Below are positions 1 through 64,000 of a stretch of DNA of 64,000 nucleotides, piece after piece. This DNA comes from an uncultured bacterium (GTDB lineage: Bacteria; Planctomycetota; UBA1135; GCA-002686595): contig CALSNU010000005.1 in assembly GCA_943787795.1 (NCBI GenBank), positions 1-64,000 on the forward strand, given 5' to 3'. Both the position numbers and the translations under genes were made by a program. The notes beneath the pieces are model-generated. The model saw only the letters and a list, made by a program, of their open reading frames with translations, was not told the origin of the DNA and ran no database searches. Every line of letters begins with the position of its first letter. The first letter of the stretch is position 1.

Positions 1-2207
1 CGTCAAGGACATCGCGAACAACTCCGTCACCAGCGCGAGCGGTGGCGGTGTGCTTGTCGCCATCCCCGAGGTTCAAACCTTCGGCCAGATCGTCCTCCCC
101 GACGCGGATGGCGAGGGATTCACCAACACCGACCTCGAGAACCCCGACCAGACGGGCGCCGAATGGGGCAGTGGCCGCCTCTCGGTCGGCCTCACGGGTG
201 GCTCGGGCCGTCTCGGGTCCATCAGGGTCGCCGCGGGCGAATCCCTTGTCCTGGACACGAACAGCCAGACGTTCCCGGCGACGGGGATCGCGCAGATCGA
301 CGTGCTGGGCAACAACTCCGGTACCCCCGGAGCGCCGGTCTACCCCAACTCGGTGACGGTCACGGATGGCGTCTTCGAGCTCTCTTCTTTGGTGATCGAG
401 CCGACCGGCACGCTGATCCTTCGGGGCTCCAACCCCGCGCGACTCCTGGTGCGAGGGCGCATCGACTTTCAACCGGGCTCGGTGGTTGATCTCTCAGGCG
501 AGTCCGCGCCCGAGCACGATTCGTCCACCCCGGGTGATCAGGTGACGTCGGCGACGGCGCCGGCGGGGGGTCCCAACGGAGCGCTGGGCGGTCTTGGAGC
601 TGACCGGGCGGACCTTACCGGGACAAACCTGAACGGGGCTGGTGCGCTCTTCAACCCCGGAGCCAACCGCGACGGCGCCAGTGGCGGCGGAGTCGGCGGC
701 ACGGCCATCGCGGCGGGCCCCGGCGGGGATCGCTTCCCCGTTACCTTGCCGCTGAGTTCCTCAGCGAACGCGGGCAACACTCAGGGCGTCGGGTACAACG
801 TCGTCCCTGACCCCAGGTTGGCGACCTTCATCACCTGTGTCTCGCAGCAGCTTGGCGGCAGCGGGGGCGGTGGTGGTTACGCGCTGCTCGGCGGCGACGG
901 AACCTCGCAGCCGGTTGGCCCTTTGCTCGACACCGAGAACCCCGCTGGCCTTGGCCTCAGCCCCGGAAACACCGCGGGCGGAAACAACGGCGCGCTGGGT
1001 CTCGTCACTCCAAATCAGAACAGTGCAGGATACGACACCCGTCTGCTTCGCTGGCAAGAGGGTGACCTCCGTGGCGGAAGCGCTGGCGGTGGCGGTGGCA
1101 ACCACACTTACGGCACGACGAACAACGCTGGCGGCGCGGGGAACAACCCGCCGGCGGCGACTTGCCTCGGCTTCTTCAACATCCTCGAAGCCGGCGACTG
1201 GATCGACCACAGCGGCGCGAGCGGCGGCGCTGGCGGCGGAGCACTTGAACTCCTCGCCGGACGTGAAGCGCTCCTGGCCGGCTTCGTCGACGCCTCTGGC
1301 GGCTTCGGTGGCGGTTCCCTGTCGACGACCGGAACGGCCGGTTCCTTCGCCATGCCGGGCGGCGGAGCCTCCGGCGGTGCGCTCCGGGTACGCTCCCCGA
1401 TTGTGAACATTGCGGCGACCTCGCAGCTCAACATCAACGGCGGCCTCGGGGGGTTCGCACCCTGGTCGCTGACGACCGTTGGTGCGCCTGTCCAGGCCCG
1501 TGGCGGCATGGGGAGCCCGGGCCTCGTCCGGGTCGAGGATTCGAGCGCCAGCGGCGCTCCCATCAACTACGAGGACGTGAGGCAGCGAGTTCAGCCCTTT
1601 GATCCGTTGCCCGGCAACGAGCTCACGGCGCTCGACTTCCTGAGCGTGCAGGCGGGCTACCTTGACGCCTCGACTGTGGGGACCATGCGCCCGGACACGC
1701 TCAACGGCGGAACCTCCTGCTGGATCCGGCCCGAGGGCAACTTCCTCCAGCTGGTCTTTGAAGCGGACTCTGGCGCCTCGGTCGCAGAGCAGGGGTGGAC
1801 CATGGACGTCGTAACCTCCGGCGGGCCTGCGTCCCTTCCGCGGCACGAGCACCGCCTTCCCGAACGAGTGGGAGGCTGTCTTCGGCAACGATCTGGGCAC
1901 CTCGCCGATCGTCGTGCGTTTCCAAGGTGGCCGCTCTCAGTCCTCGACGCTTACGGACCCCTGCAGCGTCGACGTGAACGATCCGTTCGGCGAGGTCCTC
2001 CCGGGCTCTCTGACCCCCTGGGTGGGTCACCCTGCAGAGCTCGGCGTCGTGACGACGCCTGGCGGCGCGAACTACACGCCGAACATGATTCGCTTCTGCG
2101 TCCTCTTCGACAAGACGAACGTCGTGGGTGACAACCCGGGTCAGACGCTGATCAACGAGTTGGTCTTGGGCGTCACGAACCTGAAGATCATCGCCAACCC
2201 CGACTGA
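1..2207 (+). CDS. Large Gly-rich secreted/surface protein, 5'-truncated, with a +1 frameshift near 1825
   Basis: ORF 50..2131 is protein-like with Gly-rich GGGG/GGAGG motifs up to ..WTMDVVTSGG. The +1 frame then continues RPFRGTSTAFPNEWEAVFGNDLGTSPIVVRFQGGR.. to TGA 2205-2207. The frame is open to the window edge. Confidence 0.7.
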
Positions 2208-2228
2208 CCCTTGGATCTTTGGACGGTC

Positions 2229-2267
2229 GGAAGGGCCCGCTCGCGCCTGGCGCGGGCGGGCCCTTCC
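2229..2267 (+). terminator. GC-rich hairpin, probable intrinsic terminator
   Basis: GGAAGGGCCCGCTCGCGCC-T-GGCGCGGGCGGGCCCTTCC (one G-U pair) lies 21 nt after the stop and is followed by TTGGTT. Confidence 0.6.
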
Positions 2268-2299
2268 TTGGTTCCCATTGCCGCTCCACCGCGAATAGC

Positions 2300-3526
2300 T
2301 TGAGCTCCACCGATCAGGTCGAGGATCCGTACTCCGGAGTCCTTCAGGCGGGTGCGGTCGTCGTCTGCGCCTCGGACGTCCGGTTTGACGCGGCGGTTCG
2401 GTTTGCCGACGGACGGATCGAGGCCATCGAGCCGGCGGACGCGCTCACGTCAAGCGAGCAGCAGAGCGTCCTTGCACCGGGGCTGGTTAATGCTCACGCT
2501 CACCTGGATCTTGGTGCTGGCCCGCCCAGCGCGCCTCCTGCCGGTGGCTTCCTCGGCTGGGTCGCAGCGGTGATGAGCGCTCGCGAGGAGATCACCGCGG
2601 CGGAGGTAGGCGCGGGGGCCCGGCTCGCGGCCAGCCGGCTCCTCGCGACGGGGACCACGACAGTGCTCGACATCGACGCCAACGACGCGGCTCGAGAGGC
2701 CCTCGAGGCATCACCTCTGCGCCTCGTGTCGATGCGAGAGGTGATCGATGGCTCCCCCTCGACGCCCAATGACCGCACCGATGCGGCCTTGGGACTTGCA
2801 CGCGAGGCCGTCCTCCGGCCGACGTCCGAGCGTCGCGCGCCGGGGCTCTCGCCCCACGGGGTCCATACCGTGAGCGACATGCTCCTCGCAGAGCTCTCGA
2901 GGCTCGCGACGGGGTTACCGGTCGTGACCCACTGGGCAGAGACCCCAGAGGAGACTCGCTGGATGCTCGAGGGCTCGGGCCCCTTCAGCGCGTGGCTTGG
3001 CCCGTCACCGCTCATCTCAGGTACGGAGCGCCTGCGGCGGGCGGAGCTGCTGCGCGGGGCTCTGCTGGTCCACGGCAACTGCCCTGCGCCCGGGGAGCTC
3101 GAGGCCCTGGCCGGGTACGGAGTCACCGTGGTGCACTGTCCAGGCAGCCACCGGTACTTCTCCCGTCCTGCGTTCAGGGTGCAGGACTTCTGCTCGGCAG
3201 GGATCCCGGTCGCACTCGGAACGGACTCCGCGGCGAGCAACGAGGGCCTCGACATGCACCGTGAGATGCGGCTCGCCCGGGAGACCCTCGGCGTGAGCGG
3301 GGCCGAGGCGTGGCGGATGGCGACCGAGGTGGGGGCCCGGCACGCCCCCTGGGCCCATGTCACCGGACAACTCGGGGTCGGGGACGCCGCCGACCTTCAG
3401 CGTCTGCGCCCTGCGGCTTGGCCCGCGGAGGCTCGGCGAGACGGGGAGGCGCTGCTCGATATTCTCACGGCTACCGAGCCGGCGGTAGAGGGCGTCTGGG
3501 TTGCGGGTGCGCGGATCGAGCGCTGA
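2300..3526 (+). CDS. Metal-dependent amidohydrolase (deaminase-like)
   Basis: Motifs PGLVNAHAHLD (HxH), SPHGVH, THWAET, LVHGN and ALGTDS. Start uncertain (TTG 2300). Confidence 0.85.
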   Translation: MSSTDQVEDPYSGVLQAGAVVVCASDVRFDAAVRFADGRIEAIEPADALTSSEQQSVLAPGLVNAHAHLDLGAGPPSAPPAGGFLGWVAAVMSAREEITAAEVGAGARLAASRLLATGTTTVLDIDANDAAREALEASPLRLVSMREVIDGSPSTPNDRTDAALGLAREAVLRPTSERRAPGLSPHGVHTVSDMLLAELSRLATGLPVVTHWAETPEETRWMLEGSGPFSAWLGPSPLISGTERLRRAELLRGALLVHGNCPAPGELEALAGYGVTVVHCPGSHRYFSRPAFRVQDFCSAGIPVALGTDSAASNEGLDMHREMRLARETLGVSGAEAWRMATEVGARHAPWAHVTGQLGVGDAADLQRLRPAAWPAEARRDGEALLDILTATEPAVEGVWVAGARIER

Positions 3527-3600
3527 ATTGGGGCAAGGTGCTGAGAAATCCACGACGAGGCGCTACACGTAAGGAGTTCACGCCGAATGCACTGTTCCAC

Positions 3601-4673
3601 ATGAGCACCCCTCGAACCGAATACCAACCGCCTCAGGCGACGGCCGCCCAGCTTGAGGCTGTTGAACTCCTCCGCTCATCGGAGCGGATCCTCCTCACGG
3701 GGCACGAGCGCCCTGACGGGGACTGTCTTGGCTCCCAGGCCGCCCTCGCCCGCGTCCTCAACGCTCGCGGGCAGAGCGCCTTCGTCCTCAACCCTGACGC
3801 GCCCGAGGCGCGCTACGGCGAGGTGACCGAGCTGGCCGAGTTCCTCGTGGATGACGGGGGGGGCGATCCCCGATCACGACCTCGTGGTCATGCTGGACGG
3901 AGGGGACCTCACGCGGACGGGTCATCTTTCGGAGCGCCTGGAGGCCGCGCCCTCGCAGAAGCTGGTCGTTGACCACCACCTCCATGAGGGCGACGAGTGG
4001 TGGGACCCGCGCGTTCATCGACACCACGGCCTCGGCGACAGGCGTCCTCGTGCGCCGCATCGCGGGGCACCTCGGCGCAGAGATCGACGCCGGGATCGCG
4101 CGCGCGATCTTCACGACGCTCGTGACGGACACGGGGTGGTTCAAGTACTCGAATACGGATGAGGAGACGATGCTCATCGGCGCCGAGATGTTGGGCGCGG
4201 GTGTTCGGCCGGCTCAGGTCTACAGCGACCTCTTCCAGCGGCAGGAGCCAGAGCACCCCCGAAGCCTCGCCGCGGCCCTGACGCGGACCGCCTACTTCGC
4301 GGACGGAGCCATCGCCGTGATCGACCTCCCCCTCGGGCCCGATGGTCGATCGTCCGCCGCCGACGGCGACGTGGCCCTCGACATCATCCGCTCCGTGGAG
4401 CAGGTCGAGGTCGCCCTGATCGTCCGGGAGATCGGAGCCTCGAGGACGAAGCTCTCGGCGCGGAGCAAGGGCGCCTTCAACGTCCAGAAGCTCGCCCATC
4501 GCTTCGGCGGCGGCGGGCACGCCAAGGCCGCGGGGGCCACCATCGAGCAGCCCTTGACCCACGCGCGCCTCGACCTCGTGGAGGCGGCCGTGGAGCAGCT
4601 GGCCGGGACGGAAGATCGACGCGCCAAGCCGCGCTCTGCGGCAGAGGCGGAAAGGCGAAACCGAGGAGCGTAG
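3601..4673 (+). CDS. nrnA: DHH family phosphoesterase (NrnA-like), interrupted by two +1 frameshifts
   Basis: Motifs GHERPDGDCLGS (frame 1), VVDHH (frame 2), and TDTGWF plus GGGGHAKAAG (frame 3). Shifts at the G8 run 3856-3863 and near 4005. Confidence 0.8.
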
Positions 4674-4685
4674 ACTCTAGGCACC

Positions 4686-5447
4686 TTGAAGCTGGCGATC
4701 GTCTCTGACCTGCACTCCAACATGGAGGCCACCGACGCGGTCTTCGCGCACATGCGTTCCCTCGGGGTCGAGGCGATGTGCTGCCTTGGGGACGTCGTCG
4801 GCTACGGGCCGGATCCAGCGCACTGCGCAGACCTGGTCCGCGGCCACGCGGACTTCACCGTCATGGGGAATCATGACGAGGCCCTGTTCCATGGGGCTGA
4901 GGACTTCAACCCCCACGCCCGCACCGCCATCGATTGGACCCGTGCGCAGCTCAGGCCGAGGTGGTGGAGCTCCTCGGAGACCAAGGGCCGCTGGCGCTGG
5001 CTGAGGGAGCTCCCTTTGGAGCACCGGATCGGCCGCTTCCACTTCGTCCACGGGTCGACCAGGGACCCGGTGCGCGAGTACGTCCTGTCGACCGACGGGT
5101 TCTTGAACCCGAGCAAGCTGCGGGGGATCTTCGAGTCGTTCGAGGGCGTCACTCTCTGTGGGCACACCCACCACCCCGGCGTGCACACCGAGGACCTCGG
5201 CTTCCTCGGCCTCGAGGGCGCGGGCGAGCTGACGATCGAGCTTCCCCAGGGAGAGAAGCGGATCGTCAACGTGGGGTCCGTCGGGCAGCCCCGAGACGGC
5301 GACAACCGCGCCTGCTACGCGGTACTGACCGAGGACTCGCTCACCTGGCACCGGGTCCCCTACGACTATCGAGCGACCATGGACAAGATCCTGGCCGAGG
5401 GTGCCCTCAGCGAGATCCTCGCGCGACGCCTCGCGCTCGGGAAGTGA
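4686..5447 (+). CDS. Calcineurin-like metallophosphoesterase
   Basis: Motifs SDLHSN, LGDVVGYG, GNHD, GHTH and NVGSVGQPRD. Confidence 0.9.
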   Translation: MKLAIVSDLHSNMEATDAVFAHMRSLGVEAMCCLGDVVGYGPDPAHCADLVRGHADFTVMGNHDEALFHGAEDFNPHARTAIDWTRAQLRPRWWSSSETKGRWRWLRELPLEHRIGRFHFVHGSTRDPVREYVLSTDGFLNPSKLRGIFESFEGVTLCGHTHHPGVHTEDLGFLGLEGAGELTIELPQGEKRIVNVGSVGQPRDGDNRACYAVLTEDSLTWHRVPYDYRATMDKILAEGALSEILARRLALGK

Positions 5448-5462
5448 GCCGACCGGCTCTCC

Positions 5463-6359
5463 TCAGGAGAGCCTGAGCGTCGCCTTGATGAGGTGCCGCA
5501 GGATCTCGGGGTTCTTGCGCAGGCGCCGCTGGCTGTAGGCCCGCCACTCGGGACCGTAAGGGACATAGGCGCGGACGCACTTGCCGCGCTCCTTCCAGTC
5601 CAACCAGAGCCGCTCCTGGACCCCGAGCAGGACCTCGAAGTAGGTGCGATCCTCGGCGATCCCCGCCGCCGCTTGCCGCTCGAGGACCGCGTCTGCCATC
5701 ACGCCGTCGTGGGTGGCCACCGCCACGGTGTGGCCGTTCTTGAGCAGGGTCTCGGTGAGGTCAATGAAGGCCTGCCTGATGGGGTCCGGCTGGGTGTGGG
5801 CGATCTCGGCGGGCTCCAGATAGATCCCCTTGACCATCCGCACGTCGCAGTCGTCCGGCAACGCGTCGACGTCGGCTGGCGTCCGGAAGAGGCGTGACTG
5901 GAGCACGATGCCGACGTTGTCGAAGCGTGCCCGGAGCGCGCGGAAGACCTCGAGGGTGTCGTCCGTGGTGGAGTGGTCCTCCATCTCGACGCGCGCAAAG
6001 ACGTCGATCTCGGAGCAGTGCTGGAGCAGCTCGGCGTAGAGCTCCTCGCAGAGGTCCCTGGAGATGCGCAGGCCGAGGTGGGTCGGCTTGACCGAGACGT
6101 AGCTATCGAGCCCGGCCTCGGAGGCCGCCGTGGCCGCCGCCTGGTAGGTCCGCAGGACGTCCCGCGCCTCGGCCTCGTCCGCCACGTCCTCGCCCAGGAT
6201 GTCTAGGACACCCAGGTAGCCGCGGGCCTGCAGCCCCCGGAGCTTGTCGAGGGCCTCCTCAATCGTCTCACCCGCGATATAGCGAGCCGAGAGCTGCCGC
6301 ATGAGCGGCCTCGGGATGGCGGGCAGAGCAGAGAGGACGGCGCGTTCGAGGAGGTTCAC
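5463..6359 (-). CDS. Monofunctional proline dehydrogenase
   Basis: Motifs RYIAGE, SVKPTHLG, VKGIYLEP, ATHD, YVPYG and RRLRKNP. Confidence 0.9.
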   Translation of the reverse strand: MNLLERAVLSALPAIPRPLMRQLSARYIAGETIEEALDKLRGLQARGYLGVLDILGEDVADEAEARDVLRTYQAAATAASEAGLDSYVSVKPTHLGLRISRDLCEELYAELLQHCSEIDVFARVEMEDHSTTDDTLEVFRALRARFDNVGIVLQSRLFRTPADVDALPDDCDVRMVKGIYLEPAEIAHTQPDPIRQAFIDLTETLLKNGHTVAVATHDGVMADAVLERQAAAGIAEDRTYFEVLLGVQERLWLDWKERGKCVRAYVPYGPEWRAYSQRRLRKNPEILRHLIKATLRLS

Positions 6360-6466
6360 TTCAGGTGCGGTCTTGGGATAGATCGGGCGTCCGAGTGGAA
6401 GCCAGCCCGGCCATTCGCTGACCGGGCTGCCCCCGGATCATAGGATCTCCGTGGAGGACGCTCACG

Positions 6467-6811
6467 ATGGTGAACAAGGAACGAGAAATCGTGCTGGCCC
6501 TGGCCACCTTCCCCGGAGAGGAGGAGGCGGCGGCGCTGGCGAGGCAGCTGCTGGCGGAGGGCCTCGTGGCCTGCGTCAACATCGTCCCGGGCGTTCGGAG
6601 CCTCTACCGGTGGGAGGGGGCGGTCCAGGATGAGTCGGAGGTGCTGGCGCTCATGAAGACCCACCGCTCTCTCGCGGACGAGCTGGTGAGGCGGGTGGTG
6701 GAGCTGCACCCCTATGACACACCCGCGGTCTCGGTGCTCTCTCCCCATGCGGTCGCGCGTGACTACGGCGCGTGGGTCACGGGCTTGCTGCGCCGGGAGG
6801 GTGAGCGGTGA
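6467..6811 (+). CDS. cutA: Divalent-cation tolerance protein CutA
   Basis: Motifs LVACVNI, SLYRWEG and HPYDTP. Confidence 0.92.
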   Translation: MVNKEREIVLALATFPGEEEAAALARQLLAEGLVACVNIVPGVRSLYRWEGAVQDESEVLALMKTHRSLADELVRRVVELHPYDTPAVSVLSPHAVARDYGAWVTGLLRREGER

Positions 6812-8427
6812 GCGTGGCCGGAGAAGAGCGGAGCGGCAAGATAGCCAGGAGAGCTGGGCTGGGGCTGGGAGCCTGTCTCTTCCTGGGGCTTCTCTTCATC
6901 CCCGGGCTGCCACTCGACCCCATGCAGCGGCGCGTCGCGGCGGTGACCGCCCTCACCGCGTCGCTGTGGCTGAGCGTGGCGATTCCCGTGGGCGCCACCT
7001 CCTTGATCCCAGCGGCGCTCTTCCCGCTCCTCGGGGTCCTCGACGCCCGTGAGGTGGCGCCGATCTACCTGCGCGATCTCGTGCTGCTGTTCCTGGGCGC
7101 CTTCATCATCGCCCTGGGCCTCGAGCGATGGAACGTCCATCGGCGCCTCGCTCTCGCGGTGATCCAGGCGGTGGGCTCGTCGCGCCGCCGCCTCGTCCTG
7201 GGGTTCATGGCGGCCGCTGCCTTCCTTTCGATGTGGATCAACAACACGGCGACCACGCTCATGATGCTGCCGATCGTGACCGCGGTCCTCGGGCGCGTCG
7301 AGGAGGATGATGTCGCCGCCGGACGCCCCTCCGATGGCGGCCGGTTTGGCTGGTGCCTCCTGCTCGGTGTGGCCTACTCGGCCTCGGTGGGAGGGATGGC
7401 AACGCCCGTGGGGACCGCGCCGAACCAGGAGTTCCTCGGGCAGTTCGGGACGCTCTTTCCAGACGGCCCGAAGCTGACCTTTGGTGAGTGGTTCATCGCC
7501 TTCGCGCCCCTCACCATCATCTTCGTACCCCTGGCCTGGCTCCTCCTCACTCGCGTGGTCTACCCGGTCTCGGACGTGGCCGGCTCCGGACGTGAAGCGG
7601 TGGCGGAGGAGCGGCGCCGGATGGGGCCGATGACGGTCCCGCAGAAGCGGATGGCCCTGCTCTTCGCTGCGACCGCCGCGCTCTGGGTCTTCCGCGCGGA
7701 CCTGCGCATCGGCGCCCTGGAGATCCCGGGCTGGTCGCGGCTCTTCATGGGGGCGGAGGCGTCGGACCCCATGTGGTACGCGCAGCACAAGAACGACATC
7801 AGCGACGCCACGGTCGCCACGCTCCTGGGGATCCTGGCGTTCGTGATCCCATCAGGATGGCGTGGCGGTGAAGTCGGCGGCGGGCCCGAGGCCTCGGCGG
7901 AGGACGGTGACAGGCGGTTCCTGATGGACTGGCGTACGGCGTCGCGCCTCCCCTGGGATGTGCTGCTGCTCCTGGGCGGAGGCTTCTGCCTCGCGCACGC
8001 CTTCAAGGTCAGCGGCCTGGACGCCGTCCTCGGTGGGGCGCTCGCGCCGATCCTCGAGGGGCAGTCGAGCTGGCTCGTGGTCGCGGCGGTCTGCGTGCTG
8101 GTGGCAGGGCTGACGGAGATCACCTCGAACACCGCCACGACCGCCGTGCTCCTGCCGGTGATGGCCTCCGCGGCCAGCACCGCGGGCCTCGACCCGATGG
8201 TCGTGATGCTCCCTGCAACCCTCGCGGCCTCCGCGGCGTTCATGATGCCGGTGGCGACGCCACCGAACGCCGTCGTGTTCGCCACGCATCGGGTCCCCAT
8301 GACCCGCATGGCCCGCGCGGGGATCTGGATGAACCTCCTCATGGCGGCGATCATCACCCTCGTATTTCAGCTATGGTCCAAGGGGCTTCTTGGCGTCTCG
8401 GACTCGGTGCCTGACTGGGCCCGGTGA
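6808..8427 (+). CDS. SLC13/DASS family anion:Na+ symporter
   Basis: Two SNT-type motifs (MWINNTAT, ITSNTAT), plus TPVGTAPN and PVATPPNA, with many TM helices. GTGA overlap with cutA. Confidence 0.92.
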   Translation: MSVAGEERSGKIARRAGLGLGACLFLGLLFIPGLPLDPMQRRVAAVTALTASLWLSVAIPVGATSLIPAALFPLLGVLDAREVAPIYLRDLVLLFLGAFIIALGLERWNVHRRLALAVIQAVGSSRRRLVLGFMAAAAFLSMWINNTATTLMMLPIVTAVLGRVEEDDVAAGRPSDGGRFGWCLLLGVAYSASVGGMATPVGTAPNQEFLGQFGTLFPDGPKLTFGEWFIAFAPLTIIFVPLAWLLLTRVVYPVSDVAGSGREAVAEERRRMGPMTVPQKRMALLFAATAALWVFRADLRIGALEIPGWSRLFMGAEASDPMWYAQHKNDISDATVATLLGILAFVIPSGWRGGEVGGGPEASAEDGDRRFLMDWRTASRLPWDVLLLLGGGFCLAHAFKVSGLDAVLGGALAPILEGQSSWLVVAAVCVLVAGLTEITSNTATTAVLLPVMASAASTAGLDPMVVMLPATLAASAAFMMPVATPPNAVVFATHRVPMTRMARAGIWMNLLMAAIITLVFQLWSKGLLGVSDSVPDWAR

Positions 8428-8481
8428 GCGGATGTTGAACAGCAAGCCCAATGAGTCGATGTTGAAGAGCGAGGCAGGCGG

Positions 8482-10521
8482 ATGAGTGAGGCGCAAGGGC
8501 CGTCCGGCGCGCGTTCAGCGGCGCCCGTGACGATCCCGGCGGCCATCGCTGGCGTCGCGCTCGGGGTATTGATCCTCACGGGGGTGGAGGGCACGGCGCG
8601 CTCGGTCCTCGCGGTGCTCCTCGTGCTGGGTGGCGGAGTGGGCCTCGGTCCGCTGCTCCTCCTGACTCCGGTGGAGCCGTCCGCGCTCAAGCTCTGGCTG
8701 TTCTCATCGCTCCTCGGCCTGCCCTTGGTCGGGGGCGCCTTCGCCGTGGCGAGCGGCATCCTCGGCGTCGAGGCCGAGGTCGCCTGGGCGCTCCCGTTCG
8801 TGCTCTCTGGGTTGGCCTCGGCTGCAGCCTCTCGGCGGCGACTCGACGTCTCCCCACCAGGGCGCGCCGCGCTCGGCGCGCTACTCATCGGCGGCGTCGC
8901 TGCGGTGGGGGGCTGGGCCCTCCTGGCCTCCGCAGGAGGCGTCGCGACCTGGCTGTCCGAGCCCGCGGCAGTGGCTCACATCACCCTGGCTGACGCCGCG
9001 ATGGACGGCGCCCCTACGCCGAACCCCTGGTTCTATGGCGGCGCGCTGGACCTGCGGCATGCCGTGGGCATCGGACTTGCCGGGCTGGCCGCACCTGGGG
9101 CCATTTCAGTCGTTCAGGTGCTGCCGCTCCTGGTCGGCTGGTCCCTGCTCGTCCTGACCCTCGTCGGATACCTGGCCTCGGCCGCGGCCTTCCGGGAGCA
9201 GCGCGCTGAGCGGGCGGCCGGCCGGGACCTGCTCGCCGCTGCGCTGTGCCTCTCGGCGGTTGGATTGGATCCGGTGTGGCGGGCAATCACCGGGGGCAGC
9301 GGGCCACCCCCCCGGGCCGCGCTCGAGCTCGATCCCGCGGCGCTACTGGCCCGCGTCTACTGGTCAGCGGCGCTCCTCGCCGGGCTGCACGCTGTCCGCC
9401 GTGGGGCGCGGCCCTGGCCCGGGCTCGCGGCCACGATGACCGGTGCCGCGGCGCTCGCTCAGCCCTGGGCAGGCGCCTCGCTCGTCATCGCCCTGGGGCT
9501 TCCCGCCGCGGTGGCTCGACGGTCGGTGCTGATCCCGCTGCTCATGGGGGCCTGCCTCCCGGCGTTCTGGGCGGGCCGAACGCAGGGAGGATTCGTCCTT
9601 GATCAGGTCACGAGCGGCGTCCGTCCGGAGGCGGCCATCGGCGCGGGCGTCCTGGTCTTGCTCGGTCCCGCAGCGCTCGTCGGTCGGCGTTGGGCCCGCG
9701 TCGAGAGGGCCTCGGGGTATGGCCTCCTCCTGCTCCTCACCGCGGCGCTGATTGCGCTCGCTGGCCCGCGGACGGTGGCGCCGGTGGGCTGGGATCAGCA
9801 CGCCCTCGAAGGCCTCGCGCTGACCCCGATCGCCCTGCTCGCCGCCCGGGGTCTCGCGGCCCTGGGCGCGGCGGGATTCGCCGTGGGGGCGGTGCTGGCG
9901 GCCGCTGGCGTCGTCGGACTCTGGAGCCCCGCGGGGGACCCGGGCGCCGCACGCGGATCGAGCGCCGGGCCGCCATTCACAGTGGCGGCGTCGGGGCTTG
10001 AGCTTGCGCGCGACCCCGACCTCGAGGAGGGGCTCGGCGAGGCCTTCCGCGAGGCTCGTCGGTTGGCGTCGGAGGTCGACGGGCCCGTCGCGCTCTTGCG
10101 CGGGGGGGAGGTGCGTTCCCGAGGAGGCAAGAGCCCCTCCCTCGCGCCGCTGCTGGCCGGAGCGAGCCTCTGGGCGGATGACGCGGCCCCGCCTGGAACC
10201 CGTCAGCCGCGCTTCGGAGCCGCGCGCCAGGTTTCATCAGGCGAGACCTCCCTCGGCGACCGCTGGGTGGACCGCCGAGCGCTCTTGGACGCCATGTTCC
10301 GCGATCGCAACGGCTGGAGCCCGCGCTTCGATCGGGTCCTGCGGGCGGAGGTGGAGAGGGGGACAACGCTCCTGATTCTGGTGACCGAGCTGGATCGCCG
10401 GCGCACGACGGACCGCGGAGTCGGCCCTCGCGGAACCGACTCGATCCTCCTGCGCCTCGGCGCAGAGCGGATCTTCGAACGACCGGAGGCCGCGCTCTAC
10501 CGGTTCGCCCGGCCGGAGTGA
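8482..10521 (+). CDS. Polytopic membrane protein of unknown function (possibly GT-C-like)
   Basis: More than 12 hydrophobic segments, a loop PTPNPWFYGG and a soluble C-terminal domain. Confidence 0.6.
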   Translation: MSEAQGPSGARSAAPVTIPAAIAGVALGVLILTGVEGTARSVLAVLLVLGGGVGLGPLLLLTPVEPSALKLWLFSSLLGLPLVGGAFAVASGILGVEAEVAWALPFVLSGLASAAASRRRLDVSPPGRAALGALLIGGVAAVGGWALLASAGGVATWLSEPAAVAHITLADAAMDGAPTPNPWFYGGALDLRHAVGIGLAGLAAPGAISVVQVLPLLVGWSLLVLTLVGYLASAAAFREQRAERAAGRDLLAAALCLSAVGLDPVWRAITGGSGPPPRAALELDPAALLARVYWSAALLAGLHAVRRGARPWPGLAATMTGAAALAQPWAGASLVIALGLPAAVARRSVLIPLLMGACLPAFWAGRTQGGFVLDQVTSGVRPEAAIGAGVLVLLGPAALVGRRWARVERASGYGLLLLLTAALIALAGPRTVAPVGWDQHALEGLALTPIALLAARGLAALGAAGFAVGAVLAAAGVVGLWSPAGDPGAARGSSAGPPFTVAASGLELARDPDLEEGLGEAFREARRLASEVDGPVALLRGGEVRSRGGKSPSLAPLLAGASLWADDAAPPGTRQPRFGAARQVSSGETSLGDRWVDRRALLDAMFRDRNGWSPRFDRVLRAEVERGTTLLILVTELDRRRTTDRGVGPRGTDSILLRLGAERIFERPEAALYRFARPE

Positions 10522-10550
10522 GGGGAGCCCGGACGCCGGGGCTTCTCGGC

Positions 10551-10670
10551 ACCGCCGCGCTCGAAGGGGAGCTTCCAGGTGTCCTCGCGCTCGAGTGAGA
10601 GCATCGCGGCGTCGTCGTGCTCGAAGGGGAGCCTCTGGGTGCCACCGTGCTCGCAGCGGAGCTTCGAGGG
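10551..10670. repeat. Degenerate 30-bp tandem repeat, 4 units
   Basis: Units start at 10551, 10581, 10611 and 10641 and share CG(C/T)GCTCG..GAGC in register. Confidence 0.7.
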
Positions 10671-10713
10671 GCGGAGCCTTCCGCGACGGGAGGAGACTCT
10701 GGCAGCTGGATCT

Positions 10714-10765
10714 CCAGCCGCAGGGTTCCCAGCCGCAGGGTTCCCAACCGCAGGGGCCCCTGTCG
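10714..10765. repeat. 15-bp tandem repeat CCAGCCGCAGGGTTC, about 3 units
   Basis: Seen directly in the sequence. Confidence 0.75.
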
Positions 10766-10881
10766 CACGGCCTCTGGAGCAAGTGGGCACTCCGCCGCGA
10801 TCGCCATCGGCGTGCCGTGGACTCCGGCGGGAGGCTCTGGGGGCACCGCAGGCTCCCTGGGCCGGCCTCCGGCGAGGCCTC

Positions 10882-10917
10882 GGGGGCCCTAGGGGGGCCC
10901 TAGGGGGCCCTAGGGGA
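10882..10917. repeat. GGGGGCCCTA tandem repeat x3
   Basis: gggggccctaggggggccctagggggccctaggggg. Confidence 0.75.
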
Positions 10918-10972
10918 AGAGCGGTTGCCGGGTCTGCTCAAGGGTTGTGGAGATCCGGTCGATGCAGCCCCA

Positions 10973-11902
10973 ATGCCCGCGCGCGCGATGCTCTCGTTCC
11001 TTGGCCTCGCCCAGCCTCGCTTCAAGCGGGGGGGGCTCGTGGCGATGGGGGCCCTCGTGGTCGCGGTGGCTGGCAGCGTCAACCTCGCCACGGGATCGTC
11101 TGTGTGGGTCCAGCAGGGGGATCGGAGCGCGTCAGCGCCCTCGTCCGCCGGGGACGATTCCCGCACCCTTGGCTGGCTTCAACGGGTGGTCGCGGCCGCC
11201 ATCGCGGAGCCGGTGACCACCTGTGAGTACTTCCTGCTCGCGCCCGAGGGGAGCGAGGGGGAGGACGTGGACGGCCCCACTGGAGGAGGGCTCGCGCTCA
11301 TCGCCCAGCGACGCGTCGTCCGCCCAACCGTGACCCTGATCGAGCGCGAGGTCCTCTTCGAGGAAGGCAGCCTGCGCGTCCTTCACACGGAGCGACTCCA
11401 GGGCCGGCGGCGCACCCTCACCTACCGCGAGATTCAGCCGACAGGCGCTCGAACGTGGCTGGCCGAGTGGACCGTGGACGGCGGATCGGGCCGCATCCTG
11501 GGCCACGGGTGGCGCAGGCCGACCCACGAGTCCTTCGTCGCGCCCCGTGGGCTTGTTGGGCCCCTGGAGCTCCTCGAGGGGCTGCGGTCGGGCTCGGTAC
11601 GTGGACCCGTTCAGGTGGTCGACCCGCTCGCTGCGAAGCCTTCGCAATTGAGCGCCGAGGTCTTGCCCGGATCGGCGCCAGAGATTGACACACTGCGCGC
11701 GACGCGGTCGGACGGGACGCTCCTGGTCGAGGCTGGAGTCTCGGCGGGAGAGCGAGCCCTGTCTCACCTGCGGTTTGCAAGGGGACAGCGGATCGGGCGG
11801 CCCATCTCGCGGGAAGAGTACGAGCGCCGCCATGAGCTGTGGAACCGCCCAAGGGTTCCGGCGCACGAGCGAGCCCGCGCGGCGCTCCTAGGGCCTCGCT
11901 GA
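10973..11902 (+). CDS. Hypothetical membrane-anchored/exported protein
   Basis: N-terminal hydrophobic segment followed by a beta-rich domain. Start uncertain. Confidence 0.55.
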   Translation: MPARAMLSFLGLAQPRFKRGGLVAMGALVVAVAGSVNLATGSSVWVQQGDRSASAPSSAGDDSRTLGWLQRVVAAAIAEPVTTCEYFLLAPEGSEGEDVDGPTGGGLALIAQRRVVRPTVTLIEREVLFEEGSLRVLHTERLQGRRRTLTYREIQPTGARTWLAEWTVDGGSGRILGHGWRRPTHESFVAPRGLVGPLELLEGLRSGSVRGPVQVVDPLAAKPSQLSAEVLPGSAPEIDTLRATRSDGTLLVEAGVSAGERALSHLRFARGQRIGRPISREEYERRHELWNRPRVPAHERARAALLGPR

Positions 11903-12026
11903 ACGCCGCACGTTGGCACAGCGTAAGGGGTGAGCGATCGAGGAATCCGTGCGGGTTTTCAGCACGAAAACCACGGGGGAAACGGAACATGGGCATGGCC
12001 CCGTTCGATCTCTTCCCGGCCTCACC

Positions 12027-13730
12027 TTGAGCTACCCCCACTCTCACGCGCGAATCTCGCTGGCCGTCGCGGCCAGCGCGCTGCTCTTCCAGGGCTGTTT
12101 CACGCCACCCGAGCTCCGGGACAGGGCAGACAGAGACGCGTACGCCCTGATCGACGCGCGGCGCAAGCAGCTGTTTGACCAGGACACCCCCTTCTCGCTG
12201 CCCGCGCCCACGGCGAGCTTTGGGCGTGAGCCTCGGGATGCGGCGGACTGGACCATGAGGGAGAAGGTCCTCGCCGGCGCCGTGACCGGTGTTGGCCCCC
12301 TGAACGTGGTCTCGGCGCTCTCGATCGCGGCGGAGAACAGCGAGGACGTTCAGCAGCAGCAGGAGTCGCTCTACCGCACTTCGCTGGACCTCACCCTTGA
12401 GCAGTGGCGCTTCGGCTACCAGTACGACGCGTCCGTCGACGGCGGTGCCAGCGGCGAGATCAACGGCAACCTGGGCACCGCATCGAAGGGCTTCAGCGCC
12501 TCGGTGTCGCGGGTGCTGGGGACCGGCGCGGTCATCCTCGCCGACGTGGGGGCGAGCCTGTTCCGGGTCGTCTCGACCGGTGATGGATGGGACGGCATCA
12601 CGAACGTTGGCCTCAGCATCACGCAGCCGCTCCTCAAGGGGACCGGCGCGCTGGTGACCCTCGAGCCGCTGCGCCAGACCGAGCGCACGCTCATCTACGC
12701 GGTCCGCGCCTACGAGCGGTTTCGGCGGACGTACGCGGTCGACGTCAGCGACCGGGTGTACCGGGTCCAGCAGTCGCTCGACCAGCTCAACAACGAGCGG
12801 CTGAACTTCGAGAACCTGCGCCTCCTCCGGGTCCGTAACGAGCGCCTCGCCGAGGCGGGGGAGCTCTCCGAGGTGCAGGCAGACCAGGCGCGCCAGGACG
12901 AGCTCGGGTCGCAGAACCGCCTCGTCGTGCTGCAGGGCAACACCGAGCGTCAGCTCGACACGTTCAAGGTCTTCCTCGGTCTTCCTGTGGAGTGCGAGCT
13001 CTTCTTCGAGGAGGGCATCCTCCGGCGCCTCGAGGTGGAGAGCCCCGTGCTGGACCTCCTTCGCGACGACGTCGCCGTTGAGTTCGCCCTCGAGAACCGA
13101 CTCGACGTGATGACCTCCTTCGATCGCGTCCAGGACGCGGTGCGCAAGGAGGCGATCGCGCGCGACGCTCTGCGCGCGGGCCTCAGCGTCAGCGCCTCGG
13201 TGCGGGAGGTGACCGCCGAAGGCAAGGTCCTCCAGTACTCGTTCAGCGACGCGATCTGGTCGGCGGGTGTGGACGTGGACCTGCCCATCGATCTGCTGCC
13301 GCTGCGAAACGCCTGGCGCCGCGCCGAGCTCACCCTCGTGGACGTCCGCCGCCGGTACGAGCGATCCCTCGACGACGTCACGGCGTCTGTCCGCGACGCG
13401 CTCCGTCGAGCCCGCAACAGCTACAAGTCGTTCATGATCCAGCAGGGAGCCGTGACCCTCTCCGAGCGCCGCGTTCGCGGTGCGGAGCTGAGCCTCGAGG
13501 CCGGTGAGGCCATCACGCGAGACCTCCTCGAGGCCCAGAGCTCGCTGCGCTCGAGCCGTGACTCGGCCACCGCCGCCCGGATCGCCTTCACCCTCGACCT
13601 CCTCAACCTCTGGCTCGAGCTCGAGCTCCTGCGAGTGGACGAGTCCGGGGTCTTCGTGGACCCCGCCCTCTCCGAGGACCTCCGCGTCCGAACCCTGGAG
13701 CGCGACGCCCTCGCTCCCGACCTCCAGTGA
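12027..13730 (+). CDS. TolC-family outer membrane efflux lipoprotein
   Basis: Lipobox-like LLFQGC, coiled-coil OEP repeats, DLLEAQ motif; first gene of an exporter operon. Start uncertain. Confidence 0.85.
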   Translation: MSYPHSHARISLAVAASALLFQGCFTPPELRDRADRDAYALIDARRKQLFDQDTPFSLPAPTASFGREPRDAADWTMREKVLAGAVTGVGPLNVVSALSIAAENSEDVQQQQESLYRTSLDLTLEQWRFGYQYDASVDGGASGEINGNLGTASKGFSASVSRVLGTGAVILADVGASLFRVVSTGDGWDGITNVGLSITQPLLKGTGALVTLEPLRQTERTLIYAVRAYERFRRTYAVDVSDRVYRVQQSLDQLNNERLNFENLRLLRVRNERLAEAGELSEVQADQARQDELGSQNRLVVLQGNTERQLDTFKVFLGLPVECELFFEEGILRRLEVESPVLDLLRDDVAVEFALENRLDVMTSFDRVQDAVRKEAIARDALRAGLSVSASVREVTAEGKVLQYSFSDAIWSAGVDVDLPIDLLPLRNAWRRAELTLVDVRRRYERSLDDVTASVRDALRRARNSYKSFMIQQGAVTLSERRVRGAELSLEAGEAITRDLLEAQSSLRSSRDSATAARIAFTLDLLNLWLELELLRVDESGVFVDPALSEDLRVRTLERDALAPDLQ

Positions 13731-13756
13731 TGCCTCGACTCCCGAGGCCGCGACTG

Positions 13757-15565
13757 ATGGAAACGCCCATGACTCCGACTGCCAACCTTCGATTCTCTGC
13801 AGCACCTTCGGCTGACCGTCGGGGCGGCGCTCTGACGATCATCCTTGTCCTCGTGGCGCTAGCCGCAGGGGCGTGGCAGTCGGGACTCCTGAAGGGGATC
13901 TTCGAGGGCGAGGTCGAGGTCAAGATCGAGGGCGCCCCGGTCCGCACCGGACCCCTCCGGATCTCGGAGGTCGTCCGCGGCAACCTTGAGGCCTCGGACA
14001 GCATCAGCCTCAAGTGCGAGATCGAGGGCCGCTCCACGATCATCTACTTGGCGGAAGAGGGGACCTCCCTCAACGCGGGTGACCTCGTCGTGGAGCTCGA
14101 TGTCTCCCAGCTCGCGGACGAGCTCGTCGCCCAGGAGATCGCGGTCAAGAACGCGGAGGCGGCCTTCACCAAGGCGCGCGAGCAGTACGACATCCAGGTC
14201 ATCCAGAACGAGAGCGATCTGGCGGCGGCCGAACTCGCCCTCGAACTGGCCGAGCTTGACCTCGCCAAGTACACGGGCAACCCCGAGGCCAATGAGCCCG
14301 GAGAGTGGGACAACGAGCTCGGGTCGGCTGAGGAGGCTGTGCTGCTCGGAGAGGAGGAGCTCTCCACGGCGGAGAAGGAGCTCAGCTGGGCTATCAAGCT
14401 GCACGCCGAGGAGTTCAAGTCGCAGAACGAGCTGGAGGAGAAGCAGTTCGCCAGGCAGCGGTCGGAGGTGAAGCTGGCTCAGGCGCGGCGAGAGCTCGCG
14501 CTGATGATCAAGTTCGGCAACCGCCGCAAGCTCGCGGAGCTCCAGTCCGATGTGGACACGCGTCGCCGCGACATCAGCAAGACCGTGAAGCAGGCGGCGG
14601 CCAAGCTCGCGGACTTCCTGGCCGAGCGAGAGTCAGCGAGCTTCAAGCTCGTGCGAGAGCGCGAGCAGCTGGACGAGCTCAAGCAGCAGGTGGGCAAGTC
14701 CAAGATCTACGCGCCTGAGCCGGGGCTGCTGGTCTATGCGCGGGAGAAGAGTCGGTGGGGCTCGGGGGACACGATCGAGGAGGGCACCGAGGTCCGCGAG
14801 CGTCAGGAGCTCTGCACGATCCCCAGGCAGGGCGGGATGACCGTCAAGGCGAGCATCCACGAGACCAAGCTCAAGAAGATCCAGGCGGGCCTGCCGTGCC
14901 TCGTCACGGTGGACGCCTTCCCCAACCGGACCTTCGAGGGGCGGGTGGAGTTCGTCGCCGTGATGGCGGACTCGGGGAGCTGGCGGAGCAACCCGAACCA
15001 GCGCCTCTACAAGGCCGACATCAGCCTTCTGAACCCGACCCCTGACATGCGGCCCGGGATGTCGTGCAGCGTGGACATCCTCGTCGAGGACCTTGAAGAC
15101 GCGACCTACATCCCTCGGCAGTGCGTCATCCTCGACGGCGGAAAGACCATCGTCTTCAAGCGCACCGAGGCGGGCGTGGAGCGCTGCGAGGTCGAGGTCG
15201 GCCTGGACAACAACAAGTGGGTCTCGATCAACTCAGGCCTCGCCAAGGGGGACATCGTCCTCCTCGCTCCGCCCGCCGACTTCGAGCCTGCGGCGGTGCC
15301 CGACGCCCCGGCGCCTGAGATGGCAGCAGGCGCCCCGGCTGCGGGAGCCCCGGCTGCGGGAGCTCCGGCGGCGAGAGCCTCGGCAGCGGGCGCCAGAGGC
15401 CAGATGCCCGCGGGCCGGCCGGCGGGGAGGGAAGGGCGCGGCGGCAAGCCAGGGGGCACCCTCACTGCCGAGCAGCGGGCCGAGATCGCCAAGCGTATGC
15501 GCGAGCGTGGCGCCAGCTCCGGCGGGTCCGGCCGCGGTGGACGTGGCGGGGGCGGCGACCGGTGA
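13757..15565 (+). CDS. Periplasmic adaptor subunit (HlyD/MacA-like) with long coiled coil
   Basis: N-terminal TM, lipoyl halves (EEGTSLNAGDLVVELD, IYAPEPG), MRPGMS motif. Confidence 0.88.
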   Translation: METPMTPTANLRFSAAPSADRRGGALTIILVLVALAAGAWQSGLLKGIFEGEVEVKIEGAPVRTGPLRISEVVRGNLEASDSISLKCEIEGRSTIIYLAEEGTSLNAGDLVVELDVSQLADELVAQEIAVKNAEAAFTKAREQYDIQVIQNESDLAAAELALELAELDLAKYTGNPEANEPGEWDNELGSAEEAVLLGEEELSTAEKELSWAIKLHAEEFKSQNELEEKQFARQRSEVKLAQARRELALMIKFGNRRKLAELQSDVDTRRRDISKTVKQAAAKLADFLAERESASFKLVREREQLDELKQQVGKSKIYAPEPGLLVYAREKSRWGSGDTIEEGTEVRERQELCTIPRQGGMTVKASIHETKLKKIQAGLPCLVTVDAFPNRTFEGRVEFVAVMADSGSWRSNPNQRLYKADISLLNPTPDMRPGMSCSVDILVEDLEDATYIPRQCVILDGGKTIVFKRTEAGVERCEVEVGLDNNKWVSINSGLAKGDIVLLAPPADFEPAAVPDAPAPEMAAGAPAAGAPAAGAPAARASAAGARGQMPAGRPAGREGRGGKPGGTLTAEQRAEIAKRMRERGASSGGSGRGGRGGGGDR

Positions 15566-16335
15566 GCGATTCCACCTTGGCGAGCGCGAAGCCCCAGCCA
15601 GCGGGGGGCTCGGCACCCTCGGAGCCGGTCGCAGAGCTCTCGGACATCACCCGCATGTACCGCATGGGTGAGGAGGAGGTGCGCGCCCTGGACGGCTTCT
15701 CGTTCACGTTTCGCAAGGGCGAGTACTGGGCCATCATGGGGAGTTCGGGCAGCGGCAAGTCCACGCTGCTCAACATCCTCGGTTGCGTCGATCGCCCGTC
15801 GAGCGGCTCCTACCGCGTGCGCGGCCAGGAGGTCGCCGAACTCGACGACGATGAGCTGTCGACCTTCCGCGGCGCGGAGCTCGGCTTCATCTTCCAGTCG
15901 TACAACCTGATCCCGCAGCTGGATGTCCTGGAGAACATCCTCATGCCGGTCATGTACCAGGACGAGGTCCCCGAAGGGATCGAGGACCGAGCACTCGAGC
16001 TGGCGAAGCGCGTCGGGCTCGGCGAGCGCCTCCATCACCGACCCATGCAGCTCTCCGGCGGCCAGCAGCAGCGCGTCGCCATCGCACGCTCGCTGATCAA
16101 CGACCCCGCCCTGATCCTCGCGGATGAGGCGACCGGTAACCTCGACAGCAAGACCGCGGACGAGATCCTCGAGCTCTTCGACGAGCTGCACGCCGAGGGC
16201 AAGACCATCCTGCTCGTGACCCACGAGGCCGAGGTCGGCCGTCGGGCCGAGAACATCCTGCGGCTCAAGGACGGCAACATCGAGACCGTCGAGCGCGGCG
16301 CAGAGCGCACGGGGGCTGTCGCCGATGCGCAGTAG
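15562..16335 (+). CDS. ABC transporter ATP-binding protein (MacB/LolD-like)
   Basis: Motifs [31 protein letters not shown] and VTHE. Confidence 0.95.
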
Positions 16336-17596
16336 TTCACTGGCCCGCGCGGTACGCCTCGGGGTCTCGAGCCTGCTGCTCCACAAGCTCCGCAGCTTCC
16401 TGACGACCCTGGGCGTGCTCTTCGGAGTGGCGAGCGTGATCGCGATGCTCGCGGTGGGCGAGGGCGCCAGCGCGGAAGCTCAGGACCAGATCCGACGGCT
16501 CGGTAGCCGGAACGTCATCCTGCGGAGCGTCAAGCCGCCCCAGGTCGGCGACGAAGACGCCGAGACGCGCGTGCTCAGCTACGGGCTGACCCGCGACGAC
16601 TTCGAGCGCATTTCCGAGACGTTCCCAGGCATCGAGCAGTCCGTGCCCGTGCTCCAGACCCCCGCCGAGGTGCGCAGCGGCCAGCTCCTCTGCCGCCCTC
16701 GGGTCCTCTGCACGCCGCACCTCTTCCAGTCGGTGACGCGACGGGACCTCTTCTCGGGCCGCTTTCTGACCGAGCAGGACGAGGCGAATCGCTCCCTCGT
16801 CTGCGTCCTCGGCTACGAGGTTGCGCGCTTCCTCTTCCCCTTCGACACGGCTCTTGGCGAGCGGGTCAAGGTGGGGGAGCACTACCTCGAGGTGGTGGGG
16901 GTGCTCTATTCGAGGATGCCGGTGGGGAGCGTCACCCTCGACCCCTCCAGCGAGGCGGGCGGGGAGGTCTTCCTGCCCCTGTCCACCGGTCGGGCCTACT
17001 TCGGGGAGCGCCAGACCCAGATGCGCAGCGGCTCGATGGACATCCAGGAGGTCCAGCTCCACGAGATCATCGTCGCCGCGGAGCGTGACATCGACGTCCC
17101 CGTCGTCGCCGCCGCCTGTCGCTCGATGCTGAAGCGGGAGCACGATGAGAAGGACTACGAGGTCATCGTGCCCCTCGAGCTCCTCGCACGCGCGGAGGAG
17201 ACCAAGCGCATCTTCAACATCGTCCTGGGCTCGATCGCCGGGATCTCCCTGCTCGTCGGAGGCATCGGCATCATGAACGTGATGCTGGCGACCGTGACGG
17301 AGCGGACACGGGAGATCGGTATTCGCCGGGCCCTCGGCGCTAAGCGCAAGCACATCGTGACCCAGTTCCTGGTGGAGACCATGGTGCTCTCCGGGGCCGG
17401 CGGCGTGGTCGGGGTCGGCGTCGGACTGCTCATCCCCTGGATCGTGGAGCGGACCGCCGAACTCGAGACCATCGTCGAGCCAGCGGCGCCTATCTTCGCC
17501 TTTGGTATCTCGGTGCTCGTGGGGATCGTCTTTGGGCTCTATCCCGCGTGGCGCGCGGCCAACATGGACCCGGTGGAGGCCCTCCGCCACGAGTGA
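16325..17596 (+). CDS. ABC transporter permease (MacB/FtsX-like)
   Basis: Motifs [36 protein letters not shown] and DPVEALRHE. Confidence 0.95.
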
Positions 17597-17619
17597 TCAG
17601 ACGCCGCTGCCCCGCAGCC

Positions 17620-19197
17620 TCAGGCGAGCCCGTCCCTGAGCGCGAGGGCCGTGGCCATGGCCTGCGGGTCGATCTGGTCCAGGCCGCGAAGGTCGGCGAC
17701 CGTACGCGCGACGCGGCGCAGGGACTGAACCGCGCGGCTGGACAGCTGGCGGCGCTCGGCGGCACGGCGCAGCAGGTCGACCGTGGGCTGGTCGATGGCG
17801 GCTACCGCGTTGAGTTCGTCCCCGCTGAGATCTCTATTCAGGGGAGAGGCCTGGCCCGCCCTGGCCGATGCCCGGGCCGACGCCCTGGCCGATGCCTTAG
17901 AGCGGGCCTCCAGGACCTCGCGGGCGAGGCGCCGCCCCGGGCTCGGGCGAGACGAGGCGCCTCCGGGCGCGGCCCCCTGTTGGAAGAGGGCGTCGAGGGG
18001 GACGGGCCGCAGGGCCACGCGCAAGTCGATCCGATCGAGGACCGGGCCTGAGATTCGCTGGCGGTACCTTCGGACGGAGGCCGGCGGGCAGCGGCAGACC
18101 CGGCGCGGATGGCCCGCGTATCCGCACGGGCAGGGGTTCATGGCGGCGATGAGCTGGAAGTTTGCTGGCAGGGAGAGGCGGCGACCGGCGCGGGCAATGT
18201 GCACCCGTCCTTCCTCCAGCGGTTGACGGAGTCCCTCCAGCGCGTCCCGCCCGAATTCCGGGAGCTCATCGAGGAAGAGAACCCCGCCGTGGGCGAGGGT
18301 GATCTCACCGGGGGCGATGGGGCTCCCGCCGCCGAGGAGCCCGGCGAAGCTCGTGGTGTGATGGGGGGCCCGGAACGGCCGCTCGCGGACGAGGCCATGG
18401 GCCGTACGGCCCGCGGCGGACCGAATCGCGGTGGCCTCGATCCGCTCCGCGAGGTCGGGGACCGGGAGGAGGTCAATGAGCCGCCGGGCCAGCATGGTCT
18501 TGCCTGCGCCGGGGGGGCCGACAAGCAGCAGCCCGTGACCCCCAGTGGCAGCCACCTGGAGGGCGAACTTCGCCTCGGACTGTCCGCGGACCTCATCAAG
18601 GCGCTCACCCGCCGGGGCGGGTTCGTCGCCTGTGGGGTCGGCCGTGAGGGGCTCGGGCCGCTCGGGGTCCCCTGGCCCGTGGGTGAGGATCGCCAGGACG
18701 CCCCCGAGGTCCTCGGCGCTGAACACCGTCAGGTCAGGGAGTTGCGCCACCTCGCGCGCGACGTCGGGTGGCGCGATGACCTCGGTGAGCCCCTGGCGAC
18801 GGGCCTCAAGGGCGGCCGCGAGCCCGCCGGGGGTGGGGCTCAGGCTCCCGTCGATGCCGACCTCGCCCACGAAGAGCGGCCCGCTGACCTGGGCGGGGCG
18901 CAGGTGTCCGACGGCGGCGGCGCTGGCCATGACGAGCGCGAGGTCGAGCCCCGCCCCCGACTTCCGCTTCGCCGCGGGCGTGAGGTGGAGGTGCAGCCGC
19001 CCGGGCCCGGCCTTGAGTCGGCTGGCCCCGAGGACACAAGCCAGCCGCCCCCGGCTCTCCCGGAGGACGGCGTCTGGGAGGCCCGTGAGCTGGATCTCGG
19101 TGGGGCCCTGCTGGAGCGGTTCGAAGCGAGCCTGAACGGTGACGAGGAACGCACCTGCGCCCTCGAGGCAGGCACCATGGACGCGGACGATGTTCAT
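17620..19197 (-). CDS. comM: YifB/ComM Mg-chelatase-like AAA ATPase
   Basis: Motifs GPPGAGKT, PFRAPHHT, LFLDELPEF, AAMNPCPCG and ISGPVLDRID. Confidence 0.92.
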   Translation of the reverse strand: MNIVRVHGACLEGAGAFLVTVQARFEPLQQGPTEIQLTGLPDAVLRESRGRLACVLGASRLKAGPGRLHLHLTPAAKRKSGAGLDLALVMASAAAVGHLRPAQVSGPLFVGEVGIDGSLSPTPGGLAAALEARRQGLTEVIAPPDVAREVAQLPDLTVFSAEDLGGVLAILTHGPGDPERPEPLTADPTGDEPAPAGERLDEVRGQSEAKFALQVAATGGHGLLLVGPPGAGKTMLARRLIDLLPVPDLAERIEATAIRSAAGRTAHGLVRERPFRAPHHTTSFAGLLGGGSPIAPGEITLAHGGVLFLDELPEFGRDALEGLRQPLEEGRVHIARAGRRLSLPANFQLIAAMNPCPCGYAGHPRRVCRCPPASVRRYRQRISGPVLDRIDLRVALRPVPLDALFQQGAAPGGASSRPSPGRRLAREVLEARSKASARASARASARAGQASPLNRDLSGDELNAVAAIDQPTVDLLRRAAERRQLSSRAVQSLRRVARTVADLRGLDQIDPQAMATALALRDGLA

Positions 19198-19299
19198 CAC
19201 CTTCAAGACGGTTCAGGGGCCGACGGGTGACGCTCCTTTCGTCAGCCCGGAGGATCTCGCCTTGCGTGCACACGCCCCACAGGCGACGCTCGTCGAATC

Positions 19300-19635
19300 A
19301 TGAGCCAGACCTACTACGACCCAGAGGACCTGGGGAAGTTCGCCGAGATCGCGGATCACGCGCCCGAGATGGGGAAGAAGTTCTTCGAGTGGTACGGCGA
19401 GGTGTTCAAGGACGGCGCCCTCTCGACCCGCGAGAAGAACCTGATCGCCCTCGGCGTGGCCCACGCGCTGCAGTGCGCGTACTGCATCGACGCCTACACC
19501 AAGGGGTCGCTCGAGCAGGGATGTGACGCGGAGCAGCTCACCGAGGCGGTGCACGTGGCCGCGGCGATCCGAGGGGGCGCCGCCCTCGTGCACGGCGTAC
19601 AGATGCGAAAGGTCGCGGACTCCCTGGGGATGTGA
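19300..19635 (+). CDS. AhpD/carboxymuconolactone-decarboxylase-like protein associated with ArsS
   Basis: YYDPEDL N-terminus, QCAYCIDAY (CxxC) and GGAALVHGVQM. Translationally coupled to arsS. Confidence 0.85.
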   Translation: MSQTYYDPEDLGKFAEIADHAPEMGKKFFEWYGEVFKDGALSTREKNLIALGVAHALQCAYCIDAYTKGSLEQGCDAEQLTEAVHVAAAIRGGAALVHGVQMRKVADSLGM

Positions 19636-20696
19636 GCGCGATGCCGACGCCAGCCACCTCCTCTCTTCAGCGGTCTCGCTCACCCCTCGCGGACCCCCGC
19701 TGGCAGCGCGCGCGGCTCGACGGGGTCGACCTCGCGGGTCGCGACGGTGACTTCGCGGCCGCGGCCGAGGTGGCGTTGAAGGCGCCGCTGTCGGTCACTG
19801 GGATCGAGATCCTGCAGCTGAACCTCGGCCGCCGGTGCAACCTGGCCTGCGTGCACTGTCACGTGGACGCGGGACCGGATCGCAAGGAGGACATGTCCCG
19901 CGCCACGGCCGAGCGCTGCCTCGAGGTCATGGAGGCCTCCGGCGCGGGAGTCGTGGACATCACCGGGGGGGCGCCAGAGATGTCCGACCAGTTCGAGTTC
20001 CTCGTGCAGGGGGCGCGCGCGGCCGGGCGCCATGTGATCGACCGCTGCAACCTCTCCATCCTGCTCACCCGGCCCTACGCGCACCTGGTGGACTTTCTCG
20101 CGGAGCACGAGGTCGAGGTGGTCGCGTCCCTGCCGCACTACCGCAAGCTCAGCACCGACCGCCAGCGCGGTGACGGGGTCTTCGATGACTCCATCGAGGC
20201 CCTGCGTCGGCTGAACGAGCGCGGCTATGGCCGGGATCCGAAGCTCCGCCTCGTGCTCGTGACAAACCCGGTCGGCGCGTTCTTGCCCGCGGGCCAGGCT
20301 TCACTGGAGGCCGAGTGGAAGCGCGAGCTCAAGAGGGCCTACGACATCGACTTCGACGCCCTCTTCACCATCACCAACATGCCCATCAGCCGCTATCTGG
20401 AGTGGCTGGAGACCAAGGGACAGACCGAGGCCTATCTGCGCAAGCTGGTGGACGCCTTCAACCCGGCCTCCGTGGCAGGGGTCATGTGCCGCAACACCCT
20501 GTCGGTGGGATGGGACGGGCGTCTCTTTGACTGCGACTTCAACCAGATGCTCGACATCGGGCTCACCGGCGGACTCCCGGGCCACATCGACAGCTTCGAG
20601 CTGGAGCCCATCGCCAGGCGCACGGTCGCCACAGGGCGTCACTGCTTCGGGTGCACGGCCGGGGCGGGATCCAGCTGCGGCGGCGCGACGACCTGA
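19632..20696 (+). CDS. arsS: Radical SAM / Cys-rich-tail protein (arsenosugar biosynthesis ArsS family)
   Basis: Motifs CNLACVHCH, DITGGAPE, VMCRNTLSV, DCDFNQML and C-terminal HCFGCTAGAGSSCGG. Confidence 0.85.
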   Translation: MSAMPTPATSSLQRSRSPLADPRWQRARLDGVDLAGRDGDFAAAAEVALKAPLSVTGIEILQLNLGRRCNLACVHCHVDAGPDRKEDMSRATAERCLEVMEASGAGVVDITGGAPEMSDQFEFLVQGARAAGRHVIDRCNLSILLTRPYAHLVDFLAEHEVEVVASLPHYRKLSTDRQRGDGVFDDSIEALRRLNERGYGRDPKLRLVLVTNPVGAFLPAGQASLEAEWKRELKRAYDIDFDALFTITNMPISRYLEWLETKGQTEAYLRKLVDAFNPASVAGVMCRNTLSVGWDGRLFDCDFNQMLDIGLTGGLPGHIDSFELEPIARRTVATGRHCFGCTAGAGSSCGGATT

Positions 20697-20739
20697 GGAA
20701 ACCTCGGTCGTCTTGACCTGCGCGGGCTAGTCTGTCCCC

Positions 20740-21735
20740 ATGTCCACCAAGCTCGTCATCACCGCCGCGTTCACGCTCCTCTCCCTGACCGCCTGTGCCT
20801 CTGAGGAGCCCACCTTTGCGCCGGAGGTGCTCACGGTCGACGTGAACCAGTCGATCCTTGCCTGCGGCGAGAGGATCTATGTGGGCGCCCCCGTGATCCT
20901 CTGGGACGATCCGGTGGGCTACAACGCGTACTCGACGGACTTCCACTTCGAGCAGCCGGCGCCCTCCGTGACCGCGCCCGAGCGTGGGGAGCTGCGCTAC
21001 GCCCCGGGGCGAGTGGACCGCGGGACGGGCGAGGTGCTCGTGGCTCCCGAGACCGGCGGCTTCATCGCCCTCCAGCAGGCGCTGGACATGTTCGTGATTC
21101 ACTACGACGTGTGCGGCGTGAGCCAGACCTGCTTCAAGGTGCTCCACGATCGGCGCGGGCTCTCCGTGCACTTCATGATCGACATCGACGGGACGATCTA
21201 TCAGACCCTCGACCTGCGCGACACGGCCTGGCACGCGCGTCAGGTGAACTCGCGCTCGGTCGGCGTTGAGATCGCCAATGTCGGGGCCTATCCCGTGGGA
21301 AGCTCGGACGGCGCCCAGGTCCTGGGCCGCTGGTACGACACGGACGTGGAGGGGCCGCTGATCACGCCTCCAGGCGACCCCAAGAACCTGGGGATCCTCA
21401 CGCCCGGCTTCGTCGGGCGCCCCGCCCGCGGCCGCAAGATCGTGGGCTCCGTTCAAGGGGAGATGCGGGAGCAGTACGACTACACCCCGGAGCAGTACGA
21501 CTCGCTCGTGAAGCTCTCAGCGGCCCTCTGCCGCCACTTCCCGAAGCTGGAGGCCGACGCGCCCCGGAACGCCCTCGGGCGAGTCTCCACCCTCCGCATG
21601 AGCGAGGCAGAGGAGGCGGAGTTCGGCGGGATCGTCGGGCACTACCACGTCTCGGCACAGAAGCAGGACCCCGGTCCGGCCTTCGACTGGGAGCGCTTCC
21701 TGGTCCGGGTGCAGACCCGGATGATGAGCCTCTAG
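20740..21735 (+). CDS. N-acetylmuramoyl-L-alanine amidase (Amidase_2) lipoprotein
   Basis: Lipobox LTAC, plus VIHYD, SVHFMID, AWHA, SVGVEI, GHYHV and KQDPG. Confidence 0.88.
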   Translation: MSTKLVITAAFTLLSLTACASEEPTFAPEVLTVDVNQSILACGERIYVGAPVILWDDPVGYNAYSTDFHFEQPAPSVTAPERGELRYAPGRVDRGTGEVLVAPETGGFIALQQALDMFVIHYDVCGVSQTCFKVLHDRRGLSVHFMIDIDGTIYQTLDLRDTAWHARQVNSRSVGVEIANVGAYPVGSSDGAQVLGRWYDTDVEGPLITPPGDPKNLGILTPGFVGRPARGRKIVGSVQGEMREQYDYTPEQYDSLVKLSAALCRHFPKLEADAPRNALGRVSTLRMSEAEEAEFGGIVGHYHVSAQKQDPGPAFDWERFLVRVQTRMMSL

Positions 21736-21805
21736 TCGACTGACGGCCCTGGCTCGGCCGCGGCTCTGATTGGACCGCGGCGTGGCGGACCCAGCTGCGG
21801 CGGGC

Positions 21806-21973
21806 TCAGTCGCGGCGGGCTCCATCGCGGCGGTTGAGGAGCTCAAGCTCGTCGCGCATACGGCGCAGCTCGAGGAGGGCCTCGCGCAGGGTCCTGTGGA
21901 CCTCGAGCGCCCAGGTGAAGAACATCGCGAGGGCGACGCCCAGGATCAGCAGGAGGAGCGGGGATTCGAACAT
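21806..21973 (-). CDS. 55-aa single-pass membrane protein (not in ORF track)
   Basis: MFESPLLLLILGVALAMFFTWALEVHRTLREALLELRRMRDELELLNRRDGARRD*. The ATG is 4 nt after the murQ stop and codons are GC3-rich. Confidence 0.65.
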   Translation of the reverse strand: MFESPLLLLILGVALAMFFTWALEVHRTLREALLELRRMRDELELLNRRDGARRD

Positions 21974-21977
21974 CGCG

Positions 21978-22901
21978 TCAGCTCTTGGGGTCTGGGAGGG
22001 TGCGATCGAGGACGCCCTGAACGGCGTCTAGCTCCCGGCGCGCCGCCGGCGCGTCGAGGTCCCGAGCGGCCATGAGGATGGCCACCTTGGCGCTCCCGCC
22101 GGCCTCGTGGAGGAGCTCCAAGGCGCGCGCTCGGTCCACGCCGCCGAACTCGGCGACGAGCCGGGCGCCGCGGTCCACGAGCTTGGTGTTGGCGCTCGTG
22201 TCCACGTCCACCATGCGCCCCTGGTGCGTCTTGCCGAGCCGGGACATGGTGATGGTGGTGAGGGCGTTGAGCGTCAGCTTGGTCGCGGTCCCGGCCTTGA
22301 GCCGTGACGAACCCGCCAGGACCTCCGGACCCACCAGCAGCCGGATGGAGACGTCGTAGTCGTCCGGGCGCTGCTCTCGGGGGACGCAGGCGATGAAGCC
22401 CGTGGCGGCGCCGAGGTCCCGGGCCCGGCCCAGGGCGCCGTGAACGAATGGCGTCGTGCCGCCCGCCGTGATGCCTACCACGACGTCGGCGCCGGTCACC
22501 TCCAGCTCCTCCACGGCGTCCGCGCCTGCGGCCCCGTCGTCCTCGGCGCCCTCCACCGCGTTCCGTAAGGCCCGCTCGCCGCCGGCGATGATGGCGCGGA
22601 CGAGGCCAGGGTCGACGCCGAAGGTCGGGGGGCACTCGGAGGCGTCGAGCACGGCGAGCCGGCCGCTGGTCCCGGCGCCCACGTAGATCAGGCGGCCGCC
22701 AGCGGCGAGCCGGGTGGAAGTGAGCTCAATGAGGGCCGCGAGGTCCTCCCGGGCGCCGTCGACCGCCGCCACCGCGGCGCGGTCCTCGCTGACCATCAGG
22801 TCGACCGCCGCGGCAGCGTCGAGCCGCTCGAGGCCCGCGCTGCGCGGATTCGCGGCCTCGGTCGCGAGGTGTCCACGATCCGGTCCGGACGGCCCGCTCA
22901 T
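21978..22901 (-). CDS. murQ: N-acetylmuramic acid 6-phosphate etherase
   Basis: Motifs TEAANP, GAGTSGRL, DASECPPTF, AVEGAED and GSSRLKAGTATK. ATGA overlap with the upstream SDR. Confidence 0.95.
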   Translation of the reverse strand: MSGPSGPDRGHLATEAANPRSAGLERLDAAAAVDLMVSEDRAAVAAVDGAREDLAALIELTSTRLAAGGRLIYVGAGTSGRLAVLDASECPPTFGVDPGLVRAIIAGGERALRNAVEGAEDDGAAGADAVEELEVTGADVVVGITAGGTTPFVHGALGRARDLGAATGFIACVPREQRPDDYDVSIRLLVGPEVLAGSSRLKAGTATKLTLNALTTITMSRLGKTHQGRMVDVDTSANTKLVDRGARLVAEFGGVDRARALELLHEAGGSAKVAILMAARDLDAPAARRELDAVQGVLDRTLPDPKS

Positions 22902-23800
22902 GAGGGGGCCGCCCCGGGGCGTCGTCGCCGCTCGAGGCGCTGGCCCGGCTCCCACATGCGCCCCGCTCCCAGGCTCATGCCGCCGTCGATGGTGATGTTC
23001 GCGCCGGTCACATAGGCCGCGGCCTCGCTCGCGAGCCAGAGCACCTGGGCGGCGACCTCCCGGCGATCGGCGAAGCGCTGGAGGGGGACCGACTCGCGGA
23101 TGCGCTGCTCCACGTCGTCGCTTGGCCACAGGTTCTGCTTCGCGCCGTCGGACTCGAAGGGGCCCGGAGCGACGCAGTTGTTGCGGATCCCGTAGCGCGC
23201 CCACTCGACCGCGAGGGTCTTGCTCATGGCGAGCACGCCCGCCTTGGCGCTGGCGCTGTGGACCACACCGGCCATGCCGGTCCAGGCATAGGTGGCGATG
23301 ATGTTGACGATGGAGCCGCCGCGGGGAGCGTCCTCCGCGCCGGGCTGCATCATGTGCTTGCCGAACTCCTTCGAGCAGTAGAAGGTCCCGTCGAGGACGA
23401 TCCCGAGCACGGCGCGCCAGGCGTTGGAGCTCATGCGCTCCGCGGGGCACACGAAGTTGCCCGCCGCGTTGTTGATGAGGACATCCACGGGGCCGAACTC
23501 GTCTTTGATGGAGTCGGCCAGCCGGCGCACGTCCGACGCTTCCCGGACGTCCACCTGGCGCCCGGCGGCCTTCCAGCCGCGCTCGGCAGCCTCCTCCAGG
23601 AACGCAGCCTGGTTGTCAGGGGACCGGGAGGGGATCACCACGGTGGCCCCCAGGCTGGCGAAGCCCCGGCTGATGTCGAGCCCGAGTCCGGTCCCGCCGC
23701 CGGTGACCACGACGGTCTTGCCCTCGAAGGAGCCAGGGGGCAGGTGCCCACCGGCGGTGCTGGCCGCGTCCGCGGCCCCTCTGGAATCCTCACTGCTCAT
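22898..23800 (-). CDS. SDR oxidoreductase, 2,4-dienoyl-CoA reductase-like
   Basis: Motifs TGGGTGLG, NNAAGNF, HSASAKAGV and LAVEW. Confidence 0.88.
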   Translation of the reverse strand: MSSEDSRGAADAASTAGGHLPPGSFEGKTVVVTGGGTGLGLDISRGFASLGATVVIPSRSPDNQAAFLEEAAERGWKAAGRQVDVREASDVRRLADSIKDEFGPVDVLINNAAGNFVCPAERMSSNAWRAVLGIVLDGTFYCSKEFGKHMMQPGAEDAPRGGSIVNIIATYAWTGMAGVVHSASAKAGVLAMSKTLAVEWARYGIRNNCVAPGPFESDGAKQNLWPSDDVEQRIRESVPLQRFADRREVAAQVLWLASEAAAYVTGANITIDGGMSLGAGRMWEPGQRLERRRRPGAAPS

Positions 23801-23895
23801 TGTCCCGAGGGTAGCGGGCGCGGCGGGCCTAATCCGGGCCGGTATCGGATATCGTCTTCGGCCCGAACCCGGGCCCAGACCTCACCCCAGGCAGC

Positions 23896-25443
23896 ATGCA
23901 GACCCTCCAGAGTTACGTCGTCGGCCAGTGGATGGCCGGATCGGGCCAAGGCTCGACCCTCGAGAACCCGACCACCGGCGAGCAAGTCGCCACGTGCAGC
24001 ACCGAGGGCGTCGACTTCGGCGCCGTCGTCCGGCACGCCCGCGAGGTCGGGGGCCCCGCCCTGCGGGCCATGACCTTCGCCGAGCGCGCGGCCATGCTGA
24101 AGGGCCTCTCCGCCGCCATCCATGAGATCCGAGAGGAGCTCATCGATATGGGCGCGGTCAACGGCGGCAACACGCGCGGCGACGCCAAGTTCGACGTGGA
24201 CGGCGCGACCGGGACCCTCGCGGCCTACGCCTCCTTCGGCAAGCGGCTCGGGGACCGTCCGTTCCTCCCGGACGGCGACGGCCTGCAGCTCGGCCGCACC
24301 GCGCGCTTCTGGGGACAGCACATCCGCGTGCCCCGCCGCGGCGCCGCCGTGCACATCAACGCCTTCAACTTCCCCGCGTGGGGGATGATGGAGAAGGCGG
24401 CCTGCGCGCTGCTCGCCGGCGTGCCCGTGATCGAGAAGCCGGGCGCCGCCACGTCGCTCATGGCCTGGCGGATCGCCCAGGTCGTGGTCGAATCCGGCCT
24501 CGTGCCGGAGGGTGCCTTCCAGTTCATCTGCGGCAGCGCCGGGGACCTGCTGGATCACCTGGACGGTCAGGACTGCGTGGCCTTCACCGGCTCCGCGGCC
24601 ACGGGGCGGATCATCCGCGGCAACCCGAACCTGACCGCGAACAACGTGCGCGTGAACATCGAGGCGGACTCCATCAACGCGGCGGTGCTCGCCCCCGACG
24701 TGGACGCCTCCTCGGAGACCTACGGCCTGTTCGTGGGCAACGTGGTCCTCGACATGTGCCAGAAGGCCGGCCAGAAGTGCACCGCGGTGCGCCGCGTCTT
24801 CGTGCCCGAGGATCGCATGGACGAGGTCCAGGCGGACCTCATCGCCGAGCTCGCCCGCTACCCCATGGGGGAGCCCCAGGAGAAGACCACGCGCCTGGGC
24901 CCCGTGGCCCACAGCGCCCAGCTCGCGGACGTGCAGGCCGGCATCGGGCGGCTCTCCGAGGCCGCGGAGATCGTCCACGGTGGCGCCGAGTCGCCCCGCG
25001 AGGGCTGCTTCGTCTCGCCCACGATCCTGCGCGCCAGGGACGCGGACCAGGACGTGCTCCACGAGCTCGAGGTGTTCGGCCCGGTCTTCACGCTGATCCC
25101 CTACGACGGCACCGCCGAGCGCGCGGCCGAGCTGGTCAATCGGGGCGGCGGCGGCCTGGTGGTCAGCGCCTACTTCGCGGAGGACGCCTGGGGGGAGCGC
25201 TTCGTGGTGGACGCCGCGCCCTACCACGGTCGCATCTGGATGGGCTCGGAGCGCATGGCCGAGCAGGCCCTGCCCCCGGGCATGGTCCTGCCGACCCTCG
25301 TCCACGGCGGCCCCGGCCGTGCGGGCGGCGGCGAAGAGCTCGGCGCCCTCCGCGGCCTCGAGTTCTACACCCAGCGCACCGCAGTCCAGGGCTTCAAGAG
25401 CTTCGTCGCCGGCCACTTCGGCCCGACGGACTCGACCGAGTGA
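23896..25443 (+). CDS. Aldehyde dehydrogenase, PaaZ-N/BoxD-like (no MaoC domain)
   Basis: Motifs HINAFNFPAWG, FTGSA, EADSIN, KAGQKCTAVRR and HGGPGRAGGGEELG. Confidence 0.85.
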   Translation: MQTLQSYVVGQWMAGSGQGSTLENPTTGEQVATCSTEGVDFGAVVRHAREVGGPALRAMTFAERAAMLKGLSAAIHEIREELIDMGAVNGGNTRGDAKFDVDGATGTLAAYASFGKRLGDRPFLPDGDGLQLGRTARFWGQHIRVPRRGAAVHINAFNFPAWGMMEKAACALLAGVPVIEKPGAATSLMAWRIAQVVVESGLVPEGAFQFICGSAGDLLDHLDGQDCVAFTGSAATGRIIRGNPNLTANNVRVNIEADSINAAVLAPDVDASSETYGLFVGNVVLDMCQKAGQKCTAVRRVFVPEDRMDEVQADLIAELARYPMGEPQEKTTRLGPVAHSAQLADVQAGIGRLSEAAEIVHGGAESPREGCFVSPTILRARDADQDVLHELEVFGPVFTLIPYDGTAERAAELVNRGGGGLVVSAYFAEDAWGERFVVDAAPYHGRIWMGSERMAEQALPPGMVLPTLVHGGPGRAGGGEELGALRGLEFYTQRTAVQGFKSFVAGHFGPTDSTE

Positions 25444-25497
25444 CCCGGCGACATCACGTGGAGGGGCCATTCAGGCCCGCTCCATGCCCGCGAGCCG

Positions 25498-26961
25498 TCA
25501 GCGGCCCGCGCTCGCCCGCGCGAGCGCGGCGCGGCGGATGGCGATGGCAGCCTCGGTGGCCACGAGGATGTTGCCCGCCGGGTTCAGGTGGACGCCGTCG
25601 GTGGTGAGGCAGCCCCGGGCCTCGCCGGCGGCGTTGAAGATGCGGTCGTGATCGCGGAAGGCGGCGTGCAGATCGCATGGGGTGCGCCCCTCGACCTGGC
25701 CCGCCGCGCGGGCCGCCGCCACGTGTCCGGCCAGCATGGCGTCCAGGTCGTTGTCGCCCTCAGGCCGCTCGCCGATGAGGGTGGGGGTGGCCACGATGTT
25801 CACCGCGCCCAGCTCCTCCTCGAAGGTGGAGGTGAGGGTCTCGAGGCCGGCGGTGTACTCCTCGAGGGGCGTGCCGCGCCCGGACTGGGAGTGCCACACG
25901 TCGTTGATGCCGATGTAGGTGAAGATGATCGTCGCGCCCTTGGCGCGCACGTCGCGCTCCTCCCTGGCGAGCAGGTCAGGGACCTTGTGCCCGCTGATGC
26001 CGGCGGGGATGACCACGGCGTCCGTGTGCACCTCCTTGATCGCGGCGCGGAGTCGGTCCACGTACCCGCCGGGGTTGTTGCCCGCCTGGGTGATGGAGTC
26101 GCCCAGGAAGGCGACGCGCTCCTTCGGGTCGAGGCTCTTCGCCATCAGGCGCGCCGCGGCGTCGAGGCGGCGCGCGGGATCCCGGCGCTGCTCGAAGAGC
26201 CACTCCAGGCAGCCGCCCGGCCGATAGGCCACGTCCCACGCGTTGTGTCCCATGCCCGGCAGCTCGCGGTAGACCGGGCTCTGGTCGAGGGCCCACAGCG
26301 CCGTGACCATCGCGCGGCTCCGGGCGACCGGGACCGCGTCGTCACGGTCACCGTGCCAGATGGAGAGTGGCAGCCCGGCGAGGCGGTCGGCCTGGGTCTC
26401 GTCCCCGCCGCCGCAGATAGGCGCGGCGGCCGCGAACCAGTCGGCGTGGCGGGTGGCCAGGTCAAAGGTGCCGTACCCGCCCATGGAGAGGCCCGTGAGG
26501 TAGATGCGGTCGAGGTCGACCGGATGCTCGGCCACCACCCGGCAGAGGGCCTCGATGGCGCCGCGCATGGGCCCGGTGGGCTCCGCGCTGAGCGGGCTCG
26601 AGGTCACTTCACCCCAGGCGTCATCGGACCACTTGCGGTCCGTCGGGCACTGGGGGGCGATCAGGAAGCAGGGCATGGACGCGCGTCGCTCGTCCGAGGC
26701 CATCCACTCCGGCAGGTACTTGAGCTGGGTGGTGTTGTCGTCGCCCCGCTCGCCGGCGCCGTGGAGGAACAGCACCACGGGATAGCGCTTCCCCTCCTCG
26801 ACCTTCGCCGGGCTCATGAGCCGGAAGGGGATGGTGAGGCCGTCGACCTGGACCTTGTCCGCGGCGTACAGATCCGCGACCGCAGCGGTCACCTGGTGAG
26901 GCTCGGGGGCCGGGGGGAGGGGGGAAGCGATGGCGGAGAGGAGGCTGAGGGTGGCGAGCAT
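25498..26961 (-). CDS. Secreted two-domain esterase: alpha/beta-hydrolase + SGNH/GDSL
   Basis: Signal peptide. Alpha/beta-hydrolase motifs FLHGAGERG, GLSMGG and HGDRD, then SGNH motifs FLGDSIT, GIND and DGVH. Confidence 0.88.
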   Translation of the reverse strand: MLATLSLLSAIASPLPPAPEPHQVTAAVADLYAADKVQVDGLTIPFRLMSPAKVEEGKRYPVVLFLHGAGERGDDNTTQLKYLPEWMASDERRASMPCFLIAPQCPTDRKWSDDAWGEVTSSPLSAEPTGPMRGAIEALCRVVAEHPVDLDRIYLTGLSMGGYGTFDLATRHADWFAAAAPICGGGDETQADRLAGLPLSIWHGDRDDAVPVARSRAMVTALWALDQSPVYRELPGMGHNAWDVAYRPGGCLEWLFEQRRDPARRLDAAARLMAKSLDPKERVAFLGDSITQAGNNPGGYVDRLRAAIKEVHTDAVVIPAGISGHKVPDLLAREERDVRAKGATIIFTYIGINDVWHSQSGRGTPLEEYTAGLETLTSTFEEELGAVNIVATPTLIGERPEGDNDLDAMLAGHVAAARAAGQVEGRTPCDLHAAFRDHDRIFNAAGEARGCLTTDGVHLNPAGNILVATEAAIAIRRAALARASAGR

Positions 26962-26978
26962 GGGACGAGCTTAACGGC

Positions 26979-27434
26979 TCAGGCGCCCGCGGCTCCATCG
27001 GCGGGCTCTGCCGCGGCTCCTTCGCTCGCTCCGCCCGCAGGCATGGCGAGGGTCACGAGGTGCCCGTCGGGGTCCTGGAGGGTCAGCTCCCGCATGCCGT
27101 ACCAGGTGGTCTCTGGCCCCTTGACCCTGGCCTCGGCCGGCACACGGTCGAGGATCGTCTGCGGGTCATAGCCGCGGATGAACACCGTGCCCCAGACGCC
27201 CCCCGGCGCGCCGACCTCCACCTCGGTCAGCTCGGCCGCGAGGCTCGCCCGCGTCTGGAGCATGATCTGGGCCCCCTGCCACTGGAGGCCCGCGAAGACC
27301 GAGCCTGGGCGCAGCTCGCCCTCGGAGTAGCCCTGGTCGGCGTCCACGGACATGGTGACCTCCATGCCCAAGAGGTCCCGATAGAAGGCGATGGAGCCGT
27401 CCATGTCGGCGACGAGGAGGTTGGGAATGATCAT
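26979..27434 (-). CDS. VOC/glyoxalase family protein
   Basis: Motifs PNLLVADMDGSIAFYRDLLG and WYGMRE..DPDG. Confidence 0.88.
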   Translation of the reverse strand: MIIPNLLVADMDGSIAFYRDLLGMEVTMSVDADQGYSEGELRPGSVFAGLQWQGAQIMLQTRASLAAELTEVEVGAPGGVWGTVFIRGYDPQTILDRVPAEARVKGPETTWYGMRELTLQDPDGHLVTLAMPAGGASEGAAAEPADGAAGA

Positions 27435-27574
27435 GGCAGGAGGGGGCAAGGGGCGGCCAGCGAGGGGCCGTGGGGGGGGCCGTGCGGACGAGGGGGCCCG
27501 TGCGGACGGGGGCTCCAGATTCTCCGTCCGGGGAGTGAATGCCGATAGGCGGGCTCAGTAGAACCTCCCCAGAC

Positions 27575-28051
27575 ATGCTGTTGATCCGTCCCAAGAGCTG
27601 GTGGAGAACCTCCTTCGAGGTGACCGAACCGTCCACCCAGACCCGGTTCACGCTCTCTCCCGGTGGGTTCAGGGAGGGCTGCTTCTTCAAGCTCGACGGG
27701 GACCAATACGAGCTCAAGCGGCAGCACTGGTCGGGCGGGGCCTTTCTGCTCGAGTGCAATGGCAGCGTGCTCCTCCGCGCGCACAAGCCGAGCATGTTCA
27801 AGCGCTCCTTCGAGCTGAAGCACGGCCGTGAGCGCTTCACGGTCGCGGTGGAGAGCATGTGGAGCCGAGCCTACGTGCTCCGTCAGGGCTCGCGGGTGCT
27901 CGGGCGGATCGAGCGTACGTCGTGGTGGAGTCAGCGAGCCGAGGCCGACCTCCCCGAGGACCTGCCGCTGGTCTTCAGGGTCTTCGTGGTGTCCCTGGTG
28001 CTCCTGATGTGGCGCCGCGAACACGGCGCCGCGATCAGCGGCGCCAGCTAG
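27575..28051 (+). CDS. Hypothetical protein (scramblase/LURP-one-like beta fold)
   Basis: Repeated 'K/R-x-S-W/M-x-R-x-F/Y' units and a C-terminal hydrophobic helix. Confidence 0.6.
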   Translation: MLLIRPKSWWRTSFEVTEPSTQTRFTLSPGGFREGCFFKLDGDQYELKRQHWSGGAFLLECNGSVLLRAHKPSMFKRSFELKHGRERFTVAVESMWSRAYVLRQGSRVLGRIERTSWWSQRAEADLPEDLPLVFRVFVVSLVLLMWRREHGAAISGAS

Positions 28052-28206
28052 GGGGCGCCGCGGTCCACCGGTCGACGGGCCGCTCCGACAGGGGAGCGGC
28101 GACCCGACCCCCAGGGGCGGCCGCGAACCGGGGAGAGACCCACGCCGGCCAGGCGGGCGCGCCTTCACCTGCGCGCAGAATCCTGCACGCGCCCTAGACT
28201 GGCCCC

Positions 28207-31200
28207 ATGCTCCCCTTCCCCCGTCGCGCCGCCTCGCTCCTCCCCGCCGGACTCCTCCTCGCAGCGCCGCTCCTCGCGCAGGACGCCTCCCCTGGCGACT
28301 CGCTGCTGGGCTCCTTCGAGGTGCCCGAGGGCCTGGACGCCACCCTCTGGGCGGAGTCTCCCTCGCTCTTCAACCCGACGGCCATGGACGTGGACGCCCG
28401 GGGGCGCGTGTGGGTCACCGAGGCGGTGAACTACCGCCAGTGGGGGGGGCGCAACCCCGGCAAGCACTTCGACGGGGGCGACCGGGTCGTGATCCTGGAG
28501 GACACCGACGGCGACGGGGTCTGCGACGCGTCCAAGGTCTTCGTCCAGGACCCCGACCTCACCGCGCCGCTGGGGATCGCCGTCGTGGGGGACCGGATCT
28601 ACGTGTCCTGCTCGCCCAACCTCTACGTGTACGAGGACACCGACGGGGACGACATCGCCGACCGTCGCGAGGTGGTGCTCACCGGCTTCGGCGGCTTCGA
28701 CCACGACCACGGGCTGCACTCGGTGACGCCCCACGTGGACGGCAAGCTCTACGTGGCCGTGGGCAACGCGGGGCCGCACATGGTGACGGGCCCCGACGGC
28801 TGGTCTCTGCGGTCCGGCAGCCTGTACAGCGGCGGCGGCCCGCGGTCGGTGGAGAACCGCCCCGGCCTCGTGAGCGATGACGGCCAGGTGTGGACCGGCG
28901 GGCTCGTGCTGCGCATGAACCACGACGGGTCGGACATCGAGGTCATGGGCCACAACTTCCGGAACAACTACGAGGTGGCGGTCAACGCCATGGGGGAGCT
29001 GTTCACCGCCGACAACGACGACGACGGGAACCGCTCCTGCCGGACCACCTGGATCATGCCGGGGGGCGACTACGGCTTCTTCAGCTCGGACGGCTCGCGC
29101 TCCTGGCAGGCGGATCGCCGCCCGGGGCTCACGACGCAGGAGGCGCACTGGCACCAGGGTGACCCCGGCGTCCTGCCTGCGGGCACGATCAACGGCGGCG
29201 GCGGGCCGACCGGGGTCGCCGTGTACGAGGGGGAGCTCATGGCGCGCTGGATCGACGGCGCGGTGCTCAACTGCGACGCCGGCGCGCGCGTGGTCTACGC
29301 CCACCAGCCCCGGGCCGTGGGCGCGGGGATCGAGCTGGACCCCGGCTTCCTGATCCGCCCTCGGGCGGACGAGACCGGTCAGACCGGTCAGTGGTTCCGT
29401 CCCAGCGACGTCGCGGTCGGCCCCGCGGGTGAGGTCTACGTGGCGGACTGGTACGACCCCGGCGTCGGGGGGCACGCCGCGCGGGACCGGGAGGCCTACG
29501 GGCGGATCCTGCGCATCGCGCCGGCGGGAGCCGAGGTCAAGACGCCCGCCGTGGACGTCAGCGGGTTCCCCGGGGCACTCGCGGCGCTCAAGTCTCCGGC
29601 GCCCGCGGTGCGCGAACTCGCCCGCGCAGCCCTCATGATGATGGGAGATGAGGTCGTGCCCGCGCTCGTGATGGCGGCGGTCAGTCGCGGAGGCGACGAG
29701 CGCTTCGCGGCTCGCTGCGCACAGGTCCTGACCTCGATGGAGCTCGAAGATGATCTCCTGAGGCTCCCTCCTCCCCCGGCAGGCGGCTCGAAGAACCCCT
29801 CCATCGAGATCCCTCCGGCCAGCGTCTTCATGGTCGAGGCCGCGCTGCAGCAGGATGCCCCGTCCACGGCAGCCTCCCTCGTCGGTCACGGCCTGATCGC
29901 GGAGATGGAGCCGGCGATGCTCCGCCGGGTGCTGCAGAGCCTCCGCGGGGAGGCGCTGGAGGGCCCCGTGCTGGAGCTCTGCCTCGAGGCGGCGGCGCGC
30001 GTGGACGGCACGGACCCCTGGCTGCTGGAGGCCCTGGTTCAGGTGCTCGAGCAGGACCCCGATCTCGCCTACGCGGAGCTCTCGGCGTCCTTCGCGGACA
30101 CGCCTCTCGCATGGGACGCGCGCTTCGAGGCCCTGGCCTGGCGGCTGCACCCCGAGGGCGCCGTGGTGGCGCTCGCGGCCCGCGCCATGAGCCCGCAGCT
30201 GGACGCCGGCGCTCGGCGGCGGGCGCTCGACGCTCTGGCCTTCGCCCCGGGCCGCGCCGCGGCCGACGCCGTGGCCGTGGCGGCGGTGGCTGGCCCCGAG
30301 GACCTGCGCGGCTACGCCGGCTGGTGGGTTGAGCACCGCAGCGGCAACGACTGGCGGGACTACGGGCTGAACATCTCCACCGGGACCCTCGCCGACGCGG
30401 AGCGGGCCTGGACGAGCGAGGTCATGGGCGAGGGCACCGCCGACTTCGACGTCGAGCTCGACCGCGTCTCCATGGCGTGGCTGGTGGTGACCAACGGTGG
30501 TGACGGGAACTCCTGCGACTGGGCGGCCTGGATCGACCCGCGCGTGGTGATGGCCGACGGGCGCGAGGTGTCGCTCTCGAGCGGCTGGGTGGAGGCTCGC
30601 GCCGAGTGGGGCAGCGTCAACTCGAACCGTGACCCCCAGGGCGGCCCGCTCGAGGTCGGAGACGCAACGTACGAGCGCGGCATCGGGACCCACGCCCACA
30701 GCGAGGTGGCCTTCGCGATCCCCGCGGGCGCGGTGCGCCTCGTGGGCAGCTGCGGCCCCGAGCGGGGCGGCACGGACCAGAACATCGGGTCCAGCACGTC
30801 GGTGAGCTTCGAGGTCTGGCTCGAGCGCGCGGACGAGCCGGCGGCGGTCCTCGAGTGGCTCGCGGAGTTCATGTCCGAGGACGCCTCGGCGGAGGGGCGC
30901 GCGGCGGCGCTGCAGCGGCTCGCCTCCAACGAGCAGGGCGCCCTGCTCTTGATCCAGGCCAAGCGCGACGGGGAGCTGGACCTCGCGGCGGTGCCCGAGG
31001 TCGCGGCGCTGCTCCACGGCAGCGACCAGCTCGCGATCCGCGCCCTCGCGAGCGAGCATTTTGAGCGGCCGGGCATGGAGGGGGCGGCGATCCCGTCGAT
31101 GGCGGCGTTGATGGCGCTTGAGGGCGACGCGGCGCGTGGGCGCGAGGTGTTCCTGGACGAGGAGCGCGCGCGGTGCGTCACGTGCCACGCCTTTCAGCTC

Positions 31201-32142
31201 GGCGACGTGCGGGTCGGGATCGACCTCGGTCCCGAGCTCACCCAGATCCGCAAGAAGCTCACGGGGGAGGCGCTCTTCGACGCCATCCTGAACCCGAGCG
31301 CGTCCATCGCGTTCGGCTACGACACCTATCTGCTGGAGACCGAGGACGGGCTCCTGCACTCGGGCTTCCTGCTGGCCGACGGCGCCACCGTGGCGCTGCT
31401 CGAGACGGACGGCGAGCGCGTCACCTTCGGCCGCGATGAGATCAAGCAGCGGACCAAGCAGAAGGTCTCGACCATGCCCCAGGGCCTGGCGACAGACCTC
31501 TCGCCCCAGGAGCTCGCGGACCTCGTGGCGTTCCTCGGGGAGGACCATGAGGCCGCGCCGGAGCCAGGTGACCCGATCGTCCTCTTCGATGGGGGAGGGC
31601 TCGATGCCTGGACGTATCACCTGTCCGATCCGTCGATGGCGTTCGACGACGTGTGGTCCGTGCGCGACGGCATCATCCGCTGCGAGGGGCGGCCGTCGGG
31701 GTACCTGAAGACGCGCGAGAGCTTCGAGAGCTACCTCCTCACCCTTGAGTGGCGCTTCGACCCGTCGAGCGGTCCGGGCAACTCGGGCGTGCTCCTGCGT
31801 ATGACCGGCGAGGACAAGGTCTGGCCGCGCTCCATCGAGGCGCAGCTCCAGCACCGGAACGCCGGGGACTTCTGGAACATCGACGCCTTCGGGATGCGCA
31901 CGGACCCCGGGCGCCTTCGGGGCCGGAACACGAAGCGACGGGCGCCCTCGTCGGAGCATCCGGTCGGTGAATGGAACCGCTACGAGATCCTGGTCGATGG
32001 TCCCAGGGTCGAGCTGCGGGTGAACGGTGTGCTGCAGAACACGGCGGACTGGTGCGAGGAGGTCTCCGGCCCCATCTGCCTCCAGTCCGAGGGGGCGGTG
32101 ATCGAGTTTCGAGACATCCAGCTGCGCCGGATCGAGAGGTGA
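28207..32142 (+). CDS. PVC-type membrane-bound dehydrogenase/heme-binding CxxCH protein with NPCBM and DUF1080-like domains
   Basis: Beta-propeller motifs (NPTAMDVDARGRVWV, HNFRNNYE), HEAT-like region, GIGTHAHS (NPCBM), CVTCH, STMP, and C-terminal GNSGVLLR..LQSEG. Confidence 0.88.
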   Translation: MLPFPRRAASLLPAGLLLAAPLLAQDASPGDSLLGSFEVPEGLDATLWAESPSLFNPTAMDVDARGRVWVTEAVNYRQWGGRNPGKHFDGGDRVVILEDTDGDGVCDASKVFVQDPDLTAPLGIAVVGDRIYVSCSPNLYVYEDTDGDDIADRREVVLTGFGGFDHDHGLHSVTPHVDGKLYVAVGNAGPHMVTGPDGWSLRSGSLYSGGGPRSVENRPGLVSDDGQVWTGGLVLRMNHDGSDIEVMGHNFRNNYEVAVNAMGELFTADNDDDGNRSCRTTWIMPGGDYGFFSSDGSRSWQADRRPGLTTQEAHWHQGDPGVLPAGTINGGGGPTGVAVYEGELMARWIDGAVLNCDAGARVVYAHQPRAVGAGIELDPGFLIRPRADETGQTGQWFRPSDVAVGPAGEVYVADWYDPGVGGHAARDREAYGRILRIAPAGAEVKTPAVDVSGFPGALAALKSPAPAVRELARAALMMMGDEVVPALVMAAVSRGGDERFAARCAQVLTSMELEDDLLRLPPPPAGGSKNPSIEIPPASVFMVEAALQQDAPSTAASLVGHGLIAEMEPAMLRRVLQSLRGEALEGPVLELCLEAAARVDGTDPWLLEALVQVLEQDPDLAYAELSASFADTPLAWDARFEALAWRLHPEGAVVALAARAMSPQLDAGARRRALDALAFAPGRAAADAVAVAAVAGPEDLRGYAGWWVEHRSGNDWRDYGLNISTGTLADAERAWTSEVMGEGTADFDVELDRVSMAWLVVTNGGDGNSCDWAAWIDPRVVMADGREVSLSSGWVEARAEWGSVNSNRDPQGGPLEVGDATYERGIGTHAHSEVAFAIPAGAVRLVGSCGPERGGTDQNIGSSTSVSFEVWLERADEPAAVLEWLAEFMSEDASAEGRAAALQRLASNEQGALLLIQAKRDGELDLAAVPEVAALLHGSDQLAIRALASEHFERPGMEGAAIPSMAALMALEGDAARGREVFLDEERARCVTCHAFQLGDVRVGIDLGPELTQIRKKLTGEALFDAILNPSASIAFGYDTYLLETEDGLLHSGFLLADGATVALLETDGERVTFGRDEIKQRTKQKVSTMPQGLATDLSPQELADLVAFLGEDHEAAPEPGDPIVLFDGGGLDAWTYHLSDPSMAFDDVWSVRDGIIRCEGRPSGYLKTRESFESYLLTLEWRFDPSSGPGNSGVLLRMTGEDKVWPRSIEAQLQHRNAGDFWNIDAFGMRTDPGRLRGRNTKRRAPSSEHPVGEWNRYEILVDGPRVELRVNGVLQNTADWCEEVSGPICLQSEGAVIEFRDIQLRRIER

Positions 32143-32206
32143 TGCGGGGCTAGAGGGCTCTTCCAGATGTCTGTTCTAGAGGTCCGAGGTGCGGCTTTTT
32201 GGCTCT

Positions 32207-32253
32207 ATTTGCGAATGAGTCTCAAATGCGCTTGCTCTGAGAACGGATCTCAG
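32207..32253 (+). promoter_or_regulatory. Two tandem Fur-like operator boxes
   Basis: ATTTGCGAATGAGTCTCAAAT (32207-32227) and CTGAGAACGGATCTCAG (32237-32253). Both are TG(A/C)GA-N5-TCTCA inverted repeats in an AT-rich patch. Confidence 0.6.
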
Positions 32254-32326
32254 TTGTGGTCTCTCGCATCGCCAAGCGTCACTCCCCGACGCGCGCCTGC
32301 CGGCCTCCTTCACAGGACCGTTGACC

Positions 32327-33610
32327 ATGTTCTCGCTCGCTCTCCTGACCGCCCTCGCCCCCGCCCCTCAGGCGGGTCAACAGCCTGCCGCTGACGACAT
32401 CGAGGCCCGCCTCCGCGCCCTGGAAGCGGACCGTGACCGGATCTCCGCCGAGCTCGAGGCGGCCATGGACGCTCTCGCGGACGCTGAGGTCGACGTGGCT
32501 CCCGCCTCCGAGGTGGACGAGCAGAAGAAGGCCGCCTGGGAGGCGTTGGCCAGCCGTAACCTCGCGCCGCGGGCCTCGGCGGTCTACTCCGCCGACGGCC
32601 TCTCCTTCGGCGGCTACGGCGAGTTCCTCGGCGAGGCGACCCGGAATCAGAGCGGGGACGACTTCGACGCCCTGCGCTGGGTCATGTACTTCGGCAGCCG
32701 CTTCTCGGACGACTGGATCTTCAACTCGGAGATCGAGATCGAGCACGGCACCACCGGCGCCACCTCGGCGACCACGGACTCCGCGGGCAGCGTGTCCGTG
32801 GAGTTTGCCTACCTGGACCACCTGCTGACGGACACCACCGCGCTCCGCGGCGGCGTCGTCCTCGTGCCGCTTGGCTTCATCAACGAGCGCCACGAGCCGA
32901 CCACCTTCCTGGCCTCCGCCCGGCCCGAGACCGAGAAGCGCATCATCCCCTCGACGTGGCGCTCGACCGGGATCGGCGGCTACGGCCAGCTCGGCGACTT
33001 CGCGTGGACCGGCTACGCCATCAACGGCCTGAACGGTGAGGAGTTCAACGCCGACGGCGTCCGCGGCGGCCGCCAGAAGGCGAACCGCGCCTCCATCGAC
33101 ACGGTCGCGCTCACGGGCCGCCTCGACTACATCGCGATCCCCGGCGTCACCCTCGGCGCGTCGATCTTCCACGGCAACTCGGGGGTCAACACACCCGAGG
33201 ATCTGGGGACGACGATCTGGGATCTCCACGGCGAGTGGAACGAGGGGCCGTGGACGGTCCGCGGGCTCTACGCGTCCTCGGACATCGACGACACCGCCGC
33301 GTTCAACGCCCGGACCGGGGAGAACCTCGCGGAGCAGATGCGGGGCTGGTACCTCGAGGCGGGCTATGACCTGTTCTCGTTCATCGACTCGCCCGCGGGG
33401 CAGAGCCTCGATGCGTTCGTGCGCTACGAGGACCTCGACACCCAGGCCAAGATGGCCACCGGCTTCTCACCCTCCGGCGGGAAGGTCGACACCTACACGA
33501 CCATGGGTCTCAACTACCGCCCCCTCGACCAGGTGGTCCTCAAGACGGACTACACGGTGCTCGACGAGGGCGATGACGTGTACCGCTTCCTGATTGGCTA
33601 CGCCTTCTGA
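32327..33610 (+). CDS. Outer-membrane porin-like beta-barrel with N-terminal coiled coil
   Basis: Signal peptide, coiled coil, GGYGE, NSEIEIEH, VEFAYLD, HEPTTF, and C-terminal GYAF. Confidence 0.8.
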   Translation: MFSLALLTALAPAPQAGQQPAADDIEARLRALEADRDRISAELEAAMDALADAEVDVAPASEVDEQKKAAWEALASRNLAPRASAVYSADGLSFGGYGEFLGEATRNQSGDDFDALRWVMYFGSRFSDDWIFNSEIEIEHGTTGATSATTDSAGSVSVEFAYLDHLLTDTTALRGGVVLVPLGFINERHEPTTFLASARPETEKRIIPSTWRSTGIGGYGQLGDFAWTGYAINGLNGEEFNADGVRGGRQKANRASIDTVALTGRLDYIAIPGVTLGASIFHGNSGVNTPEDLGTTIWDLHGEWNEGPWTVRGLYASSDIDDTAAFNARTGENLAEQMRGWYLEAGYDLFSFIDSPAGQSLDAFVRYEDLDTQAKMATGFSPSGGKVDTYTTMGLNYRPLDQVVLKTDYTVLDEGDDVYRFLIGYAF

Positions 33611-33617
33611 TCCCGCC

Positions 33618-34217
33618 ATGCTGCGCCTCCGAACCCTGCTGCCCCTCGCCCTCACGGCCATCGTCCTCTCCTTCGACTCCGCCTGGAGCCGGGGGGGGAG
33701 CGAGGTCATAGACCAGGCCCTCGAGCGGGCGTTCCCGGGCTGCACCATCGAGCGCGTGGTCTGCCGCCTCGGGGACCCCGAGCGGGCGAAGGTCAACAAG
33801 CTCGCCGACCAGAAGAAGTTCCGCAAGAAGACCACCTTCGCGTACGTCGCGCGCCGCAAGGGCGAGGTCGTTGGCACCGCCTTCTTCGACTCCCACGTCG
33901 TGCGTTCGAAGCGCGAGACGCTGATGGTGGCGGTGAACCCGGACGGCGACCTGCGCTGTGTGGACACCGTGGCCTTCGCCGAGCCTCCGGAGTACCTGGC
34001 CCAGGACGCCTTCTACGACTCGCTCAAGGGGCGCGAGCAGGGCCGGCCTCTGACGCTCGGCCGCGGCCTGGACGGCACGACCGGAGCGACCCTGACCTGC
34101 CGCGCGGTGGCCAATGCGTCCCGGCGGGCGCTCGCCCTGCACGAGGTGCTCGGGGCGAAGGTCGGCCGTGTGAAGAAGGTCCAGCGGGGAAGCGCCGCGA
34201 CGCTCGCGGTCCCTTGA
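33618..34217 (+). CDS. Exported FMN-binding protein
   Basis: Signal/TM segment, FAEPPEY, and flavinylation-type motif DGTTGATLT. Confidence 0.8.
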   Translation: MLRLRTLLPLALTAIVLSFDSAWSRGGSEVIDQALERAFPGCTIERVVCRLGDPERAKVNKLADQKKFRKKTTFAYVARRKGEVVGTAFFDSHVVRSKRETLMVAVNPDGDLRCVDTVAFAEPPEYLAQDAFYDSLKGREQGRPLTLGRGLDGTTGATLTCRAVANASRRALALHEVLGAKVGRVKKVQRGSAATLAVP

Positions 34218-34247
34218 CTCCCTGAGCCTGGCGAATACGGTGCTCAC

Positions 34248-34757
34248 GTGAGCCGCCTCTCCGCACGCCTCCTCCACATCGCGTCGTTCCTTGTCATCGG
34301 GAGCGGCGCGATCTGGGCGTACCTGCGCTACGTACACGACCTCGGCCCCGAACCCGAGGATCCGGTGCTGGCGATGGAGTGGAGCGGGATCCACCCGTGG
34401 GAGCCGGCGCTTCGCAACTTGCACCTCGTCGCCGCGCCGCTCCTCGTCTTCGCCGTCGGACTCATCTGGAGCGGTCACGTCGCGCCGAGGCTCCTCCGGC
34501 CCTGGGCCCGCCGGGCGACGGGGCTCGGGCTGGCGCTCCTCTTCGGGCCGATGGTGCTCACCGGGGTCCTGCTGCAGGTCGCCGAATCCGAGGCGAGCCG
34601 CACGCTCTGGGCGTGGGCCCACGGGCTCTCCTCGCTGGTCTGGGCAGGGGCCTACCTGGCCCACCAGCTGCGTCCCAAGGGGCGCCGGGTCGCGGTGGAA
34701 CAAGATCCGGCTTCCCGTGAATCGTCCGCGGCCTCGGGCGTATCGTCGTCCAAATGA
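34248..34757 (+). CDS. 4-TM membrane protein with TM histidines (cytochrome b-like)
   Basis: Four hydrophobic helices, with His in LLHIA, NLHLV, SGHV, WAHGL and LAHQ. Confidence 0.65.
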   Translation: MSRLSARLLHIASFLVIGSGAIWAYLRYVHDLGPEPEDPVLAMEWSGIHPWEPALRNLHLVAAPLLVFAVGLIWSGHVAPRLLRPWARRATGLGLALLFGPMVLTGVLLQVAESEASRTLWAWAHGLSSLVWAGAYLAHQLRPKGRRVAVEQDPASRESSAASGVSSSK

Positions 34758-35371
34758 CGTCCACGAAGTGCAGCGAGTGCGGCGCCGCGGCGCGGACCGA
34801 GGAGGATCGGTTCTGCGCCTACTGCGGGGCGCGCTTCCCCGAGCCAGCGGCCCCTCCGGTGGTGAGCGCGGCGGACGAGCGCCAGGCGCGCCTGGAGGTC
34901 CTCCTCGGGCGGCGGGAGGTTCAGGCGGAGCTTGGGCGGCAGGTCTCCACCGCGCCGCTCGCCACCCGGCAAGGCCTCGGGCTGATCCCGATCGGCTTCG
35001 CGGTGGTCGTGGCAGGGTTCATCGCGTCGACCGCGTCCGGGATCGGCGCCCCGGGGCTCTTCTCCCTCGTGCCCGCCGTGATGGTCATCGTGCTCGTGGT
35101 GAAGGCCCTCGGGAGAGGGGCGAAGACGGTCGAGCTCGCGTCGTCGCCCTCGAAGGCGCAGGTCGCGGAGATTCGTGACGTCCAGACCGAGACCACGGGG
35201 CACGGGGAGCACCTGAGCTCGGTCCGCCGGGTCATCATCGAACACGAGGGCGGCTCCCGGACCAACCTCGAGGTCCCGGACGCGCTCGCGCGCCGCCTCG
35301 CGCCGGGCGACACCGGGGTCGCGCACCATGCTGGCGGGCACCTCCTCGCCTTCAAGCGCTTCGAGGTCTGA
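34754..35371 (+). CDS. Zinc-ribbon membrane protein with DUF2500-like C-terminus
   Basis: CSECG..FCAYCG, two TMs, and C-terminal LAPGDTG..FKRF. ATGA overlap with the previous gene. Confidence 0.7.
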   Translation: MTSTKCSECGAAARTEEDRFCAYCGARFPEPAAPPVVSAADERQARLEVLLGRREVQAELGRQVSTAPLATRQGLGLIPIGFAVVVAGFIASTASGIGAPGLFSLVPAVMVIVLVVKALGRGAKTVELASSPSKAQVAEIRDVQTETTGHGEHLSSVRRVIIEHEGGSRTNLEVPDALARRLAPGDTGVAHHAGGHLLAFKRFEV

Positions 35372-35403
35372 GCGCGGCGAGGTGGGTGTCGCGAGGGCGA
35401 GGC

Positions 35404-37119
35404 TCAGCGCCGGACCAAGAACTGGACCTGCAGCCCCTCGGGCCCGTCCACCACGGTGATGAGGTCAAGGCGACCGTCGCCATCAAGGTCGCGGGCGCGC
35501 ACGCCCCGGTCGTCCTTGCCGGGCCAGGTGGGGAACGTGGCGACCGGCGTCTTCCCTGCGGTCGCGTCGCGCAGCCCCTTTCCAGGTGCGACCGCAAATC
35601 GATCGAGCTCCCCGAGGTCGATGACGCTCTCCTCGCCGTCGCCGAGGCGATCGAGGTCGTTGAGCACGACCTTCTCGATGATGCCGTCCACGCCGTCCTC
35701 CACGGAGAGGTCCTCGAAGCGCTGCTGGGCGGGGGCGCAGTTGGCGAAGATCATCAGCTGATCGTCCACCACGTCGACGATGTCGTTCGCCTCGCCGTCG
35801 CCGTCCCAGTCGAGCCTGCGGGCGGGGATGTCCCACTGGGCCTCGAGCTGCTCGGAGACCTCCTCGAACTCGTTCATGAGCTTGAAGATGCGCGGGATCC
35901 GCAGGGCCAGGGTCGTCCGGCGGGTGGGGCGTCGGTCGAAGGTGCCCCCCTTGTTCTCGTAGGTGAAGACGTCGAAGTCCAGCTTGCCGGGCACCACGAG
36001 GAACTTCACCAGCTGCGCCAGTGAGATGCGCTCGCCGCGCACGATCTGGAGGTCGGGCGCGTCGTCCCCGAGCACGTCGCGCACGAAGAAGTAGAGCACG
36101 TTCCCCGAGGCCTTGAGGACCTGGTCCGGGGCGCCGGAGGGGCCCGCGAGGGTCGCGCCGCGGTAGACCTTGAAGGTGCCCTCGGAGCTCACGATGAGGT
36201 CCCTGGGCCCCTCGCCGTCGAGGTCGACCGCGCGCCACTGGGCGAGCCCGCTGACCGCGCCCAGGAGGTTGTCGAGGTCGAGGTCGCTGGCTGACGGCGC
36301 GCTCCGCAGCTCGGAGAGGTCCAGGCTCCAGGTCGGCCGCGCGTCGATCTCGGGCTTCGCGAGGTGGAAGGCCACCCGCTCCGAGGTCTCGGACACCAGG
36401 TCGAGCTGCCCGTCCCCGTCGATGTCGTCCATGCTGAACCAGGGGACGCGCACCCGCTGGGAGAACGTGGACGAGAGGCGGTCGGGGTCGCCCGTCCGGT
36501 AGTCGATCTCGGGCTCGTACTCGACCTCGATCGGGTCGGACCAGACGAGCCTCCCGGCGTCATCCAGGCCCCGGTTGAGGCGCATGTGAAAGCGGCCGGG
36601 ACCGGGGAGGACGAGGTCGAGCCGGCCGTCCTCGTCCAGGTCGCGGGTGAACGGGACGCGCACGGTGGCCGCGGGCAGGTACATGCCCGTCTCGAGCACG
36701 GCCTCGGGCTCGGACCACGCGCCTGCGGGAGTGAACGAGCGGCGGACCAGGGTCTTCCCGTCCGAGACCATCAGGACCTCGACACGTCCGTCGCCGTCCA
36801 GGTCGGCGAGGTCCCAGCCCGTGCTGCCGGCGGGCCACTCCAGGAGCGCCCCGGCGGCGGCGTACTTGCCCTCGGCGTCCAGGACCTGGGCGAGGATGCC
36901 GGCCGAGGTCAGGGAGAGCAGCTCGATCCGGCCGTCGCCCGTCAGGTCGCGGAGGGCGAGGAGCCCTCCCTTCTTCGCCACGGCGAGTCGGGTCTCCACG
37001 AAGTCCCTGTCCTGCCGGGGGGAGAGGGACGCGGGCCGGATGGGTGAGGCCGCGTGGGCGGCGCTGCCGGTCGCTGCGAGGAGCGCAGCGAGTCCGTGGG
37101 TGAGGCTCTTGAGCGTCAT
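35404..37119 (-). CDS. Secreted FG-GAP/VCBS repeat protein
   Basis: Signal peptide and many DLDGDGxxD motifs. Confidence 0.85.
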   Translation of the reverse strand: MTLKSLTHGLAALLAATGSAAHAASPIRPASLSPRQDRDFVETRLAVAKKGGLLALRDLTGDGRIELLSLTSAGILAQVLDAEGKYAAAGALLEWPAGSTGWDLADLDGDGRVEVLMVSDGKTLVRRSFTPAGAWSEPEAVLETGMYLPAATVRVPFTRDLDEDGRLDLVLPGPGRFHMRLNRGLDDAGRLVWSDPIEVEYEPEIDYRTGDPDRLSSTFSQRVRVPWFSMDDIDGDGQLDLVSETSERVAFHLAKPEIDARPTWSLDLSELRSAPSASDLDLDNLLGAVSGLAQWRAVDLDGEGPRDLIVSSEGTFKVYRGATLAGPSGAPDQVLKASGNVLYFFVRDVLGDDAPDLQIVRGERISLAQLVKFLVVPGKLDFDVFTYENKGGTFDRRPTRRTTLALRIPRIFKLMNEFEEVSEQLEAQWDIPARRLDWDGDGEANDIVDVVDDQLMIFANCAPAQQRFEDLSVEDGVDGIIEKVVLNDLDRLGDGEESVIDLGELDRFAVAPGKGLRDATAGKTPVATFPTWPGKDDRGVRARDLDGDGRLDLITVVDGPEGLQVQFLVRR

Positions 37120-38690
37120 CGTTGCTGGGAGAGGTAGACGGTGAGGACGGAGTCCGCGGCGCTCACGATGTCACCGATGCCGTCGCCGTTCAGGTCCATC
37201 ACGGTGAGCGACTGGACGGACCCCCGCGCGGAGTACTGCTTCCAGTAGCCCTCGTCGATCTGCCAGCTGTCTCCGCCGAACAGCGACGAGGTCTTCCGCA
37301 GCCGTCGGACCCCAAGGCGGCCCTTGAGGTCGACCTCCACGAGGTCGGCGACCCCGTCCCCGCTGCAGTCCATGGAGAGGTCGCGGTTCGCGATGATCTC
37401 GCGGATCGAGTTCTCGTCGAACGTGCGCTCGCTCTTGAGGGCGGGGCGGCGGTCGAAGAGCCCCTTCTTGGTCCCCAGGTAGAGCAGGTACGAGTAGCGG
37501 AACTCGAGGCCGGTGACCGTCTCGATCATGCTCGGCATCTCGAAGCGCCGCAGGGCGAGGTCGGGGCGTCCGTCGCCGTCCACGTCCGCGACGGTCGCCC
37601 GCAGCTCCGCGCCCTCGAACCGCAGCACCTGGGAGGGCTTCGCCGGGATCAACGCTTCGGGGGTCGAGCGCATCACGTAGATGCGCCACTGGCCGTTCTC
37701 GAGCTCACCGCTCTCTGCCTGCCAGAGCCCGACCAGGTCGAGGCGTCCATCCCCGTCCACGTCGACGAGGCGGAGGGCTGCGTCCTGGTCTCCCGACCGC
37801 AGGTAGTCCGGGATGGGCTCCACCCGCGTGGGGCGGGCAGGGATGCCGGTGGGGCCGCTCAGGTGGACCCGGAGCTCGTCGTCCCCGACGAGCAGGAGGT
37901 CGTCGCGCCCGTCCCCGTTCAGGTCCACGATCGCGGGGGCCTGGAGGCTGGTGGTGTCGTTCACCAGGGCGTCCCCGAGGCCTTCGCCCAGGAACGGCTG
38001 GAAGCGATCGCCCACGGTCACCTCGAAGCGCGTCTCACGCTCCCTGTTCCGCGCGCGAGCCTCGTCGGCGCGCTGGTTGTTGTCCTCGGGGTCGGTGGCG
38101 GCCGTGATCCGCTGAGCGGTGAAGTCCGCGGCGGAGGCGTAGGGGAGGTCCCCCTCCGATGACCTCGTCGCCGCAGGGGCGATGACCTCGAAGCCGTCCC
38201 GGCGCGGGAGCAACAGGTGGTCGAGCTGCCCCTCGCCGCTCTGGATCACGTAGTCCCAGTAGGGCAGCTGCCGCGTGGTCGGGAAGTCGAACATGAGCTG
38301 GACCCTGGCGAGGCGCTCGATGTTGCCCTTGTAGCTGGTCCGCCGCGGGTCAAACGACCAGGCGCCCTGGCGGGTCAGGAGCACGAGCTCGCGGCCGTCG
38401 AGGTCCGCCCGGACGTCAGCGAAGGTCCAGGCGACGATGTCCTTGAGGACGGGGATCTTGCGGAACGGCTCCGGCTCGATTGCCCGCGCGCTGCAGCGGA
38501 AGAGCTGCAGCTCCCTGGATCCCGAGGGCGTCCGCAGGGACAGGACGAGCTCCGTCTGGCCGTCCTGTTCGAGGTCGACGAAGCGCCAGTCGAGGATCGA
38601 GCCCTCCACACGGACGGAGGCGTCGATGAACGACGCATCTCCGCCGCCGGCGAGCGCGGCGACCCCGAGGAGCGTGGGGAGGAGGCTCAT
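37116..38690 (-). CDS. Secreted FG-GAP/VCBS repeat protein
   Basis: DLNGDGRDD, DVDGDGRLD and DVDGDGRPD motifs. ATGA overlaps at both ends. Confidence 0.85.
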   Translation of the reverse strand: MSLLPTLLGVAALAGGGDASFIDASVRVEGSILDWRFVDLEQDGQTELVLSLRTPSGSRELQLFRCSARAIEPEPFRKIPVLKDIVAWTFADVRADLDGRELVLLTRQGAWSFDPRRTSYKGNIERLARVQLMFDFPTTRQLPYWDYVIQSGEGQLDHLLLPRRDGFEVIAPAATRSSEGDLPYASAADFTAQRITAATDPEDNNQRADEARARNRERETRFEVTVGDRFQPFLGEGLGDALVNDTTSLQAPAIVDLNGDGRDDLLLVGDDELRVHLSGPTGIPARPTRVEPIPDYLRSGDQDAALRLVDVDGDGRLDLVGLWQAESGELENGQWRIYVMRSTPEALIPAKPSQVLRFEGAELRATVADVDGDGRPDLALRRFEMPSMIETVTGLEFRYSYLLYLGTKKGLFDRRPALKSERTFDENSIREIIANRDLSMDCSGDGVADLVEVDLKGRLGVRRLRKTSSLFGGDSWQIDEGYWKQYSARGSVQSLTVMDLNGDGIGDIVSAADSVLTVYLSQQR

Positions 38691-39601
38691 CCGTCCAGCT
38701 CCCCGACGCCGGTGTTCCACTGGAAGAAGCGCAGCACGCTGGTCCGCTTCTCGCCGCCGTCTCGCGAGTAGCGCAGCAGGGAGATGAAGTAGAGGTCCAG
38801 GAGGACGAAGGACGTGCGCGACCGATCGGCCGTCGAGGTGTAGGTCGTGAGGATGGGCACGGAGGCGCGCGTGACCCGGCGACCCTCCCCGAGCAGGGAC
38901 ACCGAACGGGACCCGTTCGTGCCGTCATCTCCCTCGGTGGTGAAGGTCACCTTGGTCCCGGGCTCCGTGGCGACCAGCCGACGAACCAGGCCGCGCCCGG
39001 AGACGATGGGCTCTCCGTCGAGGGCCACGACCCTCGTTCCGACCGGCAGCCCACGCAGCGGACCTTTGGGGTTGCTGGCGACGAGGACGGCCCCCTTCGA
39101 GGTGCCCCAGGCCCCGAGGGTGCGCGCGGTATCCATGACGAAGAGGGCCTCGGCAGGAGCCGCGGCGCTGGCGCCGGCCTCCACGGCGGCCTCGACCTTG
39201 AAGACGGTGTCGCCGCGCTGGACCCGCAGGGTCGCCGGCACCCCGGCCTCGAAGCCCTCGAGGAGAGCCGTGAGGTCCTCGGGGACCGCCAGCTCGGTAC
39301 CGTTGAAGTCCAGCAAGATGTCGTCGGTCTGAATCCCGGCGGCAGCTGCGGGGGAGCGCTCGGTGACGGTGTGCACTCGAACACCGGGGTCAAAGGACAG
39401 GCTCTCGAGGGAGCCGCTGTCATTCTCGCGCACCTCGACTCCCAGGAAGGCGGACGAGCCGGCCTCAGGGATCGCCCACTCGAGGGTCTCGGGGAGCGGG
39501 TCCGGAATGGTCCGCTCCGGCGCGTACTGACACGATGCAGCGGCGGCGAGGAGACAGAGAGCGAGTGCGGGGCGCAGGCGCGCAGGGGAGGGGAGAGCCA
39601 T
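38687..39601 (-). CDS. Tandem-PDZ lipoprotein
   Basis: Lipobox AASC, FLGVEV, SPAAAAGIQTDDILLDFNG, and a second degenerate PDZ domain. Confidence 0.8.
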   Translation of the reverse strand: MALPSPARLRPALALCLLAAAASCQYAPERTIPDPLPETLEWAIPEAGSSAFLGVEVRENDSGSLESLSFDPGVRVHTVTERSPAAAAGIQTDDILLDFNGTELAVPEDLTALLEGFEAGVPATLRVQRGDTVFKVEAAVEAGASAAAPAEALFVMDTARTLGAWGTSKGAVLVASNPKGPLRGLPVGTRVVALDGEPIVSGRGLVRRLVATEPGTKVTFTTEGDDGTNGSRSVSLLGEGRRVTRASVPILTTYTSTADRSRTSFVLLDLYFISLLRYSRDGGEKRTSVLRFFQWNTGVGELDG

Positions 39602-39780
39602 CAGCGACGATGGTGAAGATTGAAAGGTCGTGGTTCCAGCGCTGTGCCGCTTCTACCTCGTAGCTCCTCCGTTATCCGTGCCGCCTGGACGGCTGCGCGC
39701 TTCGCCAGCGGATCCCCGTGGGGCCTGGCCGCGTCGGGCTGGGCGTGGCCGAAGGCTCCGTCTTCAGGGTCGCGCCTTGA

Positions 39781-39863
39781 GAGTGCGGCCAGAGGGGGGC
39801 GCCCAGAGAGGGCGGCCCGGGGAGGGCGGCCCGGGGAGGGCGGCCCGGGGAGAGCGGCCCAGA
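39781..39863. repeat. 14-bp tandem repeat GAGGGCGGCCCGGG (3 perfect units + degenerate flanks)
   Basis: Perfect units start at 39808, 39822 and 39836. Confidence 0.85.
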
Positions 39864-39888
39864 ACGAAGACGGTCCAGCAAGGACGGT

Positions 39889-40746
39889 TCAGAGAGGACG
39901 GCGCCGCACGGCCAGCGCCGCAAGCAGGACGAAGGCGAGCCCCTCGAGGGGGGCGAGGACCAGCCCCATGTTGTGGATCGCGGGCGGCAGCCCCGCGTCG
40001 GAGTACCCGCCGGCGAACTTCACCATCTCGAACATGGCGGAGGCGTCGGCAAAGGTCGGCGCGTGGGAGGCGAAGACCCACCAGCTGGCCGCGCCGAAGT
40101 CGTCCTTGAACACGTCCCACACCAGGAGGGTCGCGAGCGATCCCGCGAGGGCCAGGACGGGACCCCTCGCAAGGCTCGAGATGAGGAGCCCGAAGGCGTG
40201 AATGGCCATCAGCCCGAGGCAGCACACGAGCAGCGCGCGCCGGAGCTCGGTCATGACCTCATCGGCGGTGAAGATCGGGTAGTCGTCCTGCACCAGGTCG
40301 CCGAAGTCCCCGCCCGCGGCGGATGTGGCGAGGAGCGCGGTCAGGCCCGCGAGCGTCACCATCCCAAGGACCAGGATGGGCCCGAGGAGGGCCCGGCCGA
40401 CCACCGCTCCAGACCTGGAGGCGGAGCGGGTCACGGCCAGCCGGAGGACGCCGGTCTCCCGGTCTCCTGCGATGGAGCGGGCTCCCTGCACGAGGAGCAG
40501 CGCGGTGGCGAGCATCATCCCGGCCCGCCAACCACTCACGAGCATGGCCCAGCCCGTGCCTTCGCTGAGGCCGCTCGACGTCGCGCCGGAGCCCATGGCC
40601 TGGATGGCCTTCGCCCGCTCGGCGAAGGACGCCGCCCAGATCCGGAGCGCGGGGACCGCGATGATCATGAGCGCGCCGACCCACGCCGCCCGGGAGGCGA
40701 GCATGCGCATGAACTCGGCGCGCAGGACGCGGAGGGCGCCGTTCAT
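39889..40746 (-). CDS. ABC-2-type permease
   Basis: LRAEFMRM start, IAGDRETGVLRL, about 6 TMs. ATGA overlap with the ATPase. Confidence 0.82.
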   Translation of the reverse strand: MNGALRVLRAEFMRMLASRAAWVGALMIIAVPALRIWAASFAERAKAIQAMGSGATSSGLSEGTGWAMLVSGWRAGMMLATALLLVQGARSIAGDRETGVLRLAVTRSASRSGAVVGRALLGPILVLGMVTLAGLTALLATSAAGGDFGDLVQDDYPIFTADEVMTELRRALLVCCLGLMAIHAFGLLISSLARGPVLALAGSLATLLVWDVFKDDFGAASWWVFASHAPTFADASAMFEMVKFAGGYSDAGLPPAIHNMGLVLAPLEGLAFVLLAALAVRRRPL

Positions 40747-41777
40747 CGGGACCCTCCTGCCGCGGCGCGGCGCTCCTCGACCAGCGCCTCGAAGGAGGCC
40801 TGCAGGCCCATCCGGGCCGCGGTGAAGTGGTGGAGTCCTGCGCCCGTGTCGGCGAGCCGTGATAGCAGCTCCTCGCCGCCGACCCCGGGGGCTTCGAGGA
40901 GCAGGGTCCCCTCACCGACGGGGCCGGGCTTGAGGGACCAGCCCTCATCGAGGCTCGCCCGGAGGGCGTCCTCGTCTCGCACGGCGATGGTCCAGGTGTC
41001 GTCCTGACCGAGGTAGGCGTCGAGCGGGGCCTCGCGGACCAGCTCGCCGTCGAGGATGACCGCCGCGTGGGTGAGGATCTCCTGCATCTCGTGCAGGCGG
41101 TGGCTGGAGAGCACGAGGGTCTGCCCGCCCGCCACGAGCTCCTCGAGGAGCTCGAGCATCCCGCGCACGCCCATGGGGTCGAGGCCGGAGAGGGGCTCGT
41201 CGAGCACGACGAGCTCCGGCTCGCCCATGATCGCGCCGGCGATGGCGAGCCGCTTCTCCTGGCCGAGGGAGAGGCCGCCGGCGCTGCGCCGCTCGAACCC
41301 CTCGAGGCCCACGCGCCGCAGGGCGTCCTTCATGTCCCGGCCGCCCGCGTGTCCGCGGAGCCTGGACTGGTAGGCGAGGTTCTGTGCGATGGTGTGCCCC
41401 TTGAGGAGCGCGGGCACGTCGAAGACGCAGCCGACCCGGCCCCGGGTTCGGTGGAGCGCGCTCGACGGAACGCCGAGGACCTCGCAGGTGCCCGAGGTGG
41501 GGGAGAGGAGGCCCAGGGCGCAGGACAGGGTGGTCGTCTTGCCGGAGCCGTTGGGACCCAGGAGGCCGTAGACCTGGCCAGGCTGGACGGTCAGGTCCAC
41601 GCCCTTGACGGCCTCGGTCGCGCCGTACCGCTTGCGCAGGCCGCGGACTCGCAGCGCGGCGCCAGCTTCTGCGCCCCGCGCTGCGTCGGTGTCCCGTGCT
41701 GCGTCGGTTTCCCGTGCCGCGTAGGTCTCCTGTGCCGCACCAGTGTCCCCGGCCTTTGTGTCTGATTCCCTCCCCAT
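40743..41777 (-). CDS. ABC transporter ATP-binding protein
   Basis: Motifs GPNGSGKTT, LSLGQEKR, LDEPLSGLD and SSH. N-terminal 6-aa repeats. Confidence 0.92.
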   Translation of the reverse strand: MGRESDTKAGDTGAAQETYAARETDAARDTDAARGAEAGAALRVRGLRKRYGATEAVKGVDLTVQPGQVYGLLGPNGSGKTTTLSCALGLLSPTSGTCEVLGVPSSALHRTRGRVGCVFDVPALLKGHTIAQNLAYQSRLRGHAGGRDMKDALRRVGLEGFERRSAGGLSLGQEKRLAIAGAIMGEPELVVLDEPLSGLDPMGVRGMLELLEELVAGGQTLVLSSHRLHEMQEILTHAAVILDGELVREAPLDAYLGQDDTWTIAVRDEDALRASLDEGWSLKPGPVGEGTLLLEAPGVGGEELLSRLADTGAGLHHFTAARMGLQASFEALVEERRAAAGGSR

Positions 41778-41895
41778 GGGTGCCCCCTCGGTCAGCGGGC
41801 CGGGCCACCCTACTCTTCGCTGGAGGGCGGATTCCACGCTGAAAGCGAGGAGCCGATTTTGCAGAGGCGCGGTGCAACCCTGCGGGGCGGCGGAG

Positions 41896-43368
41896 CTAGC
41901 GGGGGGCCGGCGCGGTTTCGCGTCGGCTGGACGCTTCGCCGTGGGAGGACGGCGGGGCGTCTGTCTTGATCGCCTCGGGGCGGCGGTAGCGCTTGGCGGC
42001 CTCACTCTCCCACCAGGAGCGCCACGTCTTGTTGGACGAGCCGGGCCTGCGGCTGGTGATCTGTCCGAGCGCTCCGCGGATCGAGCGGAGCTCTGTCCGG
42101 ACCTCGACCTCCTGGACGCCGATGACGCTGACGTCGAGCACGACACCCTCCACGAGGGTATTCACCACGGGGTCGGCGACCGAAGCTCCCTGGGCGACCT
42201 CGACGTCGAAGTCCTGGACGTAGGCCCGCTGGGTCCCGACGAACAGGTGGGAGCGCGGGGGGCGGTATCCCGACCCTGAGCCAGCCCGGGCCGACAGCGT
42301 GTAGAGACGGCCCATGAGGGGCTCGACAAAGGCCCCGTCGCGGCTGGCGCCGAGGGCCTCCACCGCACGAAGCCGCAGGGCGCCGTTGGTCGAGTCCAGC
42401 GCCCGGATGAGGGGACCGGCCACCTCGTAGGCGCCAACATCGGAGATCGCCCGCGCCGCGGACTCCCTCGCCTGCGGCGAGGGGTCGTAGACCGCGTGGA
42501 TCAGGAGCAGGCGGGGGTCCTCGCGGGGGAACAGCCTCCCCGTGGCGAAGGCCGCGAAGGCTCGCCGGGAGGGCCGCCGGTCGCGCAGCTCGGCGCGCAG
42601 GGTCTGCGCGAGGCGCTCGCGGTCTGCGGCGGTCACGAGCCGCTCGACCACGGCCTCTCGCATGAGCCGTGAGGGACTCGCCCCGAGGTCCAGCAGCCTG
42701 GGGAGCTCGTCCTCGACGCCCCTGGCGGGGAGCCCCCCGAGGTACCGGCCTGCCCGGGCGGCGGCGGCCCGCAGCTCGAGGTCGATGGGGTGGCGGTCGA
42801 GGAGCTCGTCACAGAGCTCGCAGGCCTCCGGCAGGAGCCCCAACTCCAGAGCGCCGTCCACCTGCTCGGCGGGCGTGCGAGCCTCCTCTTCGCAGAGCGC
42901 CTCCAGGCGAGCGAGGGCGACGCGCTCCTCGACCGCCTCGAGCACCGCGTTGGCGGGCACCGTGCGCCAGCCGCCCGCCACCTTGACGCTCCAGTCCCCG
43001 GTGGAGCTCCTGCGGCTGGGGCCGCGAAGGAAGCTCCCTCCGCGCAGCTTGAGCACGCGCTTCACCGCGCGTTCCGTCCGGTCGTCCTGAGTCTTGCCGT
43101 CCTGAGTCCCGTCATCCGGTGTCTCGTCGTCCGGCGTCCGGGCCAGGGGGAGGCCCTCGATGGGTGACTCTGCCGGTGTCTCCAGGGGCGCTGCAGTGGA
43201 GAACGCTGCGGCGGATGTCACTGCGGCGGATGCCACGGCGGCGGATGCCACAGCGGCCGAGGTCGCGGCGAGGGCCAGGCTGATGGCCGGACGGAGAGCC
43301 GGACGGAGAGTCGGACGGAGAGCCGGTCGGAGAGCCCGGCAGAGTGGCAGAGCGAGGGACTTGATCAT
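41896..43368 (-). CDS. Secreted HEAT-repeat protein
   Basis: GGAGG RBS upstream of ATG 43368, a signal-like N-terminus with ALRP/SAAVA repeats, and HEAT units (LIRALD..LRLRAVEALG). Confidence 0.75.
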   Translation of the reverse strand: MIKSLALPLCRALRPALRPTLRPALRPAISLALAATSAAVASAAVASAAVTSAAAFSTAAPLETPAESPIEGLPLARTPDDETPDDGTQDGKTQDDRTERAVKRVLKLRGGSFLRGPSRRSSTGDWSVKVAGGWRTVPANAVLEAVEERVALARLEALCEEEARTPAEQVDGALELGLLPEACELCDELLDRHPIDLELRAAAARAGRYLGGLPARGVEDELPRLLDLGASPSRLMREAVVERLVTAADRERLAQTLRAELRDRRPSRRAFAAFATGRLFPREDPRLLLIHAVYDPSPQARESAARAISDVGAYEVAGPLIRALDSTNGALRLRAVEALGASRDGAFVEPLMGRLYTLSARAGSGSGYRPPRSHLFVGTQRAYVQDFDVEVAQGASVADPVVNTLVEGVVLDVSVIGVQEVEVRTELRSIRGALGQITSRRPGSSNKTWRSWWESEAAKRYRRPEAIKTDAPPSSHGEASSRRETAPAPR

Positions 43369-46086
43369 GGGCAGGGCTCCTCCATGGGAGTCGCGGACCG
43401 CGTGGATGGGTGCGGCTGCTGCTCCGGTATACGCCCTTGGATGGGTTCGGTGACGCTCGCTAGCGGAGTTCCCGGGGAAGGGGGGGGAGCCGGCTCGCGC
43501 AGGGGGTGGCGGCCGCCACAGGAGAGGGCCGTCACGGCCCGTGACGTGGAGCCTGATCCCACGGCGCTGCAGCTCGTCGGCGTAGGCTGGGACATCCCCG
43601 CTGACGACCGCGAGCGTGGGCTGGGTTCGTTCGAGGAGGCGTGAGAGGTGTCGGGTCCGGGAACCATGGTGGGGCATGAGGAGGACGTCGACGGGGCCCG
43701 GTTCGAGCCACGGGTCCTCTCCGCCGCCGTCCAGGACCGCTCTCAGTCCGGGCCCCTCGGCGTCTCCACACAGCACCACCCGGACCGGGCGCTCGCCCCG
43801 GGGACTCCAGCGCAGGTCGAAGATGGCCGAGCCCTCGTTGGGGTCGGGCATTCCCGATGAGATCGCCGCCACCCGCAGGGGTGGGTCGGGGTCTCCGGCG
43901 AGGGCGCTGTCGAGCCAGATGACCCCGCGGGGATGGACCGGGTCGAGTGCTCCGCTCCCCGCGCCCAAGGCGCCGCCTTCATCCGGAGCCACGGGCGCGT
44001 GGAGCTCAGCGGCGTCCCATCGGCCCACGATCCAGGGGATCGCTCCGGCGTGGTCCTCGTGGTCGTGGGAGACGCCGACCCGAATGGCCCCCGTGTCCAG
44101 CGCCCGGAGCAGCGCGCCGACGCCCTCCTCAGCGACCGCCAGTCGATCTCGCGACCCAGCGTCCAGGACCCATGTGGGAGCGCCGGGCGCCCGCGCGACC
44201 ACCGCGGTGCCGTTGCCCACGTCGAGGACGTGGAGCTCGAGGGTCTTCGGGATCGGGCCGGGCGCGCCCGGGCCGAGGGCCGGACCCGGCCAGGGGAGCA
44301 GGAGCACGCCGAAGGCTGCCGCCCCCAGCCGCGCGATCCGTCCGCTCAGGTGATGACGGGGTCGGTACGTGGCGAGTCCCACCGAGAGGCTCGCCAGGAG
44401 GATGAGCCACAGGGGGCGCTCGGGGAGTGGGAGTGGTGTCCCGGGCAGGCGGTCCATCCACTGGAGCCAGGTGATCAACCCGTCCGCGGACCAGCTGGCC
44501 ACGCGGTCAAGGGCCTCGAGGGGCAGGAGGAGTCGGAGCCACCCGGCCGTGACGAGGAGGGCGAGCGGTGGGGTGGCGACGGGGGTGGCCAGGAGGCTCA
44601 CGGGGCTCCACTCCCCGAAGACGCTCCAGACCACGGGGAGGGTTGCGAGGGAGGCGACCGTGCCCGCGGCGAGGGCGCCGAAGCAGAGCCCGCGCACGCG
44701 CCCCACGAGGGCGACGAGGATCGGCGGCCGGGGCCAGCCGGTGGGGCCGACGGGGTCCATCCATCGCGGCGTGCTGCCGCCATCTTGTGGGTCTCCGGCG
44801 AGGGCTCGGGCCAGGGGGCCTGCCGCCAGCACCAGGGCGGCCGTCGCGAGGTAGGAGAGCTGCGTCCCGGGACGGGTCGGGGCGAGGGGGTCCATGGCCA
44901 CCTCGGCGAGGGCCGCGACGCCGATGAGGTTGAGGGCGGAGGGGCGGCGCCCAAGGCGCTGCGAGAGCAGCGCGAGCCCCAGCCCGATGGCGGCCCGGGT
45001 CGCCGGCGCGCCCCCGCCTGAGAGCGGGATGAAGGCGACGATCATGGCGGCCGAGAGGAGCGCGGGCCCCGGCCGGAGTGTGCTGCCCCTGAGCGCGGCT
45101 CCGTGGCGCGAGGCGCCGGCGAGGAGGCGCGCGAGCGGGATCACGAGGAGGACCGCGAGCAGCCCGACGTGGAAGCCCGAGAGCGCCAGCAGGTGCCGGG
45201 TGCCGGTGCGGGTGAACAGATCGGTGAGCTCTGGCGAGAGCCCGCGGCGCTCGCCAAAGACCAGGGCCGCGAGCAGGGCCCCGCAGGTCTCGTCAGGGTG
45301 CGCCAGGCAGGCGCGGATCCCCCGGCCGCGCAGCACCGCGAGCCGGGCTCGGCTGCTCGTCGCGGTTGGGGCGCCGTCGGTCTCCGGTCGAGCGGCGCTC
45401 GCTCGGGGGCTTGGGATACGGACGATCTCGTCGGCGCGCGGGCGTAGGCTGCTCGTGCGAGGGGACAGGGGGCGGTGGGTGCTCCTGGCCCGGCCCGCTC
45501 GCCGGGCCCCGGGGTCCACGGCGACGAGATCCCCGGGGGCCACGGCGCCCCGGGGGAGGATCATCAGCCCCGGCTGCCCGCCGACGGTCCACGCCTCGGA
45601 GGCCCCGCGCCCGCTCCCGCTCCCACGGAGCTCGTGCACGTGCCCGACGGCGGGCTGTCCTGGAGGAGCCACGGGCTCCCGCTGGGCGATGGCGGCACGG
45701 CCCGCGCAGAGCAGCGCGAGGGCGCCGAGCAGCAGGGGCGCTCGCTGGCGGATCGCCGGAGGTCGCGCCGCCAGCGCGGCGAGGGCCATGGCCGCTGCAG
45801 CGCAAGCGCTCCCTGGCCCGAGAAGCCCGAGAAGCCCGAGAAGCCCGAGGAGCCCGAGGTCGACCTGCGCGGAGCCTGCGAAGAGGGAGCCCACCCCTGC
45901 CCCGAGGCAAGCGACCCCCGCCGCCAGCAGCGCGGGCGCCGGTCCCCCGGAGGAGCCCGGAGAAGGCGCAGCGGCCGTGTCCCCGCCCGAGCTCTCGGAT
46001 GGGCTCTCGAGTGCGCCGTTCGGCGGACCCGGCGGGTCTAGCGATTGGGCGCCACCCTCATCCCGCAGTGCCTTGTCTCGTTTCAC
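43365..46086 (-). CDS. comEC: ComEC/Rec2 DNA uptake channel (competence + metallo-beta-lactamase domains); 3' end ambiguous
   Basis: Motifs TGTRHLLALSGFHV, TRAAI, QLSYLAT, LDVGNG, SHDHEDHAG, GDAE and PHHGS. Runs in frame into the next gene as sequenced. Start uncertain. Confidence 0.85.
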
Positions 46087-46270
46087 CCTCCCCAAGGGTC
46101 GTGCGGGCACGCGGCAGGTTTCGGGTCCGCGTGAGCCAAGGCGCAGCGGAGCCCTCCGAGGGGTGGGCCGTCCCCCCGGAAGGGCTCGGCCGAGTCGAGG
46201 AGAGCCCCGCTGGACCCAGCGAGCCCCTGCAGCGGCAGCAGCGCCTGGCGAAGGGGCGCGAGGGCCGCCA

Positions 46271-46358
46271 GGGGGAGCTCGCGAGGGCCGGGGGGAGCTC
46301 GCGAGGGCCGGGGGGAGCTCGCGAGGGCCGGGGGGAGCTCGCGAGGGCCGGGGGGAGC
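46271..46358. repeat. Perfect 20-bp tandem repeat GGGGGAGCTCGCGAGGGCCG x4 + partial
   Basis: Units start at 46271, 46291, 46311 and 46331, with a partial unit at 46351. Confidence 0.95.
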
Positions 46359-46381
46359 ACTGTCGGCTACCATGTCGGTCC

Positions 46382-46870
46382 ATGTCGAATCCCAAGGACC
46401 ACCGGGCCATCTTTCCGGGCACCTTCGATCCTGTGACCCTCGGTCATATCGATCTGATCGAGCGCGCGTCGGTGCTCTTCGATCACCTCTTCGTCGCGGT
46501 CGCCGCGCACCATGACAAGCGCCATGTGCTGGGCGTGGCCGAGCGCGTCGCCCTGCTCGAGGAGGCGACCTCGGACCTCGGGAACGTCGAAGTGACCGCC
46601 CTCGACGGGCTGCTCGTGGACGGCGCGAGGCGCATGGGGGCCACGGCCGTCGTGCGCGGGATCCGCAGCTCGGCGGACCTCGAGTACGAGCGCCAGCTGG
46701 CCCTCTCCAATCGGGCCATGGCCCCCGAGCTGGACACGGTCATGCTGCTCTCCTCGCCAGAGCACGCCCACGTCTCCAGCACCCTGGTCCGTCAAATCGC
46801 GCGACTCGGCGGGGACCTCGCGCCCTTTGTTCCACCCTCGGTCGTCCTCGCGCTGGCCGGACGCTTCTGA
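46382..46870 (+). CDS. coaD: Pantetheine-phosphate adenylyltransferase
   Basis: Motifs AIFPGTFDPVTLGH, VRGIR and VSSTLVRQIA. Confidence 0.96.
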   Translation: MSNPKDHRAIFPGTFDPVTLGHIDLIERASVLFDHLFVAVAAHHDKRHVLGVAERVALLEEATSDLGNVEVTALDGLLVDGARRMGATAVVRGIRSSADLEYERQLALSNRAMAPELDTVMLLSSPEHAHVSSTLVRQIARLGGDLAPFVPPSVVLALAGRF

Positions 46871-46926
46871 TCCCATCGGCCAGGCGCGCGTCCGCCGCTC
46901 CGCAATCCCACCACCCAGAACCCTCC

Positions 46927-47325
46927 ATGTCCGAGCGCACCGCCATCAAGACCGACAAGGCCCCCGGGGCCATCGGGCCCTACAACCAGGCCATCGTGGC
47001 CGGAGGCTTCGTGCACTGCTCCGGGCAGGTGGCCTTCATCCCCGAGACCATGGAGATCGTCGAGGGCGGCGTCGCCGAGCAGACCGAGCAGGTCATGGCC
47101 AACCTGGGCGCCGTCCTGGAGGCCGCCGGCTCCAGCTTCGCCCAGGCGGTCAAGTGCACCATCTACCTCAAGGACATGGGCGACTTCGCCACGGTCAATG
47201 AGATCTACGGGCGGGCCTTCGACTGCGCCGAGCCGCCCGCGCGGGTCACCATCGAGGCGGCGCGCCTCCCCAAGGACGTCCTGGTGGAGATCGACTGCCT
47301 CGCCCTCGCCGGGCCGGGCAGTTGA
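46927..47325 (+). CDS. ridA: RidA family enamine deaminase
   Basis: Motifs APGAIGPYNQA, SGQ, PPAR and LVEID. Confidence 0.93.
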   Translation: MSERTAIKTDKAPGAIGPYNQAIVAGGFVHCSGQVAFIPETMEIVEGGVAEQTEQVMANLGAVLEAAGSSFAQAVKCTIYLKDMGDFATVNEIYGRAFDCAEPPARVTIEAARLPKDVLVEIDCLALAGPGS

Positions 47326-47367
47326 GCTGACCCCGGAGGGCGCCGGGACGCTATTCTCTCCGCCCTC

Positions 47368-48459
47368 ATGAGCGTCTCCTGTGGAATCGTAGGCTTGCCC
47401 AATGTCGGCAAGAGCACCCTGTTCAATGCCCTGACGGCGGCCGGCGCGCAGGAGGGGAACTTCCCCTTCTGCACCATCGACCCCAACGTCGCGGTGGCGG
47501 CCGTCCCCGACGCGAGCCTGGAGACCATCCATCGGTTCATCCAGACCGACAAGGTCATCCCCGCGTCGGTGAAGATCGTCGACATCGCGGGCCTGATCGC
47601 CGGCGCGTCGAAGGGGGAGGGGCTCGGGAACAAGTTCCTTTCGAACATCCGCGAGACCGACGCGATCATGCACGTGGTGCGCTGCTTCGGCGGCTCGAAG
47701 GTCGTGCGCGAGGAGCCGGTCGACCCCCTCAAGGACATCGAGGTGATCGAGCTCGAGCTGGCGCTCGCCGACCTCGACACCGTGGACCGCGCCATCGAGC
47801 GCGTCTCCAAGAAGGCGCGCTCGGGGGACAAGGACTCGCTGGAGCAGAAGGAGCTCTTCGAGCGGGCCAAGGCCATGCTCGAGAACGGCGACCTGCTGCG
47901 CGCCCACGACTGGACCGACCGCGAGCGCCTGCTGCTCAAGCCCATGTGCCTCATGTCCACCAAGCGCATGCTCTACGTGGCGAACGTGACCGACGAGGAC
48001 CTGGACGGCTCGTCGGAGTACGCGCAGGCGGTGGCGGCCCGCGCGGCGGCCACCGGCTCCGAGTGGATCCCCATCTGCGGCGACATCGAGTCGGAGCTGC
48101 GGAACATGGAGGACGAGGAGCGGGACCTGTTCATGGCCGACCTTGGCATCGAGGCCCTCGGCCTCGATCGGCTGATCCAGGCGACCTACAAGCTGCTCGG
48201 CCTGCAGACCTACTACACCGCCGGCGAGAAGGAGATCCGCGCCTGGACCACCGCCACCGGCTCGAAGGCGCCCCAGGCCGCCGGGGTCATCCACACGGAC
48301 TTCGAGAAGGCCTTCATCCGGGCCGAGGTCTACGCGGTGGAGGACCTCGTCGAGCACGAATCAGAGACGGCCATCCGCGCCGCGGGCAAGCTCCGCACGG
48401 AAGGCCGCGACTACGTCATGCGGGAAGGGGACGTGTGCCACTTCCTGATCGGGAAGTGA
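47368..48459 (+). CDS. ychF: Redox-regulated ATPase YchF
   Basis: Motifs GLPNVGKST, FPFCTIDPN, DIAGL, GLGNKFL and APQAAGVIHTDFE. Confidence 0.97.
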   Translation: MSVSCGIVGLPNVGKSTLFNALTAAGAQEGNFPFCTIDPNVAVAAVPDASLETIHRFIQTDKVIPASVKIVDIAGLIAGASKGEGLGNKFLSNIRETDAIMHVVRCFGGSKVVREEPVDPLKDIEVIELELALADLDTVDRAIERVSKKARSGDKDSLEQKELFERAKAMLENGDLLRAHDWTDRERLLLKPMCLMSTKRMLYVANVTDEDLDGSSEYAQAVAARAAATGSEWIPICGDIESELRNMEDEERDLFMADLGIEALGLDRLIQATYKLLGLQTYYTAGEKEIRAWTTATGSKAPQAAGVIHTDFEKAFIRAEVYAVEDLVEHESETAIRAAGKLRTEGRDYVMREGDVCHFLIGK

Positions 48460-48665
48460 ACCAAGGCGGGGGGCCGTGGCAGGAAACCCGCGCCGGGACC
48501 GTTCGAGGGCCTAGTGAGCGAGGGCCTAGCGGGCCTTCGGCCCGGGCGATCGACCTCGATCGCCGTCACCGAGCGCCGCTCGCGGGCAGGTGACCTTCGC
48601 TGGGCGGAAGCTCCTCCTTGGGACCCCAAGGGCCCGGTCAGCGATCCTGTGGCCCGGTCAGGGAA

Positions 48666-49538
48666 TCAACGGCGGACCACCTCGAACGGGGGCTTGGGGT
48701 AGACGGGTTCGAGCGTGCTGTTCTTCGTGGGGGACTCCAACGGAGTCGAGGCGCCGCCGCCTCAGCCGTACTCCATGGAGCCCGTCTCAAGGACGGTCTT
48801 GTCCCCACCGAGGAGCCGGTACTCCATGGGAATACGAGCGCCGGAGCGATAGATCGTCAGGCCCGCGCCGCTCGCGCCGCCGGCGCCCGTGATCTTGATC
48901 GCACCTCGCTTCCCCGTGACCTGCGAGGCGAGGTGGATGCGCGGATCGACGTCGAGCCGCGTGACCTTTCCCTCCACGATCTCGATCTTCTGGAGGGTCG
49001 CAGCCGTCGCCGAGATGTGCCAGTGGACACGCTTCTCGACCCGTTCGATCCGGTACGTCCGCAGCCGATAGGTGCCGGCGGGGAGGACACGGGGGTCCCT
49101 CCTCGCGCGGCCCTTGCCGCTCCAGGAGAGACGGTAGCTCTTGCCCTCCGCGTCGGTGAGGAAGAGGTCGCCGATGGGGATGTTGGCGGTCAGCGTGCCC
49201 TCACCCTTCCGCCGGCGCCTCTTGCTCGACAGCACCTCTGGCAGCTCAAGCGGGCGCGCGCTCAGGAACTCGATCAGGGCCGCACGGACCCGTTCGGGGG
49301 CGCCGCTTCAGGCGGTGTCCTTGACCTGATTCAGCCACGCGCGATCCCGCGGAAGCTCCGGGTCCGGCGGCAGGTGGCAGGCCATGCAGGAGCGCTGGAA
49401 GAGCTCCCCTGCCTGGGCGATCTCGGCGGCCTTGGGGCCGTCATCCTGCCTGACCGGCGAAGGCGCGAGTCGGGCGGCGGTGAGCGGGGCCGTCAGGGCC
49501 ATCAGGGCCGTCAAGGCGAGGAGGTTGAGGTGTTGCAT
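48666..49538 (-). CDS. Putative secreted monoheme cytochrome c selenoprotein with two Sec (U77, U259), 290 aa
   Basis: Signal peptide and CMACH. In-frame TGA 49308-49310 is followed by SGAPERVRAALIEFL; in-frame TGA 48762-48764 lies in MEYG-U-GGG. A hairpin follows each TGA. Final TGA at 48666-48668. Confidence 0.72.
48733..48747 (-). promoter_or_regulatory. SECIS-like hairpin 2
   Basis: GACUCC-[GUU]-GGAGUC perfect stem, with loop G 21 nt after the UGA. Confidence 0.65.
49271..49296 (-). promoter_or_regulatory. SECIS-like hairpin 1
   Basis: CGAAC-GGGUC-[CGUGC]-GGCCC-UGAUCG starts 12 nt after the UGA and has GU in the loop. Confidence 0.6.
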
Positions 49539-50413
49539 GGCAGCATGATTGGGCCTTTGGAGGCAGCGGGGTCCTTGGCCTGTCGCGCACGGGGGCCTCT
49601 GCCCGGCGCAGCGAGGCCTTGCCCCAGGATTTTGCCTGCGGGCGGCTCGCCGCGGTTCTCAGCCCTGCGAATGGCGTCAATCATCGTCGCTTACCGATGG
49701 TCTTGAAGTGACTTTGGGGCCGCGCTGGTCATCGCTCGTGCGCCTCCTCAGCGCCGCGCTTGAGCCTCTTCACCAAGGATGGAGCGGAGGAGCACTCGAT
49801 CCATGGGGTCGCGGTGGGGCGAAGGGCTGCGAGAGTCGAGCATGAGGCACCTATCGAGCGCGAGGCGCTGCCTTGGGCAATCGCGCAAACCCCGACCTCG
49901 TCATGATAAGCCCCAAACATACCTCTTGGAGAGCGACGGCGAGCCGGCATCTGTTCATGGACGCCGGGAGCCAGAGCGAGGAGAGTCGTTGGGGCTGGTG
50001 CGGGGCAATCCCGGCGGACGGTGAGCTCATGGCCTTGGCGGAGCTAGTTGCAGAGACGCGGCCAAGTGGGTGACGATCCTGGGCGCACGTCGTGACGGTC
50101 ACCTCCCGCCGCAGCGGGGCCAGGGACGGCCCCTGGAGCTCTTCACCGTCACGTCTACTGTCCCTAGTACCTCACATGACGGTCCCGCCATCGGTCCGGA
50201 CTCGCCCCAACACGAGCAGGGCTCTGCTCGGTCAGGCGAGCGTTGCGCTGCTCCGGCAAGACCTCCGGCAACTCCAACCGCAGGTGTGGCGCGGGGCCAT
50301 AGAGGGGGTATCCTCTCCCCCGGGAGCTGAATCATTGGACGGGATGTCCCCTCTCGGCCCTTCTCCCCGCCGCGATGAAACAGCCTCGTTCGGTCCACCG
50401 CGAGGATAGGTCG

Positions 50414-51283
50414 ATGCCCGGAGCCTTCGATATGCAAGATGATCCGAACACCACCGTGGACTGGGATGCATGGTCGGAGAGACGGGGCTTGACGCTCGAC
50501 GGCGGAATCTGGCACTCGGGTACGCAGCGGGAGGTTTCCTACAGCGCCGATGGGCACTCCGAGTGCTTCGGGGTCGAGGAGGGGTCATTCTGGTTCAAGC
50601 ACCGGAACAAGTGCATCGGCGCGGTCGCCCAGAGGTTCCTCACAGAGCCGTCGTCGGGACTGGTCGAGGTGGGGGGCGGAAACGGGTACGTCGCCCAGTA
50701 CCTGACGCAGAGCGGCGTCCCGACTCTGGTGGTCGAACCGGGAGCCGTGGGCGCGATGAACGCCGCAGGGCGGGGCCTGACGGTGATCCGTGGACTCCTC
50801 GGTGATCTGCCCGTGCCGGAGTCATCGATTCCCGCTTGGGGGCTCTTTGACGTCCTTGAACATGTCGAGGGCGAGCTTGAACTCCTGGAGACCATGCGGC
50901 GGTGCTCCACAGGCGATGCGAAGCTGCTGATCACCGTGCCCGCCTTCGGGTGGCTCTGGTCGGATGAGGATCGGGATGCTGGGCACTACCGTAGGTACTC
51001 CCGTCCCGGCCTGGCACGGGTCATGAGGGAGGCCGGATGGGAGGCGACCTGGAGCAGCTACTTCTTCTCCTGGCTCCCTGCGGTGCAAGTACCACTGCGC
51101 GTTATCCCAAGTCGCCTTGGCTTCTACAGGGGCAGCAGCGCCAGAGCTCAGCAGGCGCAGCACTCCCCGGGGATTCTCGCGCCGGTCGTTGCTGGGTCGC
51201 TTTCCTGGGAGTCGAGCCTCTTTCGGAGGGGAGCGAGGATTCCCTTTGGCGGTTCGATTATCGGCGTCTTCACACCTCGCTGA
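50414..51283 (+). CDS. Class I SAM-dependent methyltransferase
   Basis: Motifs SFWFKHRN, VEVGGGNG, FDVLEHVE, ITVPA and GHYRRY. Confidence 0.88.
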   Translation: MPGAFDMQDDPNTTVDWDAWSERRGLTLDGGIWHSGTQREVSYSADGHSECFGVEEGSFWFKHRNKCIGAVAQRFLTEPSSGLVEVGGGNGYVAQYLTQSGVPTLVVEPGAVGAMNAAGRGLTVIRGLLGDLPVPESSIPAWGLFDVLEHVEGELELLETMRRCSTGDAKLLITVPAFGWLWSDEDRDAGHYRRYSRPGLARVMREAGWEATWSSYFFSWLPAVQVPLRVIPSRLGFYRGSSARAQQAQHSPGILAPVVAGSLSWESSLFRRGARIPFGGSIIGVFTPR

Positions 51284-51486
51284 GAGAGAGCAGGACGTGC
51301 CTGGGCGCGTTTGTCGCTGAGCGTGAGACAGCGAACGAGGGGGGGCGCGGCTCCCTGACCGAACGGTGGGGTGGCGGCTTGGCAGACCTGGACCCAAGCG
51401 GCCCCGCGGGGGACCTGCGCTCCGTCTCGGCCGCGAACGGTTCCCCGCTGGGTGGGCCGTTCGTGGGACCAGCCCCCGAGGGAGAC

Positions 51487-53208
51487 TCACTCGAAGGTGA
51501 TCCGGACGCCGTCGGTGAAGTTGGAGGTGGCGAAGAAGATGGCGGTGTCGCGGTGCCAGGCCTGGAAGGACCAGCTCTCGCCCGCGACGGCGGCGACCGC
51601 TCCGGTGGGCTGGGGGATGGCCCCGAGGTCGAGGGTCAGGGAGAACGAGCCGGCGGTGCCGGTGTTCAAAATCTGCCCCGCGCCCACGTAGCGACCGATG
51701 GAGCCGGAGAGGCACAGGTTGCCGGCGCTGCCGCCGGGGTTCAGGGCGAAGCCGCGGGTGCGGCTGGCGATGAAGAAACCGAAGGCGTTCAGCGGCAGGC
51801 GCGAGGCCGTGAGGGTCACGTTGTTCTGGCTGACGTCCAGGGAGCCGCTGGCGTCGGTGCGCCCGGTGAGCCCCGTGGAGTTGGGGTTGGCGAAGCAGAA
51901 GACCGCGCCGATGTTGCTGCTGGCCTCGTACGCACCCATGTCGACGATGGGCGCGGTGCCCGCGCCGGTGTCGGCGACGGAGGGCTCGTCGAAGCGGCGG
52001 CGGGCGCCGTCGGCGTCGGTCTCGGTGCCGGGGAGCAGGCTGGCGTTGTCGCCGGCGTCGATGCCGGGAGAGGGGACCTGCAGCCGGAAGTTCCCGGCGG
52101 CCTGGTCCACGAAGAGCGGCGCCGCGCTGATGTTGCCGGTGCCGGTGAAGCCGCCCTCGACCAGGCAGTGGCGGACGTTGGCGCCGTTGGACACCTGGTT
52201 GAACGGACCCTGCGCGCCGCCGGGGCCGGTATTGGCCCAGACGATCGAGTTGCGGATCGTCGGGGTGGCGCCCTGGACGCGGATGCCGCCAGCGGCCTGG
52301 GAGGTGGCGCTGTTGCCGACGATGGTGCAGTTGCGTACGCGGGTCGAACCGCCGGAGCCAATCCAGAGGGCCCCGCCGCCCGACGAGCCGGTGGCGACGT
52401 TGCCCGTGAAGACCGAGTTGAGCACCGAGACGCTGCCCGTGGAGAAGATCTCCAGGGCGCCCGCGCGGGACGCGCGGTTGTTCTCGAACCAGCAGCCGTC
52501 GAAGACCACCGCGCCGCCCGTGGCAATGTCAAAGGCGCCGCCGAAGGCGCCGCCGACGTTCTCGCGGAACGAGCAGTTGATGAAGTCCGGACCAGAGCTG
52601 TTGATGTACCCCGCGCCGCCGCCGAAGGTGCAGCGGTTCGCGACGAAGTCGCAGTTCCGGATGGTCGGATTGACGCCGCCCACGCACAGGATCCCGCCGC
52701 CGCGGTCGGCGCTGCCGCCGGAGCTCCCGTTGGAGTTGCCCCCGGTGATGGTGAAGCCGTCGAGGACCGCCGAGGCGTTGGTCGTCTGGGTGCGGACCAC
52801 GTGGTACGAGTTCTCGGCGTTGCCGCTGAAGTTCGGGCCGTCGTTACCGTTCAGGTCCGCCGTCAGGATCGAGGGGGCGAAGCCGAAGGCGGGGCGCTCG
52901 TCAGGGGAGGACTCGCCGCCGGCGAAGCCGCCGTAGATCTCCACGTCGTTCTGCAGGCGGAAGGAGAGCGCCCGGCTCCCCGTGCTGTTCGTGCGGTAGA
53001 GCCCCTCGGCCACGAAGACCTCGTCTCCGGGGGTGGTCACGGCCAGGGCGGCCTGGAGGCCGTCGGTGCCCTGGAAGGCGTCGGCCCACGAGGACCCGTC
53101 GTTGGCGCCGGTGGTCAGGTTGGCGTCCACGTGCACGGTCTGAGCGGCGGCGGCGCCCATGAGGGCGAGGGCGGGGACGAGGTGGGCAGCGAGCTGGTTC
53201 AGGCGCAT
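51487..53208 (-). CDS. Secreted right-handed beta-helix (pectin-lyase-like) protein with planctomycete-type C-terminal domain
   Basis: DGSSWADAF, repeated F..N.A..GGA units, SPGIDAG..VDMGAYE, then FCFANPNSTG..FQAWHRD..SNFTDG. Confidence 0.82.
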   Translation of the reverse strand: MRLNQLAAHLVPALALMGAAAAQTVHVDANLTTGANDGSSWADAFQGTDGLQAALAVTTPGDEVFVAEGLYRTNSTGSRALSFRLQNDVEIYGGFAGGESSPDERPAFGFAPSILTADLNGNDGPNFSGNAENSYHVVRTQTTNASAVLDGFTITGGNSNGSSGGSADRGGGILCVGGVNPTIRNCDFVANRCTFGGGAGYINSSGPDFINCSFRENVGGAFGGAFDIATGGAVVFDGCWFENNRASRAGALEIFSTGSVSVLNSVFTGNVATGSSGGGALWIGSGGSTRVRNCTIVGNSATSQAAGGIRVQGATPTIRNSIVWANTGPGGAQGPFNQVSNGANVRHCLVEGGFTGTGNISAAPLFVDQAAGNFRLQVPSPGIDAGDNASLLPGTETDADGARRRFDEPSVADTGAGTAPIVDMGAYEASSNIGAVFCFANPNSTGLTGRTDASGSLDVSQNNVTLTASRLPLNAFGFFIASRTRGFALNPGGSAGNLCLSGSIGRYVGAGQILNTGTAGSFSLTLDLGAIPQPTGAVAAVAGESWSFQAWHRDTAIFFATSNFTDGVRITFE

Positions 53209-53401
53209 GGTCGGGGGCCTCAGGTAGGTGGGACCTTCGGTCGAGAGGAGATGCCGTCCAGGGAGCGGAGGCTACCCCATTCCAACCGCCCAGGGGCGGC
53301 GAGGGGGCACTCCAGGGCAGATTGCGTGCCCCCGTGTCTCGATCACGGTCCATCCCGGGACGCCGGCCCCGCGGACCGGTCAGACGCTATCCTCGCGCCC
53401 G

Positions 53402-54235
53402 ATGCCCCGCTCGTCTCTCCGCTCTGCGCTGACGCCCCGGCGCGCCCTCATGGCGCTGGGGCTGCTGCTCGTGGTGCCGGGGTGCGGTCGCGACCTCGAA
53501 CAGGCGTCGAACGGCGGCGAGGCCGAGTTGACCGTCGCCGCGGCCTCGAGCCTCGCGGTGGTGGTCCAGGGGCTCCTGGATGGCTGGGCCGAAGCGGGAG
53601 GATCGCCCGCGCGTCTGACCCTCGGGCCGAGCTCGACCCTCGCGCGGCAGCTCGAGGAGGGGGCGCCCTATGAGGTGTTCCTCTCCGCGGACGAGCGGTG
53701 GATCGATGAGCTCATCGGGAGCGGGCGGCTCGACGGAGCGTCGCGGGTGGAGCTGGCCCAGGGCCGGCTCGTGGTGGCCGTGCAGGCGGGGCTGGCCGCT
53801 GGCTCGGCCAGGACGACCGCGGCGTCGGCCACCGATGGGGTGTTCCCCGACGGGCGCTGGGCCACAGGGGACCCCGCCTTCGTTCCCCTGGGTCAGTACG
53901 CCAGGGAGGCGCTGGTAGCGCGCGCCGAGTGGTCGACCTTGTCCACCCGGATGATCCCGGCCGGCAGCGCGCGGGCGGCTCTGCGGCTGGTGGAGCGGGG
54001 CGAGGTGGACTGGGGGGTCTTGTACCGCTCGGACGCGGCCGGCTCGGCCAAGGTCCGGGTTCTCTTCGAGGTCGGCGAGGAGCTCCACCGGCCGATCCGT
54101 TACTGCGCTGCTGCGACGCCCCGCGCCGGCGCCAGCGCCAGGCGGTTCCTCGACGAGCTCGCCGGGCGCGAGGCGACCGAGAGGTTCGCGGCCCACGGTT
54201 TCGCGCCCCGCGCCGGGGGGGGCCGCCAGCGATGA
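53402..54235 (+). CDS. modA: Molybdate ABC transporter substrate-binding lipoprotein
   Basis: Motifs VAAASSL, GPSSTLARQ, FLSAD, VPLGQYA and YRSDA. Confidence 0.92.
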   Translation: MPRSSLRSALTPRRALMALGLLLVVPGCGRDLEQASNGGEAELTVAAASSLAVVVQGLLDGWAEAGGSPARLTLGPSSTLARQLEEGAPYEVFLSADERWIDELIGSGRLDGASRVELAQGRLVVAVQAGLAAGSARTTAASATDGVFPDGRWATGDPAFVPLGQYAREALVARAEWSTLSTRMIPAGSARAALRLVERGEVDWGVLYRSDAAGSAKVRVLFEVGEELHRPIRYCAAATPRAGASARRFLDELAGREATERFAAHGFAPRAGGGRQR

Positions 54236-54939
54236 GCGCGGTTGCCGTCCTCTCGCCAGCCGAGTGGGAGACCCTGTGGCTCTCCCTCCAGGTCAGCCTC
54301 GCGGCCACGGCAGCGGTGGCGGGACCCGGCGTGGCCCTGGGATGGCTGCTCGCCCGCAGGGAGTTCCCCGGCAAGCTGCTCCTGGACACCCTCGTACACC
54401 TGCCGCTGGTGCTGACCCCGGTGGTGGTGGGGTATCTCTTGCTCCTGACCTTCGGGCGCTCCGGCCCCCTGGGACCGCTGCTCGAGGCCCTCGGGATCGA
54501 GGTGGCCTTCACCACCCTCGGGGCGGTGCTGGCGGCGGCGGTCGTGGCGCTCCCGCTGGTGGTGCGCTCGGTGCGGACGGCGGTGGAGCTGGTGGACCCT
54601 GGCCTGGAGGACGCCGCCGCGGTGCTGGGCGCCGGGCCGCTGCGGCGCTTCCGGACGGTGACCCTGCCGCTGGCCGCGCCCGGGGTGGTCGCGGGCCTCA
54701 CGCTCGGCTTCGCCCGCAGCCTCGGGGAGTTCGGGGCCACCATCACCCTCGCGGGCAGCATCGCGGGGGAGACGCGCACGCTGCCCCTGGCGATCTTCCA
54801 GGGCACCCAGGTCCCGGGAGGCGACGGCGCGGCCCTGCGGCTGACCGTGGTGTCGGTGCTCCTCTCGGCGGCGGCGCTCCTCGCCAGCGAGCTGGTGGTA
54901 CGTCGCCTCCGGCGCGGCGCGGGCGGAGGCCAGACATGA
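54232..54939 (+). CDS. modB: Molybdate ABC transporter permease
   Basis: Motifs LPLVLTPVVVG, FARSLGEFGAT and TLPLAI. Confidence 0.94.
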   Translation: MSAVAVLSPAEWETLWLSLQVSLAATAAVAGPGVALGWLLARREFPGKLLLDTLVHLPLVLTPVVVGYLLLLTFGRSGPLGPLLEALGIEVAFTTLGAVLAAAVVALPLVVRSVRTAVELVDPGLEDAAAVLGAGPLRRFRTVTLPLAAPGVVAGLTLGFARSLGEFGATITLAGSIAGETRTLPLAIFQGTQVPGGDGAALRLTVVSVLLSAAALLASELVVRRLRRGAGGGQT

Positions 54940-56069
54940 GCGGGCTCGAGATCCGCGCGCTCGTCCAGCGAGGCGGCTTCGACCTCGACCTCGACCTCCG
55001 CCTCGGGCGAGGGGCCACCGGGGTGTTCGGCCCCTCGGGCGCGGGCAAGTCCACGCTGCTCCACGCTATCGCGGGTCTGCTCCCCGCCGAGCAGCTGCGC
55101 GTCGCGGTGGACGGAGAGGTCCTGGTCGACGCGGCCGCCGGCGTCTCCCCGCCGCCTCACCAGCGCCGGGTCGGGCTGGTCTTCCAGGATCACCGCCTGT
55201 TCCCTCACCTCTCCATCGCGCGCAACCTCCGCTACGGCGAGTCCGCGGGCGGCGGCGTCGACCTCGACGAGGTGGTGGACCTGCTTGACCTCGGGGAGCT
55301 CCTCGAGCGCCTCCCGCGGGACTGTTCGGGCGGACAGCGGCAGCGCGTGGCCATCGGGCGGGCGCTGCTGGCGGCGCCGCGGCTGCTCTTGCTCGACGAG
55401 CCGCTCTCCAGCCTCGACCGCGGCCTCAAGCTCCAGGTGCTGCCGTTCTTGCGGCGGGTGCAGGAGCGGTTCGGGCTGCCGACGCTGATGGTCAGCCACG
55501 ACCTCTCGGACCTCCTGGCGCTCACCGACGAGCTGCTCCTGGTCAACGGTGGGCGGGCGGCAGGCCAGGGCGACCTCCCGTCCATCGCCGCCGACCAGGG
55601 CGCGGTGGAGCTGCTCGCGGGCAGCGGGCTGTCGTTCTCGCTCCCGGGCCGGATGGCCCGGCGGGACGGGACGGGGCTGGGATGGGTCGAGCTTGCGAGC
55701 CGCGCAGGTGAAGGGCTTGGCGACCCGGGGTGCTGTGAGGTGGCGTGCGGGGAGGTGACCGCAGAGATCGGGGATGAGGTGGAGGTCATCCTCGGTCCCG
55801 CCGACATCGTCCTCGCGGTGCCGCCCATGGACGCGCGGCTGTCCCTCACGAACCACCTCCTTGGCACCGTGGAGAGGATCACGCGGACGGCGGCGCGGTG
55901 CCTCGTTCAGGTGGACTGCGGCCTCGAGGCGCCCGTGCTGGCCGAGGTCACCGAGCGCGCGGTGGAGCGACTCGAGCTGGCCCCCGGGGTGCCGGTGGTC
56001 GCGCTCTTCAAGGCCCAGGCCGCCAGAGCGCGGGGGCTCGGCGCCCAGCGCCCCGGGCCCGCTCGCTGA
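54936..56069 (+). CDS. modC: Molybdate ABC transporter ATP-binding protein
   Basis: Motifs GPSGAGKST, FQDHRLFPHL, SGGQRQR and LLDEP, with a C-terminal TOBE/Mop domain (LSLTN..ALFKA). Confidence 0.93.
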   Translation: MSGLEIRALVQRGGFDLDLDLRLGRGATGVFGPSGAGKSTLLHAIAGLLPAEQLRVAVDGEVLVDAAAGVSPPPHQRRVGLVFQDHRLFPHLSIARNLRYGESAGGGVDLDEVVDLLDLGELLERLPRDCSGGQRQRVAIGRALLAAPRLLLLDEPLSSLDRGLKLQVLPFLRRVQERFGLPTLMVSHDLSDLLALTDELLLVNGGRAAGQGDLPSIAADQGAVELLAGSGLSFSLPGRMARRDGTGLGWVELASRAGEGLGDPGCCEVACGEVTAEIGDEVEVILGPADIVLAVPPMDARLSLTNHLLGTVERITRTAARCLVQVDCGLEAPVLAEVTERAVERLELAPGVPVVALFKAQAARARGLGAQRPGPAR

Positions 56070-56221
56070 GCGATCCTTCCGGGGCGGACGAGGCTGGCTG
56101 GGGTGCGGTGCCGGTGCGGCTGAGGCGCGGATGAAGCGCGAGTGAGGCGCGGCCGGGGTGGGGCCAGGATGCGGCGGGGGCAACACGGAGTCTCGACTGT
56201 GCTTTGACGGAGCCCCGAGGG

Positions 56222-56286
56222 AACTCTCGGCTGGAGCTCTCGGCTGGGGTTCTCGGCTGGGACTCTCGACTGGAGCCCTCGATTGG
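56222..56286. repeat. 13-bp tandem repeat (NNNN-CTCGGCTGG) x5
   Basis: Cores at 56226, 56239, 56252, 56265 and 56278. Confidence 0.8.
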
Positions 56287-56352
56287 GGCCGTGCCGGCGC
56301 TCGGCCTTGGCGCGAGCACGGCGGGGCCCGCGTTCCCGTATGCTCGCCAGCC

Positions 56353-56709
56353 ATGCGGGACCTCCTCTTCGTGGGCTGCGGTGGATTCATCGGCGCCGTG
56401 GCGCGCTACGGCGTGTCACGGGCGCTGGCCGGCGCCGCGCTGCCGTTCGGGACGCTGCTCGTGAACGTGGTGGGGAGCTTCGCCATCGGGGCCCTGTGGG
56501 CCTGGATCGAGGCGGGGAACGGACACGAGAGCCACCGCCAGTTCGTCGCGGTCGGCCTGCTCGGCGCGCTCACGACGTTCAGCACCTTCAGCCTCGAGGT
56601 GGTCCTGCTGATGCGGGACGGCTCCTTGGGGACCGCGGCGCTCGTGGTGGCGCTGAACGTCGTGCTCGCGGTGGGCGCGGCGCGATTGGGGATGGCGCTC
56701 GTCGGTTGA
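56353..56709 (+). CDS. crcB: Fluoride channel Fluc/CrcB
   Basis: Motifs GGFIGAVARY, GTLLVNVVGSF and GLLGALTTFSTF. Confidence 0.95.
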   Translation: MRDLLFVGCGGFIGAVARYGVSRALAGAALPFGTLLVNVVGSFAIGALWAWIEAGNGHESHRQFVAVGLLGALTTFSTFSLEVVLLMRDGSLGTAALVVALNVVLAVGAARLGMALVG

Positions 56710-56713
56710 TCTG

Positions 56714-57655
56714 GTGAGGTACGCCGTGCTCTTCAACCCGATCGCCGGCCGAGGCCGCGCGGTACAGGTCGCGGGATCGGTCGGCGCGCGGCTTCAGGTG
56801 CTCGGCCACGAGTCGTTCGAGCGGCGTTCGGAGCACGCCGGCCACATTCGCGAGCTGGCGGCGCAGGTCGCAGGGGAGGTGGATCGGGTCCTGGTCCTCG
56901 GTGGGGACGGGTCGCTCCGCGAGGCGGCCGCGGGCCTGCTGGAGCTGGACGCTTCGGCTCGCCCGGCGCTCGGCGTGCTGCCCTTTGGCACCGGGAACGT
57001 GGTGGCCCGGGAGCTCGGGCTCCCCCTGGACCCGGTCGCGGCCATCGACGTGATCGCCGCGGCGGGAGCCGTCGACTGGGACGTCGGGCTCGCGCGAGCG
57101 GATGGGGGCGCCGAGGAGGTCTTCCTCGCGATGGCGGGCTTTGGCTTCGACGCCGGGATCTCTGCCAGGATCGACGCGGCGCGTGGATCGCGCCTCGGGG
57201 CTCGCTGGTACCGGTGGTCCGCCAGCTCCCTCTACGGGTGGTGCGGCGTGCGTGAGCTGCTGCGCCTCGCGCCGCCGCGGTTCGAGGTCTCGGTGGAGGG
57301 CGACCTCGTGGCGAGCCGGGCGGTCTCCGCCGTGGTCTCGAACACCCGCACCTATGGCAAGTCCATGTGGCTCTCACCGGGCGCGCGCCCGGACGACGGT
57401 CGGCTCGACGTCCACGTGCGCGAGCGCGCGAACCCGCTGGTTGGCGCGGCCGTGCTGGCCCTCGCGCAGCTGCAGCGTCCCATATCGAGGAGCCTCGCGG
57501 TCGACGCCCCCGGGGGCCGTGCCCGCGTCGGTTCGCTCACCGGCGGACCTCCCGTCGCGTGGCAGCTCGACGGGGACCGGATGGATGCGGCGCGAGAGAT
57601 CGAGCTAGAGCTCGCGGCGGGAGCCCTCCGGGTCATCGGCAACGTCGAGGCCTGA
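56714..57655 (+). CDS. Diacylglycerol kinase family lipid kinase
   Basis: Motifs NPIAG, GGDGS, PFGTGN, GFGFDA and QLDGD. Confidence 0.92.
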   Translation: MRYAVLFNPIAGRGRAVQVAGSVGARLQVLGHESFERRSEHAGHIRELAAQVAGEVDRVLVLGGDGSLREAAAGLLELDASARPALGVLPFGTGNVVARELGLPLDPVAAIDVIAAAGAVDWDVGLARADGGAEEVFLAMAGFGFDAGISARIDAARGSRLGARWYRWSASSLYGWCGVRELLRLAPPRFEVSVEGDLVASRAVSAVVSNTRTYGKSMWLSPGARPDDGRLDVHVRERANPLVGAAVLALAQLQRPISRSLAVDAPGGRARVGSLTGGPPVAWQLDGDRMDAAREIELELAAGALRVIGNVEA

Positions 57656-57748
57656 TGCGGTCGAGGCCCGACGCGATCGAGGCCTGAAACGGTCGGCGCC
57701 GAGAAGGTGCGGGGAGCTCCGGTGCGCCCGATCCTCGTGGGGTGCCCG

Positions 57749-57892
57749 TGTCAGGTGGAGGACACGGTCACGGTGGAGGGCCCAGTGCAGGTGGGGGGCC
57801 CAGTGTAGGTGGAGGGCACAGTGCAGGTGGAGGGCCCAGTGCAGGTAGACGGCACAGCGCTGGTCGAGCACACCGCGCTGGTCGAGGGCCCG
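57749..57892. repeat. Degenerate 18-bp tandem repeat (GTGCAGGTGGAGGGCCCA-like) x8
   Basis: Units recur every 18 nt from 57749. Confidence 0.85.
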
Positions 57893-57931
57893 GCGCCGCG
57901 CAGGCGGGGCCACCCGCGAAGGGGCGGGCCC

Positions 57932-57973
57932 AAAAAAAGCGCGGGACCAACAGTCGACAGACTGCGGTCCCGC
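57932..57973 (-). terminator. Intrinsic terminator (minus strand)
   Basis: GCGGGACC-G-CAGTC-TGTC-GACTG-TT-GGTCCCGC followed by GC-T7. Confidence 0.85.
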
Positions 57974-58075
57974 AACAGAGCTCCTTACTGCTCCTTCGGC
58001 GAGCCTTCCCAGACTCACCTGCCTTTCCAAGAACAAGTACGCACGGCGGTCCCGGGGGTTACCGCTCCTCTTCGA
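57932..58075 (-). ncRNA. Candidate structured small RNA / 3' UTR
   Basis: Three consecutive stems, one with a GNRA-capped 9-bp helix, ending in the U7 terminator. Family not recognised. Confidence 0.35.
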
Positions 58076-58184
58076 ATTCCCTCGTGGCCGATGATTCGCT
58101 GCGACAATGCGCTACGCCCTCTCCCGTCCTCAGGTGGCCTGGGGCGCGACGCTGGGGGCTTCGGTTACAGAAGCGACACCCGCT

Positions 58185-59161
58185 TCATACGTCGGGTTCG
58201 AGGTGGCAGGCGCTCCTTGAGCCAAGCGCCGGCTCCGTGGTCTCGCAGCGGTCCCCCGCGACGTTGCCGCGCTCGACGCAGCGCGGGTGGAAGCGGCAGC
58301 CGGTCGGCGGGTCCAGCGGTGAGGGCACGTCGCCCTCGAGCACGATCCGCTCGCGCCCGCGCTCGATGCGCGGGTCGGGGTGCGGCACCGCGGAGAGCAG
58401 CGCGCGGGTGTAGGGGTGGCGCGGGTCGTCGAAGAGGGCGTCGCGCTCGGCGATCTCGACCACCTTGCCCAGGTACATCACCGCGACCCGATCGCAGATG
58501 TGCCGGACCACGGCGAGGTCGTGGGCGATGAAGAGGTAGGCGAGGTCGAAGCGCTCCTGCAGCTCCCCGAGGAGGTTCACCACCTGGGCCTGGATGGAGA
58601 CGTCCAGAGCGCTCACCGGCTCGTCGCAGATGATCAGGTCCGGCTCCAGGGCGAGGGCCCGGGCGATCCCGATGCGCTGCCGCTGGCCCCCGGAGAACTC
58701 GTGGGGGAAGCGGTGGATGTGCCTCGGGTTGAGGCCGACGGCGTCCAGCAGCTGCATGGCCCGCAGCCGCCGCTGGCGGGGGCGGGCGAGGCGGTGGATG
58801 CGGAGGGGCTCGGTGAGGATGGACGACACGGTCTGCCGCGGATCCAGGGACGCGTAGGGGTCCTGGAAGATCATCTGGATCTTGCGGCGGAAGGGCGCGC
58901 GATCCCGGTGCGACAGCGCGCTGATCTCCTCTCCCTCGTACATCACCTGGCCCGAGGTCGGCGGGTAGAGGCCCACGAGCGTCCGCGCGCAGGTGCTCTT
59001 GCCGCAGCCGGACTCGCCGACGAGCCCGAGGGTCTCGCCGCGGCCGAGCTCGAAGGAGACGCCGTCCACCGCGCGCAGGGTCTCTTGCTGGCCGCCGAAG
59101 AGGCCGGGGGAGCCGACCTCGAAGTGCTTGTGGAGGTCGCGGACCTCGAGCAGGGGAGCGC

Positions 59162-59165
<4 letters not shown>
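58185..59165 (-). CDS. oppF: Oligopeptide ABC transporter ATP-binding protein
   Basis: Motifs [31 protein letters not shown] and GCRFHPRC. Confidence 0.93.
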
Positions 59166-60156
<991 letters not shown>

Positions 60157-60157
<1 letters not shown>

Positions 60158-61953
60158 CAGTTCTTCCCCCGCAGCTTGGGGTCGAGGGCGTCCCGGAGCC
60201 CGTCCCCGAGGATGTTGAGGGCGAGCAGGGTGGAGCCCATGGCACCTGCGGGGAAGACGACGAGCCACCAGTAGATCTTGATGGGGTTGATGGCCTGGGT
60301 GCCGTCCACGGCGAGCAGGCCCCAGCTGACCTTGGGCGGCTCGATGCCGAGACCCAGGAACGACAGGAAGGCCTCAAAGAGCATCACCGCGGGGATCGTG
60401 AGGGTCAGGTAGACGATCACGATGGAGAGGACGTTGGGGACCACGTGGGAGAGCAGGATGCGCGTGGTCGAGGCGCCGATGACCCGCGCCGCCTCGATGA
60501 ACTCGGTGTTCTTCAGGCTCAGCACCTGGCCGCGCACCACGCGCGCCATGGTCAGCCAGTAGATGGCGCCGATGACCAGGAAGAAGATCTTCTCCCGGTC
60601 GATGCCGAACTGATCCTCGAGCTCGGTGCGGTACTCGTTGACCACCGTGATCAGGAAGATGACCACGAAGATGAAGGGGATCGAATACAGTACGTCGACG
60701 ATGCGCATCATCAGGTTGTCGATGCGCCCGCCCATGTAGCCAGAGAACGCGCCGTACAGCACGCCGATGAGCAGCGAGCACAGGGACGCGATGATGCCGA
60801 CGATGATCGACGTGCGGCTGCCCCAGACGATGCGGGCGAGCAGGTCGCGGCCCTGCCCATCGGTGCCCATCCAGTTGCCGGTCTGCCACAGGCCGAAGGT
60901 CGCGATGCGCGCCCGGCGCAGGGCGCGGTCCATGGCGCCGACCAGTCCCTTGAACTCCCAGTACCCGTCCTCGTGGCGGGTCTCCATGTAGGTGACGCCG
61001 TCGATGGGGGAGGCCGCGAGGGAGGCGGCCACCCGGCGTCCGAGGTCCATGGCCTCGACGCCCTCGAGGAGCTCGGCGTCGACGGTCTGGGCGCCGCTGG
61101 GCTCGCCGCCCCAGGACACCGCGGCGGAGCCGGGCAGCAGCGAGCCGTTGAGGAGCACCGCGGTGGGGAGCGCGTCGAGCTCGGTGGAGAGGCGGTAGGC
61201 GACGATCCAGTCGCCCAGGCCGGGGAGCGGCTCGGCGCGACCGAGGAAGAGCCTGATCGAGGCGCCCCGCGCCTCGACGGTCCAGCCCGCGACCTGGCCC
61301 ACGTCGAAGGCGGCCCCGTCCGCCCCGGTCAGGCGCAGGGAGTGGACGGCGCCGGTGGGCTCGGGATCCCCAGGTGTGAGCACCTCCCAGCAGGAGGCGG
61401 TCCCGGCGATCCCGGTGGGGCCGTAGTCCACCTGCGGCGCGTCGCCCTCCGTCATGGGGACCGAGGCGTAGGCCTGGAGCCCGTCCCCCTCGTCGGCGGG
61501 ATAGACCTCGACCACGGCGCCCCGGCTGCTGACCTCCTGGACGCGGGCGCGGGCGGCCTCCGCGGCCGCCTCGTCCTGCGCGCCGAGGATGATGGTGGAG
61601 CGGTGGCGCCACCCGTCGTTCCACAGGTTGCGCGTGGCGCGGGTGGTGGCCGCCCCGCGGTCGGGGGCCTTGGTCGGCGCTGCCGGGACGCTCCAGACCC
61701 ACTCCGGAGTCCCGGGCTCGTCCCGCAGGGAGATGGCCTTGGGCGAGGGGAGCGGCAGGAACGGCGCGAGGAGCGAGATCCCCGCGAAGGCTGCGAGGAA
61801 CAGGAGCGCGAGGAACGCGGCGCGGTTACGCCGGAGCCGACGCCAGGCGTCGGACCACAGGCTCTCGCCCTTGAACTGGCGCGCCTCCTTCGTGAGCCGC
61901 GCGAGCTCGGCCTCGTCGATGGACCAGCGGGAGTCTTGAGGAGCGTCGCTCAT
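60157..61953 (-). CDS. oppC: Oligopeptide ABC transporter permease with large inserted domain
   Basis: SLWSDAWRRLRRN N-terminus, MGTDGQGRDL, EAARVIGA and GDGLRDALDP. Confidence 0.9.
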
Positions 61954-61954
61954 C

Positions 61955-62986
61955 TCACTCGTCCTCCAGCGTGATGCGCGGGTCGAGCAGCGTGTACGCC
62001 ATGTCGACCACCGTGTTGAGGGTGTAGACGAGCACCGTGAAGAGGATCGTCACGCCCATGGCGAGGGTGTAGTCGCGGTTCGTCGCGGCGTTGATGAAGT
62101 GCGAGCCGGTGCCGGGGATGAAGAAGATCTTCTCGATCACGAGGCTGCCCGTGAGGATGCCGGCGGTGGCCGGTCCGAGGTAGGACACCACGGGGAGCAG
62201 CCCGCCCTTGAGGGCGTGGCGCATGACCACCGTGCGCGGCGCGAGCCCCTTGGCGTGGGCCGTCCGGATGTAGTCCGCGCTCAGGGTCTCCAGCATGCCC
62301 GTCCGAGTGAGACGGGCGATGTAGGCGGCGAACACGAGGCCCAGGCAGAAGCCGGGCAGGAGCATGTGCTGGATCGTGCCCCAGCCGGCCACCGGCAGGA
62401 GCGGGATCAGGAACACGAACAGGATCACCAGGAAGCTCGCGATGACGAAGTTCGGCAGGGCGATGCCGCCGGTGGCTGCGATGCGCAGCGTGAGGTCGAG
62501 CCCCGAACCTGGCCTCAGGGCCGAGGCGATGCCCGCAGACACGCCCAGGGCGATGGCGAACATCATGGACAGCACGCCGAGCAGCGCGGAGATCGGGAGG
62601 CTCTCCTCGAGGATGTCGTTGACCGTGAAGTCCTTGTAGCGGAACGACGGGCCGAAGTCCCCGGTCAGCACGCCGCCGAAGGCGCGGGTCGGCTCCCCGG
62701 CCGCGTCCTCAGACCTCCACAGCGAGAACCCGCCCTCCTCGTCGAAGGCGGCGAGGGCGCGCTGGTCATCCAGGTTGAAGGGCCCGACGTACTGCAGGTA
62801 CTGGCGCCACAACGGCCAGTCCAGGTGGTAGCGGGCCTTGATGTTGGCCTCGATGACCGGGTCGAGCTTGCGCTCCCCGTCGAAGGGCCCGCCCTTCACC
62901 GAGTGCATCAGGAAGAAGGACACGGTCATCACCGTGGAGATGGTGATGACGAACCAGAGGAAGCGTCGGGCGAGGAAGCGCAGCAC
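61955..62986 (-). CDS. oppB: Oligopeptide ABC transporter permease
   Basis: Motifs GGPF, GDFGPSF, DYIRTAHAKGL and LDPRI. Confidence 0.93.
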   Translation of the reverse strand: MLRFLARRFLWFVITISTVMTVSFFLMHSVKGGPFDGERKLDPVIEANIKARYHLDWPLWRQYLQYVGPFNLDDQRALAAFDEEGGFSLWRSEDAAGEPTRAFGGVLTGDFGPSFRYKDFTVNDILEESLPISALLGVLSMMFAIALGVSAGIASALRPGSGLDLTLRIAATGGIALPNFVIASFLVILFVFLIPLLPVAGWGTIQHMLLPGFCLGLVFAAYIARLTRTGMLETLSADYIRTAHAKGLAPRTVVMRHALKGGLLPVVSYLGPATAGILTGSLVIEKIFFIPGTGSHFINAATNRDYTLAMGVTILFTVLVYTLNTVVDMAYTLLDPRITLEDE

Positions 62987-62989
62987 GGC

Positions 62990-64000
62990 TCAGTCGCCTC
63001 CCTCGCCGACGGCCGGGGCGGTGCCCTTGGGGTGAGCGGGGGGGTAGAGACCGTCGCGCGGCCCCCAGGCCTCCACGGGCTGCATGTCGTCACGGCCCTC
63101 CAGGCGCGCGCGCTTCGCCGCCAGCTCCTCCTCGTCCATCCAGTACCAGAACTTCGGGAAGTGCTCGTCCTTGACGTTGGGGAAGTAGCCGCCGAGGCGC
63201 GGGCTGAAGGTGGTCTGGGTGACGTAGTTGTAGATCGGCAGCACGGGCAGCTCCTCCACCAGGATGGCCTCTGCCTGCTGGAGCATGGCCATGCGCTTCG
63301 CGGGGTCGAGCTCCGCTGCGGCGTCGCGCACCAGGGCGTCGTAGGCCGCGTTGCCCCACCCGGTCTTGTTGTTCTCGCCGCCGGTCACGAACAGGTCCAC
63401 GAAGTTGTTGGGGTCCGCGTAGTCGCCGATCCAGGCGGAGCGCGAGACGTCGTAGCCGACGTTGGACTGGGTGTCGAGGTACACCTTCCACTCCTGGTTC
63501 AGGAGCTTGGCGTTGATGCCGAGGTACTTGGACCAGGCGTCCGCGATGACCAGCGCGATCTGCATGTGCGCGTCCGCGGTGTTGTAGTGGATCTCGATGG
63601 TGGGGAAGGTCTTGCCGCCGGCGCCGTAGCCGGCCTCCGCGATCAGCCGCTTGGCCTCGGCCACGTCCGCCTCATAGGTCGCGCCGTGGGGCATGTTCGC
63701 GTTCGTGTACCCGGCGAGGCCGGGGGGCACGAGGGCGTAGGCGGGGACCTGGCCGGCCTTGGTCACCTTCTCGCAGATGTCCTGCCGGGGGATCGTCAGC
63801 GACAGCGCGCGACGGACGCGCGCGTCATCCAGGGGCGGCTTGGTGACGTTGACCCGGTAGAAGTAGGTGCCCAGGTAGGGGATGGGGTTGAAGTCCTCCC
63901 GGGGCATCAGCTCCTGGATGACGTTGGCCGGGGGCACGTCGATCCAGTGGCACTCGCCCGTGAGGTAGAGGTTGAGCGCCGTCGTGTACGACTCCACGGC
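62990..64000 (-). CDS. oppA: Oligopeptide ABC transporter substrate-binding protein (5' part outside window)
   Basis: Motifs DARVRRALSL, EWKVYL, RSAWIGDYADP and PVLPIY. Confidence 0.9.
   Translation of the reverse strand, partial: AVESYTTALNLYLTGECHWIDVPPANVIQELMPREDFNPIPYLGTYFYRVNVTKPPLDDARVRRALSLTIPRQDICEKVTKAGQVPAYALVPPGLAGYTNANMPHGATYEADVAEAKRLIAEAGYGAGGKTFPTIEIHYNTADAHMQIALVIADAWSKYLGINAKLLNQEWKVYLDTQSNVGYDVSRSAWIGDYADPNNFVDLFVTGGENNKTGWGNAAYDALVRDAAAELDPAKRMAMLQQAEAILVEELPVLPIYNYVTQTTFSPRLGGYFPNVKDEHFPKFWYWMDEEELAAKRARLEGRDDMQPVEAWGPRDGLYPPAHPKGTAPAVGEGGD

Follow-up and report, generated by a model that had tools for sequence, protein, structure and literature searches.

The window, a 64,000-nucleotide stretch of DNA from an uncultured planctomycete, carries on its minus strand at positions 48666-49538 a gene that was split by open reading frame calling. 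Translated in one frame, this region reads as 76 codons, a TGA, 181 codons, a second TGA, 31 codons, and a terminal TGA. This equals 290 codons plus a stop when the internal TGAs at codons 77 (site 1; 49308-49310, minus) and 259 (site 2; 48762-48764, minus) are read through, and 52 full-length loci align over the whole length. The initial annotation had described such a hidden 290-residue frame with two in-frame UGA codons, with which our re-translation agrees, and the open reading frame track lists exactly the 76- and 157-residue pieces that it named. No second copy was detected in the gene's own genome, and no sigma-70 promoter or terminator match was found at the gene. It stands alone beside ychF; the convergent neighbors at 46927-48459 (plus strand) are a Rid-family hydrolase and ychF, and nothing ties either to the selenoprotein. 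The ychF gene itself terminates at a TGA immediately past its final Pfam domain, so this triplet serves as an ordinary stop codon in the genome.

Both internal TGAs were unchanged in contigs from two DNA runs, each of a different study and neither study marked as a possible source of the sequence; the sole listed difference was one sense change at 49397. Since these separate studies carry both triplets, sequencing error is ruled out, and the prospect that other sequence data would show sense codons in place of the TGAs was not borne out. In RNA runs X17 and X18, contigs match parts of the gene and bridge neither UGA. Among the nine closest homologs, the natural stop lies 30-34 codons past site 2 and is TAG or TAA in seven and TGA in two.

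The predicted protein begins with a probable signal peptide (approximately residues 1-25; 49464-49538, minus), with a hydropathy peak of 2.26 over 11 residues, and the N-termini of all 13 aligned homologs are likewise hydrophobic. Based on this hydropathy, the protein is probably exported. An AlphaFold2 model of residues 31-290, built from 129 alignment rows without heme and with Cys in place of Sec, reached a pLDDT of 93.7 and a pTM of 0.90 and consists of a three-helix heme domain, a CnaB/transthyretin-like sandwich, and an Ig-like sandwich. The first sandwich (residues ~110-200; 48939-49211, minus) best matched 4ecn_A (Z 7.1, rmsd 3.4, 83 aligned) and the second (residues ~201-290; 48669-48938, minus) matched 3vh8_G (Z 5.3, rmsd 2.8, 59 aligned), while a Foldseek search with the whole model returned low-TM Ig-like matches only. 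The residues after Sec259 had initially been described as a tail. In the model, however, the turn that carries Sec259 (G-U-G-G) connects two strands, and the 31 residues past Sec259 are predicted to form the last strands of the second sandwich and so complete it.

The small heme domain (residues 37-99; 49242-49430, minus) is class I-like according to its model helices and fold matches. Folded alone, it reached a pLDDT of 86.7, and its best fold matches were class I c domains at middling Z scores of 4.8 or less (up to 5.3 within the whole model), which should be read as ranges only; the comparison with cd1 nitrite reductase gave Z 4.8, rmsd 3.8, and 64 aligned residues. Its CMACH heme-attachment motif (residues 51-55, with C51, C54, and H55; 49374-49388, minus) is conserved as CxxCH in all 52 loci. 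Other class I traits are the position of CxxCH after the N-terminal helix, the crossing C-terminal helix, the export signal, and a maturation system in the genome, where the cytochrome c assembly protein PF01578 scored over its cut-off. Covalent attachment of heme is very likely. Pfam searches with the three protein pieces returned sub-threshold cytochrome matches only. A relation of this domain to a diheme cytochrome c (2fw5, E 0.084) was considered and dropped, as later alignments and fold comparisons did not support it.

The distal side of the heme is unusual for this class. No Met or His distal ligand of the class I type lies between H55 and L93, and none is conserved in the family; in 29 of the 52 rows, our protein included, the stretch past H55 up to the domain end has neither Met nor His. 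The only His, Met, Cys, Lys, or Tyr columns kept in all 52 loci are C51, C54, H55, site 1, and site 2. Because site 1 is the only conserved ligand-type residue of the heme domain, a His/Sec-ligated heme c is likely, and Sec77, 22 residues past the heme-binding His, is probably the distal ligand. The helix with the invariant Arg85 aligns, at weak scores, with the last helix of mitochondrial cytochrome c, and site 1 precedes Arg85 by 8 residues in 32 rows and by 11-13 in the other 20. In class I cytochromes, the distal Met is Met80 and a later Arg is Arg91. We take the spacing of site 1 to Arg85 to mark the place of this distal Met.

Selenocysteine machinery and hairpins

The initial annotation presupposed selenocysteine machinery, and the genome holds it. 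Hits over the curated cut-offs were obtained for selA (456.6 bits, cut-off 267.9), selB (327.9 bits, cut-off 242.25), selD (327.2 bits, cut-off 125), which has an in-frame TGA of its own, and a tRNA-Sec with anticodon TCA (69 bits, gathering threshold 47). The selA and Sec-type selD genes lie side by side on the same contig (G000:C5:184589-187201), ~135 kb from our gene. Across the phylum, selA was found in 45 of the 47 genomes with a family match at E <1e-30, vs. 288 of the 401 sampled genomes overall, and the two family-carrying genomes without it are 84% and 90% complete. As kin are not independent, we regard this co-occurrence as agreement rather than as a statistical test. The tRNA-Sec gene was present in all five carrier genomes tested, and given the frequency of selA among the 401 genomes, the planctomycete selenoproteome looks under-surveyed.

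A GU-loop hairpin had been proposed 3′ of each UGA, and we found one at both sites. Hairpin 1 (49277-49291, minus; +17 to +31) has a 5-bp stem and a CGTGC loop beginning 22 nt past its TGA, and hairpin 2 (48733-48747, minus; +15 to +29) has a 6-bp stem and a GTT loop beginning 21 nt past; the 60-nt folds at the two UGAs reach −20.6 and −19.8 kcal/mol. In loop and spacing, both fit the bacterial SECIS model as given in the available text of a recent review (loop of 3-9 nt, G in the first two loop positions, 16-37 nt from the UGA; PMC13188914, section 5). To count such hairpins, we used a rule of a stem of at least 5 bp and a loop of 3-5 nt that starts at +20 to +23 with GG or GT in its first positions. 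Because we set this rule with the hairpins already in view, it is descriptive and not predictive. It captured 30 of the 35 site-1 TGAs, none of the 17 site-1 Cys codons, and all 52 site-2 TGAs, against a background of 3024 of the 107842 TGA triplets in the genome (2.8%). Both internal TGAs of our gene satisfy it, while the true stop at 48666-48668 (minus) does not.

The two hairpins differ in how far they can be separated from the protein sequence. Hairpin 1 overlaps conserved codons, with the codon of Arg85 forming its loop, and an insertion at this place in the Cys forms means that their missing hairpin is partly confounded. However, in the three Sec forms that share the insertion (L040, L046, and L072), another hairpin lies roughly as far from the TGA. 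Across differing amino-acid sequences, hairpin 2 persists by way of compensatory changes and register shifts; for example, pair 18-26 is TA in 27 loci and CG in 13, and pair 19-25 is TA in 20, CG in 11, and GC in 5.

Homologs and heme-less relatives

Our survey was made within Planctomycetota, and the 52 loci, our own included, span both sites and come from a subset of the matching genomes; the named records among them are Planctomycetota metagenome-assembled genomes. Left out of the counts were two degraded 3′ fragments (L015 and L018), a duplicate (L023), and heme-less loci (L053-L062). Site 1 always lies 22 residues past the CxxCH His and is TGA in 35 loci and a Cys codon (TGC or TGT) in 17. 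By contrast, site 2 is TGA in all 52 and never Cys. The expected conservation of TGA or TGC/TGT at both positions, with homology on either side, was therefore confirmed, and both TGAs are conserved at protein identities of 22-70%. A further five loci from metagenomes carry TGA at both sites, and two of these are 99% similar to our own. With matches at E <1e-30 in 47 of the 401 sampled genomes, the family is widespread in the phylum, occurring in about one in eight. Based on these sequence comparisons, read-through of both UGAs is close to certain, and the product of this seemingly chopped gene is almost certainly a single exported heme protein containing two selenocysteines. The initial reading of an exported heme c protein with two Sec residues in an unrecognized architecture thus stands, with Sec incorporation and redox activity as the parts that we infer.

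A protein library yielded 736 representatives at E up to 0.001. At least 121 of the best 150 end in xYG, the residues directly before site 2, and these endings are the mark of a mis-called stop. All 37 CxxCH-bearing proteins among the best 150 of the 736 have Cys at His+22, and nine of the 37 are full-length and lack both Cys and Sec at site 2. A quick, unrooted tree, which gives no direction of Sec/Cys change, requires four changes, three of them forced by well-supported branches, to account for the site-2 loss in these nine proteins.

Several variants of the gene were also observed. In L015 and L018, from two genomes of one genus, the gene is reduced to a degraded 3′ fragment that keeps the site-2 TGA and lies in a shared sequence context. 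P0030 is a 642-residue database protein in which a Cys-type member is fused behind a long unrelated N-terminal region. In three Cys/Sec homologs (L016, L017, and L019), the 3′ end reads RRRC-TGA-x-stop, and a hairpin lies ~21-23 nt past that TGA. Judging from sequence, these ends are a probable third Sec arm or redox site. The resulting Cys-Sec-X tail presumably resembles the Cys-Sec tail of animal thioredoxin reductase.

The beta module also occurs apart from heme. Sixteen frames without CxxCH share it, most of them of 390-500 residues and most with a signal-like N-terminus; examples from the set L053-L062 are L056:86-1432 (plus), L053:1180-2514 (plus), and L060:7256-8644 (plus). Site 2 is TGA in 14 of the 16, 12 of which also have a Cys four positions farther along, and Cys in the other 2. 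No NCBIfam match was found in the nine tested and no Pfam match in seven, and in G246, G165, and G262 such frames lie within a few kilobases of selA on the same contig. These heme-less proteins are probably a second uncatalogued selenoprotein family.

Gene neighborhood and host

For the Sec/Sec core, our gene included, no shared gene neighbor was found in 57 widened loci. In 8 of the 10 loci examined (nine Cys/Sec and one Sec/Sec), the gene immediately upstream encodes a secreted cytochrome that has four CxxCH motifs. This tetraheme cytochrome gene (L051 and L063-L069) is conserved and has weak Pfam and NCBIfam matches only, and its product is a likely electron partner. Among the 57 widened loci, an ArsR-type regulator is near the gene in 8, a CusA/CzcA efflux pump in 5, and ACR3 in 4, and at least one of the three occurs in 12 (L064-L066, L068-L070, L072, L097, L092, L094, L101, and L104), counts that carry no background control. 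In L097, a cusB-cusA pair runs directly into the family gene. The DNA of our locus occurs mostly in marine water-column metagenomes, with at least half its words in 17 of the 24 listed runs.

Comparison with known systems

The closest analogy we found is MccSep, also known as ExtKL (GSU2937-2936, NF040886), a polysulfide reductase of Geobacter. According to the available text of its description, heme 2 has His and Cys239 as its ligands, a C-terminal Ig-like domain extends Sec325 toward this site, and most activity is lost in the C239H, U325A, and U325C variants (10.1101/2025.11.18.688581). As far as this text allows comparison, MccSep and, by prediction, our family are exported c-type cytochrome selenoproteins with the heme part N-terminal and an Ig-like sandwich C-terminal, and in both a Sec follows a Gly on a loop of that sandwich. 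The chalcogen distal ligand, demonstrated for Cys239 in MccSep, is a candidate Sec or Cys in the family. However, MccSep has five hemes and one Sec, whereas the family has one heme motif and two Sec. The ligand Cys of MccSep is strictly conserved, while site 1 is Sec or Cys, and MccSep has Cys-type homologs at its Sec site, which the family lacks at site 2 in 52 loci.

Sequence comparison set the two apart. A profile comparison (hhalign) with a MccSep homolog gave a probability of 1% over 12 columns; because it aligned only at CxxCH, our gene is not a member of the MccSep family. In addition, NF040886 matched neither our protein, which has one CxxCH vs. five, nor anything in its own genome. 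MccSep chains are present in the PDB sequences, and MccSep is absent among the listed fold matches, which neither shows nor excludes a likeness of fold. By analogy, then, the gene may work like MccSep on an unrelated scaffold.

Similar chemistry is known elsewhere. His/Cys-ligated heme c occurs in TsdA and SoxA, where the thiolate ligand is reported to be able to leave the iron and carry substrate (PMC9562282, available text). The family would share with them a class I-type heme c with a chalcogen distal ligand, and SoxA (1h31_A) was one of the middling-score fold matches (Z 4.1, rmsd 3.2, 57 aligned). Unlike TsdA and SoxA as described there, it has one heme, a much shorter domain, Sec for Cys in 35 of 52 loci, two beta-sandwiches, and a second Sec, and none of the 129 alignment members matched the Pfam or NCBIfam families of TsdA and SoxA at E up to 0.01. 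A native Sec-ligated cytochrome P450, family M of Entotheonella, has been described in a preprint (PMC11703216, available text). The likeness is a natural Sec, encoded by UGA and SECIS, as an axial heme ligand, which in our family is putative. In that protein, which has a P450 fold, Sec is the lower axial ligand, whereas the family would have covalent heme c with His opposite, export, and a second Sec. Among the literature that we searched, no Sec iron ligand in a c-type cytochrome was found, the cases being engineered P450s and this one native family.

Selenoproteins containing or tied to CxxCH motifs have also been catalogued, namely the GSU2204 family (NF041027), UshA-like proteins (NF041198 and NF049981), and an octaheme protein (TIGR04315) (PMC13188914, Table 1). 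As listed there, these are an outer-membrane barrel, UshA-like, or eight-heme, with one Sec each, unlike the family, and no alignment member matched any of the four models (threshold E up to 0.01). Our protein matched none of the NCBIfam models (June 2026), and the 129 members gave weak matches to three NCBIfam cytochrome families and five Pfam families, none a selenoprotein family. Judged by names, models, and motifs, no entry in the available 119-family table of the same review has such an architecture. The available text of PMC1914089 concerns MccSep genes only. No description of the family was found in the literature searched, and members could be listed in MccSep datasets or in supplements of prediction papers. 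Set apart from the catalogued families by names, models, and motifs, this is a new selenoprotein family that joins known chemistries on a new scaffold.

Discussion

We propose that the gene encodes a two-Sec, one-heme redox enzyme that works in a MccSep-like way, an overall explanation to which we give a probability of roughly one half. Read-through of the two UGAs via SelB and SECIS would yield a 290-residue precursor, which would be exported and receive one covalent heme c. Sec77, replaced by Cys in many homologs, would coordinate the iron axially, on the side across from His55. On the glycine-rich turn of the last beta-sandwich, Sec259 would act as a solvent-facing nucleophile and attack the chalcogen-chalcogen or chalcogen/metalloid-oxygen bond of a small substrate such as polysulfide, selenite, or similar. 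The adduct would then be handed to, or bridged with, the heme-bound Sec77 and cleaved by electrons from a periplasmic partner cytochrome entering via the heme. Polysulfide, selenite, or a similar compound is a tentative choice of substrate class made by analogy, and it is more doubtful than the rest of this scheme.

The ligand role is consistent with site 1 only ever being Sec or Cys, even in the nine full-length homologs without site 2. Whether the two Sec sites work together is evenly balanced. In favor, those nine homologs have Cys and in no case Sec at site 1, and the invariable Sec of site 2 across the 52 loci echoes the near-inactive U325C variant of MccSep. However, the same nine keep the heme domain without site 2, and because a Sec-bearing beta module exists without a heme motif in 16 frames, site 2 can work without heme. 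Moreover, the Sec/Sec core has no shared gene neighbor, and the host is not an obvious sulfur respirer. A complex prediction combining the heme domain, heme, and last sandwich of homolog P0017 scored 0.02, which is no evidence either way, and the top covariation pairs in a shallow set of 77 rows stem from gaps in truncated rows.

Three rival readings were weighed. The protein may bind or detoxify a metal or metalloid, with the Sec residues as soft ligands for periplasmic As(III), Cu/Ag, or Hg and the heme for redox change or sensing. The ArsR, ACR3, or CusA/CzcA neighbors in 12 of 57 loci, above all the cusB-cusA pair beside the gene in L097, point this way, as do the many new selenoproteins tied to metal resistance in the available part of a review (PMC13188914). 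However, the other 45 loci, ours included, lack such neighbors, the loci are not independent, the counts have no background rate, and the ArsR and ACR3 links fall mostly in the Cys/Sec clade, so we regard this function as rather unlikely. Also unlikely is a low-potential His/Sec electron carrier whose sandwiches serve as a docking stalk and whose second Sec acts separately, exchanging with a partner thiol. Such a division of labor would suit the heme-less modules, with their Cys four residues on in 12 of 14 TGA frames, the resemblance of the sandwiches to adhesin and pilin domains, and the several losses of site 2. Yet this downstream Cys is replaced in the heme-bearing family, so Sec259 needs another partner there, and a covariation hint, weak and confounded by ancestry in the shallow 77-row set, connects the helix before site 1 with the site-2 flanks. 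Improbable in our view is a resting Sec77-Sec259 diselenide (a selenenylsulfide in Cys/Sec forms), with the sixth site of the heme open or filled by, e.g., Met255. Both sites are kept together in all 52 genome loci, and Met255 is present in 30 of them. However, Met255 is not invariant, and because nine proteins keep the site-1 Cys without Cys or Sec at site 2, site 1 has its own job. A transient bridge is also part of our preferred explanation, so only the resting state differs.

It is very improbable that the locus is no selenoprotein at all but a pseudogene, a sequencing error, separate small genes, or a case of TGA read as Trp or Gly. Databases do hold the pieces as separate proteins, and Sec is known here from genes alone. 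However, the TGAs are conserved and swap with Cys, the hairpins track the TGAs, independent contigs agree, ychF stops on TGA, and the joined chain folds as one confident model.

At somewhat below even odds, the family holds the first natural His/Sec c-type heme, which together with an Ig-delivered second Sec would form a heme-Se...Se center independent of MccSep, with a full series of natural variants; the beta module would then mark out another selenoprotein family, without heme and often encoded beside selA. If true, the natural series spans Sec/Sec, Cys/Sec, Cys/Sec with a C-terminal Cys-Sec arm, and Cys only. That the ligand site occurs naturally with Sec and with Cys makes selenium vs. 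sulfur on heme iron directly testable in a protein that is small (~265 residues), soluble, and one-heme, and the beta module exposes the second uncatalogued Sec family. Because databases hold the family only in pieces, a redox protein of uncultured planctomycetes, marine ones included, is currently invisible.
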